Assembly: GCF_006345805.1 (NCBI RefSeq)
Contig: NC_042999.1
Coordinates: 22,568,001-22,632,000, forward strand
From: Octopus sinensis
Lineage: Eukaryota
Reading direction: 5' to 3'
DNA length: 64,000 bases
The notes under the pieces were generated by a model, which made no database searches, had not been told where the DNA came from, and saw only the letters and a program-made list of their open reading frames with translations. Shown here one piece after another: positions 1 through 64,000 of this stretch. The stretch's first letter is position 1, and the number at the start of each line of letters is the position of its first letter. Made by a program: the position numbers and the translations under genes.

Positions 1-279
1 CATGTACGTATATGTATGTTGCTTAATGTCGAGCGAATGCATGCATGTACGTATGTACGTACATACGGATGTACGTTCATACGTATGTACGTACGTACGT
101 ATGTATGTATGTATGTATGTATGTATGTATGAATGTATGTATGTATGTATGATTGTATGCATGTACGTATGTATGTATGTATGTATGTATGTATGTATGT
201 ATGTATGTATGTATGTATGTATGTATGTATGTATGTATGCAGGTACGTATATGTATTTTGCTTAATGTCGAGCGAATGC
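1..279. repeat. (ATGT)n microsatellite flanked by a ~38-bp direct repeat (GTACGTATATGTATxTTGCTTAATGTCGAGCGAATGC)
   Basis: Tetranucleotide array is directly visible. The flanking sequence occurs at ~4-40 and ~242-279. ORFs 2..265, 77..346 and 153..335 are artefacts of it. Confidence 0.9.
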
Positions 280-592
280 GAAAGTTACGTCTCCGTGACT
301 TAGCGTTTCGGATAAAGAGAACGATAGAGTGGTAAGAAATTCTCAAGACAGTTGAACAGCAGGCCTTCAGAAAAGAAACCCCTGTCAGGTAAGTGTTTCG
401 GCCTTTAACTTCTTACGCTCTACGGGAACAGACCGCACCCAGGTCATAACTCCTGTGTGCCCTTCGGCTGGCACATTTTAGCCCCTTGGATATCGGAGGT
501 TTGTGCCTTTTAACCGAAATACCAAACTTTAAAAAATATAAGAATCGAAGCCGATTTGAATGTTGTATTATTTATCTTTTATTTGTTGCAGT

Positions 593-1003
593 TTTATTTG
601 CCCGTGTTAGTAGGGTGCCAAGAGCACCATCCGAGCGTGATCGTTGCCAGACCGGCTAACTGGCTTCCGTGCCGGTGGCACGTAAAAGGGCACCATTCGG
701 GCGTGATCGTTACCAGCGTCGCCTTACTGGCACCTGTGCTGGTGGCATGTGTAAAAAGATTCGAGCGAGGTCATTGCCAGTACCGCCTGATTGGCCCCCG
801 TGCTGGTGGCACGTAAAAAACACCCACTACACTCTCGGAGTGGTTGGCGTTAGGAAGGGCATCCAGCTGTAGAAACTCTGCCACATCAAGATTGGAGCCT
901 GGTGCAGCCATCTGGTTCGCCAGTCCTCAGTCAAAATCGTCCAACCCATGCTAGCATGGAAAGCGAACGTTAAACGATGGTGATGATGATGATGATGATG
1001 ATG
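593..1003 (+). mobile_element. 5'-truncated RTE LINE 3' UTR/tail copy
   Basis: Matches the 3' UTR following the RT ORF at 51318-51840 (GGTGGCACGTAAAAA...AGGAAGGGCATCCAGCTGTAGAAAC...CCAACCCATGCTAGCATGGAAA...(GAT)n). About 20 similar copies occur, e.g. ~14872, 28606, 29287, 29600, 30325, 32390, 33340, 35510, 47660, 48097, 49480, 52900, 55545. Confidence 0.8.
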
Positions 1004-1601
1004 ATTTGTTTCAGTCATTGGATTGTGGCCTTGCTGGAGCATAACCTTAAAGGGAGTTAATCGAACAAACCGACTCCAGTACTTATTCTATCGATTTGTC
1101 CGACTAAACTGTTCAAAGCGGTGCCCCAGCATGGCTGCTCCCCAATGACTGAATGCAGTAAATATACATGAATATCTATATTAATAAAAGCGAAATTTCG
1201 TCTGTCCGTCTGGAACCTCTATATCTCAGTCTACATTTACTTTACATAGACCTATTATACCTTTCAGGAATCAGGATTATCCCAGGATTGAAAATCCGCT
1301 CTTCATTTGGCTCTTGAACATCCAGCATTGGGATTTGATTTTAAAACATTTGGGCTGCTATTTCTAGCAGATAAAGCTTGGCTGATTCACACCATCATGC
1401 TTGACGTTTGTCAGATGATGTCAGAGATCAAGGGGCAGATAAATGACATTCGCTTCGTTAATTTTACGTCGAGATAAGAACTTTGGGACAAATTAGCCAA
1501 CAGTTGGAATTCAACTTGGGACTGGAACAATAGAATAATTGCATTACAGAATTAATTCTCATCCGTCCTTAACCTCTGATCAAACACCACCAGGGCATAT
1601 A

Positions 1602-2119
1602 CCGTAAATCCTCGAGTATAATCCGCATTTTTTTCCCAAAATTTAAAGATCAAAATCCCTAGTGCGTACTATATACGAGGTTAAAAATGAAAGATATTTT
1701 CTAAACAATGTCCAAGTCTCTATTTGCTGTCCGGCAATGTTTATTCAGATGCATTTTGTGATGTCGGGCGCGAAAATACCTTAAGCTAAGCCTGAAAGCA
1801 ATGAAGTCATAAAAGAATCATCCATAACTTGCAATAAGCAAAATTTTTTAAACGTTATTACTGATATTAGTTATTTCTTTATTTCTGCAAACAAAATGCA
1901 CAAAAAAGCTACACGTTTGCACCATGTTATATATACAATAATAATAAAGGACGTTAGCGTATACAGTTTTACAAACCAAGGACGTTATATAGACCTCCTT
2001 GACTCAGGTTAGAGAAGGGGTGCGTATTATACACAAGGTTTAGGTTTTTCAGAGGTACAGACCCCTAAAAATCCCCTGCGTATTATACTCAAGGATGGAC
2101 TATACTCGAGAATTTACGG
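1602..2119. mobile_element. Tc1/pogo-type non-autonomous DNA transposon (MITE)
   Basis: TIRs CCGTAAATCCTCGAGTATA / TATACTCGAGAATTTACGG, flanked on both sides by TA. No ORF. Confidence 0.8.
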
Positions 2120-2354
2120 TAGTCATTATAGACACATTGTAATCGTGCTATTTAGCTCTCTTTAATTTGGGGCTACAGGCCCAATTAACCCTCCGTAGGA
2201 GCTAGTCTAAAAGTCCACACAGAAGGTGGCTTTTGAGCTAGCAATGTAATATAACCAAATATCTTATCTTCAATAATATTTTGTTAATATCTTTGATCTT
2301 TCTTTATATATATATATGTTTTTCTTGACGGTTTATTTTCTTCATTTATTTCAG

Positions 2355-2384
2355 AACAAAACTTATACAGTTACCTCCATTCAC
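2355..2384 (+). CDS. iGluR 30-nt micro-exon (NKTYTVTSIH), start of the S1 ligand-binding segment
   Basis: Pyrimidine tract plus TTTCAG acceptor and CAC|GTAAGT donor. Phase 0 joins the next exon to give NKTYTVTSIH-SPPFV, which resembles the iGluR S1 start (NRTxxVTTILEEPYV). Confidence 0.75.
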
Positions 2385-2559
2385 GTAAGTTATACACTTT
2401 TCTTTCTTTATTATTTTCCTTCGTCTGAATCGTTTTAATTATTATTTGCAACCACAGTGGTGTCGGGGTCAGCCCCATTGCGTGGTACCTTGCCCAAGGT
2501 ACCGTTCTGTTATTGGTAAGATTAACAAAATAAGTATTTCTTTCAATGAGACAAATAAA

Positions 2560-2815
2560 TAATAAATGCGCCCTTTTCAACCCTAGCCAGGCTCGTGGGC
2601 CCGGTTTCCCGGTTTCTGTGGCATATGTGTTCTCCCCAGCTGGACAGGACGCCGGTTCATCGAATCGTTACTCATTTTTGCCAGCTGAGTGGACTGGAGC
2701 AACGTGAAATGAAGTGCTTTGCTCAAGAACACAACGCATCGCCCGGTCTAGGAATCGAAACCACAATCTTACGATCATGATGCTGACACCCTAACCACTA
2801 AGCCAATCGCCTCCA
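2560..2815 (-). mobile_element. tRNA-headed SINE, working family D
   Basis: A-box-like GGCTTAGTGG and B-box-like GGTTTCGATTCC, then GTGTTCTTGAGCAAAGCACTTCATTTCACGTTGCTCCAG. Homologous copies at ~7188-7445 (+) and ~60355-60525 (+). Confidence 0.75.
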
Positions 2816-3365
2816 CATAATGAGACAAATACTATCTAATATACACAGGATTTGAACTCAAGCTACTATTAGTTTCATGCTTCTAAAAAGTGTAACGGTT
2901 GGACAAGCTTGTATAAGGTGCCGTGTATTTATTTATATTGTTTCTTCTTCATAGACGATTGCTTTCTTCTTGTCGATAGCATTTCTGACTTTTAGTCTAT
3001 GCCTTCTAAGATGACAAATGAAAGTTGTAACTTATTAATGTATACAGCTGTAAGCAATGCGCACCAAAAGGGAAAACTATAACCATCAGTAAACATGACT
3101 GAGGGTGTTAGAAACACCTACATTGCTAGAAATAAGAGCTAAACGCTCTAATGCTGCAGCCAATGCAGCCAATAATTATATACATACATGCTGACAGTGA
3201 CTGTAATCGTCTGAAAAGCAGCGGTCGAGATATTCCCAGACTGATCGATCAGTTTTGGCTTTTTTTTTTTTTACCGTAGCCGCTTCATTTGATCGGCCCC
3301 ACTCGGCTGTTCCCGGACGAAGATCGACCGCTGCTTTTCGGGCGATTACGGTCCCCGTAAGTATG

Positions 3366-3756
3366 TGTAACGAAGGATCTGTTATCGATTCACTGAAAGG
3401 GTGTCGATATCCGATCTGGTTACATACAATTTTTATAAGACAATACAGACGAAGTCAGGTTATAGGTAAAAGACAGCAGTTCGTTTATTTATTGCGATGT
3501 CGTACGTGTGTCTGATGGGAGAAGGACAGCCTCTGATGTACAGCTTCTTGTTAGTTTGTTGATGGTCGTTGGCGGCTATGTCGGTGAGGTTGTCAGAGCC
3601 TGTTAAATGTACGTCCGATCGCGATGAGCTGGCTTGCCAGAGAGAAAGATTTGAGTTTGGCGGGTAAGGGAACGTTTCCCGCACATGCGCATGGGGATGA
3701 CTTCCGGTGGCCACCCGGAAGTAGTCCCATTCTGCGCATGCGCGCTGAACCCTACA
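3366..3756 (-). mobile_element. Possible solo LTR
   Basis: TG...CA termini, internal AATAAA on the minus strand (3484-3493), CpG-rich with promoter-like motifs. No target-site duplication found. Confidence 0.4.
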
Positions 3757-3771
3757 CAGTAGCATCACTAC

Positions 3772-3810
<39 letters not shown>

Positions 3811-3910
3811 TATGGGCTTTGGCTGCAGTATTAAAGCGCCTAGCTCTTACTTCTACTAATGTAGGTATTTATAACACAGTCAGTCATGATAGTTTTATAC
3901 ACACACATAC

Positions 3911-4345
3911 GCACACACACACACACATACTCTTTTACTCATTTATTTGTTTCAGTCATTTGACTGCGGCCATGCTGGAGCACCGCCTTTAGGCGAGAAA
4001 ATCGACCCCAGGACTTATTCTTTGTAAGCCTAGTACTTATTCTATCGTTTCTTTTGCCGAACCGCTAAGTTACGGAGATATAAACACACCAGCATCGGTT
4101 GTCAAGCGATGTTGGGAGGGGGGTACAAACACAGATACACAAACACACACACACATATACACACACACACACCCACACACACACACACACTCACACACAC
4201 ACATATATATATATACGACGGGCTTCTTTCAGTTTCCGCCTACCAAATCCACTCACAAAGCTTTGGTCTGCCCGAGGCTATAGTAGAAGAAACTTGCCCA
4301 AGGTGCCATGCAGTGGGGCTGAACCCGGAACCACGTAGTTGTTAA
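3911..4345 (-). mobile_element. tRNA-headed SINE with central microsatellite, working family B
   Basis: Head GTGGTAAG...GGTTCAGTCCC, CCTTGGGCAAG, central (TA/CA)n, tail CCAGCATGGCCGCAGTCAAATGACTGAAAC. About 15 copies, e.g. ~12090, 17838, 23755, 37630, 38700, 42520, 47255, 54850, 56355, 60185. Confidence 0.85.
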
Positions 4346-4584
4346 GCAAGCTAGAGGATTTGAAAATGCAGGGGTCTTTTAGAGATGTTTATTGACTTGA
4401 CCAGTTTCACTCTTTTTAAAAAAGATTATCAAAAGTAGAATGTAAAGTTTTGTTGTGTTAAAAAATGGTTATCATAATTATATTAAAATATAATATAGTC
4501 TTTGATAATGATAAGAAAATGTTAGAAAATAGAGTCTTCGACAATGATAAGAAAATGTGAAGAGGGGCTTTTTGTTTAAACAGT

Positions 4585-4747
4585 CTACATGAGTGGCTGT
4601 GTGGTAAGTAGCTTGCTAACCACCACATGGTTCCGAGTTCAGTCCCACTGCGTGGCATCTTGGGCAAGTGTCCTTCTGCTATAGCCCCGGGCCGACCAAT
4701 GCCTTGTGAGTGGATTTGGTAGACGAAACTAAAAGAAGCCTGTCGTA

Positions 4748-4793
<46 letters not shown>

Positions 4794-5243
4794 TATATAT
4801 ATAATCAAAGCAATTAAGATTCAAGTAATTCCAATGAATTTACTTGAATAAGTTTTTAAAATCTGTGATAAGTCTGTGCATCTCCTCTTCATATCTCTGG
4901 AAATTTAAATCTACCTATGGATATTCATCTTCTCTTCGAACTAATAAGTTTTTTGAAAATCTGTGATAAGACTGTGCATCATCATTAAGAACTTTGGAAA
5001 ACTGTTTACACAACCTATATCTGCCTCTAATGGAACTATCTCCAATATCTCATGAGTATAACCTCACCCACTAAGATGTCTAGAGAACTCAAATGTATTT
5101 TAGCTGATGAGTACGGGACACTTTTATCTGCTGCAATTTTTGCAACTTGTAATAAAGCCTGTCTTTGTATGAAACAATTGTACTAAAAACTAATCCATTC
5201 TTGTTGCTTCTTTCTCGTATATATATATATATATATATATTAG

Positions 5244-5298
<55 letters not shown>

Positions 5299-5520
5299 GT
5301 GTTTGTGTGTCTGTGTTTGTCCCCCTAGCATTGCTTGACAACCGATGCTGGTGTGTTTACGTCCCCGTAACTTAGCGGTTCGGCAAAAGGGACCGTTAGA
5401 ATAAGTACTGGGCTTACAAAGAATAAGTCCCGGGGTCGATTTGCTCGACTAAAAAAAGGCGGTGCTCCAGCATGGCCGCAGTCAAATGACTGAAACAAGT
5501 AAAAGAGTAAAAGAGAGAGT
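4585..5520 (+). mobile_element. Family B SINE split by a ~420-bp insertion in its (TA)n tract
   Basis: Head at ~4585-4745 and tail at ~5285-5520, with unrelated sequence at ~4800-5220 bounded by (TA)n on both sides. Confidence 0.75.
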
Positions 5521-5929
5521 ATGAAAGTTTTCAAAATAGGTAGTAAAATAAATTTATAATTATTTTAATTTCATCAAGAATCATGGTTGTATTGAAACAT
5601 ATATACAGAAGAATCATATTTATACAGAATTTTAGGGGAATGGCCAACCTTTATATCCATCATCTCATGTCTTGTATTGTGTGTATGAGAAATGTTTGCT
5701 CTTCTTAGAAATAGTGTGGGAGGTTGATTGATGAGGGAGTGGCTTGGGTAATCAAAAGGATTTTCTTATTTCGGGGCTAGTCTGTCATGGTTCAGTGGTT
5801 TTTGGATTTTGTGTCTCTGTGCACGTTTTTATGTGTGTGTGTAAGTGAAACTGATCCAGTCAATGAACATCTTTAAAAGACCTCTGATTTTCAAACCATC
5901 TTTCCTATATATACATATATATATAGATC

Positions 5930-6002
<73 letters not shown>

Positions 6003-6019
6003 TATAAGATATATATATC

Positions 6020-6625
6020 ACCATCACGTGACCGACCAGACCATCAGATGTTGTTACACATCGCTGGTCACAATGCATTCGCATTGTTTTAGCCTTCGAA
6101 TGACGCCACCCCGCTGGCTAAGCGAACAGGCCAACAGAAGAAAGAGTCAGAGAAAGAGTGGTGAAAGAGTACAGCAGGGATCACCACCCCCTGCCAGAGC
6201 CTCGTGGAGCTTTTTTAGGTGTTTTCGCTCAATAAACACTCACAACGCCCGGTCTGGGAATCGAAACCGCGATCCTACGAGCACGAGTCCGCTGCCCTAA
6301 CCACTGGGCCATTGCGCCTCCACACACACACACACACACACACACACCACACACACATATACATACATATATATATATATATGTATATATATGGGGAGAT
6401 TCAGCGTCACACAGAGTGAGAAAGCTGACCCTTTGAAATACAGGTACAACAGAAACAGGAAGAAAGTGTGAGAGAAAGTTGTGGTGAAAAAGTACAGAAG
6501 GGTTCGCCACCACCCCCTACCGGAACTTCGTGGCGCTTTAGGTGTTTTCGTTCAATAAACACTCACAACGCCTGGTCTGGGAATCGAAACCGCAAGTCCG
6601 CTGCCCTAACCACTGGGCCATTGAG
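6020..6625 (-). mobile_element. Two tRNA-headed SINEs, working family A
   Basis: Head GGAGGCGCAATGGCCCAGTGGTTAGGGCAGCGGACTCG...GGTTTCGATTCCCAGACC with A and B boxes. Other copies at ~8678-8973, 31225-31560 and 38010-38398, with two alternative 3' tails. Confidence 0.8.
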
Positions 6626-6689
6626 TCTCCACGCTGGAATTATACCAAAATTTGAAACCATTATTATATACAATATACATTTATCTACA

Positions 6690-7085
6690 ATTGGCTTTAA
6701 ATTTTGACACAAGGCCAGCAATTTTGGAGGAGGGTTAAGTCGATTCCAGCGACCCCAGTGGTCGACGAAAAGCAAAGTCGACCTCGGTGGAATTTGAACT
6801 CTGAATGTAAAGACAGACGAAATGTCATTAAACATTTTGTCCGGCATGGTAACGATTCTGCCAGCTCACCACCTTTCTATTATAGGTACAAGGCCTGAAA
6901 TTTGGGGGAGGGACTTGTCGATTACATCGACCCCAGTGCTTAACTGGTACTTAATTTATTGACCATGAAAGGATAAAAGGCAAAGTTGACCTCGGCAGGA
7001 TTTGAACCCAGAACTTAGCTACGGGCGAAATACTGCTAAACATTTCGCCTGGCGTGCTAACGATTCTGCCAGCTCGCCACTTTAC
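6690..7085 (-). mobile_element. Family C SINE-like copies
   Basis: Head AAGxGGCGAGCTGGCAGAAxCGTTAG, core GAGGTCGACTTTGCCTTTCATCC...GGTCGATAAATTAAGTACCAG. Other copies at ~19075, 28102, 34940, 48425, 53240, 58848, 62610. Confidence 0.8.
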
Positions 7086-7770
7086 CAATGATTATGATAA
7101 TGCATTACAATCTGATCTAATATTTTTTTATCATTATTAAAATCCTCACTCTGATCTTCCACGTGTATTTTTTAATGAATCGTCAAGTGGAGGTGCGTAG
7201 TTTAGTGGCTAGGGTGGTGAACTCATGATCGGAAGGTTGTGGTTTCGATTCCTGGACCAGGCGATGCATTGTGTTCTTGAGCAAAACACTTCATTTCAAG
7301 TTGCTCCAGTCCACTCAGGTGGCAAAAATGAGTAACGCTGAGGCGGACCGGTGCCCCGTCCAGGTAGGGAATTTCTACGCCACTGAAACCGGGAAACTGG
7401 CCCTTATGAGCCTGGCATGGCTCGAGAAGGAACATTTATTTATTAATTCGTCAAGCTTCTGTTGCTCCATATTTCAGAAGGGGTTACTGTGTTATCTAGT
7501 TCCATTTCATTGCGTCTCCTAGGTAACTACACAGGGTTTAATAAAATATCATTTGCAAATTTTGGTACAAGGATGGCAATGTCAGGGAGGGGTAAGTCAA
7601 TTATATCGACCACAGTTCATGAACGATTCTTTGTTTTATCGACTCTGAGAGGGTGAAAGGCAAAGTCGACCTGAGCGGAATTTGAACTCAGATAGTAAGG
7701 ACGGTCGAAACGCCACTAAGTTTTTTGCTCGGCGTGCTAACCATTCTGCCAGCTCGCCACCTTACTTTTA

Positions 7771-8148
7771 TTACCTTCTCCTTAGCGAAGGTGGAGGTAT
7801 TGTTTTTAGTCGTGTTTGTTTGTTTGTTTGTTTGTCCGAGAATATATTTCAAGAACCGCTGGATGGATTCGGATGAAACTTTCAGGGATGTTTGGCCTCG
7901 TCACTGGCACGAATTGATTAGATTTGGAGATCGATCCGGTACCAGACAAGGATTCTGGATTATTTTTCCTGTTTTTTTTTTTTTTTACTTAATTTTTTAG
8001 AGCGGTTGGGTTTATTTTTAATATTCTCGTTTGTGAGAGCAGTCGAGTTTATTTCAGATATTCTCATTTTAAAAATCATCTCTGGCTAATCATTGAGAGG
8101 ACGTTGGTGTTGCCTTGGTGGAGGTTTGTACTTTCTGAGTGCTCTTGT
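7771..8148 (+). mobile_element. Helentron/HINE-like non-autonomous element
   Basis: Sub-terminal inverted motifs (ACCTxxxCC..AAGG / CCTTGGTGGAGGT) and internal (GTTT)n. Two further copies in tandem at 61865-62590. Classification is by structure only. Confidence 0.6.
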
Positions 8149-8185
8149 CTACTTTTAATACATCTTTTATTCTTATGATTTTCAG

Positions 8186-8383
8186 TCTCCCCCCTTTGTT
8201 CTCCACACTGTCAATGAAACAACCGGAGAAGAGACCTACAGTGGATTCATTGTTGATATCTTGGACGACATTGCCAAAATGAATGGCTTTAAATACAAGA
8301 TTCAAATGGTTCGTGACGGAAAATATGGAGCAATTTCAAAAGGCGGAAACTGGTCAGGAATGGTCGGAGAAATCATAAACGAG
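8186..8383 (+). CDS. iGluR exon, S1 (SPPFVL...GFIVDILDDIA...DGKYGA...WSGMVGEIINE)
   Basis: TTTTCAG acceptor, GAG|GTAAAT donor, 198 nt, phase 0-0. Carries the DGKYG and W-x-GMVGE iGluR motifs. Missed by the ORF track. Confidence 0.95.
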
Positions 8384-9888
8384 GTAAATTGCAAAACATT
8401 TATGGCAACGCTTTAAATTCACATGGTCACCTCATGGTCACTTCAGATAATGAAATTTTGCACCATGCATTGTCTCCTTTCATAGATTACCTAAGTAAAA
8501 ATATGTTCTGTACGTACCGGTGGCACGTAAAAAGCTCGGAGTGAGTGATTGGCGCTAGGGAAGGGCATCCAGCTGTAGAAGCCATAACAAATCAGATTGA
8601 AACTTGCTTTGTGTGTGAGCTGGGGAGCTGTGTGTGTACAATTGTCATTACAGACAATGCTTATATGTAATATATATATCACGTGACCGACCAGACCATC
8701 AGATGTTGTTACACATCGCTGGTCACAATGCGTTCGCATTGTTTTAACCTTCGAATGACGCCACCCCGCTGGCTAATCGAGTAGGCCAACCGAAGAAAGA
8801 GTGGGAAAAAGAGTGGTGAAAGAGTACAGCAGGGATCACCACCATCCCCTGCCGGAGACTCGTGGAGCTTTTAGGTGTTTTTGCTCAATAAACACTCACA
8901 ACGCCCGGAATCGAAACCGCGATCCTGCGACCGCGAGTCCGCTGCCCTAACCACTGGGCCATTGCGCCTCCACATGTAATATATATATATAAAAATTCCC
9001 CAAAACAGAAAAATAGCTTTTAGCCAACACATAGATACTTGCGCCAAACAAAAAAACACCAAGCTTCGGATTTTCCCCCTCTAACCAATTTAGGGACGAT
9101 ACAACCCGAGACAACGAATAAGTAAGAAAATCTCTTTATTACAAAATACAGGCCCCTTCTTAACGGGTCTACGACAAACATTAATATACCTCAACTTTAG
9201 AATAAAAGAAATATATACCACACAAATATTACATTCCATAGAATCCATTACTAATCAGCCCCATCACAGCTATACTTTCACCCATTCATATTCTCCCTTC
9301 TCTGTTTTTTTTCTTCTTCTTCCTCTTCTTCTTCTCATCATCATTATCATCATCATCGTCGTCATCATCATCACCACCACATCATCATCATCATCATCAT
9401 CATCAACATCGTCATCTTCTTCTTCTTCTTCTCCTTCTCCCCTTAACCTTGTCACTAATGTCTTTTGTATAACGCCTACGCAAATTCCATAAACAATTCC
9501 TGAATTGGACTGCGACTGCTGGCCGCCACTGACCATTCAAAATACGACCATCAGGGCACTCCCAGATTTTTCCACTCCCACCCCCTCTCCACATCAGCCT
9601 TCTTCTTCTCCTACCCTACCAAGAACTCACAACGACCTCGAACACACAAGTGCAAACAAGGAGTCAGAGAAGGCAGAATGCCACTTATATCCGAACACTA
9701 CTATAGAAATATTCCTTTAAAAAAACTTTTCTTCTAATTTTTCTAAATTTAATTATTTAATCGTTACAGTTGAAAAGGTCTCAAAATGACCGAAACCGTA
9801 CTGAAATGGTTCACTATAAAATTATTTTAGCATTTTCTATTTTTGACTTGTTTTTTCATATATATGAATATAATATATATATATAGAT

Positions 9889-9929
<41 letters not shown>

Positions 9930-9993
9930 CAGACAGACAGACAGACAGACGACAAGAGAGGACAGAGACGAGACAGACAGACAGACAGATGCA

Positions 9994-10026
<33 letters not shown>

Positions 10027-10316
10027 TGCATACAAATATATACATATATACAAATACATATATGAGTGGATTTGGTCGACGGAAACTGAAAGAAACCTGT
10101 CGTGTGTGTGTGTGTGCAAATGTATATATTGGTTAATAAGCAGTTTAATCGTATCGTTCCGTATCTTGTTCAACCGCGACCCGTCTCAAACTGTTCTCGT
10201 TATTCGAATCATTTCATAATTGTAATGCAGTAATTAAACTTAAACTATCGTACGACCTGTGGATAGAACCCGGAACGTATTGTTATCTTCTTGTGCATAT
10301 GTGTGTATTATATGAA

Positions 10317-10335
<19 letters not shown>

Positions 10336-10371
<36 letters not shown>

Positions 10372-10780
10372 AAGAAAGAAGAAAGATAAAAAGAAAGGAA
10401 GGAAGAAAGAAAGAAAAAAGAAAGAAAGAAAGGAAAGAAGAAGAAAGAAGAAGGAAGGAAGGAAGAAAGTGAGAAAGAAAGAAAGAAAAAAGGAAGGAAT
10501 TAAGAGGAAAGGAAAAAAGAAAGAAAGAAAGAAAGGAAAGAAGAAGAAAGAAAGAAAGAAGAAAAAAGAAAGAGAAAGAAAGAAAGAAAAAAGAAAGAAA
10601 GAAAGAAGAAAGAAAGAAAGAAGAAAGAAAGAAAGAAGAAAGAAAGAAATAAAGAAAGAAGGAAGGAAGGAAGGAAGGAAGGAAGGAAGGAAGGAAGGAA
10701 GGAGGAAGGAAGGAAGGAGGAAGGAAGGAAGAAAGAAAAAGAAAGAAAGAAAGAAAAAAGAAAGAAAGAAATAAAGAAAG

Positions 10781-10811
<31 letters not shown>

Positions 10812-10975
10812 AGAGAGAGAGAAGAGAGATATAGAGAGAAGAAAGAGAGAAAGAAGAAAGGAAGGAAGGAAGAAAAAAGAAAGAAGAAATAAAGAAGGAT
10901 GGAAAGAAAAGAAAGAAAGAAAGAAAGAAAGAAAGGAAGGAAGAAAAAAGAAAGAAAGAAATAAAGAAGGATGGA

Positions 10976-11011
<36 letters not shown>

Positions 11012-11042
11012 AAAGAAGAAAAGAAGGGGAGGAGCGAGGGAG
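10336..11042 (+). repeat. ~700-nt almost pure purine tract (GAAA/GGAA/GA repeats)
   Basis: Directly visible. The K/E/R-rich and F/L/S-rich ORFs here are artefacts. Confidence 0.95.
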
Positions 11043-11163
11043 AGACCTAATTGTTATATTCATAAAAGTTACTACTGGAAAAAAAAAAGCGAAGGAATGA
11101 ATTTTGTTTCTTTATATTTTGTAATCTTTATTTTTATTTATTTTTTTTAAAAATTTGTTTTAG

Positions 11164-11518
11164 GTGGCAGATATTGCCGCAGCTCCCCTCACTGTGACAG
11201 CCGCTCGTCAGAAGGTCATTGATTTTTCTGCACCATTTCAAAAAGCAAGCCCGGCCATTTTACTCCGTAAGCCAAAGAACGACCAAGTCGGGTTTGTGGA
11301 TCGATTTATGAGGCTTTTTGTACCCATGTCTTCTAGTGTTTGGCTGCACACCTTCATCGGGATGCTGGCAACTGCCATTGCTCTCTATGTCATCTGCTAC
11401 TTCAGCCCCATCGAATGGCGGAAAATGGCCATCCACAAAGACGCGACTTTCAGAGAAAGAGAGTCGTTCACGTGTCTGAACAGTTTTTGGTTTGTTGCAA
11501 GCTGCCTCGTTTGGCAAG
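11164..11518 (+). CDS. iGluR exon: end of S1, M1 and M2 pore loop (VADIAAAPLTVTAARQKVIDFSAPF...FWFVASCLVWQ)
   Basis: TTTAG acceptor, CAAG|GTACGT donor, 355 nt, phase 0-1. APLT-x4-R-x3-IDFS motif, hydrophobic M1, FWF pore helix. Confidence 0.95.
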
Positions 11519-11698
11519 GTACGTATAATCTAATACCTTTTTTATCTTTAAATCTTTTACTCGCTTTAGTCATTGGTTGCGGCCACGCTGGAGCACTGCC
11601 TTCAATAGATGACCCCCCCCCGCCAAAGCCTAATAAAACATTAAACTTTACAAAACAAAAATTGTTTTAAATGAGAGAAGTTCTTTATTTATATATAC

Positions 11699-12085
11699 AC
11701 TAGCAGTATCGCCCGGCGTTGCTCAGGTTTGTAAGGGAAATAACTATAAAGCATTTTTAGAGAGTTATAGCCAAAAAATAGGAAAACAAATGGGAAAAAA
11801 ATTATGGTAAATTTTTTTTGAGAGTTAAAAAAGGTCGAGTTGCGTCCCCTAGACAGTCTGTGGTTTGTGTTTCTGATTCTCGACCCCATGTCGAATTTAT
11901 CGATTTTTTCAGAACTGGGGGAACTTTTCAAAATTTTCGCTGCGTTAGTTTTGAATTATGACATTGGGCTATGTGTGTGTCAAGTTTCATCAGAATCGGT
12001 TGAAAGCCGTGGTCAGAGTGAGGGTACAAGCAAACAGACACACAGAAACACACACAGACAAACTGCCGTTTATATAGAGAGAGAT
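11699..12085 (+). mobile_element. Helitron/HINE-like element (ACTAGCAGTATCGCCCGGCGTTGCTC start)
   Basis: The same termini recur at ~34258-34650 (+) and ~31670-32365 (-). Ends in a CAGA/CA microsatellite followed by TTTATATAGAGAG. Confidence 0.55.
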
Positions 12086-12567
12086 ATATAGGCACAGGCA
12101 CGGCTGAATGGTAAGAAGCTTGCTTATGAACCACATGGTTACGGGTTCAGTCCCACAGCATGGCACCATGGGCAAGTCTCTTCTTTTATAGCCTCGGGCT
12201 GACCAAAGCCTTGTGAGTGAATTTGGTAGACGGAAACTGAATGAAGCCCGTCGCATATATATATATGTGTGTGTGTGTGTGTGTTTGTCACCCCGTCATC
12301 GCTTGACAACCGATGTTGGTATGTTTACATCCCCGTAACTTAGCAATTCAGCAAGAGGCCAATAGAATATGTACTAGGCTTACAAAGAATAAGTCCTGGG
12401 GTCGATTTCTTCAACTAAATCACTTTGATTTTGCTTACTTTAAAGAGATCGTAGCGAATTACGAACATATGAAAATCGAACTTAAATACAGTCAAAAACA
12501 CTAAAGTGAAAAGAATTTGCATTTTGACATATAACATATGAAAGAAATGTGTTTGAACTCAGATTAG

Positions 12568-12989
12568 GATCTTTTCGGTTTGAAAGGCAGTTTTTTCTAG
12601 CGGTGTCATATGAAATTGTCACCCATAATTATGACCCTAGTATCGATCTATTGCATTTCAATCTGTTTTAGGGTTAGGGTTAGTTAGGGTTAGGGGTGGG
12701 GGGAAGGGTATCTTTTTTTCTTCACAGATGTAAATAAACCCAATCTGTTTCTTAAACGAGGGACATATTCATATGGCACAGAATGTTTTCACCTCAACAT
12801 ACGTCATTGATTAGTTGAAATTGCAGAAATTGAAGAAAAAAAACAACAAATATCTTACAAACTATAGAATTTTCTCAATAAAGCCAAGAGAAAAAGATGT
12901 TTTATAAACACATTCTACCAGTATACGAAGTTTAAAAGTGTTTAGTTACGTGGAAATTATTTTAAACTGCCGGTCAAACCGAAAAGATC
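12568..12989. mobile_element. MITE with ~26-bp TIRs and internal TTAGGG repeats
   Basis: GATCTTTTCGGTTTGAAAGGCAGTTT / AAACTGCCGGTCAAACCGAAAAGATC. The right half is homologous to ~40270-40510. Confidence 0.75.
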
Positions 12990-13115
12990 TTCAGATTATT
13001 TTTCACGTATGCCATTCTGTGAATCACTCAACTTATCTTTCCAGACCCATATACTTAATCAACTTCAGTTATCTCCCTTAGCTTATTTTCTTTTTATAAT
13101 TTCGTTTTTGGATTT

Positions 13116-13713
13116 GGTTTGCAAGATTCTTTATATGAGTTCGTGTGTTGAAGCATTTTCTGTTGTGTCTGGGGAGAGTCATTTTCTTTTTGTGCCTTAT
13201 AATTTAATACACTCACCGGTAAAATTTCCACTTATTTCTTATTCTTATTTTTATTGTCCTAAAATTTTCGTTGCACCTTGCAACCTTTTCAATAGTCTTG
13301 ACTATCTATTTCCCATATATGGTTTGCAAGATTCTTTATGTGAGTTCGTGTGTTGAAGCATATTCTGTTGTGTCTGGGGAGGGTCATTTTCTTTTTGTGC
13401 CTTATAATTTAACACACTCACCGGTAAAATTTCCACTTACTTCTTATTTTTATTTTCCTAAAATCTTCGTTGCGCCTTGCAACCTTTTCAATAGTCTTGA
13501 CTATTTATTTCCCATATATGGTTTACAAGATTCTTTATATGAGTTCGTGTGTTGAAGCATATTCTGTTGTCTGGGGAGGGTCATTTTCTTTTTGTGCCTT
13601 ATAATTTAACACACCCACCTGTAAAATTTCCACTTCTTATTTTTATTTTCCTAAACTTTTCGTTGCGCCTTGCAACCTTTTCAATAGTCTTGACTATATA
13701 TTTCCCGTATTTA
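13116..13713. repeat. ~200-bp tandem repeat, 3 units
   Basis: Unit starts GGTTTGCAAGATTCTTTAT at 13116, 13321 and 13520. Confidence 0.9.
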
Positions 13714-13779
13714 TATGAAATTAAAATATATTTTTTTACAAATTCAAACTGTCGGTATTTATTTGTTTATTTTTAACAG

Positions 13780-14528
13780 GATATGAAAGAACGCCTCGCT
13801 CGGTCGGCGCCAGAATTATTGTTTTCTTCTGGTGGGTATTCTGCGCATTATTTCTCATGACATATACAGCGAGTTTGACGAATTATTTGCGCATCATCTC
13901 CCAGTGGGACGCTCATTGGTCCAGTATGCCTGTAGTAGGTGACCTCCAGGAGTTGTCCAATCAGAACGTCATAAAATATGGAATGATAGAGGGTGGATCG
14001 ACAAGCGCATCCTTTGCAAACAGTAACGTAGGCTTCATGAGAAATATCTACACCAATATCAAAAACCGCAATTCTTTTCACAGCTCCATTAATGACGGAG
14101 TTGATAGAATTCGCAAATCGTTTGAAGAACCATATGCTTTCATAATGGAATCACCTTCGGCTATGTATCTTGCCAATCGAAAGCCATGCGATCTCATGCT
14201 CATTTTGGACCCATTAGCATATGAAAGATACTTTGCTTTCGGCTTCAAAAGAGGATCTAACCGCGTCGGCGCTTTCAACCAAGCAATCCAAGAAATGCGA
14301 GAGAGCGGCCGCCTAAATGAACTTAAAAATATTTGGTGGAAAGACCAATGCGCCAGTTTTGACAATGTTTTACAAAAACCAGCGAGGGAATCGTTTTATT
14401 CGGTGACACTCGGAAGTTTTTCGGGAGTTCTCATAATGTTGGCAATTGGTGTGATACTCGGTTCTATTGTAGCAGGAATTGAAGGACTCGTGACCCGACG
14501 AAAATACAGCGTTACCGGAAGCATTTAA
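13780..14528 (+). CDS. iGluR last exon: M3, S2, M4, short tail, stop
   Basis: TTAACAG acceptor, phase 1 gives QG-YERTPRSVGARII. Then TYTASLTNYL (M3), YGMIEGGST, YAFIMES, both disulfide Cys (KPC, WWKDQC), M4, and TAA at 14526-14528. Confidence 0.96.
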
Positions 14529-14728
14529 TGAAATGCTTCAATTAAAAGAAAATAATTACAGAAAACTACATTAATTAAAAAGTGAAAGACAACTATTAAT
14601 TAAGATTTTTAGTTAAACAAAAACAAAAAAAAATAATATTTGATATTTTCTAATCTGCAGTTTCGGAGTGACTCTTTTTTTTACTTTTCTGGGGTTTTTT
14701 TATTATTTTTTTAAAGTCTATTTCTTGA

Positions 14729-14734
14729 AATAAA
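14729..14734 (+). promoter_or_regulatory. Candidate polyadenylation signal of the iGluR gene
   Basis: AATAAA 200 nt after the stop, followed by T/GT-rich sequence. Confidence 0.4.
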
Positions 14735-15577
14735 ATTTCGTCTGCATTTAGATTTTTTGTTTGTTTGTTTATTGTTTTTGAAATGAATCATAAATTTTAA
14801 TCCTTTACTTGTTTTAGTTATTGGACTGTGCCTAGGCTGGAGCACTGCCTTAGAGGGTTTTAGTCGAATACATCATCATCATCATTGTTTAGCGTCCGTT
14901 TTCCATGCTAGCATGGGTTGGACGGTGCAACTGGGGTCTGGGAAGCCAGACGGCTGCACCAGGCCCAGTCTGATCTGGCAATGTTTCTACGGCTGGATGC
15001 CCTTCCTAACGCCAACCACTCCATGAGTCAACTCCGGTTTTTTTTTTTAAGTCTCGTACTAAGTCTCTTTTTCCCAACCACAATGTGACAGAGACATAAA
15101 CAGTGATAGTGGGTGTCCCCATACATGAAAGGGTCCAATTCCTTCTTAGACAAACTTATGGTCCCAAAGTTGGAGTCGACTTTGCTAATCTTTGAACCGA
15201 GGAAAATCAGGATTGGCACCAGGTCCTGCATTCTGATGTTGCATCACTTCAGATTGTCTTTGAAGAAAAAGAGTGGCCTTCCATCTGACCTTCTTCTTGG
15301 GAATTGGCCAAAGAGAAGCATCACCTAAAAAAAAAACTATAGACATATTCCATTGTGAAGTATAGAATTGAAACAAAACACTGTAAATGCATCAGTTATT
15401 TATTATATATAAATATAAATATGTTATACACACCCACATTTATATACATAGATATACACAAATATATACATATTTAAATACATATATATAAATGCAGAAA
15501 TATTCACACAATTAATTTATACATAGAGATACATATATCTATACATATAAATACATTCGTTATATATTGTGTATGTG

Positions 15578-15611
<34 letters not shown>

Positions 15612-15879
15612 TGCTCATATATAAACACATACACAAATTGATGTCTACACATTATATGTAAATATACATATAATGCATATGTATATATAAATATATAATA
15701 TATAATTATTAATAATAATTATATAATTATTTATATATGTATATATAATGTATATGTACATATAAATTATATGTAAATATACATATAATACAAGTACATA
15801 TATGTACATGCATATGTACATGCATGTATATACATACAAGTATACACATAAAAGTATATACATATATACATCCATACTA

Positions 15880-15919
<40 letters not shown>

Positions 15920-16115
15920 CATATAATATATATATATATACATACAAACTTGTACATATATAAGCACAGACACACATACATAGATATACATATGCATGCA
16001 AAACTGCATATTAGATTTATAACACACTTTAAAAGAACAAGTCATATTTGTTCAGTGAGAAAAGATCTTTAAGAAAATGATCCCAGATTTTGATATTATA
16101 ATTACATATATTTTT

Positions 16116-16261
16116 TTTTATCAATTAGCACATCCGCATTAAATTAGATGTGTTGTGTAAATCACCAAAAACTGCTATTAACATCCAGAGATACCATTAG
16201 CAGCAGTTTAAGGCAATCTAGACAACACATCCAATTTCTTATGGATGTGCTAATTAATAAA
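16116..16261. repeat. Fold-back (palindromic MITE-like) element
   Basis: TTTTATCAATTAGCACATCC...GATGTGTTGT pairs with ACAACACATC...GGATGTGCTAATTAATAAA. Confidence 0.75.
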
Positions 16262-16964
16262 TTGTTAGAAATACTGCTACTGTCGCTAATTGCTAATTTA
16301 GTTATTTGTTTTAGTAAATTCTCATAGTTTTATTATTATTATTTTTTTTTTTTTTGAGTCATGTGTATCAGAGTAAAGAAACATAAGTGCACACCAGTCA
16401 TACCTTTTCAAAAGGCAATAACAATGTAAATTACATGAAATGGTTGTAAGAACCAGGAATTAAAAGAAATAAGTTCCAGAATTGTCGATCTGACAGCAGA
16501 AACTGGTTTTCCACAACTTTACTGCACTCACCACTTCTGTAGTAAAATACTGTTGTTTCTATCCACAGGTATTTAAGTTTTATATGAGTTATTTAAGTTT
16601 TATGTGAGTTTATAATAAAAGGATTGGTTAACGAGATAATGCATAATTTAGAACTGTATTTTTAATTGTAGTGATATTGTTATTGCAACCAGTAAACAAA
16701 GCAGAATTACCAAATCAACCAGTCATGAAGTTATTTCTGTTTGAAATAGATGTTTGTTTCTTTTAATCTTTTGATTTCCAGGAAGGAAAATGATGTTGTG
16801 ATGTTCATACCTTTTCCATGTGCATAAGAAGATTAAATAAATGCTAAAAGAGAAATGGCTCTCTCTCTCTCTCTCTAACTAGAGATTGAAACCCTGTTGT
16901 GGTCTTGAAATAACATCTTTTGCTAATCCACCATATGGCACTCACTGCTTAAATTAATATATGA

Positions 16965-17689
16965 TTAAAAACAAAGCTCTTTCGGAGGAGGTCGAGTTGG
17001 AATTTTCCCTAGAATAAATTTCTGAGCTTGATATTGTTCTAGTTCAGGAGGGGTGAGATCTTCAAATGGTGTATAGATTGTCAAGGATTCCAGTGATGGT
17101 GGAGACTGGGGAGTGAAAACTGACGAACCAACAGAAGGGACTTGATCGAAAACAGACCCGGTCATACCTGATGGCATGGCTGATCCAAACACAGAAGACT
17201 GCTGCACCGGTTGCTGCCCAAATACAGAACTTTGCTGAGAAGGAGCAGGAGCAGGAGCAAGACCAGGTTTACCAAAAAGACCAGCCCCGCTGCTAGCGCT
17301 AACATTAGACGACAATGATGAATTTCCAAAAACAGACCCAAATGAAGTATTTTGATTCAGCGAAGGGGCCGAATTACCAAAGACACTCATTTGGGAGTTT
17401 GCACCTATCGGTTGCACAGTATTTAAAGTTGAAGAATTCCCAAATGTATTTTGTAATGGCGAAGCTGCTGTCTGCACGCCTCCAAATACACTGCTGACGT
17501 TCCCAAATGTATTATTTCCTTGATTTGGCACATTTGCATAATTGCACATCATGTTCCCTGAACTGTTGCCACCAAATGCACTGCCCTGACTCTGGAAAGG
17601 AGTGGAACCGCTCTCCTGCTGTCCAAACACCTTTGATGCTCCAGACACAAAACTTAAAGACTGTCCGAAAGCATTTGAAGATCCAAAGG
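16965..17689 (-). CDS. NUP42: NUP42 exon 8 (last): FG-repeat region and C-terminal GLE1-binding segment
   Basis: Acceptor TTTATTTCAG, phase 1. Many FG/SVFG repeats. Ends LTPPELEQYQAQKFILGKIPTRPPPKELCF*, matching the NUP42 C-terminal motif (F-x-LGKIP-x2-PPP-x-EL). Confidence 0.95.
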
Positions 17690-18848
17690 CTGAAATAAAA
17701 CAAAATGAAGGAAAATTCATTAATCTTGATTGGGTTGAGATTTTTTTTTTTTTTTTTTTTACCTTAACTCGTTAGCATACAAATTATTCGGCCAAAAATA
17801 AAGCTTATTTATTCACATTGTTTTGAATTAATTATATACTCTTTTACTTGTTTCAGTCATTTGACTGTAGCCATGCTGGAGCACCGCCTTTAGTCGAGCA
17901 ATTCGACCCCAGCACTTATTCTTTGTAAGCCAAGTACTTATTCTATCGGTCTCTTTTGCCGAACCACTAAGTTACAGGGACGTAAACAAACCAGCATCGG
18001 TTGTCAGGCGATGTTAGGGGGACAAACACAGACACACAAACACATACACACACACATAGACATATATATATATACATATATACGATGGGCTTCTTTCAGT
18101 TTCCGTCTACCAAATCCACTCACAAGGCTTTGGTCGGCCCGAGGCTATAGTAGAAGACACTTACCCAAGATGCCACGCAATGGGACTGAACCTGGAACCA
18201 TGAGGTTCATAAGCAAGCTACTTAACACAGAGCCACTCCTACAACTATATATTATCTTATAGCATTGAAATTTTGATGATGTGATCATATATTTTTATAA
18301 CTGACATTATGGGGGTAGGTACGAGAAACCAGATCTGTCCAATTTCAACATAAAAGAACTAGAATGTTTGAGCTGGATATGGCCAGTTTAAGTGCCAAAG
18401 GATGCAGGTTAATTGTTGAAGAGGGGATAATATAACTGGTTTCATTAACCTTGATATATTAGAGTTATGTTCTTGAATGGAGGTATGAAAAAACAAAGCC
18501 ATCATTGAAAGGAGTGGAACATGGAAGGAACTTTCAGGAACACTAGTGGTTTACTGAGGTGGAAGGCTGTGAACTTTCCTGTATCGAAGTACAATAAGCT
18601 GAAAAAAATTGTTTCATATTTCACAGTAGGCAACCAGGGTTGCCAGGTATGTGAATGAGATACAGGAGTTAAGGAATGGAGTAGATAATAAATGCCCAGA
18701 TATTATCTACTCCATATATATATATATAACTGCCAAAGTTATCTTACTAAAATAAAAAATAAGACTATCATATTTAAAAAAAAAAAAAAAATAGACTATC
18801 ATATACAAAAAAAAAATGGCACAACGTAATAAATATATTATTGCTTAC

Positions 18849-18874
18849 CTGAAGACTGAGCTGGACTTGAGGGA
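18849..18874 (-). CDS. NUP42: NUP42 exon 7, 26-nt micro-exon (SPSSPAQSS)
   Basis: TTTCAG acceptor, CAG|GTAAGC donor. Phase 2-1 exactly bridges exons 6 and 8. Confidence 0.85.
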
Positions 18875-19957
18875 CTGAAACATAAAGATATAATAAAATA
18901 AAACAGTTCTTAATTACAAAACATGAAAGAAAGGAAATATACATCAGAACTGCTTCTCAACCATGCACAAGGTACATGTGGGATGGGGATTATCATCATC
19001 ATTGTTTTATATCTGTTTTTCATGCTGGCATGGGGTGAATGGGTCAGCCCAGTCCTAGACGAATTTTATTCAGAGTTGAAGGCAGTGAGCTGGCAGAAAC
19101 GTTAGCATGCCGGGTGAAATGCTTAGCAGTATTTCGTCTGCCGTTACGTTCTGAGTTCAAATTCCACCAAGCTTGACTTTGCCTTTCATCCTTTCAGGGT
19201 CAATAAATTAAGTACCAGTTACACACTGGGGTCGATGTAATCGACTTAATCCATTTGTCTGTCCTTGTTTGTCCCCTCTGTGTTTAACCCCTTGTGGGTA
19301 GTAAAGAAATAGGTTTTTATTCAGAGTTACCATTCTCCAAGATGTGCTGAGGAACCAAATCATGCTCACACATTTCAATTATTGGCTTAGTTTCTACAGC
19401 TGAGTGTTCTTCGTAATGCCGACCATTATGTTACTGGATACATTTTATCATGGATCCAGCACTAAACAGATTGTTGTGTCTTTGATACGACTGAGGGATC
19501 TTCTCAACTTCACAGAATGTATTTGGTACATTTCATAATGGGTCCAGTACAAGGGAATTTGCCATGTTCTCAACAAAACTAATGAGACTTCTTCACCCCA
19601 GGTCACTGCTAGCTTGACAACTACTTTACAAAATGCCCTTCAGTGGATTTAGAGTTGCACCAACATTAGTGGGGTTGCTTTGTACCTCGTAAGAAACAAA
19701 AAGTCCTCACCTCTCTTTTACTCTTTTACTCGTTTCAGTCCTTTGATTGCGGCCATGCTGGAGCACTGCCTTTTAGTCGAGCAAATCGACCCCAGGACTT
19801 ATTCTTTGTAAGCCTAGTACTTATTCTATCAGTCTCTTTTGCCGAACCGCTAAGTTATGGGGACATAAACACACCAGCATCAGTTGTCAAGTGATGTAAG
19901 GGGGGACAAACACAGGCACACAAACATATACATATATATATACATATATATATTATA

Positions 19958-20535
19958 GTAGTTGATAGCTTCCGCTACCTAGGAGACCAAGTCAGTAGCG
20001 GGGGTGGGTGTGCTGAAAGTGTAACTGCTAGAGTAAGAATAGCCTGGGCAAAGTTTAGAGAGCTCTTACCCCTGCTGGTGACAAAAGGCCTCTCGCTAGA
20101 GTAAAGGCAGACTATATGATGCGTGTGTACGTACAGCCATGCTACATGGTAGTGAAACATGGGCCGTGACAGCTGAGGATATGCGTAAGCTTGCAAGAAT
20201 GAAGCCAGTATGCTCCGATGGATGTGTAATGTCAGTTGTTTCATAATCGTCAGAGTGTAAGTACTTTGAGAGAAAAGTTGAACCTAAGAAGTGTCAGTTG
20301 TGGTGTGCAAGAGAGACGGCTGCGCTGGTATGGTCATGTGACGAGAATGGCTGAGATAGTTGTGTGCAAAAGTGCTACACCCTAGCAGTTGAGGGAACCT
20401 GTGGAGAGGTAGACCCAGGAAAACCTGGGACGAGGTGGTGAAGCACGACCTTCGAACTTTAGGTCTCACCAAGGAAATGACTGAAGACCGAGTCCTATGG
20501 AAGTGTGCTGTGCATGAGAGGACCCGGCAGACTAG
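19958..20535 (+). pseudogene. 5'-truncated, frameshifted RTE LINE ORF C-terminus
   Basis: Homologous at the nucleotide level to 50735-51317 (VVDSFRYLGDQ...RPRKTWDEVVKHDL), with internal deletions. Confidence 0.9.
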
Positions 20536-23035
20536 TCAGGCCATATCCGTGGCCCCTACCTGGGACGTAGTCGATCCACCTGTGCATACCTTCCTCTTGT
20601 GACACTTGTGAAGACCTGCTGAGGCAAGTGAAAATCAATCAAAATAGATGAACATCAATGGAATTTGTATCTTTGTGGTACCAGTGCCTTTGGCACACAA
20701 GAAACCATCCGAACGTGGCCGTAGCCAGTACCGTACCTCTCGACTGGCCTCCGTGCTGTGGGAACATAGTGGCACATAAAAACACCATCCGAAGACCCGG
20801 CAAGACTAGTCAGGTCCATAACCCGTGGGCCCTACCTGGGACGTAGTCAGTCACCTGTACATACTTCCTTCTTGTGACACTTGTGAAGACCTGTTGAGGC
20901 AAGTGAAAATCAAAACAAATCAAAATAGATGACATCAATGGAATTTGTATCTTTGTGGTACCAGTGCCGGTGGCACACAAGAATCCCACCGAACGTGGCC
21001 GTAGTCAGTACCGCTTGTGGTACCAAGTGCCGGTGGCACACAAGAATCCATCCGAACGTGGCCGTAGTCAGTACCAATACCGCATCACTGGCCATCGTGC
21101 TGTGGGCACATAACAACACCATCCGGTCCGTTGCCGTTCGCCAGCCTCATCTAGCACCTGTGTCGGTGGCACATAAGTAGTCAGTACCAACCTGCTTGTG
21201 GTACCAGTGCCGGTGGCACACAAGAATCCATCCGAACATGGCCGTAGTCAGTACCGCATCACTGGCCATCGTGCTGTGGGCACATAACAAACAACCATCC
21301 GGTCGTGGCCGTTCGCCAGCCTCACTAGCACCGGTGTCGGTGGCACATAAAAACACCATCCGAAGACCCGGCAAGACTAGTCAGGCCATAAACCATGGCC
21401 CCTACCTGGGACGTAGTCGTCCACCTGTGCATACCTTCCTCCTTGTGATACTTGTGAAGGCCTGTTGAGGCAAGTGAAAATCAAAATCAAAATCAAATCA
21501 AAACAATCAAAATAGATGAACATCAATGGAATTTGTATCTTTGTGGTACCAGTGCCGGTGGCACACAAGAGAAAACCATCCGAAAGTGGCCGTAGCCAGT
21601 ACCGCACGCTCGACTGGCCTCCGTACTGTGGGCACCCGAAAGTGGCCATAGCCAGTACCGCATCGACTGGCCTCCGTGCTGTGGGCACATGACAAACACC
21701 ATCCGATCGTGGCCGTTCGCCAGCCTCATCTAGCACCTGTGTCGGTGGCACATAAAAACACCATCCGAAGACCCGGCAAGACTAGTCAGGCCATAACCCA
21801 TGGCCCCTACCTGGGACGTAGTCAGTCCACCTGTGCATACCTTCCTTCTTGTGACACTTGTGAAGACCTGTTGAGGCAAGTGAAAATCAAAATCAAAACA
21901 AATCAAAATAGAGATGACATCAATGGAATCTGTATCTTTGTGGTACCAGTGCCGGTGGCACACAAGAGAACCATCCGAACGTGGCCGTAGCCAGTTCCAC
22001 ATCGACCGGCCTCCGTGCTGTGGGCACGTAACAAACACCATCCGATCATGGCCATTCGCCAGCCTCATCTGGCACCTGTGTCGGTGGCACATAAAAACAC
22101 CTTCCGAAGACCCGGCAAGACTAGTCAGTCCACCTGTGCATACCTTCCTTCTTGTGACACTTGTGAAGACCGGTTGAGGCAAGTGAAAATCAAAATCAAA
22201 TCAAATCAAATCAAATCAAATCAAAATAGACAAAATAGATGAACATCAATGGAATTTGTATCTTGTGGTACCAGTGCCTGTGGCACACAAGAAATCCATC
22301 AGTCCTGTAGTCAGTGCGGTGGGCACATGACAAACACCATCCGATCGTGGCCGTTCGCCAGCCTCATCTAGCACCTGTGTCGGTGGCACATAAAAACACC
22401 ATCCGAAGACCCGGCCAGACTAGTCAGGCCATAACCCATGGCCCCTACCTGGGACGTAGTCAGTCCACCTGTGCATACCTTCCTTCTTGTGACACTTGTG
22501 AAGACCTGTTGAGGCAAGTGAAAATCAAAATCAAAACAAATCAAAATAGATGAACATCAATGGAATTTGTATCTTTGTGGTACCAGTGCCGGTGGCACGT
22601 GGCACACAATAAAACCATCCACCGAACGTGGCCGTAGCCAGTACCGCATCGACTGGCCTCCGTGCTGTGGGCACGTAACAAGCACCATCCGATCGTGGCC
22701 GTTTGCCAGCCTCATCTGGCACCTGTGTCGGTGGCACATAAAAACACCATCCGAGCGTGGCCGTCTGCCAGCCTCGTCTGGCACCTGTGTCGGGGCACAT
22801 AAAAACACCATCCGAGCGTGGCCGTTTGCCAGCCTCGTCTGGCACCTGTGTCGGTGGCACATAAAATCACCCACTACACTCTCGGAGTGGTTGGTGTTAG
22901 GAAGGGCATCCAGCTGTAGAAACACTGCCAGATCTGACTGGACTGGTGCAGCTTTCGGGCTCCCCAGACCCCAGTTGAACCGTCCAACCCATGCTAGCAT
23001 GGAAAGCGGACGTTAAATGATGATGATGATGATGA

Positions 23036-23037
<2 letters not shown>
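20520..23037 (+). repeat. Tandem satellite of the RTE 3' UTR (6 units), ending in the RTE (GAT)n tail
   Basis: Unit start GACCCGGC(A)AGACTAGTCAG at about 20520, 20793, 21362, 21768, 22106 and 22406. Each unit has (AAATC)n and hairpin sub-repeats. Confidence 0.9.
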
Positions 23038-23071
<34 letters not shown>

Positions 23072-24456
23072 GACGGGCTTCTTTCAGTTTCCGTCTACCA
23101 AATCCACTCACAAGGCTTTGGTCGGCCCGAGGCTATAGTAGAAAACACTTGCCTAAGGTGCCATGTAGTGGGACTGAACCCAGAACCATGTGGTTGGTAA
23201 GCAAGCTACTTACCACACAGCCACTCCTACATCACTGTATAATGTATTTGTTTAGTCAGGATTCTATGGCTGAGGAGGTGACCAGAAGAGACAGCAATAA
23301 CAGAAAGGATGGGTGGGAGAAGAGAGCAGGTGTGCGATAGTAGAAACAGAATCATTGGGATGAAGAGAATGGTAGAAAATGAGAAAGAGTGAGTGGAAGT
23401 AATAGAAGTAGATAAATGGTAAGAGAGAGTGAGGGATGTCAATACCGTGTGGAATGGTGAAGGGGTAGGAATAATGATAGACTGTATAGAGTAGATGCAA
23501 ATTTGATGTGATCCCTTATACAGTAATGCCTCAATATATAAGTTAATTCATTGCCAGAGATTGCTTGTAAAGCAAAGACTCATAAAGCAGAGCAATAATT
23601 TCCTATAATAGCAATGTTAGAAATTGTAATTCGTTCCCAGAAAAATATTCTACCTATAAAATTTATAATACTCATTAATAAATGGCAATAGAACAACAGT
23701 AGAATGTAAAAAATATTTTATGTTATACATAAAACTCTCATACATAGAACTCTCTCTTTCTCTCTTTTACTCGTTTCAGTCATTTGACTGTGGCCATGCT
23801 GGAGCGCCGCTTTTTAGTCTAGCAAATCGACCCCAGGACTTATTCTTTGTAAGCCTGGTACTTATTCTATCGGTCTCTTTTGCTGAACTGCTAAGTTACG
23901 GGGATGTAAACACACCATCATCGGTTGCCAAGTGATGTTGGGGGGACAAACACAGACACACAAACATACACACACACCACATATATATATACAACAGGCT
24001 TCTTTCAGTTTCTATCTACCAAATCCATTCACGAGGCTTTGGTCAGCCGAAGACTATAGAAGACATTAGCTCAAGGTGCCATGCAATGGGACTGAACCAG
24101 GAACCATGGGTCCTACCACACAGCCAAGCCTGCACTTAAACAAACCATCACTGCCTATGTGTGTGGCTTTGTGTCAGTCACACACACCATCTGCTTGACA
24201 ACCAGTGATGGTTTGTTTAAGTTCCATTAACTTAGCAGTTTGGCAAAAGATACTAAAAGAAATAAGTACCAGACTTTAAAAAAAAAAAAAAGAAAAAGAA
24301 AGAAAAAACATAGACCAGAGGTCATTTCGTTTGACTAAACCTTTCCAGGTGGTACCCCAGCATGGCCATAGTCCAATGACTGTAACAAGTAAAAGATAGC
24401 AGAAAGTGATAGAGAAAGACCAACGGCATTTCACACTGAAACAAGAAATCGCTTAC

Positions 24457-24506
24457 CTGCTGACGGGGGCCAAGGACTGTCTTCTGTTTGATTCTATAAA
24501 CTGGAT
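24457..24506 (-). CDS. NUP42: NUP42 exon 6 (IQFIESNRRQSLAPVS)
   Basis: CCCTTTGCAG acceptor, CAG|GTAAGC donor, 50 nt, phase 0-2. Confidence 0.85.
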
Positions 24507-24599
24507 CTGCAAAGGGAGAATAAAGGCATATAAATTTAATTAAGCTGTTATCTATATACAGGCATATTTAATAGATTCCACTTAATGTCTGTTATTATC

Positions 24600-24900
24600 T
24601 TGGTGTGTGTGTGTGTGTGTGTGTCACCGTGTGTGTGTGTGTCTTTCCATGTGTGTGTGTGTGTGTCTCCATGTTTGTGTGTGTCTCAGTGTGTGAGTGT
24701 GTCTCCGTGTGTGTGTCTCTCCATGTCTGTGTGTGTGTGTCTCCGTCTGTCGTCATGTGTATCTCCATGTGTGTGTGTGTGTCCATATCTGTGTGTGTGT
24801 GGCCATATCTGTGTGTGTGTGTGGCCATACCTGTGTGTGTATTGCAAGGATGCCTGTAAATTGAGTGTGTATGTGTGCGAGAGAGAGAGAGAGAGAGAAA
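24600..24900. repeat. Degenerate (GT)n/(GA)n microsatellite
   Basis: Directly visible. The CV-rich and HT-rich ORFs are artefacts. Confidence 0.9.
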
Positions 24901-25220
24901 AGAAGAGACACAGGTAAAGGATGGATAGACTTTACTGCACCATAACACAAAGTAGCAAATAAATTATTCATTAATCACTTATCAACCAAACAAAAATATT
25001 TCAGTGAACAACAAATAGATGTCTTCACAAAAATAATTCTGGTCATAAAATGAAATGTCACATTTCATATTTTATTTCCTTACTAATTAAATTAAGAAGA
25101 ACTCCGTTCCACTTCTGATTACCCCCCATCTGTATTCAATCAAGATGAATAATCTTATTTCTAATTCATCTTGACAAAAACTAGCTTCTTTATTTATATC
25201 ATTTATTAATTCCAATTACA

Positions 25221-25256
<36 letters not shown>

Positions 25257-25699
25257 CTTGTGCACATAAGTGAAAGCAGGATATTGTAATCACTCATCTT
25301 TGTGTCTGTGTGTTTGCAAAATTACTAGAAAACAGCAGAACGGATTTTCACCAAATTTGGCAGAAATACTCAATGGGTGAGTGGCTCAAAATGCTGAAAA
25401 TTTGGTTTGATTATCTTCAAAACTTGTGGACAGGTGAATCAAAATATTTTAACTGTGCAGATTTTTTGCAAAAGAATTTATGTACCCACAGGATACACAA
25501 CATTTTAGCATGTTCTCAGCACAAGAATATATTACTAACACATAAAAACATGTATTGTGTCTATTAAATACTATTTATCTCTCACCATATGGAGTACTTT
25601 TTTTGTTGACCTTACCATCACAGAACAGTACATATGTTTGCATGTAAGTATGTGTGTATATGTGTGTGTCTCTCTCTCACTCTTCTATTTTTTAATTAT

Positions 25700-26630
25700 T
25701 ACAAATCTTCCATTGAGGAGGGTGCCAGTTTCCAACAAAGATACAAGGCTCCATCTTTGGAACTTGAGAAAAGTCTTGCATATTTTTACTGCTCCATTCA
25801 TAGATTGCACTTGTACAAATTAGCCAGTTGATTTCTCTTTCTGAAAATCCCAGTTAATCCAGATTTTCCTTTAAGCATTTACTAACAAAACCTAGTGCTC
25901 CAATTATTATTGGAATGAATAATAAATTCATAGTCTGGATATAGAAGCTGGAGGTTTCGAAGCAGTTGTCCATAGATATCCTCTTTCTCAATTATTTTCA
26001 AAGATATATTTATATCTGCAGGGCAGCTGACCTCTATGATGGAACATACCTTTGCCCCTCTGTCTCAAACAACACTATTCGGCGTGTTACATTTACATTT
26101 GACAGAAGTTTTGATGAGAATATTCCACCAGTATTCCTTGAGTTGGTGTTTATGAATATATTCCATAACAGAGGGATTTTCTAAGTTTATTTCAAGACTG
26201 TCTTTCTTCGTGGATGGTATTGTAAATTGTTTTAGCAACATCATGCCACATAGGGAGGTAGTACCATGACAACATTTTAGGACAGATGCTAATCATGTGT
26301 GATGTCTTCCACAGAAACATGACATAGCCCACACATGCAGTTGCACCTTGGGATTAGAACATCACCATCTCCCTTGTTCACCAGGTGCTTTGTGGCAATC
26401 TCCTGTTCCTGAATTGCAAACGCAAAGCCTTCAAAGTGTGATGTGATGTAGTGGTCTTGTGTCCAAGAGAGGTTGTGCTTCATGTCAAGTCTACTGTCTT
26501 CTTCAAGCTTCCAGGCAACATACACATGCATTGTCTTTTTTTGTATGCTGAGTGCTTTCCATCCAGACTGTTTTGGGGCTGTATCAGGAAGAGAGTGCTT
26601 CTTAAGGAGCTCACTGCCAACTCGTACATG
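25700..26630 (-). pseudogene. Degenerate non-LTR retrotransposon C-terminus, R4/Dong-like (CCHC knuckle plus REL endonuclease region)
   Basis: Minus-strand translation across stops and frameshifts gives TSHFEGFAFAIQEQEIATK...MCGLCHVSVEDITH.ISICP...EYWWNI...IIEVSCPADINI, which resembles the C-terminus of REL-clade elements. Confidence 0.65.
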
Positions 26631-27179
26631 ATGATGATGATGTATGTATGTATCTATGTATGTAAAGTATACGAGGAGTTTTCATCAGGTGGCTCAAACT
26701 AATAGGTATGCACTGACTGCTCAATTTGGTATGCCACTAAAACTCTGGTTTGAATTGCAGTTAAACATGTGATGTTGAGACTGCTTTTCTGAAGTGGCTA
26801 ACAGTGGCTTCTCCTTGAGCAGGCAGGTACAGATTAAAATTACTATATATCTGAATTAAATGTCCTTGTTAAGTCTTGCCAAACAGTTTGCCTTTTCATT
26901 TGTTTTAATTTGTGTGTACAAACACACACACACACACACACAAGCTTCCTTGCAATTCCCATTCTACCAATTCCACTCACATGGCATTGGATAACCCACA
27001 GCTAGTAAAAGACTCTTACTAAAATGGTGTCATGCAGGGGAACCAAATTCAAAGCCCTGTGGTTGTGAAGCAAACTTCAATAGCACATACAGCTGTGTCT
27101 GTGCTTTATAGTTTTATGGAAAGCAAATATCATCTTTGCCTTCATTACCAACATAAAAAAATTAAAAATGGTAACTTAC

Positions 27180-27266
27180 CAATTTATCTTTGAGCTGTGC
27201 TGAAGGGTTCTTCAATTCCTGCCGTTTTGCACTATAGTCATTGTGCATCTGCTGCACTTTCAAAAC
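27180..27266 (-). CDS. NUP42: NUP42 exon 5 (VLKVQQMHNDYSAKRQELKNPSAQLKDKL)
   Basis: CTTCACTAG acceptor, TTG|GTAAGT donor, 87 nt, phase 0-0. Confidence 0.88.
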
Positions 27267-27384
27267 CTAGTGAAGAATTGAATAGTTACATATTGAAGTA
27301 TAAAAATAAGGAGATATGAAAGATATATTAATTAGTGATGGTCAGTGCAAGTTACTAAATACTTACTAAATAATAATAATAATT

Positions 27385-27830
27385 ATGAAATTATTGTATA
27401 CAGTGCTCAGGTGCACCACAACTTGTCAAAAGTGCATATAAAGCATATGCAGTAATGTACAAATGTCTGGGAAGTGAACAGTGTATGAGTCAGATACATG
27501 TTTGCGTGTGTATGGAGAGGAGAAAATCAGGTGTAGTGTTGGCGAATCTCAGGAAGCATGGAAGTTTTGAAGGATGCAGTGCTCCGGCAACTAACAACTG
27601 ATGCCAGCAGTTTGTTCCATACTTCAGCAACTCTTAGTGTGAAAAAATGTTTCCGAAAGTCATGGGAGCTGTGCTGTTTTCTGACTCGGTAAACATGTCC
27701 AAGGATGTTAGACAGATGGAGTTTGAAAAGGTGCTCAGAGTTATTATTAGTAAGATGAAGTAAACTGCATGTAATCCACCTGATGACTTTGGGAAAAGGT
27801 AAATTAAATACGAAACTGTTCAAAGTTTAC
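27385..27830 (-). mobile_element. CR1/L2-type LINE 3' fragment
   Basis: ORF 27527..27823 contains RKHFFTLRVAEVWNKL, typical of the CR1-like RT C-terminus. A short related piece lies at ~56500-56620. Confidence 0.7.
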
Positions 27831-27859
27831 AATAGCAGGATCTCTTTGATTGTGTAGCG

Positions 27860-28100
27860 AAGAGAAAATCTTTTGAAAATGGTCATAACAGGTGATGAAT
27901 CATGGGTCTATGGCTATGACCCCAAAACTAATCCTCAGTCTTGGCAGTGGAAGACCAAAACAAGATTTCAAGACCTCAAGGAAATCCGAGAGAATGCAAT
28001 GAGGCAGCTGCATGCTATATCAAAAAAGGAGTTCCAGGAATGCTTCCATCAAATGGAAATGTCTCTGGACAAAGTGTGGGGCTTCAGAAAGGGACTACTA
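27860..28100 (+). pseudogene. Internally deleted mariner transposase fragment
   Basis: VITGDESWVYGYDPKT...QWK is fused directly to the C-terminal TRFQDLKEIRENAMRQLHAISKKEFQECF. Confidence 0.8.
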
Positions 28101-28101
28101 T

Positions 28102-28520
28102 AAGGCGGCAAGCTGGCAGAAACATTAGCACGCCAGGTGAAATGCTTAGCGGTATTTTGTCTGCCGCTACATTCTGAGTTCAAATTCTGCCGAGGTCAAC
28201 TTTGCCTTTTATCCTTTTGGGGTCGATTAAATAAGTACCAGTTACGCACTGGGGTTGATGTAATTGACTTGATCCGTTTGTCTGTCCTTGTTTGTCCCCT
28301 CTGTATTTAGCCTCTTGTGGGTAGTAAAGAAGTAGGTATTTCGTCTGCTGCTACGTTCTGAGTTCAAATTCCGCCGAGGTCGACTTTGCCTTTTATCCTT
28401 TCGGGGTCGATTAAATAAGTACCAGTTACGCACTGGGGTCGATGTAATCGACTTGATCCGTTTGTCTGTCCTTGTTTGTCCCCTCTGTCTGTAGCCCCTT
28501 GAGGGCAGTAAAGAAATAAG
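28102..28520 (+). mobile_element. Family C SINE with a 184-bp internal tandem duplication
   Basis: GGTATTT at 28151 and 28335 start two body units. Confidence 0.85.
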
Positions 28521-29533
28521 AAATAAAGAAGTATGAAAAAAGAAATAAGAAAAGGACTACACTGTTGATAAGTGCTGCAGTTTTATTTTACAAAACTAGT
28601 TGGCGTTAGGAAGGGCATCCAGCTGTAGAAACACTGCCAGATCTGACTGGCCTGGTGCAGTCTTCGGGCTCCCCAGACCCCAGTTGAACCGTCCAACCCA
28701 TGCTAGCATGGAAAGCGGACGTTAAATGATGATGATGATGATGATGATATATATATATATCTCACAGTGACAATGACAAGTGACTAAGACCTTTGGCGAT
28801 ATGCTGTGCTTGAGAAGACTTGCCAAGCCAAGTGGGACAATAGTCATGGCTATTACGAGTGTCGTTAATGGCACCCATGAAATTGTAGTTGAGGCCGTTG
28901 CCGGTGTCATGCAAATGGCACTCATGCTGGTGGCATGTAAAAAGCACTCATTACACTCTTGGAGTGGTTGGCATTAGGAAGGACATCTAGCCCAAGAAAT
29001 CATGCCAAAGCAGACTGGGGCCTGGTGCAGCACTCCAGCTTACCAGTTCCAGTCAACCATCCAACCCATGCCAGCATGGAAAGCAGGCATTAAATGATGA
29101 TGAGATATATATGTATGTATATAAATTTCAGTTCCACTGCGTGGCACCTTGGGCAAGTGTCTTCTACTATAGCCTCTGACTGACCAAAGCCTTGTGAGTG
29201 GATTTGGTAGATAGAAACTGAAAGAAGCCAGTTGTGTGTTTGTGTGTGTGTGTGTATAGATATAGACACATAGATATAAATATATATATCATCATCATCG
29301 ATTAATGTCCGCTTTCCATGCCAGCATGGGTTGGACGATTTGACTGAGGTTTGGCGAACCAGGCTCCAATCTGATCTGGCAGAGTTTCTACAGCTTGATG
29401 CTCTTCCTAACGCCAACCACTCCAAGTGTGTAGTGGGTGCTTTTACATGCCACCAGCCTGAGGGCCAGTTAGGCAGTACTGGCATCGATCACACTTGAAT
29501 GGTGCTTTTACATGCCACCAGCACGAGGGCCAA

Positions 29534-29604
<71 letters not shown>

Positions 29605-30068
29605 GTGGCACGTAAAAAGCACCCACTACACTCATGGAGTGGTTGGCGTTAGGAAGGGCATCCAGCCGTAGAAACATTGCCAGACCAAACTGGGACTGGT
29701 GCAGCCTTCTGGCTTCCCAGACCCCAGTTGAACCGTCCAACCCATGCTAGCATGGAAAGCGGACGCTAAACGATGATGATGATATATATAAATATATATA
29801 TATTGTTGGTGTGTTTATGTCCCCGTAACTTAGAGATTCAGCAAAGAGGACCAATAGAACAAATACTAGGCTGACAAAGAATAAGTCCTGGAGTCGATTC
29901 ATTTGACTGCAGCATGGATGCAGTCAAATGGCTGAAACAAGTAAAAGAACCAAAGAAAATACACACACAAGAAAAAAGGCAAAACCCATACAAGCAGGTT
30001 AATACACATGATAACAACATTAAGTATGGTGGTACAGGGTCCAGCTTAAATGAAACCTTTTGACTTAC

Positions 30069-30145
30069 GTAGTTTTGAAACTGTTCATTCTTCAATGCAT
30101 TATAAGCTTCACACCGTAACTCATCGGGGGACATGTCGACCATTC
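30069..30145 (-). CDS. NUP42: NUP42 exon 4 (GMVDMSPDELRCEAYNALKNEQFQNY)
   Basis: TTTTGATTAG acceptor, TAC|GTAAGT donor, 77 nt, phase 1-0. D-x-SP-x-ELR motif of NUP42. Confidence 0.92.
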
Positions 30146-31046
30146 CTAATCAAAAGAGACAATGTAGAAATGGAAATGTATTAACATAATTACTATTGTG
30201 GTGGAGTGATTGCAAAAATTAAGGTATGCGTCATTACCAGGGATGTGCCACCTAGGTAGGCAAGGTAAGCAATGCCTACCTTGAATAAAATAGATAGCAA
30301 CATTTTCCTTTTATAACAAAATATGCACCTAACAATGTGCAGGTGGCACAAAAACAAACACCATTTGAGCATGGCCATTGCTAGTACCGCTTGACTGGCC
30401 CTTGTGCCGGTGGCACGTAAAAGCACCCACTACACTCATGGAGTGGTTGGCGTTAGGAAGGACATCCAGCTGTAGAAACTCTGCCGGATCAAGATTGGAG
30501 CCTGGTGCAGCCATCTGGTTCGCCAGTCCTCAGTCAAATCGTCCAACCCATGCTAGCATGGAAAACGGACGTTAAATGATGATGATGATGATGTTGGTTC
30601 CACGTTAGAAGCACCCAATACACTCTATAGAGTGGTTGGCATTAGGAAGGGCATCCCAGCTGTTGAAACCTGGCCTGGTGTGGGCCCTGGCCTTATCAGC
30701 TCTGGTCAAACTATCCAACCCATGCCAGCATGGAAAACACATGAAATGATGATGATGAGACACACACACAGAGGACAAGCTTCTTTAAGTTTTTGCTCTA
30801 AAAAACCCACTCACAACATTTTAGTAGGCCTGGGGATATAATAGAAGCCACTTGTCCAAGTTGTCACATGTCTTTTACTATAGTCCAGAGCTGACCAATT
30901 CCAATTGCTTCAGGACAATTGCTAATTGCATAGCAATACGGGATGCTTGCTTTGTACTTCCTTCACCACAACAACCCTAGCTAACAGAATGGCCTATACT
31001 TCAAGCAGAACAAAAAGTGTTATCTTTAACGAGTTCTTTTACTCAC

Positions 31047-31141
31047 CTGGAATGGAAGGTCCTGACTTGCCAAAACTAATACATGATAACAGCCACATTT
31101 TGCCAACTTCCCAATTTGAAATTTCTCGAGACAAAGTTGAA
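31047..31141 (-). CDS. NUP42: NUP42 exon 3 (STLSREISNWEVGKMWLLSCISFGKSGPSIP)
   Basis: TATTCCAG acceptor, CAG|GTGAGT donor, 95 nt, phase 2-1. W-E-x4-W-x2-S-C pattern of the NUP42 middle region. Confidence 0.9.
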
Positions 31142-31643
31142 CTGGAATAGAAATGAAGAGAAAGATAGCATTTGAAACATGTGATGGTTTAAACATTATC
31201 GACAAGAGACGGCCAGCTGATGATCCAATCAACGGAACAGCCTGCTCGTGAAATTAACGTGCAAGTGGCTGAGTACTCCACAGACACGTGTACCCTTAAT
31301 GTAATTCTCGGGGGGGGGATTCAGCATGACACAGAGTGTCACAAGGCTGGCCCTTTGAAATACAGGTACAAGAGAAACTGAAGAAAGAGTGAGAGAAAGA
31401 TGTGATGAAAGAGTACAGCAGTGGTCGTCACCACACCCTGCCGGAGCCTCGTGGAGCTTTAGGTGTTTTCGCTCAATAAACGCCCAGTCTGGGAATCGAA
31501 ACTGTGATCCTACGACCGCGAGTCTGCTGCCCTAACCACTCGGCCATTGCGCCTCCACATATGTCTGTATATATCTGTGTGTGCGTGTGTGTACTATCTA
31601 TGAGGAATATTTTCTGAAAATTCTTAGTGATACACATACACAC

Positions 31644-31682
<39 letters not shown>

Positions 31683-32696
31683 AAGCTGAAGTTGTCTCTG
31701 TGTGTGTGTGTGGCAGGTTTTGTAGCCTTGAACTAACACTATCTCCTCCAAAATCGAGAGTATGACAGAAGGCTTGCTCTTCATTCCGTAGAAGAAAAAA
31801 TTCAAATCGGACCATGTTAAGACAAAAAATTATTTACATCAAAAAGGTGCTTTTTTTTCTATGAAAATCCCTATTTTTTACGATTTTTTTACTGCTGTGT
31901 CGCCATTTTTCAGTGTATTTCAACCAGAAAAATGTTTACTTTAAGAGAATAACAAGCTACATAATGCAAAATTTTTACTTTTCAAAAATTCCAATTCAAA
32001 AGGGTTGAAAAGAATTTTTTGTGATGTCATTGGTTTTGAGCGAACAACGGATTTTCCTGTACTTTTTCTTAATGAATACTGTTGCAGTGTTAACTTCTTA
32101 ATAGATTTTCAGTGCAGTTCGAAACATGAGCTTCACTTTGCTTTAAATCTACGGGTAATTTTTTTCTCCGTAATGTTAATAGAAGGAATATTAACTAACA
32201 ATAACAACAATTGAAGTCGGCATTACACATTTGCAGCACATTCAGAGCAAATTCGAGCATCACCACACTATACTTTTATTCATAGATTGAAACTATGTCA
32301 AAATTTTGTTAATGCGACATCAAAGTCTGCTGTTTTAACAACAAACCCAAGCAACGCTGGGCTATACTGTTAGTGTGTGTATATATATATCATCATCGTT
32401 TAATGTCCGTTCTCCATGCTAGCATGGGTTGGATGGTTCGACCGGGGATCTGGGAAACAAGGAGGCTGCACCAGGCTCCGGTCTTATCTAGCAATGTTTC
32501 TACAGCTGGATGCCCTTCCTAACGCCAACCACTCCGTGAGTGTAGTGGGTGCTTTTTACATGCCACCTGCACTGGAGCCAGGCGAGGCTGGCATCGGCCA
32601 CGGTCGGATTGATGCATTTTACATGCCACCTGCACGGAAGCCAGTCGAGGCGGCACTGGCTTCGGCCACGATTCGGATGGTATATATATATATATA

Positions 32697-32727
<31 letters not shown>

Positions 32728-34043
32728 ACAGGCTTTCTTCAGTTTCCATTTACCAAATCCCTTCCCAAGGCTTTAGTGGGTCTAAGGTTATAGTAGAAAA
32801 CACTTGCCATGTAATGGGATTGAACCTGAAGCCATGTAGTTGGGAAGCAAACCTCTTAACCACTCAGCCAAGCCTGCACCTATTGTTACATTTCCTTATA
32901 TTCCTCAAACTTAGTAAGCTTCCTCTGTACAAGTGTGGAGCTGACCCACTTTGCACTTCAATCATATTTCTAAACATAAAAATTCAATTGTTTTACATTT
33001 CCTTTTAAAGTGTCTGGAACAACATGAAACAAAGTGTTTTGGCCCAAAAACACAATGCACACAATGCACTGACTGGCCTGGTAATTGAAACCAGTCTTAC
33101 ACTCATGAGTACAACACCCTAACCACTAGGCTAGACACCTTCACACACACACACACACAAAGGCTTCCGAAGTCTCTGTCTACTAGATTCATTCACAAGG
33201 GAACTGGACAGACTAGGGCTATTGTAGAAAGCGCTTGTTGAGTTTGCTGCATGCTGGGACTGAACTCAAAACCGCATGGTCGCAAAATGAGATTCCTAAC
33301 CACACAGCCATGCCCTGCACCTATATTGTTTTAATGACATAAAAAACACCATCTGAACGTGGTTGATGCCAGTGCCCCCTGATTGGCTCCCATGCTGGTG
33401 GCATGTAAAAAGCAATATCTGAACATGATCGATATCAGGGATCAGGGATGCCTGACTGGCTCCTGTGCTTGTGGCACGTAAAAAGCATCATCCAAACATG
33501 GTCGATGCCAATTCTCTTTGACTGGCTCCCGTGCTGGTGGCATGTAAAAAGTACTATCTAAACATGATCGATACCAAGGACAACTGACTGGCTTCCATGC
33601 CAGTGGCCCCTAAAAGGCACCCACTATATTCTCGGAGTGGTTTGTGTTAGGAAGGACATTCAGCTATAGAAACATTGCTTTCAGTTTTCGTCTACCAAAT
33701 CCACTCACAAGGCTTTAGTCGACCTGAGGCTATAGTAGAAGACACTTTCTAGAGATAAAACCACTATTAGGCAAATCAAACAGTGAAAACCATAAACCAA
33801 TACATAGAAATAAGATTAATAAAAAATATATAAAATATAAAATTCAAAATTTAAAATATTTAAATTAAAGTTAAAATTTTTTAAATTATTTAAATTAATA
33901 ATTTATACTTATAAATTTTTAAATATATATATATATATATATATTTTTTATTATTATTTAAATTTTTTTTTTAATATATATATATTATATATATATATAT
34001 ATATTTTTTATTATTATTTAAATTTTTTTTTTAATATATATAT

Positions 34044-34075
<32 letters not shown>

Positions 34076-36119
34076 GTGAAAAATTAAGGTAAGCACAAGT
34101 ATGTTTCACAATTGTAATTAATTGAAACTCAGCATTAGGTATTCCAAGTACATGTAGATACCTAACCACAACGGCTCAGCAGAGTTACACTTTACATAAA
34201 TAACATGTATATGTATTTACATGCGTGCATACATTTTCACACACATTTATAATCATATTAGCAGTATCGCCCGGTGTTGCTCGGGTTTGTTTCGATCCTT
34301 TAGAATGGGAATTTTTGAAAAGTAAAAAATTTGCATTATGTAGCTTGTTATTCTCTTTAAGTGAACATTTTTCTGGTTGAAATACACCGAAAAATGGCGA
34401 CACAGCAGTCAAAAAATCGTAAAAAATAGGGATTTTCATAGAAAAAATACATTTTTTATGTAAATAATTTTTGGTGTTAACATGGTCTGGTTTGAATTTT
34501 TTCTTCTACGGAAGGAAGAGCAAAGCCTTCTTATATCATACTCTCAATTTTGGTCAACTTACGTCGCAGGTTCTCGAAGGAGATAGTGTTAGTTGAAGGC
34601 TACCAAACCTGCCATACACAGACAACTTCAGCTTTATATAGAGAGAGATTTGCGTCGGGGTAAAACCAAAGTTATCTCCCCATACACCAACATTTACATT
34701 GTTTTCTCCATTTTATTTTTAAGTGAACGATGAAAAACACTGAAATATTTGATCGATATAAATTGATTAAAAAAAAAACACACAGAGGTAACACCTCTAA
34801 CATGGTTGCAGTCACCTGAAAGCCGTACAAGAAGAATTGAAGATATCAATGCCTGTCATTCATGTCATATACATACGTGTTATATTCCAATAAAAGGAGT
34901 TGTTTCTTAAATAAATAAAGAAAAAAATATTCTTTTCTACTCTAGACACAAGGACGGAAATTTTTGGGGGAAAGGAGGCCAGTCGATTAGATCGATCCCA
35001 GTAAGCAACTGGTACTTAATTTATCGACCCCGAGAGGATGAAACGCAAATTCGACCTTGGAATTTGAACTCAAAGCGTAAAGACATACGAAATACCTATT
35101 TCTTTACTACCCACAAGGGGCTAAACACAGAGAGGACAAACAAGGAAAAACAAACGGATTAAGTCGATTATATCGACCCCAGTGCGAAACTGGTACTTTA
35201 TTTAATCGACCCCGAAAGGATGAAAGGCAAAGTCGATCTCGGCGGAATTTGAACTCAGAACGTAACAGCAGACGAAATAGGGCTAAGCATTTCGCCCGGC
35301 ATACTAACGATTCTGCCAGCTTGCCGCCTTAAAGAAAAAAATATTATCATACATATAGCAGCAACAGTTGTGGAGGTTCAGAGTGAAGCAATGAGCTCCT
35401 GGAATACTGAACACATAAGATATTTTCAATTCTAAATTGAAATTAATTTGCCTCACTATAACCTTTTCATCATTACCTCCTCCAATGCCTCTTAAAAGTT
35501 TTTGTCTTGCAAGGTACTTGGTAACCCTGTCAGTGCAGGCGCCACTTAAAAACACTCAATCTACTCTGCTGAGTGGTTGGTATGAGGAAGGGCATCCAGC
35601 TGTAAAAACCTTCCCAAAACTGACCTCACTTATGCTTGTGCCACATAAAACGCACTAAGTCCACTGCTGAATAGTTGGCATTAGGTAGGGCATCCAGCTG
35701 TAAAAACCTGCCAAAACAGTCACAGAAGTCTGGTGCAAGCTTTGGTCTGGCCAGCTCTTGTGGTACCGTCCCACCCATGCTAGCATGGAACACAGACGTT
35801 AAATGAAGATGAGGAGGAAGGATTACAGTCACTTCTGCAATTAGGGCGCCTGTGTGTTTAGTAACCAACCCTTTTCCACTCCTCTTATTCTTGGGCTTTT
35901 TTTTATAAACCCAGGCCTTGACCAATCTGGCATAGAAATAAAATTTGACATAAATGGGCGCAGGAGTGGCTGAGAGGTAAGTAGCTTGCTTACCAACCAC
36001 ATGGTTCCGGGTTCAGTCCCACAGCATGGCACCTTCGGCAAGTGTCTTCTGCTATAGCCTCAGGCCGACCAAAGCCTTGTGAGTGGATTTGGTAAACGGA
36101 AATTGAAAGAAGTCTGTTG

Positions 36120-36167
<48 letters not shown>

Positions 36168-36303
36168 TATATACAACAGGGTTCTTTCAATTTCCATCTA
36201 CCAAATCCACTCACAAGGCTTCGGTTGGCCCTAGGCTATAGCAGAAGACACTTGCCCAAGGTGCCACGCTGTGGGACTGAACCCGGAACCATGTGGTTGG
36301 TAA

Positions 36304-36355
<52 letters not shown>

Positions 36356-36569
36356 TTATGTGTCCGTCCCCCCAACATCGCTTGACAACCAATGCTGGTG
36401 TGTTTATGTCCCTGTAACTTAGCGGTTCGGCAAAAGAGACCAACAGAATAAGTACTAGGCTTACAAAGAATAAGTCCTGGGGTCGATTTGCTCGACTAAA
36501 AGGCGGTGCTCCAGCATGGCCACAGTCAAATGACTGAAACAAGTAAAGAGTAAATCATTGCATGAGGAC

Positions 36570-37272
36570 AGCTGCATAGAATTGCCGAGCTCTAATTGTG
36601 AAGGGAACCTGTAAAAGGGGTAGACCCAGGAAGACATGGGACAAAGTGGTAAGAAAGGATCTTCAGACGCTGGGCCTCACCGAAGAAATGACAAGGGACC
36701 AGGAGTTGTGGCGATTTGCTACGACTGGCACCCATGCCAACCTCCCTTCATTGGACACTAAACTCTGCTTGCAAAGACCTGTTGGGGCAAGTGAAATCGA
36801 AATTGAACCAAATTCGATGACTGGCACCCGTGCCAGTGGAGCGCTGACAGCTCCATCCGAGCGGGATCACTGCCAGAGCAGCTGTCTGGCTTCTGTGCGG
36901 TGGGCACGTAAAAAGCACCTTTTCAGCATGATCGTTACCAGCGTCGCCTTACTGGCACGTGAAAAAAAACATTCAAACGAGGTCGTCGCCAGTGCCGCTG
37001 GACTGACTCCTGTGCAGGTGGCAAGTAAAGAAACACCATTTCGAGTGTGGCCATAACCAGTACCGCCAAACTGGCCCTCATGCAGGTGGCACGTAAAATA
37101 ACCCACTAAACTCACGGAGTGGTTAGCGTTAGGAAGGGCATCCATCTGTAGAAACTTTTCCAGATCAGACTGGAGCCTGGTGCAGCCTCCTGACTTCCCA
37201 GATCCCAGTCGAACCTCCAACCCATGCTTGCATGGAAAACAGACGTTAAACGATGATGATGATGATGATGAA
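36570..37272 (+). mobile_element. RTE LINE 3' fragment (GRPRKTW...) with 3' UTR
   Basis: ORF 36598 begins KGTCKRGRPRKTWDKVVRKDL and ends in the shared RTE tail. A similar fragment lies at ~57700-58075. Confidence 0.8.
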
Positions 37273-38451
37273 GACATGTCCAACTAAGTAAAATTACTGT
37301 AATCCATGCATACAGGCTTGTCTCTTATAGGTGCCAGGGCCACATAAAATGCACCTGTGTCAGTGCTGTGTAAACATGCCTGTGCTGGTAGCAGGTAAAT
37401 AGCAATCAGCACACTGTGTAAAGTCTGTGAAGTGGTTGGCATTAGGAGGGGCATCCAGCTATACAAAGCATGCCACAACAGACAATTACAGTCCATATAG
37501 CGCCCCAGCTGGCCAGCTCCTATCAAACCGTCCAGCCCATGGAACATGGACATTAAACGATGATGATGATGATGAATAGCAGCAGCTCATTTCTTCCTTC
37601 TCCTCTATAAAAAAAAACTATAAAAAAAAGGCTTTACTCTTTTACTTGTTTCAGTCATTTGACTGTGGCCATGCGGGAGCACCGCTTTTAGTCAAGCAAA
37701 TCGACCCCAGGACTTATTCTATCGGTCTCTTTTGCCGAACCACTAAGTTATGGGGACGTAAACACACCAGCATCAGTTGTCAAGGGATGTTGGGGGGACA
37801 AAAACAGACACATAAACATACATATATACATATATATGACGGGCTTCTTTCAGTTTCCGTCTACCAAATCCACTCACAAGGCTTTGGTCGGCCCGAGGCT
37901 ATAGTAGAAGACACTTGCCCAAGGTGCCACACAGTGGGACTGAACCCAGAACCATGTGGTTCGTTAGCAAGCTACTTACCTACACTTTGTTCACACTTTA
38001 AAACAAATGATGGAAGCACTCCGTCGGTTACGACGATGAGGGTTCCGGTTGATCCGAATCAACGGAACAGCCTGCTCGTGAAATTAACGTGTAAGTGGCT
38101 GAGCACTCCACAGACACGTGCACCCTTAACGTAGTTCTCGGGGATATTCAGCGTGACACAGAGAGTGACAAGGCCGGCCCCTTGAAATACAGGTACAACA
38201 GAAACAGGAAGTAAGAGTGAGAGAAAGTTGTGGTGAAAGAGTACAGCAGGGATCACCACCATCCTCTGCCGGAGCCTCGTGGAGCTTTTTAGGAGTTTTT
38301 GCTCAATAAACACTCACAATGCCCGGTCTGGGAATCGAAACCGCGATCCTATGACCGCGAGTCCGCTGCCCTAACCACTGGGCCATTGCGCCTCCACATT
38401 TAAAACAAATATCATGATTGCAGCAAACAACCAGAAATACAAAGAACTTAC

Positions 38452-38644
38452 ATAATCTCTTGTGGTGACTGCTGCTGCTGCTGCTGCATCTGGGGTGCAG
38501 CTTCGGAACCAGTTGACAAGTGTGGGGCAACCCATTTGAATTTGTTCTGTTGCTGTGGTTGCATCTGCTGGCGATTATTGGATTGGAACACATTTCCTCT
38601 GGCTTCTCTGCTTTCATAATTATCAAAATTAAGCTGCCTTTGAC
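38452..38644 (-). CDS. NUP42: NUP42 exon 2 (QRQLNFDNY...NKFKWVAP...QQQQQQSPQEI)
   Basis: TTCTATAG acceptor, AT|GTAAGT donor, 193 nt, phase 1-2. Confidence 0.9.
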
Positions 38645-39147
38645 CTATAGAAGAAAAAAACAATTTAAATAATTAAAAAACATAACAGTATTCCCTTTAC
38701 TCTTTTCTCTTTTACTTGTTTCAGTCATTTGACTGCGGCCATGCTGGAGCACCGTCTTTAGTCGAGCAACTCGACCCCGGGACTTATTCTTTTTGTAAGC
38801 CCAGTACTTATTCTATCGGTCACTTTTTGCCGAACCGCTAAGTGACGGGGACGTAAACACACCAGCATCGGTTGTCAAGCAATGCTAGGGGAACAAACAC
38901 AGACACACAAACACACACACATACATGTATATATATATATACATATATACGACAGGCTTCTTTCAGTTTCCGTCTACCAAATCCACTCACAAGGCATTGG
39001 TCGGCCCAGGGCTATAGCAGAAGACACTTGCCCAAGATGCCACGCAGTGGGACTGAACCCGGAACCATGTGGTTGGTTAGCAAGCTATTTAGCACACAGC
39101 CACTCCTGCGCCTATGTAGTATGTAGTAATTATAACTACAGCACATA

Positions 39148-39705
39148 CAGGGTGAGGCAGAGAGATGTTTTTGAAATGGCTATTACTCAGCCTCAGAGGA
39201 AGGGATATATGTCTAACAGGTACCATTTGGTCCATGGTGTCCTAGCATCCTTTTTTTTGATTTTCAGGTGAAGCCTGTTGTGGATGATGATAGAGCATCG
39301 TGCGTTTGCCTGCAACAGTTACACATCAGACAAGCTTTGATACGGAGTCTGAATTGCTCGACCCTGAGGCATTCCATTGAACTTGGCATTGGAAATCAAT
39401 CAGTAAGGTGTATTTTGCATGAAGACCTGCATTTCCACCCATAGAAATTGGTCATTGGGCAACAGGTGAAACCATGGGGCTATGCACAGAGCAATGCTGG
39501 AGAGTGTGGAGGGCCAACTTCCAAGAATGCCTTCAGAAATGCATCAATGAAAACGGACACCAAATGATGGATGTTGTTTTCCACACTTGATTTTGACAAA
39601 TGCTAATTCAATTTGAATTCATTAATGTCAATAAATTTTATTTGCTGCTAAAATTAATGATTTCGTGAATTTTTCCAAAACGTCCATCCTCTCTGCCCCA
39701 CCCTG
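39148..39705. mobile_element. Tc1/mariner non-autonomous element
   Basis: TIRs CAGGGTGAGGCAGAGAG / CTCTCTGCCCCACCCTG with TA on both sides. Confidence 0.8.
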
Positions 39706-40156
39706 TACCATTAATAACAAGACATGGGTTCAAGACCCAGTGGGCTATCATATTTAATAGAGGTACTCCTACAGGACCACAGCTCAATAGCTAGAACCCA
39801 TAAAAGGGACCAATTAAACGACAGGGGATGTTGACAGAAATATCCTATTTTAAGCACAAGGCCTAAAATTTGCAAAGAGGGGAGCTAGTCAGTTGCTTCA
39901 ACCCCAGTGCTCAGCTAGTACTTATTTTGTTAACTCTGAAAGGGTTTGAATTCAGAATGTAAAGACAGGACAAAAAGTACCCCTAGAATTTTGTCTGGCT
40001 TGCCACCTTAATGTTAACTGAAATATAATTTCTTTTTTCATTTTTTTTTAAAACCAAGTTCAGTCCCACTCCATGGCACCTGGGGCAAATGTCATTTACT
40101 ATAGCCTCGGGCCGACCAGAGCCTTGTGAGTAGATTTGGTAAACAGAAACATCTAT

Positions 40157-40510
40157 CGGCGGTGTATTTTTCATTTGTCACTGTTGCTTATGACATTGTT
40201 CGTGCGTTTGTACTGGTTTTAGGGTTAGGGTTGTCATAAATAACAGTGACAAACAAAAAATACACCACCGGAAGTTCTTGTTGACAAACAACGGCAGTAA
40301 TTTTATTCAGCTGAATACACATTATTGATTGGTTGAAATTACCGAAATAGGACTACTTTAACGTGAAATTCATTTGTAAATAAAAGTTTTTCTCAAAAGT
40401 ACTAAGAGTAAAACATGTTTTATATGACACATTCTACCAGTGTTCGAAATTTGAAAATGTTTAGTTACAAAAAATTATTTTTAAAATCTGTAAATCAAAA
40501 GGTAAAGATC
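40157..40510. mobile_element. MITE-like element with a ~39-bp-arm hairpin around TTAGGGTTAGGG
   Basis: CGGCGGTGTATTTTTCATTTGTCACTGTTGCTTATGACA / TGTCATAAATAACAGTGACAAACAAAAAATACACCACCG. The downstream part is homologous to the 12568-12989 element. Confidence 0.65.
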
Positions 40511-41130
40511 CGCTATGTTTATACTTTATCACCAAAACACAATTCTTACACGATAACATCATATTAAAAAATATAGTGAAAGAAAATGCCAAAATAAAAG
40601 GGAGAAGAAAGAAGAGTCTATATTTCAACCTTTATAACTAAGACATCAATATTCACAGTTTAACTCAAAGACGGACCTGGCGCACAGTCACCACCCCATC
40701 CCGAAACCGACCTTTCTGATTTCTTTTTTTTCTTGAATGAATGAATGGATGGGTGGGTGGGTGGATGGATGGATGGATGGATGGATAAGCAGCCTTTTTT
40801 ATTATAGTACAGATGTGACTAGTTCGGGGAAACATTACTTTCATTATTCACACATTGTCACTCTTGTAATGCAATACTTTTTAATTTTAGTTCAAATTGA
40901 AAATGTGAAACTATTTTCACTTCCTAATGAAACTTGATCGTTGTAGTGCAGTGTTTTTCAAATGACTAAAGCTGGTTGTTAAGATAATGCAGGAAATATG
41001 TAAATGAAAAAGTTTATTTGGAAGCCGAAACATTACTGAATCTTTTGATACTCCATACATCAAAATCAGCAACTCAGTTTTCGAATGCATAAAGAACATA
41101 CGCATGCACACACACAAACTCCATTTTCAC

Positions 41131-41174
<44 letters not shown>

Positions 41175-41390
41175 CATGATAGATCGTTACCCACTACACA
41201 CATTTTTTTCTCTCCTTGTTTTTTCTGTGTCCCTTTCTGTAGAAGAGCGTAGGCTCGAAACGTAAAAGACTTTTTCTATTCTTGAGCATGATACTAATAC
41301 ATCTGTTTGTTTTGTACACCACCTGTCTTCGTCTTTTGCTTTTTTCATGAACTCTCCCTATATATATATATATATACACACACATATATA

Positions 41391-42510
41391 GGGTGCATAA
41401 GGTATTTGAGGACATACCTTTTTTGGGGTCATTGCTGCATATTCTGCTAACTCTGTATAATCTCAATTTCACAAAATAATTAATGGCAGACCCTCAGCTT
41501 ACTCAAAAAATGAAGAGGCATGCTGTTATTGTGGTTATAAAGGCTGAGCATAGCAATTTAGAAATATCTCAATTTTTAAAAGTTGCCAGGTCTTTTGTCT
41601 ACAGAGTTTGTAAAGAGCTAGAAACTGAAGATGGAAATATATACCCAGTATCAAAGCATAAAAAGCATTCTAAACACTCTGAGATCATTAGAATACCTGA
41701 ATTTATCCAGCAAGTTCAACAGACTATTGATTACAATCCCAGAAAGTCCATGAAGTCAATTGCAAAAGATCTCTATGTATCAGAGGGAACAGTCAGAAAT
41801 GTTGTCCAAAAAGATGATGAGGAAAGGTCAAGATTTTATTTGGTTTTTCTCAAACAAGTAAAACTTCAACCAAAATGAAGAAATGATGGTTATGTGCAGA
41901 CCCTTCTGAAGTTCCAAGTGTTTTGCATACAAAATTTCCTGCAACTGTCCTGGTTTTGGGGGTTGTCAGCAATGAAGAACATGTGATGCCTCCTTACTGC
42001 TTTCCACATGGCCTCAGAGTTAACTCTGCTGCCTACACTGAGGTCCTGGAAATAGACAGTGTATGCAATGGAATACTATATGTGTTTCAGTAAGACTCTG
42101 CACTATCACACATGGCTCTAGTAACACAGGAATGGATGGCTGAAAATTTTCATGATCACATAACCCCTAACATTTGGCTTCCTAGTTACCCAGATTGCAA
42201 TCCATTGGAGTATTACATGTGGAGCATTGTTGATAGAGAGGTCAATGAACACGTCCATAACACCAAAGATTCTTTGAAAGCTGCCATAGCCAGAGTAATG
42301 TCCAAATGAACCAGGACCATTTGATTCGAGCATGTAGATGATTTAGATCTCATATAGAAGCAGCTGTTAAAGCTGAAGGTGGCTTTATTAAATAACATTA
42401 TAGAAAAGGTTTATTTTTTATCTTCATAGCATTTTTTGATAAATAAAGTTATCCGTTTTTATATGTTCTTTTTATAAACATAAATTTGTCCTCAAATATC
42501 ATACGCACCC
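41391..42510 (+). mobile_element. Tc1/mariner transposon (DD37D/maT-like), decayed transposase at 41483-42309
   Basis: 24-bp TIRs GGGTGCATAAGGTATTTGAGGACA / TGTCCTCAAATATCATACGCACCC with TA flanks. HTH-like N-terminus, then Q*DSALSH...WLPSYPDCNPLEYYMWS with 37 residues between the last two acidic catalytic positions. Stops and frameshifts present. Confidence 0.9.
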
Positions 42511-44094
42511 TATATATATAGTGTGGTAAGAAACTTGCTTCCTAACCACATGGTCCAGGCTCAGTCTCACTTCGTGGCACCTTGGGCAAGTGTCTTCTAT
42601 AGCCTCAGGTCGACCAAAGCCTTGTGAGTGGATTTGGTAGACAGAAACTGAAAGAAGCCCGTCGTATATATGTATGCGTGTGTATATGTTTGTCTCCCCC
42701 ACGATCGCTTGACAACTGATGCTGGTGTGTTTACGTCCCCGTAACCTAGCGGTTCGACCAAAACAGACCGATAGAACAAGTAGCAGGCTCACAGAGAATA
42801 AGTCCTGGGGTCGAATTTCTTCGACAAAAGGTGGTGCTCCCGCATGGCGGCAAATGACCGAAACAAGAAGATATATATATATGGGGGGTGTGAGAGAGAG
42901 AGAGCGTGAGTTGTCCATAAGTCAGAAACAAAAACATACTCAATATAAGAAATAGAGCGGGTATATTTTTTAATATATTACGATTATGGTATGTAACTGC
43001 TCAGAATGATACGTCGATTTCGCGTGGAATATAACCACCAGAATATCTGAAGATACGTCAATATTCGAGGCAAAACCAAAGGGTAACATTCTACCCAGTT
43101 ATATGCCACAGACACAAATATTGACAACGTATATAAGTATAGGCATCACTATGATGATTAAGGGTGTTAGTCACGTCTATACTCGTGTCTTGGTTGTAAA
43201 TTGCGAATAAGCCACCTTAATAATTTATATACATATTACTTTCATTTTTGGTTCAAAGAACGAAATATACAATTACATGTTATCTATCTATATATATATA
43301 TATATATATATAATACGACGATGTGAATATGGTATGAAACGTCTTACACAACGAAGTAAGCAAAAACACTAGCTTTTACTTACTGAGCTTAATAAACTAA
43401 ATTTTTAAAAAGAAATTTCAAAGCTGACACGAAATGAAGAGATGGCTATTATAAGAACGTTAGGAAAATAAAAAGTGAAACTAAAGAAGTATTTTGACCG
43501 ACGCAATTAAGTATTTCTTCATCTAATTTCAACTTAGTTTGATCATTTTCACCAGAGTCTCAACAGAGAAAACAAAATGAAAACTTTTACGTTGTTCGGT
43601 CACATTCGAAAATTTATCTGGAACGGGTTTGTTTAAAAAAAAAATACGTAGTATATATTCATTCAAGACGCACACAGATTTTACGCAGAACTTGATGGGA
43701 GATATAATGAAAGCAGCGCCATTTCGGCAATCTTTCGTTTGTAGTAGACCTTTCCGTCGATTTCCGTAAAAAAGTTGTTTTTTTTTTTACATATGGGCTT
43801 GCGAGAACTTTTGAAGTAATGAGAGCGAAAGAGACTAAGAGAAAGCGATTGTATGACGAGGGAAGTTCTTTTGAAGTTACCGTGCATGGGAGCATTGATG
43901 TACATGTGTGTGTGTGTGTGTGTGTGTGTTTGATGGGATGTGGGAGACAGACAGTATGTTGTGTAATCGACGGAAAGGTCTACTAGAGACGAAAGATCGC
44001 CGACCGACATTTCCCCCCAAAAGAGGAATAAACATGCGACGAAAGTCAAGTTGAAGGTAAACGTAAACAACGTAAAGAAATTGATTTGACTTAC

Positions 44095-44212
44095 TGTTAT
44101 TGCCGCCGCCGCCACCGCCTCCGCCACCGCCACCGCCGCCTTTTGTATGTTCAAACCAGCATTTATAACCATAACGGCAATTTCCTTGCAGAAAATACTT
44201 ACAAACAACCAT
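44095..44212 (-). CDS. NUP42: NUP42 exon 1: CCCH zinc finger plus Gly13 (MVVCKYFLQGNCRYGYKCWFEH...)
   Basis: ATG at 44212, C-x7-C-x5-C-x3-H finger, A|GTAAGT donor, phase 1. The eight exons sum to 1371 nt (456 aa plus stop). Confidence 0.95.
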
Positions 44213-44573
44213 ATTTAACTACTTTTACTTTTCTCTTTTACTTCTACTTCAGCAGAAATCTTAATTATCTGTTATTTTAGGTTAAGTAAGATTATACAGT
44301 ATCTTGTTTCATTTCATGACCCCGAGAGGATGTCCGAATGTATAAATGTATTAAATGTATAAATACTCTTATGATATATATACATAAAGGCTTAAAGGAA
44401 AGTTATTAGATTGCAAGTGTCTGTTATGATGTGATTTGAAAGTGATTAACGGAAGTCTTTAGAGTTATCTCCCCCTTCTGGTAGCGCACCGAGAAATAAA
44501 TTGAAAGCGCTTTATTAGGTCTCTCTCTGTAAGGTGTGTCATAAGTGAAAGTCTTTGAGACCGCGTGGCTATA
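44213..44573. promoter_or_regulatory. Putative bidirectional promoter of NUP42 and PDCL3
   Basis: The two start codons face away from each other 361 bp apart. ETS-like CGGAAGT at 44450-44456. No repeats inserted. Confidence 0.75.
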
Positions 44574-44579
44574 ATGCAA
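44574..44579 (+). CDS. PDCL3: PDCL3 exon 1 coding part (MQ)
   Basis: ATGCAA|GTAAGT with a strong donor. Phase 0 joins DPNEDTQW to give the family N-terminus MQDPN. Confidence 0.8.
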
Positions 44580-46724
44580 GTAAGTCTAAGCTTCATCTTT
44601 TTTTTCTATTAAATAGTTTCACATTTGTATATATATATATAGAGAGTATCCGAACGATTACCGGTTGACGCTACTAACTTGATGGTGTTATGGAGTAACT
44701 ATTGCTAGCCTTATGTGGTGGGGGAGGAATACAAGAAATTGTTCGTTTGACCTGAGCAAAGAAACAAAAGAAAAATAGTGTAATAGGTGTAAAACAACTT
44801 GCTCTAAACGAACATGAAAAAAAAACCTTAAAAAATGCGCACTCGCGAAAGGGATGTTGGGGGAGAGGACTCGGAAAATTCACCTCGGGAACTACCTCGT
44901 AAATGTCTTTTATCTCCTAGATAAGACAAAAGTTAATTTTTAATCAGCCAAGGATTCATTATATACTATAATGAATCATATGAATTAATGGCACTCAGAT
45001 CGTAGCTATTAAGTTACACAATACTAGCAGAAAACCATTTTGATTCTAGACCTGTAATAACTCGTAAATCTACCCGTAAAACCTTTGATCTGTCAGTTTT
45101 CATGCCATCAGAGTTTTGTAAATTGTAACCAATTTAAGGATAGGCCAGCATTGAATATAACGTGCCTATGTTGAATCAAGGATAGTCTTTTGAATAGTCA
45201 TTCTACTGGCATTCGGAAAACATGTACCAAAACTATTATTTTTCCTATGGATAAAAAATAAACGTTAAAACACGCCGTTCAACCACCACTGTCCTTCACT
45301 AAATCTGACAATCTGTGTCTGATTGCCTTCGGGGTCGATAAATTAAGTACCAGTTGTGTACTGGTTCGATCTGATCGACTGCCCCCTCCCCAAAAATTTC
45401 GGACCTTGTGCCTAGAGTAGAAATTAATCTATCTGATTGAGGGACTGTGTGTGCTTTTTCTTACACATTTTTACATTATTCTTCTCTGTTTACTTTTGTA
45501 ATTTATAAATTTTATTCCTAATACTGGTGTATTAGCTTTTACAGGCTTAAACAATCCAACAAATAGTTTACAACCCCAGGCAAATAAACCGATTAATTCC
45601 CCACTTGTATTCAACACTAATCGAAAATTCTCTATATTCATACATTTAAGTATAATTTATAAAGGACCCCTCTCGCTCTCTCGCTGCTGTTTAGGAGTGT
45701 TTTGTTGCTTTGAATATTCTGAAAATCTTACGATTAATAGTTTGGTAGTGAAGGAAGCTGACACTTCACAATCGCAATGTTATATTTGTCAGATTTTTTT
45801 TTCTTTTTACGGCTTACGATAAAACGTACATAATTTGTTTGATATGAGAGACAGTAAAGGTATTAAGCTAATTTTTGCATTAGAAATTATAAATAGAATA
45901 TTCTTAAAATTATAATGGTAATTACACTAAATGCATAAAATCAAGTCTTAACGGGGGGGAGGGGAAACGACGCTTTTCGACATCGAAAAGTTTTGGGGAA
46001 TTTTTTGTTTTTTGTTTTTTTAGCAGTAATTATAGTACTAGTCACTTATTATCTCATCTTGTCTTCTTGTTAATAAAACTACAGAGCTACAAGTGTGTCG
46101 ACTCTAAACAATCGTTCGGAGTTGGGCTCTTACCATATAAGGAAAAGCCCTTCAGTTGCATGGCGTTTAGAGTTTGAATAGTTTCGTGTACTCTTCATTG
46201 CATTCGATTTAAACTCAGAATCCGTAGTAAATATAACATCAAAGGAAAAACGACAGGATGTCCGAAAAGGTTGAGGCCTGGAATTAACCCCTAATATTGT
46301 TTAAATTTCGCTTTATGTGTCAAATTTCACTGCTGTCATCTCTAACTGTCGCCCCTCTCGTGCTCTGGCTTTTCGCCTTTCGTAACTTAACGTTTTTCGC
46401 AGTATAACGGTTTACAAACGCCCTCTTCGTTTATTTTGCAAAATAAAACAAACACGGTGTGGGGTGAGCAATTATCAAACAGATTCTGACTTTTGTAGTG
46501 GTTTTCTTATACTATCCCGTTCAGCACGTGTCTCATTGTAATTTTTTGTACTGCCTATGTTACATTGTTGATCACATTTTCTACTGATAACACAACATAC
46601 TTTTTATATTCTAATCCCGACGAAGTTTTTTTTTTTTTTTTTCCTGTGGAAAACACTCCTCTGCTAAGGGTCGCTACTGTCCGGATTAAGAACCACTGCT
46701 CTAAGGATTCGAAAGAATTCAAGA

Positions 46725-47170
46725 GGCGGACGTAAAGAATGTGGACCACATCCCCCCCCCCCACCTCTTTTTTTTTGTTGTGTTTTTTTTAAGGAATCTC
46801 CCTATTTTCGAGTACGGAGATTCTGATTCTGCCAAAAAAAAACGGCATTTAAAAATTTTTATCCTCCCCATAATTGTTAGTTTTAGGGTTAGTGTTAGGG
46901 TTGGGGGGGGGGGTTAAATTAAAATTTTACAAATTTTTTTTTCAGAATCATAATCCCCGTATTTTTCTACGTATTTCGGAAAAAAAAAAAAAAAAAAACA
47001 TTTCTGAAAAAAGAGAAAATTGAAGAATTGGTGGAGAATTAAAATTTTTAAATGCTTTTTTTTTTTTTGGAGAATCAGAATTTCCGCACTCCAGAAATGG
47101 GGGATTCTGTAAATAAAAAATTTTTTTAAATAAACCAAAGTGGGGTGCAGTCCACATTCTTTACGTCCAC
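46725..47170. mobile_element. Fold-back MITE with ~150-bp imperfect inverted arms and a TTAGGG-like core
   Basis: GGACGTAAAGAATGTGGAC / GTCCACATTCTTTACGTCC termini. Subterminal GATTCTGATTCT..AAAAA..GCATTTAAAAATTTT is mirrored on the right arm. Confidence 0.8.
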
Positions 47171-50070
47171 TACAATAAGATATATGTGTCTGTGGAATTT
47201 CAAAAGTACACATTTCCATAAGAAAAATAAAATTGAAGTTGTGATTTTGTTTTGTGTGGCTGTGTAGTAGGAAGTTTGCTTTCCAACCACATGGTTCTGG
47301 GCACCTTGGGCAAGTGTCTTCTACTATAGCCTCGAGCTGACCAAAGCTTTGTGAGTGGGTTTGATAGTGGGAAACTAAAAGAAGCCTGCCATTTGTGTGT
47401 GTCACCATCACTTGACAACCGATGCTGGTGCATTTATGTATCTGTAACCTAGCGGTTCAGCAAAATAAACGATAGAACAAATGCCAAACTTTTGACAAAA
47501 GATTCTTCAAAGAAGTGCCCCAGTATGGCCGCAATATAATGACTGATTTAAATTTTTGCATCTGAACCAGGTAGATAGTTAAAAAAATAAATGAAATCAA
47601 AAATGAGGAAGTTACTGTCAGTTGCATGGTTTCACATGACAAAAGTAGGGCAACAAAAGAAACAAAGAAACATTTTCCAAGCTGGCATGGGTTGGACGGT
47701 TTGACAGGAGCTGACAAACCAGATAGCTGCCCAGTTGCCACTTGTCTGCTTTTGCCCACTTGACAATTGTCTGCTTTTTACAGCTGGATGCCCTTCCTAA
47801 TGCAAACCACTTTATAGAGTGTACTGGGTGCTTTTTACATAGCATTGGCACGAGTGCTTATTGCATGGCACCAGCACAATTTTACTCTTTTACTTGTTTC
47901 AGACATTTGACTGCAGCCATGCTGGAGCACTGCCTTTAGTCGAGCAAATCGACCCCAGGACTAATTCTTTGTAAGCTTACTACTTATTCTATTGGTCCCC
48001 TTTGTCAAACCGCTAAGGGGACATAAACACACCAGCATTGGTTGTCAAGCAATGTTGGGAGGACAAACACAGACACAAACATATACACACACATACATCA
48101 TCATCATTATCATCATCGTTTAACATCCGCTTTCCATGCTAGCATGGGTTGGACAATTTGACTGAGGACTGGTGAACCAGATGGCTGTACCAGACTCCAA
48201 TCTGATCTGGCAGATTTTCTACAGCTGGATGCCCTTCCTAATGCCAACCACTCCAAGAGTGTAGTGGGTGATTTTACATGCCACTGGCACAAGGGCCAGT
48301 CAAGCAGTACTGAAAACGGCCACACTCAAATGGTGTTTTTTTACATGCCACCTGCACAGGAGTATATATATATATAAATATATATACATACACATATATA
48401 TGACGGGTTTCTTTCAGTTTTCTATTTCTTTATTATCCACAAGAGGCTAAACATAGAGAGGACAGACAAAGGGATTAAGTCAATTACATCAACCCCAGTG
48501 CATAACTGTTACTTAATTTATCGACCCCAAAAAGATGAAAGGGAAAGTCAACCTCAGCGGAATTTGAACTCAGAACGTTATGGAAGACGAAATACTGCTA
48601 AGCATTTCGCCCAGCATGCTAACGTTTCTGCCAGCTCGCCACCTTAAGTTTCAGTTTCCGTCTACCAAATCCACTCACAAAGCTTTGGTCGGCCTGAGGC
48701 TATAGAAGAAGACACTTGACCAAGGTGCCATGCAGTGGGACTGAACCCGGAACCATGTGGTTGGTAAGCAAGCTACTTACCACACACCCACCGCTCCTGC
48801 ACCTATTTTGAAAATAATAATTTTTTTCAGAGTCAAAACCAGCAATGTTTAACTCAGAAATCCTAAACTATAGTAAATTCAATTTACTTCCTACTAAACC
48901 ATGGTCTGATTAAAACTTAAATCAGGTTATTTGAGGTCTTGATATCTTATACCTTTTTTAAGTATGCAGGTGATAGTGTTGTCAAAAGGGTTAAAATTTC
49001 AGCACTCCACACTCATACTCACATACATCCTTAGGTATTTTAGTTCATCCTATGTGTCCAGTTTCAACAAAGGTATTTCCACATGCTTGGAATCCTTTTT
49101 GTTGCTGTCACGGTTTTCTATTTTTTTTTTATTCTGTTCTAATTGTTTTCAAATTTGGGGAACTGATGTAGTTTTCTATGCTAATTCTTACCAGGAATAA
49201 CAACCTGTCATTTCTGTAGCACAGGGTTACTATGATAATTGGCATAGCAACTTTACTCTTATTTATAGCCAGGGAAAATAAAAAGATAAACTCGCAAAGA
49301 GCTTAGCTATGGATTCAGTTGTTACAAGCAGAGGAGAGAGAAACCCTGTCTCTAATGCGGGTAACATTTCCAGAAGGTCAGGTGTTTCTTGTTTTATCCC
49401 TTTTGTTACCATATTTCTGTTGAAATACATCTTTTTTGTTCCTATTAATTTATAGAATTCTGTGTCGCCATCGTATCTGCATCGCCTTACTGGCACTTGT
49501 GCTGGAAGCACATGAAAAATCATTTGAGTGAAGTCATTGCCAGTGCCGCTGGACTGGCTCCTGTGCAGGTGGCACATAAAAAGCACCATTTGAGCTTGGC
49601 CGTTGCCAGTACCACCTAACTGGCCCCTCGTGCTGGTGGCACGTAAAAGCACCCACTACACTCTCGGAGTGGTTGGTGTTAGGAAGGGCATCCAGCTGTA
49701 GAAACTCTGCCAGATCAGATTGGAGTCTGATTCACCAGACCTCGGTCAAATCGTCCAACCCATGCTAGCATGGAAAGCGGGCATTAAACGATGATGATGA
49801 TGATGAAGAATTTTGTAAAATAACTTCATTGTTATTAAGCTACTGTTTGGAACATTAATTAACATAAATTTTGCTCAAGAACACCACACACAGCCTGTCC
49901 AGAAATGGAACTCACAACCTCACAATTTGAAGGCCAACACTCTAACCACTGAGCTATGCACCTTAACACTCTCAGTACCATAAAGAAAAAGAAAAAAATC
50001 AGTCAACCACTTTCCTGTTTCATGACAACTAAAAGGACAGTACATTATTTACATTTGATGGATATTTGTC

Positions 50071-51843
50071 CTCTAAGCCCCTGTACCTGGCTTTTGTTGA
50101 CATGGAGAAAGCCTTCGACAGGGTCCCCCGATCCCTTATCTGGTGGTCAATGAGGAAACTAGGGATAGATGAATGGTTAGGGAGAGCTGTGCGAGCCATG
50201 TACAGAGACGCTGCTAGTAAGGTAAGGGTTGGCAATGAGTACAGTGAAGAATTCCGGGTAGAGGTTGGGGTCCACCAAGGTTCAGTCTTCAGTCCCCTCC
50301 TATTTATCATAGTCCTCCAGGCAATAACGGTGGAATTCAAGACAGGATGCCCCTGGGAGCTCCTCTATGCTGATGACCTTGCTCTAATTGCTGAGTCACT
50401 ATCAGAACTGGAGGAGAAGTTTCAGGTGTGGAAGCAAGGATTAGAATCGAAGGGCCTTAGAATCAACCTAGCCAAAACCAAAGTCCTAATAAGTAGGAAG
50501 GTAGACCAATCACAAACGACTTCAGGTAGATGGCCCTGCTCGATCTGTAAAAAAGGTGTAGGTAGAAACTATAAGGTGCACCAAGTGTAAGCTATGGACA
50601 CATAAGAGGTGCAGCAATGTCAAAGGAAGGCTAACTAGGAAAATAGTTTTTGTCTGTGGCAGATGCTCAGGAGCAATAAACACTGGAAATGTGCAGAGAC
50701 CAACTTCCACCACGTTCCAGGGAGACAAACTAGAAGTAGTTGATAGCTTCCGCTACCTAGGTGACCAAGTCAGTAGCGGGGGTGGGTGTGCTGAAAGTGT
50801 AACTGCTAGAGTAAGAATAGCCTGGGTAAAGTTTAGAGAGCTCTTACCCCTGCTGGTGACAAAAGGCCTCTCGCTCAGAGTAAAAGGCAGACTGTATGAT
50901 GCATGTGTACGTACAGCCATGCTACATGGTAGTGAAACATGGGCCGTGACTGCTGAGGATATGCATAAGCTCGCAAGAAATGAAGCCAGTATGCTCCAAT
51001 GGATGTGTAATGTCAGTGTTCATAATCGACAGAGTGTAAGTACCTTGAGAGAAAAGTTGGACCTAAGAAGTATCAGTTGTGGTGTGCAAGAGAGACTTTT
51101 GCGCTGGTATGGTCATGTGACGAGAATGGCTGAAGATAGTTGTGTGCAAAAGTGCCACACCCTAGCAGTTAAGGGAACCTGTGGAAGAGGTAGACCCAGG
51201 AAAACCTGGGACGAGGTGGTGAAGCATGACCTTCGCACTTTAGGTCTCACCAAGGAAATGACTAGAGACCGAGACCTATGGAAGTATGCTGTGCGTGAGA
51301 AGACCCGGCAAGACTAGTGAGACCATAACCTGTGGCCTCTACCTGGTATGTAGCCAGTCGACTTATACATACCTTTCCTTCTTGGGACACAAAACTCCAC
51401 TTGTGAAGACCCGTTGTGACAAGTGAAAATCAAAATCAAATCAAACCAAATCAAATCAGATATCAGAAATCAGAACCAAAATTGAAGTCGATCAACATCA
51501 GTGGAAATTGCGGCTGTGATACCAGTGCCGGTGACGAGTAAGCGAACCATCCGATCGTGGCCGTTGCCAGTGCCGCCCCGTCTGGCCTCCGTGCCAGTGG
51601 CACATAAAAGCGCCATCCGTTCGTGGCCGTTTGCCCGCTCCGTCTGGCTCCTGTGCGGGTGGCACGTAAAAAGCACCCACTACACTCGCGGAGTGGTTGG
51701 CGTTAGGAAGGGCATCCAGCCGTAGAAACACTGCCAGATCAGACTGGGCCTGATGCAGCCTTCTGGCTTCACAGACCCCAGTTGAACCGTCCAACCCATG
51801 CTAGCATGGAAAACGGACGCTAAATGATGATGATGATAATGAT
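50071..51843 (+). mobile_element. 5'-truncated RTE-clade LINE: RT domain, PHD-like insert, C-terminus, 3' UTR, (GAT)n tail
   Basis: AFVDMEKAFDRV, GVHQGSVFSPLLF, LLYADD motifs. One frameshift near 50570 separates ORFs 50066..50590 and 50691..51317. Confidence 0.95.
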
Positions 51844-52261
51844 GATCTTGTTTGTTGTTAATACAATGTTTCAGCTGATATACCCTCCAGCCTTCATCAG
51901 GTGTCTTGGGGAAATTTCCAACCTGGGTTCTCATTCCTAAGGTAATTTTGATATTATTATTATTCAGGTCACTATCTGGAATTGAACACGGAATCTTGGG
52001 GTTAGTAGCCTGCGCTCTTAACCACTATGCCATATGCCCGTGGGCCAGCACACGGGCATGTGACATAGTAGTTAAAAGCGCAGGCTACTAACCCCAAGAA
52101 TCCGAGTTCAATTCCAAGCAGTGACCTGAACAATAACAATATTAATAATAATAATATCGAAAAATACCTTAGGAATGAGAACCCAGGTTCAAAATTTCCC
52201 CAAGACACCTGATGAAGGCTGGAGGGTATATCAGCCGAAACGTATTAACAACAAACAAGAT
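51844..52261. mobile_element. Head-to-head inverted pair of tRNA-headed elements, each with a hammerhead-like motif
   Basis: Arms 51844-52042 and 52051-52261 are reverse complements. A box TGGCATAGTGG and B box GTTCAATTCC. CTGATGA...GAAAC cores at 51861-51905 (-) and 52204-52244 (+). Confidence 0.75.
52204..52244 (+). ncRNA. Degenerate minimal hammerhead ribozyme-like motif
   Basis: GACAC-CTGATGA-A-GGCTG-N10-CAGCC-GAAA-CGT-A. The stem I 3' strand is damaged in this copy. Confidence 0.5.
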
Positions 52262-52329
52262 GAGGACAAATATCTGTTGAATATAAATAACGTACATAAT
52301 TCCTCATCTCTTAAATATAGAACTGTAAA

Positions 52330-52600
52330 GGGACCATGTCTGGTACTCAAAACTTCCAGCTTAAGAACCTCACCCATCTCATAGATTTGCGGTTTCTCTT
52401 CAATCTGCCCTATCGTGATCAGTGCTAATGAAGCTCTATCTGACCTCCATACCATTAACTCTGGTGTGTCCCAAGGTTTGATTTTGTCTCCCACACTCTT
52501 CGTTCTATACACTAACCTACCTACTTGCCATCATTTCCAGCAACATCCACTCGTATACAGCCGATACCATTCCTCATTCTTCCATAGCCTTCCACACTCG
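52330..52600 (+). pseudogene. Unrelated LINE RT fragment
   Basis: INSGVSQGLILSPTLFVLYTN resembles the GVPQGS-x-LSP-x-LF RT motif. Confidence 0.6.
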
Positions 52601-52732
52601 AGTATAGCATAAACTGTTTGTTTCTGCACAAATGTCAAGAAGTAATTTCTCCAGGAGGCAGGCAAGAGATTGTGTGAATTATTTCTTTGTGAGTTTTTTA
52701 ATGAAGAAACCTTATTTAAATCTCCCCCACAG

Positions 52733-52865
52733 GACCCAAATGAAGACACTCAGTGGAACGATGTTCTCCGGGCAAAAGGTATTCTACCACCCAAAGAAGA
52801 GAAAGAAATCACAGAAGATGAGATTATTAAACTTGTAGAAAGCACCATTAAGGAAAAAACAACTG
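52733..52865 (+). CDS. PDCL3: PDCL3 exon 2 ([22 protein letters not shown]...)
   Basis: CCCCCACAG acceptor, G|GTAAGA donor, 133 nt, phase 0-1. Hallmark PhLP2/PDCL3 N-terminal motif. Confidence 0.96.
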
Positions 52866-54657
52866 GTAAGATATTTCATTATTATTATTATTATTATTAT
52901 TCATTTAATGTCCGCTTTCCATGCTAGCATGGGTTGGACGATTTGACTGAGGTCTGGCAAACCAGATGGCTGCACCAGACTCCAATCTGATCTGGCAGAG
53001 TTTCTACAGCTGGATGCCCTTCCTAATGCCAACCATTCTGAGAGGGCAATGGGTGCTTTTACGTGCCACCGGCGCGAGGGTCAGTCAGGTAGTACTGGCA
53101 GCGGCTATGCTCAAATGGTGCTTTTTATGTGGCACCTGCACAGGAGCCAGTCCAGTGGCACTGGCAACGACCTCACTCAAATGTTTTTTCACGTGCCACC
53201 AGCTCAAGTGCCAGTAAATTGTTGTTGTTGTTATCATATAAGGCAGCAAGCTGGCAGAGTCGTTAGCATGCTGGGCGAAATGCTTAGCGGTATTTCATCT
53301 GCTGCTGCATTCTGAGTTCAAATTCCACTGAAGTCGACTTTGCCTTTCATCCTTTCAGGGGTCGATAAAATAAGTACTAGTTGAACAATGAGGCCAATTT
53401 AATCAACTCATTCCCTGCCCCAAAATTACTGCCCTTGTGGCAAAATTTGAAATCATTATTATTATTGAGTGAGTGAGAGAGCAGTGCATGCCATCAAAGT
53501 GACACTGGGGTAAAAATATATGAAGCCCAGTATACCCATCATGACTACCCTTCTGATAAGGGTACACATGGCACATGCATCACAACCATATGTGCGCGAC
53601 ATGGTGATCTCATATCAAGATAAACAGCACATGACCTTGCAGGTGGGGCCCAGTTAGAATTTTCTTCTGGTCGAAGAGCCCATCCTACTCAAAAGTTCCC
53701 TGAATAAGGGTTGTTTAAGGATGTAGAACGAAACACCCATGTTTCCAGAGGTGAATTATTCAAACCCCAAAGAATCCTTCTCAACGCATGGATAGGATGC
53801 TCTCCCACTACTTCTGCTCATGATCCGAGATACATATAGTCAACCACTAAGGGACATGGTCAACTGGTTATGGTCAAACAACTGACAAGCAAATCTGTGG
53901 TATTGGGCAGAATATTTGCTGTAGCCCATCTTTTATACCAAGACAAAACAATGTACATGATAACACTTCCAATCAGTTAAGATCAGAAGCCATGAGAGCC
54001 ACTGCCTGGTACTGCATCAGGGCATTTGTTGTTGGTGGTGGTGTTGTTGTTGTTGTAGTAGTAGTAGTAGTAGACATGACACTATATACAATATCGTGAG
54101 GTTGTTGATTGAAGATATTGTGTCTACTGGGTGGCTTGTTTTGTTTGTCAAGTCACACAACAAGACCCTCAGACAGACAGTACTTTACGCAATATGTGTG
54201 CAGTTCCAAGTAATGCCAACTTTTGCAATACATCTAGATCGTAGGGTATTTCTAAAGTTTTCAAATGTTTTTTTCATATTGGGTGGTATTGAACCCAATG
54301 TTCCAATGACAATAGTGAGGATACACCTGTGATATAAAAAGATAATATAAAAAGAGAAATGGGCTCTCTACCCCTCTTTTGACCAGGCACCCGTGGCTTT
54401 TATGGGTTTTTCCAGGAGTAACCTTTCGAAGCGCCTCCCCCTATTGGGAGTTTTAATTGTTATATTTTCGTTGTTATTTCACATTTTTACACGGACTTTT
54501 TTTCAACCAGACAAAACCCTTTTGTAACTTTCGTCCTGTATTTGTCCCTACATGTTTTAATTGATTTTTGTTAGCCCTTGTGGCCAATAAACGAATTATT
54601 ATTATCATCATCATCATCATAGTTATTATTATTATTATTATTATTATTGTTATACAG

Positions 54658-54748
54658 ACAAATCCCTAGAAGAATTAACACTTGATGAATTAGATGAACA
54701 AGAAGATGAAATAGATGAAGAAGAAGAGCGAATATTTCAAGAATACAG
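54658..54748 (+). CDS. PDCL3: PDCL3 exon 3 (DKSLEELTLDELDEQEDEIDEEEERIFQEYR)
   Basis: TATACAG acceptor, AG|GTTGGT donor, 91 nt, phase 1-2. Confidence 0.93.
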
Positions 54749-56162
54749 GTTGGTACAGTTTCTATCTGAATTTAAATACAGGTTTTCTCAGTGGGAACTC
54801 TTATGGGGATGGGCATCTAGATTCACAGTTCTGAGCACTTTGGGATATTACTCTTTTACTTGTTTCAGTCATTTGATTGCGGCCATGCTGGAGCACCACA
54901 TTTAGTCGAGCAGATCGACCCCAGGACTTATTCTTTGTAAGCCTAGTACTTATTCTATCGGTCTCTTTTGCTGAACCACTAAGTTACGGGGATGTAAACA
55001 CACCAGCATCAGTTGTCAAGCGATGTTGGGGGGGACAAACACAAACACACACACACACACATATATATATATACATATACATATATACGACAGGCTTCTT
55101 TCAGTTTCCATGTACCAAATCCACCCACAAGGCTTTGGTCGGCCCAAGGCACCACGCAGTGAGACTGAATCCGCAACCATGTGGTTGGTAAGCAAGCTAC
55201 TTACCACACTGCCACTCCTGTACCTAGTGCCCATAGCTCTTTTTACAAGACCTCCATAACTGATGAGTTTCTGCTTTAGAAAGCAATGCATTTATTCTCA
55301 GACTACAATACTTGCATGCTTAGTACCAAGTGATTTGGCTAAAGGTATCCAAAGTCCAAGTAGGGGTATGAATCCTTTAGCATTTAAACTGGCCATATTT
55401 GGCGCAAATATTCTGCTCGTTTTATACTCAAACTGGCCAGATCCAGCCTCTTACTCCTATCACATACACTGTTATTCCGAAACTAAGCAATCACATTATC
55501 AAAATTTCAAAGCTGCATGATAATGCATGGTTAATTCTAAACAATACAATGTGAGTTCATGGTTGTTTCCTGCACCAGTTTCACATAGCAGCCCCAGCCC
55601 ATCCAAAGTACCTTGGATTGCAGAACAACCTGCTGTGCTTACCTTAGATCATAGAGTGACCTGCTGTGCTTCAGGAGACCTATTGAGTCAAGTACATCAA
55701 CATTAAAATATAAATCAAATGGGAATTGTAGTTGTGTTACCTGTGCCGGTGGCACGTAAAAAGCACCATCTAAACGTGGCCAATGCCTGCACCGCCTTGA
55801 CTGGCTTCCGTGCCGGTGGCACATAAAAAGCACCAACCAATTGTGGCCGCTGCCAGCCTCCCCTGGCACCTGTGCCGGTCACACATAAAAAGCACCCACT
55901 ACACTCACGGAGTGGTTGGCATTAGGAAGGGCATCCAGCTGTAGAAACACTGCCAGATCAGACTGGAGCCTGGTGCAGCCTCCTGGTTTCCTGGACCCCG
56001 GTCAAACCGCCTAACCCATACTAGCACGGAAAATGGATGCTAAACGATGATGATGATGATGATAATGAATAAGCAATACTTTTGACAGTTTACATCTATT
56101 GCCTAAATGTAATGTGCCCATATTTAATGATCTTTATCCTATTTGTTCCTTCTCTCTTTCAG

Positions 56163-56306
56163 ACGGCAACGCATGTTAGAAATGAAAGCAGCCAACCTGG
56201 CTGCAAAATATGGGGATGTTTTAGAAATTTCCAAAGAAGATTATGTTACAGAAGTTAACAAAGCAGGCGAAGGAGTGTGGGTCATCCTTCATGTCTATAA
56301 ATGTGG
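56163..56306 (+). CDS. PDCL3: PDCL3 exon 4 (RQRMLEMK...[32 protein letters not shown])
   Basis: CTCTTTCAG acceptor, GG|GTGAGT donor, 144 nt, phase 2-2. Confidence 0.95.
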
Positions 56307-56670
56307 GTGAGTAAAATAACTGTCTGTTTAGGTATTACTGAAAATTCAACTATTCTACTCTTTTACTTGTTTCAGTCATTTGACTGTGTCCATGCTAGAG
56401 CACTGCCTTTAGTCAAGCAAATTAACCCCAGGACTTATTCTTTTGTAAGCCTAGTACTTATTCTATCAGTCTCTTTTGCCAAATCGCTAAGTTACATAAT
56501 AATAATAATAATAATAATTGTGTACAGTGCTCAGGTGCACTACAACTCATCTAAAGTGTATATATAATCAGGTGTAGTTTCGACGGATTTCGGGAAGCAT
56601 GAGGGCCTTAAAGGATGCAGTGTCATGGCATCAGTTGTCAAGCGATGTTGGGGGGACAAACATATACACC

Positions 56671-56702
<32 letters not shown>

Positions 56703-57356
56703 CGACAGGCTTCTTTCAGTTTCTGTCTACCAAATCCACTCACAAGGTTTTGGTCATCCTGATACTATAGTAGAAGACATTTGCCATGCAATGGGACTGA
56801 AGCCGCTGTCCAATTTTATTTTTGGTTGTATTTTATTGTTTAAAAATCACGCCAAAACTAACCCCGCCTGTACTAGTGCTACGTAAAAAGCACTGAGTCC
56901 ACCCTGCTAAAACAGACACAGTAGTCTAGGGTAGTCTTCTACCTTGCTGGCTCATGTCAACCATCCTACCCTTGCATGGAAGACAGACATTAAATAATGA
57001 TGATGATGATAGTGTTAGTCATTAGACTGAGGTCATGCTGGAGCACCGCCTTGAAGAATGAATCAACCCTAGTACTTATTTTTTGTAAGCCTGGTACTTA
57101 TTCTGTTAGTCTTTTTTGCCAAACCGCTAAGTTACAGGGATGTAACCATACCAGCACCATTTGTCAAGTGGTGATAGGACACACACACATATATATATAT
57201 GAGGGAGAGAGAGAAATGATGAGCAGGTAAATTATACATGGCATGAAAGATGTTACATAAGAACATTTGATGAAGAAAAAATATAGTCCCACATAAATCT
57301 TTACAGCTGTTTCAAAAATTTTCTACAATAATTTGTTTTTGTTCTTGTTGTTGTAG

Positions 57357-57565
57357 TATTCCATTGTGTACGCTCATAAACCAACATCTAACTGGCCTTG
57401 CACGTAAGTTCCCACAGACGAAATTCATCAAGAGCATATCGTCGGTCTGTATTCCAAATTACCCCGACAAAAACTTACCCACCATCTTTGTATACTTCGA
57501 AGGAAATATAAAGAAGCAGTTTGTTGGTCCATTTGCCTTTGGTGGAATGAAACTAACAATTGATG
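57357..57565 (+). CDS. PDCL3: PDCL3 exon 5, thioredoxin-like domain ([11 protein letters not shown]...KFP...[16 protein letters not shown])
   Basis: TTGTAG acceptor, G|GTAAGT donor, 209 nt, phase 2-1. Confidence 0.96.
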
Positions 57566-58847
57566 GTAAGTAACACTTATAATCTCCAAACACTCTTTTG
57601 GATTTTCTTGGTTTATACTTCATGTTATTTGCCCCACCTCTCCAAAAAAAATGGTGCATGCTAAATGGCTTAGAATATTCAATTTTCTCTCCTGCTTTCT
57701 GAGGCTGAATCCCGTGAAGACATGGGATGAAGTACTGAGGAATGACCTCAGGATGCTGAGCCTTTCAGGCAAGATGATAAAGGACTGAGATGCCTTGTGC
57801 CTTGCTGTACTCAAGAAAACCCATATTCCACAGCAAAAGTGTTAAGATCAGTCCCTACTGGTGCTGCCTCATAAAGTGTCCATGCAGTGCCATATAAGCG
57901 TGTCCATGCAGTGCTGCGTAAAAGCACCCAGCACATTCTGTAGTGGTTGGCATTAGGAAGGGCATCTAACCATAGAAACCTTGCCAAATCAGATTGGAGT
58001 CTGGTGCAGCTCTTGTCAAGCCATCCAATCCATGCCAGCATGGACAACAGATGTTAAATGATGATGAGGAGGAGGCTTGGTTATTAGCTCCTATTTTGAC
58101 ATGTGAATATGTACCACGAATCCAGGACTTTTGTATGTAAAGGTGTAATGATCCTCTTTGCTACAATGGCCTGGGCAGTTTTTGTTGTTTTGTTACTTTT
58201 TTTCTCTCTCTTTTGAAAGGCATAAACATGGCTCTGTAGTTAAGTTTGCTTCCCAACCACATAGTTATAGATTGAGTACCATTTCATGGTCTTCTACTAT
58301 GGTCCAGCTTTGTGAGTGGATTTGATAGACTGAAACTGAAAGAAACCCGTTGTGTGCATGTGTGTGTGTGTTGATATCTCTTTGTCTTGACACCATGTGA
58401 TTGTTGTAAATAGGTGCCACTGTTATATGAATGGTGTGCTTTATTTCCCGTTTTCTATGTAAATATGTCCATGGCTGGTTACAGGAAATAGTGAAAACAG
58501 GAAGGGCATCAGGCTGTAGGAAACCTGCCTCAACAAATTCCATCTAACCCATGCAAAAGTGGACGTTAAAACGATGGTGATTATGATAGAAGGCTAGCAG
58601 TTGTCCATGTATGCAGGTTTATCCTATTTACAGCATTGATGTTATCCAATGAAAATGCAAGGTGCAGTGCAGCTTGGCACCAGTGTCATCATAGACATTA
58701 TCATTAAAATGTGAATGGCTGCACAGATTACCCCAAGGTGCCTTATCTTGCACTGTAACAATTCTACCCTTTTGCCACTCTAGAGTGGTACTTTATCAAC
58801 TTCAAAGGAATATAAGGCAAAATTAGCTTTGGCGAGAATTGAATTTA

Positions 58848-59270
58848 AAGGCGGCGAGTTGGCAGAAGTGTTAGCACGCCGGTCGAAATGCTTAGCTGTA
58901 TTTCGTCTGCCATTACGTTCTGAGTTCAAATTCCGCCAAGGTCAACTTTGCCTTTCATCCTTTCAGGGTCGATAAATTAAGTACCAGTTACTCTCTGGGG
59001 TCAATGTGATCGACTTAATACCCATGTCTGTCCTTGTTTGTCCTCTCTGTGTTTAGCCCCTTGTGGGTAATAAAGAAATAGGTATTTCGTCTGCCGTTAC
59101 ATTCTGAGTTCAAATTCCGCCAAGGTTGACTTTGCCTTTCATCCTTTCGGGGGTCGATTAATTAAGTACCAGTTACGCACTGGGCTTGATGTAATCGACT
59201 TAATCCCTTTGTCTATCCTTGTTTGCCCCCTCTATGTTTAGCCTCTTGTGGGCAATAAAGAAATAAGAAT
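58848..59270 (+). mobile_element. Family C SINE with a 184-bp internal tandem duplication
   Basis: GTATTTCGTC at 58898 and 59082. Confidence 0.85.
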
Positions 59271-59934
59271 CGAATTTAAATCACTGGTTACCAGAAAAAA
59301 TGCCACAAGTCATTTTATCCAGTGCTCTAATTACTCTCTCTGCCACTTTGTACCAGTAATATGCTGGATCAATCAGTTATGTTTCTGTTATGAGAATGAA
59401 TTGGACAGTTTGCAGTTACCTCCCTTTGCATTCTCTTCATCTTAAAAGAGGATTTACTTGTCAAGCCAATGTATTCGTTTGACTTGCTGGAAATGTCTAC
59501 TAAAGGTTCTCTGGGCATAGGTAGAAGATGGAATGATCACACCTGGAATACTTTTGATTATGTCTGCTCTCTCAGATACATAACCAAAGCTGTTCAGGTG
59601 CTTAAAAAACCACGACACAATAACTCCAAGTATATTTTTCTTTCTCATAAGCAATTCAAAAATATTTTTTTAAAAACCTTCAACCTTTGAAAGTGTTATA
59701 GGTCACGACCTCTCATGACCTTTCGGAACAAAGACACTTAATCCAAATTACATTCAGCTTAACTTTTTGCGGGGTTTTGTTTTTTTTCTTTTACATTCTG
59801 GGTCCAACCTGCCACCTTCAATCTTACCTTTCTTCCTTTCTCCCTTAATCTGGTGAGATAAAGTAGGCGTTAAATACTGGGGTCAATTTATGCTCCTTCA
59901 AAAATTTGTTGCATATGTTAGAAGTGATTACATA

Positions 59935-60147
59935 CAAGAGGGTACTGAAAGGTTTCTGGCTTTAAGGGTCTCATGAAAGGCCTAGTTGAAGGCCCAACCT
60001 TCCAAGTTTCTTTTACAAGGCTTAGAAAAACTGAAGGACCACTGCAATAAGTGTGTGAATCTGAGAGGGGAATATGTTGAATAAAATCATAATTAAATGA
60101 TCTTCCTCTATTTTACCCAAAGTCAGGAACTTTTCAGCACCCCCTTG
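59935..60147. mobile_element. Short mariner-type MITE
   Basis: TIRs CAAGAGGGTACTGAAAGGTTTCTGGCTTT / AAAGTCAGGAACTTTTCAGCACCCCCTTG with TA flanks. Confidence 0.75.
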
Positions 60148-60149
60148 TA

Positions 60150-60183
<34 letters not shown>

Positions 60184-60639
60184 CATAGGAGCGGCTGTGT
60201 GGTAAGTAGCTTGCTTACGAACCACATGGTTCCGGGTTCAGTCCCACTCCGTGGCACCTTGGCCAAGTGTCTTCTACTATAGCCTCGGGCTGACCAAAGC
60301 CTTGTAAGTGGATTTGGTAGATGGAAACTGAAAGAAGCCCATCGTATATATGTATGTATGTGTTCTTGAGCAAAACACTTCATTTCACGTTGCTCCAGTC
60401 CAATCAGCTGGCAAAAATGAGTATCGATGCGATGGACTGCTGTCCCGTCCAGCTGGGGAATACATACGCCATAGAAACCGGGAAACTGGGCCCATGAGCC
60501 TGGCTAGGCTTTAAAAGGGTGCATTAATTGATTGAATAATGATGACAAAGACAGTGTGTTGTTTGTGTGCATGTGTGGGTTTTTTGTTTTGTTTTTTTGT
60601 TTTTTTTATTAATATATTTTTATTTATTTGTCTTTCCAG

Positions 60640-60785
60640 ATCTTGAATGGATGCTTTCTGAAGTTGGTGCAGTTAAAACTACATTAGAATGTTGTCCTAA
60701 AAAAGAAGGAATAAGAGATGTAATGGACATGGCTGTTAAGAGTAGCAGAATCACTGACGACAGTGATGACGAAGACGATTGGTAA
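60640..60785 (+). CDS. PDCL3: PDCL3 exon 6 (last; DLEWMLSEVGAVKTTLE...DDSDDEDDW*)
   Basis: TCTTTCCAG acceptor, phase 1, TAA at 60783-60785. The six exons sum to 729 nt (242 aa). Confidence 0.95.
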
Positions 60786-61125
60786 GATTTCTTGTCACCA
60801 AGTGAACAAATACAGTCTAGAACATCTGAACATCAACACCTACAGGCTCTGTATCCTATTCCAAGCTGAAAGATCCTGTTGCTCTCATTTTGGGACTTAA
60901 CCATTTACCAGAATTTCCCTACAGTTCAACAACCTTCATTTACTCTTTGCTTCAGTTGAGATCGCATATCTCCTTTGACCAAGACTAGCGGATTCTATTT
61001 GACTCAGTCTGTGTACCGAGGAAAACTAGTAACATTCTCACCTGTTGACTGAGTGCTTGACATTTATAAAGAATATCCGAACAGTAATACTAAAAATTAT
61101 TTTTTTGAGATATAATATATAAAAC

Positions 61126-61131
61126 AATAAA
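61126..61131 (+). promoter_or_regulatory. Candidate PDCL3 polyadenylation signal
   Basis: AATAAA 340 nt after the stop. Confidence 0.45.
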
Positions 61132-61164
61132 AGTTCATATTAGTACAAAAACATTAATTTATTT

Positions 61165-61402
61165 CCTGTATGGGAATTACACCACCACTGTTTAGCCCTA
61201 GGAAGCATCGAACGCTTCCTGTCGGCTTTGACACATTTCTTGTGTCCTTATATTTGTGAAGGGGAGGCAAGCACCCCCACCAGCCAAGGGGGTGCTTACC
61301 TCGTCTTCACAAATATAAGGACACAAGAAATGTGTCAAAGTTGACAGGAAGTGTGCGATGCTTCCTAGGGCCAAACAGCGGTGGTGTAATTCCCTTTACG
61401 GG
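61165..61402. repeat. Near-perfect 114-bp-arm hairpin with a 9-nt loop
   Basis: Arms 61165-61278 and 61288-61402 are reverse complements with scattered mismatches. Confidence 0.92.
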
Positions 61403-61864
61403 ACTGTCACGTTAAGTTGACAGTATACAACCATTCTATCGCTCCACCACCGTACATATCTCTATGAGATATTTAGAAATTTAATATTTATGATTAATTT
61501 ATTTATTTAAGGTAAATCACAGTAGTTACTGGGTTGCTGTTTCAAACTCTGCTGTCAGAGCTATTGTGACCACGCTTCAAAGCAAGGTACCGCATAACTC
61601 TGCCTAACTGGTCATGAACCCTTACTTCGCTCAATGCTCTACTGGTGCATAGTTAACATTATAAGAACAACCTGTTACAAAAGTAAAGTGGTCGCACCAT
61701 ACTATGCTAGCATTTAAAAAAAAGAAAAATATGAACAAAATTTAATTTATGCTGACAAAAAAGACAATTAATATGAAACCAAATATGAGTCAAAATGTCT
61801 TAATGATAACTTGGAAAAATTGAGATAAAATATTACCAAGAAAAAAATGTGCTTTTTGTTTTAT

Positions 61865-62590
61865 TTCCTCTGCCTTAGCGAAGGTGGAGGTATTGTTTTT
61901 AGTTGTGTTTGTTTGTCCATGGACAAGATATTTCAAGAACCGCTGGATGGATTCGGATGAAACTTTCAGAGATGTTTGGTCTTGTGACTGGCATGAACTG
62001 ATTAGATTTTGGAATTGATCTGGTAATGGACAAGGATTCCAGATTATTTTTCTTGTTCTTTTACTTATTTTTTGAGAGCGGTTGGGTTCATTTGTAGTAT
62101 TCTCGTTTATGAGTGCAGTCTAGTTTATTTCAGATATTCTCATTTTAAAAATCATCTCTGACTAATCGTTGTGAGGACATTGGTGTTGCCTTGGCAGAGG
62201 TTTGCACGCTCTGAGTGCTCTTGTTATTACCTCTGCCTTAACGAAGATGGAAGCATTGTTTTCAGTCATGTTTGTTTATTTGTCTGTGGACAAGATATCT
62301 CAAGAACCACTGGATGAATTCAGATAAAACTTTCAGGAATGTTTGGCCTCATGACTAGCACAAACTGATTATATTTTGGGATTGATCCAGTACTGAACAA
62401 GGATTCTGGATTATTTTTTCTGTTTCTTTACTTAATTTTTGAGAGCGGTTGGGTTCATTTTTAGTATTCTCGTTTGTGAGAGCAGTTGAGTTTATTTCAG
62501 ATATTCTCATTTTAAAAACCATCCTTGGCTAATCGTTAAGAGGACATTGGTGTTACCTTGGTGGAAGTTTGTACTCTCTGAGTGCTCTTA
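61865..62590 (+). mobile_element. Tandem dimer of the Helentron/HINE-like element
   Basis: Two ~362-bp units (second starts ~62227), both homologous to 7771-8148. Confidence 0.75.
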
Positions 62591-63012
62591 TTATTATTAT
62601 TATTATTATTGAGGTGGCAAGCTGACAGAATCATTAGCACGCTTGGCAAAATGCTTAGTGGCTTTTCATCCTTATCTGTGTTCTGAGTTCAAATGCTACT
62701 GGGGTCAACTTTGCTTTTCATCCTTTCAAGGTCTATAAAATAAGTACCAGTTGAATACTGGGGTCAATCTAATCGACTTATCCTCTCCCCAGAAATTGCT
62801 GGCCTTGAACCAAAATTTGAAACCATTACCCTTATTATTGTCGCCATATTGTGAAGTAACGGAAACTTGGAGCTCCAAAAGTTGTAAGAATATTTTCAAT
62901 CTTTCTGGTCTGTTAATGGCCACGTTCATTCTCACCGGCTGTTTTACAAGGGGTGCATATCAATATTTTTGAACTATGAGGAAAAAGCAAATATTTCAAT
63001 ATTTTCCAAATA

Positions 63013-63660
63013 TTTTAAAGTTTACCGTTTCTTTCAGTGCCATCTTCGTTGTTTATTCCATTATCCCTCAAAATATTGCCCCCTCGTATCATATATCATA
63101 CCGTATTTATTATTTATTTTCATTCTCTCTCTGGCTCTCTTTCATTTATCTAATTATTTTCCCCTAAATATAATATTCAAACTAGTTGCCTCTATGTTCT
63201 CTCTCTCGCTCTCTCTCCCCTCGTATTCCTGCCCCCCCCTCCACACACACACAAATCCCTAATTCCCTTATAAGCCTGTGGACGATCGTCTCTCTCTCTC
63301 ATTCACTCGCTTTGCCTCCAGAGAAAACACGGATTTTCAAAATGGCCAGCTAAGACTTTAAACTTCAACTGCTACTTTCATATTTTTAAGCGTTTGTTTA
63401 GATACCTTGATCTGTTCCCCTTTCGTTTCCCTTCGCTAAAACATGGCGTCTTCATGCATTCTTTTAAAGTTTACCGTTTCTTTCAGTGCCATCTTCGTTG
63501 TTTATTCCATTATCCCTCAAAATATTGCCCCCTCGTATCATATATCATACCGTATTTATTATTTATTTTCATTCTCTCTCTGGCTCTCTTTCATTTATCT
63601 AATTATTTTCCCCTAAATATAATATTCAAACTAGTTGCCTCTACGTTCTCTCTCTCTCTC
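63013..63660. repeat. ~195-bp near-identical direct repeat (63013-63207 and 63462-63660)
   Basis: Copies read identical except one T/C near the 3' end (CTATGTT vs CTACGTT). Confidence 0.9.
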
Positions 63661-63739
63661 TCTTGCCCTCCCACCCCCTCCACCAATACCGGAAGTTGTA
63701 CCCCTGTCTTACTTAACTACCCCCCACCCCCACTAGCAC

Positions 63740-64000
63740 CTATGTAGGGTTTATCTGATCATATAGCGCAAAAAATTGTGAAATGTATGCAGGTTGTAGT
63801 CTAGTGTTTCCATATGAAATCTGCCAAATGCAAGCTTTCTTTTCAGGTACATGACACGGCTGCCCCTCATCCCAGGGTCTCAGATGCCCACACCTCCCAC
63901 ACCCTCAGAGTTGGCACACTCAATGTTGGCACATTGAAATGTAGGTCTGGAGAGATTGTAGAGCTGCTTGAACGGAGACGTGTGGATGTATGTTGTATCC
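63740..64000 (+). mobile_element. 5' end of an RTE LINE (start of the APE endonuclease), runs off the window
   Basis: The final ~105 nt translate HTLRVGTLNVGTLKCRSGEIVELLERRRVDVCCI, the N-terminal APE motif of RTE ORFs. Confidence 0.8.

What the first reader, a model, noticed from the sequence alone, without database searches (positions are those of the whole stretch)
11490..13890. iGluR with Trp at the Q/R site and a rewritten SYTANLAAF gate
Seen: the spliced pore loop reads FWFVASCLVWQG-YERTPRS, aligning W to the Q/R/N position of GluA2 FMQQGCD. M3 reads TYTASLTNYL, with Ser for N5, Thr for A7 and Asn for A8. Known: A8 is the Lurcher position and A7 lies at the activation gate; substitutions there give constitutive or slowed gating in vertebrate iGluRs, and the Q/R residue sets Ca2+ permeability and polyamine block. 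The agonist contacts appear intact (DGKYG Tyr, APLT, TAAR Arg, GGST, IMES Glu). Inference: a lineage-specific subunit that still binds an amino-acid ligand but gates or conducts differently, or works only as an obligate heteromer or modulatory subunit.
Basis: partly seen in the sequence, partly recalled or inferred. Interest (0 to 1): 0.7.

Follow-up and report, generated by a model that had tools for sequence, protein, structure and literature searches.

The report
Octopus short glutamate receptor, tryptophan pore
This is an intact, conserved octopus gene for a short glutamate-receptor-like channel subunit of the catalogued but functionally untested molluscan "IR-A" group; the unusual tryptophan in its pore and its altered gate are real features shared by the whole group, not damage or a cephalopod novelty.

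Summary
Splicing 11164-11518 to 13780-14528 gives ...CLVWQG/YERTPRS and TYTASLTNYLR. Aligned to rat GluA2, W226 sits at the Q/R site, S259 at N5, T261 at A7 and N262 at A8. The Y/P/T/R/S/T/E agonist contacts are present.

- The protein (XP_029633512.1, 476 aa) has no amino-terminal domain.
- The motifs are not lineage-specific. A 31-sequence mollusc clade (bootstrap 100) keeps W in 27 and N at A8 in 30. W also occurs in short relatives from chiton, annelid, nemertean and brachiopod.
- Two papers that apply the naming of Andouche 2021 (not readable here) call this family "IR-A". It is probably the "AKDF group II" of Singh 2025.

Octopus versus Argonauta gives dN/dS of about 0.09, so this is not a pseudogene.

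Engineered GluK2 Q590W, with Trp at the same site, still conducts and binds spermine 6,600-fold more tightly. My best reading is an amino-acid-gated channel subunit with an aromatic ring in its pore, strong polyamine rectification and shifted gating, possibly paired with IR25. No functional data exist. I rate it a known kind and of moderate interest.

The parts
2355..2384 (+). Small coding exon, residues 34-43 (NKTYTVTSIH). The exons for the signal peptide and for KKDDA lie upstream of the window.
   Evidence: tblastn of P0001. AG/GT borders read. Spliced translation equals P0001 residues 34-476.
8186..8383 (+). Exon for the first part of ligand-binding lobe S1, residues 44-109. Includes DGKYG at 8315-8329 (Y90 = GluA2 Y450).
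11164..11518 (+). Exon for the rest of S1 (APLT 11182-11193, TAAR 11197-11208), pre-M1, M1 (11338-11403) and the M2 pore helix (11473-11511). It ends with W226 (TGG 11512-11514), Q227 and the first base of G228.
11512..11514 (+). TGG codon for Trp226, at the Q/R (Q586) position at the tip of the pore loop.
   Evidence: Gap-free alignment to GluA2. W in 27 of 31 core-clade sequences.
11519..13779 (+). Intron 4, phase 1, splitting the pore loop after WQ. It is made of repeats: a 199-bp tandem repeat in 3 copies at 13115-13710 and 26-nt inverted arms at 12568/12964. The same intron position is found in Argonauta.
   Evidence: GT...AG borders. Repeats. Argonauta exon ends.
13780..14528 (+). Last exon. 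It carries the rest of the selectivity filter (G)YERTPRS, M3 (13809-13892), the lengthened M3-S2 linker, S2 (GGST 13992-14003, IMES 14142-14153), M4 (14409-14492), a 10-residue tail ...RRKYSVTGSI and the TAA stop at 14526-14528.
13860..13892 (+). Gate motif TYTASLTNYLR in place of SYTANLAAFLT. Changes: S259 (N5), T261 (A7 = A621), N262 (A8 = A622, the Lurcher position), R265 (= T625).

Best explanation
The window holds the last four exons of an intact, selectively maintained gene for a 476-residue variant ionotropic glutamate receptor subunit. Its parts are a signal peptide, S1, M1, the M2 pore loop, M3, S2, M4 and a very short tail. It has no amino-terminal domain. It belongs to the mollusc family that the literature calls IR-A.

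Shown here:
- The gene anatomy and the absence of the amino-terminal domain.
- The W/S/T/N substitutions and their conservation across molluscs.
- Purifying selection.
- Retention of the residues that hold the alpha-amino and alpha-carboxyl groups of an amino-acid ligand (R124, T119, E351). T302 is kept at the gamma-carboxyl position, and M350 rather than Trp sits at the L704 position. This fits a glutamate-like ligand rather than glycine.

Inferred:
- It is a channel-forming, amino-acid-gated subunit.
- The four (or two) Trp side chains form an aromatic ring above the selectivity filter, as modelled for the engineered GluK2 Q590W channel. That channel still conducts but binds cytoplasmic spermine about 6,600-fold more tightly.
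- The octopus protein also keeps the acidic +4 residue (E230) that polyamine block requires. The predicted phenotype is therefore a conducting but very strongly inwardly rectifying channel.
- Thr at A7, Asn at the Lurcher position A8, Arg at the T625 position and a 6-7-residue longer M3-S2 linker are expected to shift gating toward high apparent agonist sensitivity, slow deactivation or some constitutive opening.
- By analogy with insect IRs, and with the poor homotetramerisation of Q/R-edited GluA2 (from memory), it may normally assemble with the IR25 co-receptor in peripheral chemosensory cells.
For: - Anatomy and identity.
- No amino-terminal domain: P0001 is 476 aa, and Pfam finds only Lig_chan-Glu_bd and Lig_chan. 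All core homologues are 463-579 aa. The AF2 model (pLDDT 76.6) matches the AMPA-receptor LBD-TMD layers.
- Residue equivalences.
- Conservation: 43 invariant columns including R124, T302, E351, Q227, G228 and P233-R234-S235. In the core clade of 31, W occurs in 27, T at A7 in 27, N at A8 in 30, R at +5 in 30 and R at the T625 position in 28.
- Selection: dN 0.151, dS 1.76, ratio 0.086 overall; pN 0.054 in M1-M3.
- Family name IR-A.
- Expression of gastropod and bivalve IR-A genes in tentacle, antenna and lip, and in some cases more broadly.
- Trp at the Q/R site gives a functional channel with spermine Kd(0) of 190 pM. E594 is required for block. The indoles are modelled pointing up into the central cavity.
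- The Q/R site is energetically coupled to M3 position L614. That position is A in cephalopods and mostly V or L in W-type sequences, against L in 66 of 70 Q-type sequences.
- Effects of A8T and A7 substitutions.
Against: - There is no expression or electrophysiological evidence for this gene or any close relative.
- The pore loop is the least confident part of the model (pLDDT below 50 at residues 205-215 and 225-232). A monomer model says nothing about the Trp ring.
- The conserved Arg at +5 (R231), next to E230, and the Arg ring at the T625 position could weaken cation or polyamine binding in ways the GluK2 mutant does not capture.
- Gastropod and bivalve members lack the +4 acid (T or V). 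Strong polyamine block therefore cannot be the reason W is conserved across the whole family.
- The intact R/T/E triad is atypical for chemosensory IRs.
- The one IR25-like sequence in my set is no closer to this family than AMPA/kainate receptors are. The IR25-partner idea rests on analogy only.
- All gastropod and bivalve orthologues with complete ends finish in [S/T]-x-V, a PDZ-ligand pattern more usual in synaptic receptors.
Confidence: 0.5

Rival explanations
1. It is a homomeric or IR-A-only neuronal or synaptic glutamate receptor. It is an ancient short AKDF-type receptor rather than a chemosensory IR, and it works without IR25.
For: - It keeps the complete R/T/E ligand triad plus T302.
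- Its best similarity among named and solved proteins is to AMPA receptors.
- The distance to the IR25-like sequence (1.98-2.16) is larger than to AMPA/kainate types (1.58).
- All gastropod and bivalve orthologues with complete ends finish in [S/T]-x-V.
- Homomeric GluK2 Q590W conducts.
- Short relatives exist in hemichordates, whereas IRs are said to be absent from deuterostomes.
- Singh 2025 lists an uncharacterised bilaterian AKDF group II from molluscs, annelids, cephalochordates and Ptychodera.
Against: - Published mollusc trees place the family among IRs.
- IR-A genes are reported in sensory tissues.
- The cephalopod proteins have lost the PDZ-type ending.
- My neighbour-joining tree does not resolve deep nodes (bootstrap below 20).
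Confidence: 0.25
2. It is a ligand-binding but essentially non-conducting subunit. It would be a binding protein, or a modulatory or scaffolding partner, like vertebrate kainate-binding proteins or wild-type GluD.
For: - The architecture has no amino-terminal domain and is about 50 kDa. NCBI names orthologues 'probable glutamate receptor' and 'glutamate receptor U1-like', and from memory these are the Swiss-Prot names of kainate-binding proteins.
- There is a bulky Trp at the narrowest point of the pore.
- There are Arg rings at +5 and at the T625 position.
- The M3-S2 coupling linker is lengthened.
Against: - The pore and gate are the most constrained part of the protein. M1-M3 pN is 0.054, and QG, PRS and the pre-M2 motif ESFTC.N are invariant.
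- Trp at this site does not stop conduction in GluK2.
Confidence: 0.15
3. It is local decay, a pseudogene, or a sequencing or assembly error.
For: None found.
Against: - The reading frame is open across all four exons, with canonical splice sites.
- It is identical to the RefSeq protein, and near-identical in O. vulgaris.
- The motifs are the same in Argonauta, with the same intron position.
- dN/dS is about 0.09.
Confidence: 0.01

Closest known systems
Molluscan IR-A clade of variant ionotropic receptors (naming of Andouche, Valera & Baratte 2021, used in PMC12837371 and PMC11682238)
   Same: - CchIR-A.2 carries the same signature...REAESFTCMNAFWF..MWQGYMHAPRS...LTYTANLTNLLRIGP.
- The N-terminal peptide of P0011, the top-scoring family representative, occurs once in the file holding Table S3 of that paper. 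The returned snippet shows only the header >BarIR-A.1, not the peptide itself.
- The O. bimaculoides orthologue XP_014781666 is in that paper's reference list.
   Different: - IR-A as published is heterogeneous. A.1 has F at the Q/R site, and A.3 and A.4 have W with a near-canonical AYTANLAAF/AYTSNLTAY gate.
- The octopus gene belongs to the A.2-type subclade, with LTN in the gate and Arg after it.
- In the papers I could read, no function, ligand or pore property is reported for any IR-A.
AMPA receptor GluA2 (for example PDB 4u5b, 3kg2)
   Same: It is the best sequence and fold match (E 6e-69; Foldseek probability 1.00). It shares the LBD-TMD architecture, the agonist-contact residues, the QG and PRS of the pore loop, and the conserved M4 Glu (E462).
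   Different: There is no amino-terminal domain. W replaces Q/R. The gate is TYTASLTNY in place of SYTANLAAF. R replaces T625. The M3-S2 linker is 6-7 residues longer. The tail is 10 residues. The RefSeq name 'glutamate receptor 2' is therefore misleading.
Engineered GluK2 (GluR6) Q590W mutant (Panchenko, Glasser & Mayer 2001, PMC2217257)
   Same: Trp is at exactly the Q/R position, with an acidic residue four positions on (E594 there, E230 here).
   Different: It is a laboratory point mutant in an otherwise canonical full-length kainate receptor. The octopus protein also has Y at +3, R at +5 and a rewritten M3.
Insect tuning IRs with IR25a/IR8a co-receptors (Croset 2010, PMC2924276)
   Same: There is no amino-terminal domain, it is a variant iGluR, and relatives are reported in chemosensory tissue.
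   Different: Tuning IRs lack one or more of the R/T/D-E ligand residues, whereas this protein keeps all three. IR25a has TPQGGGE in the pore, not WQGY.
GluD2 Lurcher (A8T) and A7 gate mutants (PMC3434102)
   Same: The substitutions are at the same two gate positions.
   Different: Here the residues are wild type, Asn at A8 and Thr at A7, and are conserved over hundreds of millions of years. Their effect in this background is unknown.
Bilaterian 'AKDF group II' uncharacterised receptors (Singh et al. 2025, PMC12226733)
   Same: The taxa match (molluscs, annelids, Ptychodera). Their data set holds Capitella ELU17492.1, with ...TLQWQGFEKAPRS... and a short architecture.
   Different: I could not confirm which of their sequences make up group II.
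Vertebrate kainate-binding proteins (from memory, not tested)
   Same: They are about 50-kDa iGluR homologues without an amino-terminal domain.
   Different: They are a vertebrate family. Their relationship and pore residues were not examined here.

Membership tests
Ionotropic glutamate receptor superfamily | S1-M1-pore loop-M3-S2-M4 architecture with Lig_chan-Glu_bd and Lig_chan domains | tested here: met
   Pfam PF10613 at 4e-36 and PF00060 at 7e-25. The fold matches the AMPA-receptor LBD-TMD.
AMPA receptors (GluA), the name given by RefSeq | Amino-terminal domain (PF01094) before S1 | tested here: not met
   A signal peptide is followed directly by S1. No ANF_receptor hit was found. The protein is 476 aa.
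AMPA receptors (GluA), the name given by RefSeq | Q or edited R at the Q/R site and a canonical SYTANLAAF gate | tested here: not met
   W226 is at the Q/R site. The gate TYTASLTNY matches 4 of 9 positions.
Molluscan IR-A clade | Groups with sequences published under that name | tested here: met
   The signature is identical to CchIR-A.2. The P0011 peptide occurs in the file holding Table S3, in a snippet that shows only the header >BarIR-A.1. The O. bimaculoides orthologue is in the reference list. The core clade has bootstrap 100.
Chemosensory IRs sensu Benton/Croset | No amino-terminal domain (except the co-receptors) | tested here: met
Chemosensory IRs sensu Benton/Croset | Ligand-binding domain lacks one or more of the glutamate-contact residues R, T, D/E | tested here: not met
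   R124, T302 and E351 are present and invariant in the family.
Chemosensory IRs sensu Benton/Croset | Phylogenetic grouping with IR25a/IR8a | tested here: inconclusive
   Only one IR25-like sequence (P0159, recognised by FTPQGGG) was available. It is more distant from this family (1.98-2.47) than AMPA/kainate types are (1.58). Deep neighbour-joining nodes are unsupported. Published trees place IR-A among IRs.
Chemosensory IRs sensu Benton/Croset | Expression in chemosensory neurons and dependence on a co-receptor | not testable with these tools
   Only reports for gastropod and bivalve IR-A genes are available.
Polyamine-blocked, inwardly rectifying non-NMDA channels | Uncharged residue at the Q/R site plus an acidic residue at +4 | tested here: met
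   W226 and E230 are present in the cephalopod sequences. Other molluscs have T or V at +4. The functional consequence is not testable here.
Vertebrate kainate-binding proteins | Short iGluR homologue nested within vertebrate kainate-type receptors | not tested
   No kainate-binding protein sequence was available. The resemblance in size, and in the names NCBI assigns, is a lead only.

The most novel reading that the evidence does not exclude
IR-A-type receptors may not be offshoots of the protostome chemosensory IRs. They may instead be an ancient bilaterian class of glutamate receptors without an amino-terminal domain, with hemichordate relatives. Their hallmark would be a natural hydrophobic or aromatic ring (W, sometimes L or F) at the Q/R site, co-evolved with Thr at gate position A7. 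This would give permeation unlike any characterised iGluR: picomolar polyamine block where the +4 acid is kept (cephalopods, some unnamed W-type relatives), or altered charge selectivity given the conserved Arg rings at +5 and at the T625 position.
Probability: 0.2. Interest if true: 0.65.

Novelty: new member of a known kind. Interest (0 to 1): 0.4.

Why it matters
Every functionally characterised iGluR pore has a small polar or charged residue (Q, R, N or S) at the tip of the pore loop. Trp at that site is known to me only as an engineered mutant with extreme polyamine affinity.

Here a whole conserved family across the molluscs carries it naturally, and short relatives in other lophotrochozoan phyla carry it too. 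It comes together with substitutions at the two best-studied gate positions, a longer gating linker and no amino-terminal domain.

Recording from one member would show three things:
- how much of iGluR permeation and gating theory carries over to such a pore;
- what ligand these widespread, intact-looking binding sites detect;
- whether the "IR" label (chemosensor with a co-receptor) or the "short synaptic receptor" label is right.

For the octopus itself, this is a candidate amino-acid sensor alongside the better-known sucker chemotactile receptors. It does not open a long-standing question, and the gene family is already catalogued, so I rate the interest as moderate.

Tried and rejected
1. 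Pseudogene or sequencing error. Rejected: the frames are open, the sequence is identical to RefSeq, the motifs are conserved and dN/dS is 0.086.

2. A GluA2-style RNA-editing hairpin between the exon end (the W-Q codons are 1-7 nt from the donor) and intron 4. Rejected: the RNA fold of 11440-11740 has z = +0.48, and no inverted repeat involves the exon end. TGG also contains no adenosine.

3. A search for the family in the Ramos-Vicente 2018 alignments. No WQG[YF] or SLTN pore or gate match was found. The stored files are truncated, so absence is not shown.

4. Andouche 2021 (Chem Senses), the source of the IR-A name, is not held. I cannot say whether the Trp was noted there.

5. An attempt to fetch mollusc IR25a sequences with the N-terminal 399 aa of CchIR25a found only one fragment. 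A tree including IR25a, IR8a, GluD, Phi, NMDA and epsilon references could therefore not be built. The only IR25-like sequence was a fused model, P0159.

6. The first word-index homology search missed canonical iGluRs. The profile search returned mostly vertebrate GluA2. One high score (P0194, camel GluA4) is an internally duplicated gene model.

7. A full-text search for natural Trp at the Q/R site in IRs or iGluRs found nothing relevant.

8. ARAGORN and Rfam found nothing in the window.

9. The jingle-shell paper has no held supplements.
Full report
**Observation**

The flagged interval spans the end of one coding exon, a 2.26-kb intron and the start of the last exon of a plus-strand gene.
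- Exon 4 (11164-11518) ends ...TGC CTC GTT TGG CAA G|gtacgt.
- Exon 5 begins after ...ttaacag| at 13780 with GA TAT GAA AGA ACG CCT CGC TCG.
- The phase-1 splice reads CLVWQG/YERTPRS.
- M3 reads TYTASLTNYLR at 13860-13892.
- Spliced together, the four exons present in the window (2355-2384, 8186-8383, 11164-11518, 13780-14525) translate exactly to residues 34-476 of a 476-residue protein in the public collections, XP_029633512.1, 'glutamate receptor 2 [Octopus sinensis]'.
- The exons for residues 1-33 (the signal peptide and KKDDA) lie upstream of the window.

**Alignment to GluA2**

HMMER against solved GluA2 chains (E 6e-69) and MAFFT with full-length rat GluA2 both align the pore loop and M3 without gaps.
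- Pore and gate: W226 = Q/R586, Y229 = C589, E230 = D590, R231 = I591, S259 = N619 (N5), T261 = A621 (A7), N262 = A622 (A8, Lurcher), R265 = T625.
- There is a 6-7-residue insertion in the M3-S2 linker.
- Agonist contacts: Y90 = Y450, P117 and T119 = P478 and T480, R124 = R485, S301 and T302 = S654 and T655, E351 = E705. M350 sits at the L704 position.

- A signal peptide is followed within about 10 residues by S1.
- Pfam finds only Lig_chan-Glu_bd, Lig_chan and the overlapping SBP_bac_3.
- An AlphaFold model (pLDDT 76.6; LBD above 85, pore loop below 50) matches the LBD-TMD layers of AMPA receptors.
- The cytoplasmic tail after M4 is 10 residues.

**Conservation and selection**

All close homologues are 463-579 residues and come from molluscs. 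They include Argonauta (75% identity), two cephalopod-like transcript assemblies with no taxon name (59%), the gastropods Batillaria, Biomphalaria, Haliotis, Babylonia and Gigantopelta, and the bivalves Sinanodonta, Mactra, Tegillarca, Mercenaria, Mizuhopecten and Ylistrum.

A 22-sequence alignment has 43 invariant columns. These include R124, T302, E351-S352, the pre-M2 motif E-S-F-T-C-x-N, Q227-G228 and P233-R234-S235.

In a neighbour-joining tree of 158 LBD-TMD cores, these sequences form a clade of 31 with bootstrap 100. Within that clade:
- The Q/R site is W in 27 and L in 4.
- The +3 position is Y or F in all.
- The +5 position is R in 30.
- N5 is S in 24.
- A7 is T in 27 and S in 4.
- A8 is N in 30.
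- The T625 position is R in 28.

I extracted the Argonauta hians orthologue from its genome (L001). It has the same exon ends, including the phase-1 intron after WQ. Over 433 codons, dN is 0.151 and dS is 1.76 (near saturation), a ratio of 0.086. In M1-M3, pN is only 0.054.

Local decay, a pseudogene or a sequencing error are excluded. The motifs are also not a cephalopod novelty.

**Wider family and its name**

I ran an exhaustive profile search of 1.84 billion representatives.
- The core family scores above 430 bits.
- Other short proteins score 300-390 bits, mixed with full-length AMPA- and kainate-type receptors at 295-362 bits.
- Of the 158 sequences with good coverage, 49 have W at the Q/R site. 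All 49 are short. None of the 86 long receptors has W.

Cluster look-ups name some of the short W-type proteins:
- Tubulanus (Nemertea), Owenia (Annelida), Lingula (Brachiopoda) and Liolophura (chiton).
- Second paralogues in Patella, Haliotis and Potamilus.
- Short relatives with L at the site occur in the hemichordates Glandiceps and Ptychodera.

W at the Q/R site and T at A7 co-occur: 44 sequences have both, 5 have W only, 5 have T only and 104 have neither. This count is not corrected for phylogeny.

The supplement of a 2026 survey of gastropod IRs (PMC12837371) links the family to the name IR-A:
- The sequence named CchIR-A.2 has exactly this family's signature.
- The N-terminal peptide of my top-scoring representative P0011 (Babylonia) occurs once in the same file. 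The returned snippet shows only the header >BarIR-A.1, not the peptide itself.
- The paper's reference list contains XP_014781666. This is the partial O. bimaculoides member of the same 90% cluster as the window's protein.

The family is thus the molluscan 'IR-A' clade. That name comes from Andouche et al. 2021, which I could not read.

Singh et al. 2025 describe an uncharacterised bilaterian 'AKDF group II' from molluscs, annelids, cephalochordates and Ptychodera. Their data set includes a short Capitella protein with QWQGFEKAPRS. This is probably the same assemblage.

Ramos-Vicente et al. 2018 note that only a third of iGluRs from newly defined groups have Q at position 586, and that no Phi subunit does. 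A non-Q residue is not in itself unusual outside vertebrates.

**Is it an IR?**

By architecture it is, since it has no amino-terminal domain. By the ligand-site criterion it is not, since R, T and E are all kept.

I could not build a tree with IR25a, IR8a, GluD, Phi or NMDA references. The one IR25-like sequence in hand is P0159, recognised by the FTPQGGG pore that Croset's IR25a alignment shows.
- It is farther from the octopus protein (Kimura distance 1.98-2.16) than AMPA/kainate types are (1.58).
- It is closer to AMPA/kainate types (1.88) than to the W-type proteins (2.36-2.47).
- Deep neighbour-joining nodes have bootstraps below 20.

Membership in the IR lineage is therefore inconclusive. 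Membership in the published IR-A group is met.

**How it probably works**

Three lines of published mutagenesis bear on the motifs.

1. Panchenko, Glasser and Mayer scanned the GluR6 (GluK2) pore with Trp.
   - Q590W, Trp at the Q/R site, gave functional homomeric channels.
   - Spermine affinity rose 6.6 x 10^3-fold, to a Kd(0) of 190 pM.
   - The indoles were modelled as an aromatic cage pointing up into the central cavity.
   - High-affinity block required the acidic residue at +4 (E594).
   - The octopus protein, like the other cephalopod sequences and several unnamed W-type relatives, has W together with E or D at +4. Gastropods and bivalves have T or V there.

2. [quoted passage not shown] The equivalent column is L in 66 of 70 Q-type sequences. 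In W-type sequences it is V (15), L (13), A (7, a count that matches the seven cephalopod rows), F (5) or M (3). This is compatible with room being made for the indole.

3. Substitutions at A7 and A8 alter gating.
   - A8T (Lurcher) gives AMPA and kainate receptors substantial constitutive activity and slow kinetics.
   - Bulky residues at A7 hold NMDA receptors open.

From these I infer a conducting, amino-acid-gated subunit with a naturally occurring aromatic ring. I expect very strong inward rectification in the octopus protein. I also expect a gate biased toward high sensitivity or slow closure.

What partner it uses, and where it acts, is open.
- The chemosensory heteromer with IR25 rests on analogy and on reports that gastropod and bivalve IR-A genes are expressed in tentacle, antenna and lip, some of them broadly.
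- A neuronal or synaptic role is suggested by the intact glutamate-type site. It is also suggested by the [S/T]-x-V ending of all gastropod and bivalve orthologues with complete ends, a motif lost in cephalopods.
- A non-conducting, binding-protein-like role is less likely, because the pore and gate are the most constrained part of the protein.
- The conserved Arg at +5 and at the T625 position, and the longer M3-S2 linker, are not explained by any of these readings.

**Verdict**

The gene is an ordinary, annotated member of a catalogued but functionally unstudied family, so it is a new member of a known kind. The natural Trp at the Q/R site is a worthwhile, directly testable electrophysiology question of moderate interest.

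**Leads that went nowhere**
- The RNA-editing hairpin idea.
- Rfam and tRNA scans of the window.
- Literature searches for natural Trp at this site.

Noticed in passing
window 16968-17771 (- strand); L001 43051-44238 (- strand): An FG-repeat open frame (weak Nucleoporin_FG hit, below the Pfam cut-off) lies about 2.4 kb downstream of the receptor gene on the opposite strand. In Argonauta the gene in the same position carries Amo1_N and NUP42_C domains. The receptor-NUP42 neighbourhood therefore looks syntenic between Octopus and Argonauta.
   Followed up: partly
window 52646-52924, 56131-56307, 57274-57570, probably 60546-60782 (+ strand): These are exons of a phosducin-like protein 3 (PDCL3) gene. 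The joined pieces match human PDCL3 chain 7nvm_P at E 5e-45. Pfam found nothing for the joined pieces.
   Followed up: partly
window 50033-51314 (+ strand): This is a reverse-transcriptase fragment (RVT_1, E 2.6e-21) followed by a weak PHD-like stretch. It is a decayed retroelement.
   Followed up: partly
window 10337-11021: A 685-bp (AGAA)n microsatellite of about 176 copies lies in intron 3, just upstream of exon 4. It explains the strong GC and AT skew of the 10-12 kb bin.
   Followed up: yes
window 13115-13710 and 12568-12989: Intron 4 contains a 199-bp tandem repeat in 3 copies (93% matches) ending about 70 bp before the acceptor. It also contains a pair of 26-nt inverted arms (92% complementary) 370 nt apart, which looks like a MITE.
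   Followed up: partly
P0005-P0032 and P0193 (core family), C-termini: Every gastropod and bivalve orthologue with a complete end finishes in [S/T]-x-V (TDV, TQV, TSV, TAV, TNV, TTV, TKV, SSV), a class-I PDZ-ligand pattern. All seven cephalopod sequences instead have a short tail ending in GSI, KIA or KMA.
   Followed up: partly
P0037/P0191 (Glandiceps talaboti), P0051 (Ptychodera flava): Hemichordates have short (465-519 aa) relatives without an amino-terminal domain, with LQGY in the pore. They fall in the same loosely supported group as IR-A in the tree. The literature states that IRs are absent from deuterostomes.
   Followed up: partly
P0028 (989 aa), P0159 (2317 aa), P0194 (767 aa): Several database gene models are fusions or internal duplications. 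P0028 is two tandem short receptor units, P0159 is two IR25-like units, and P0194 is a camel GluA4 with a repeated LBD-M2 block. Their summed scores inflate their rank in profile searches.
   Followed up: partly
window 11164-14528; RefSeq XP_029633512.1: The automatic names of this family ('glutamate receptor 2', '...4-like', 'kainate 3-like', 'U1-like', 'probable glutamate receptor') are inconsistent and suggest AMPA or kainate identity. The domain architecture and pore contradict that.
   Followed up: yes
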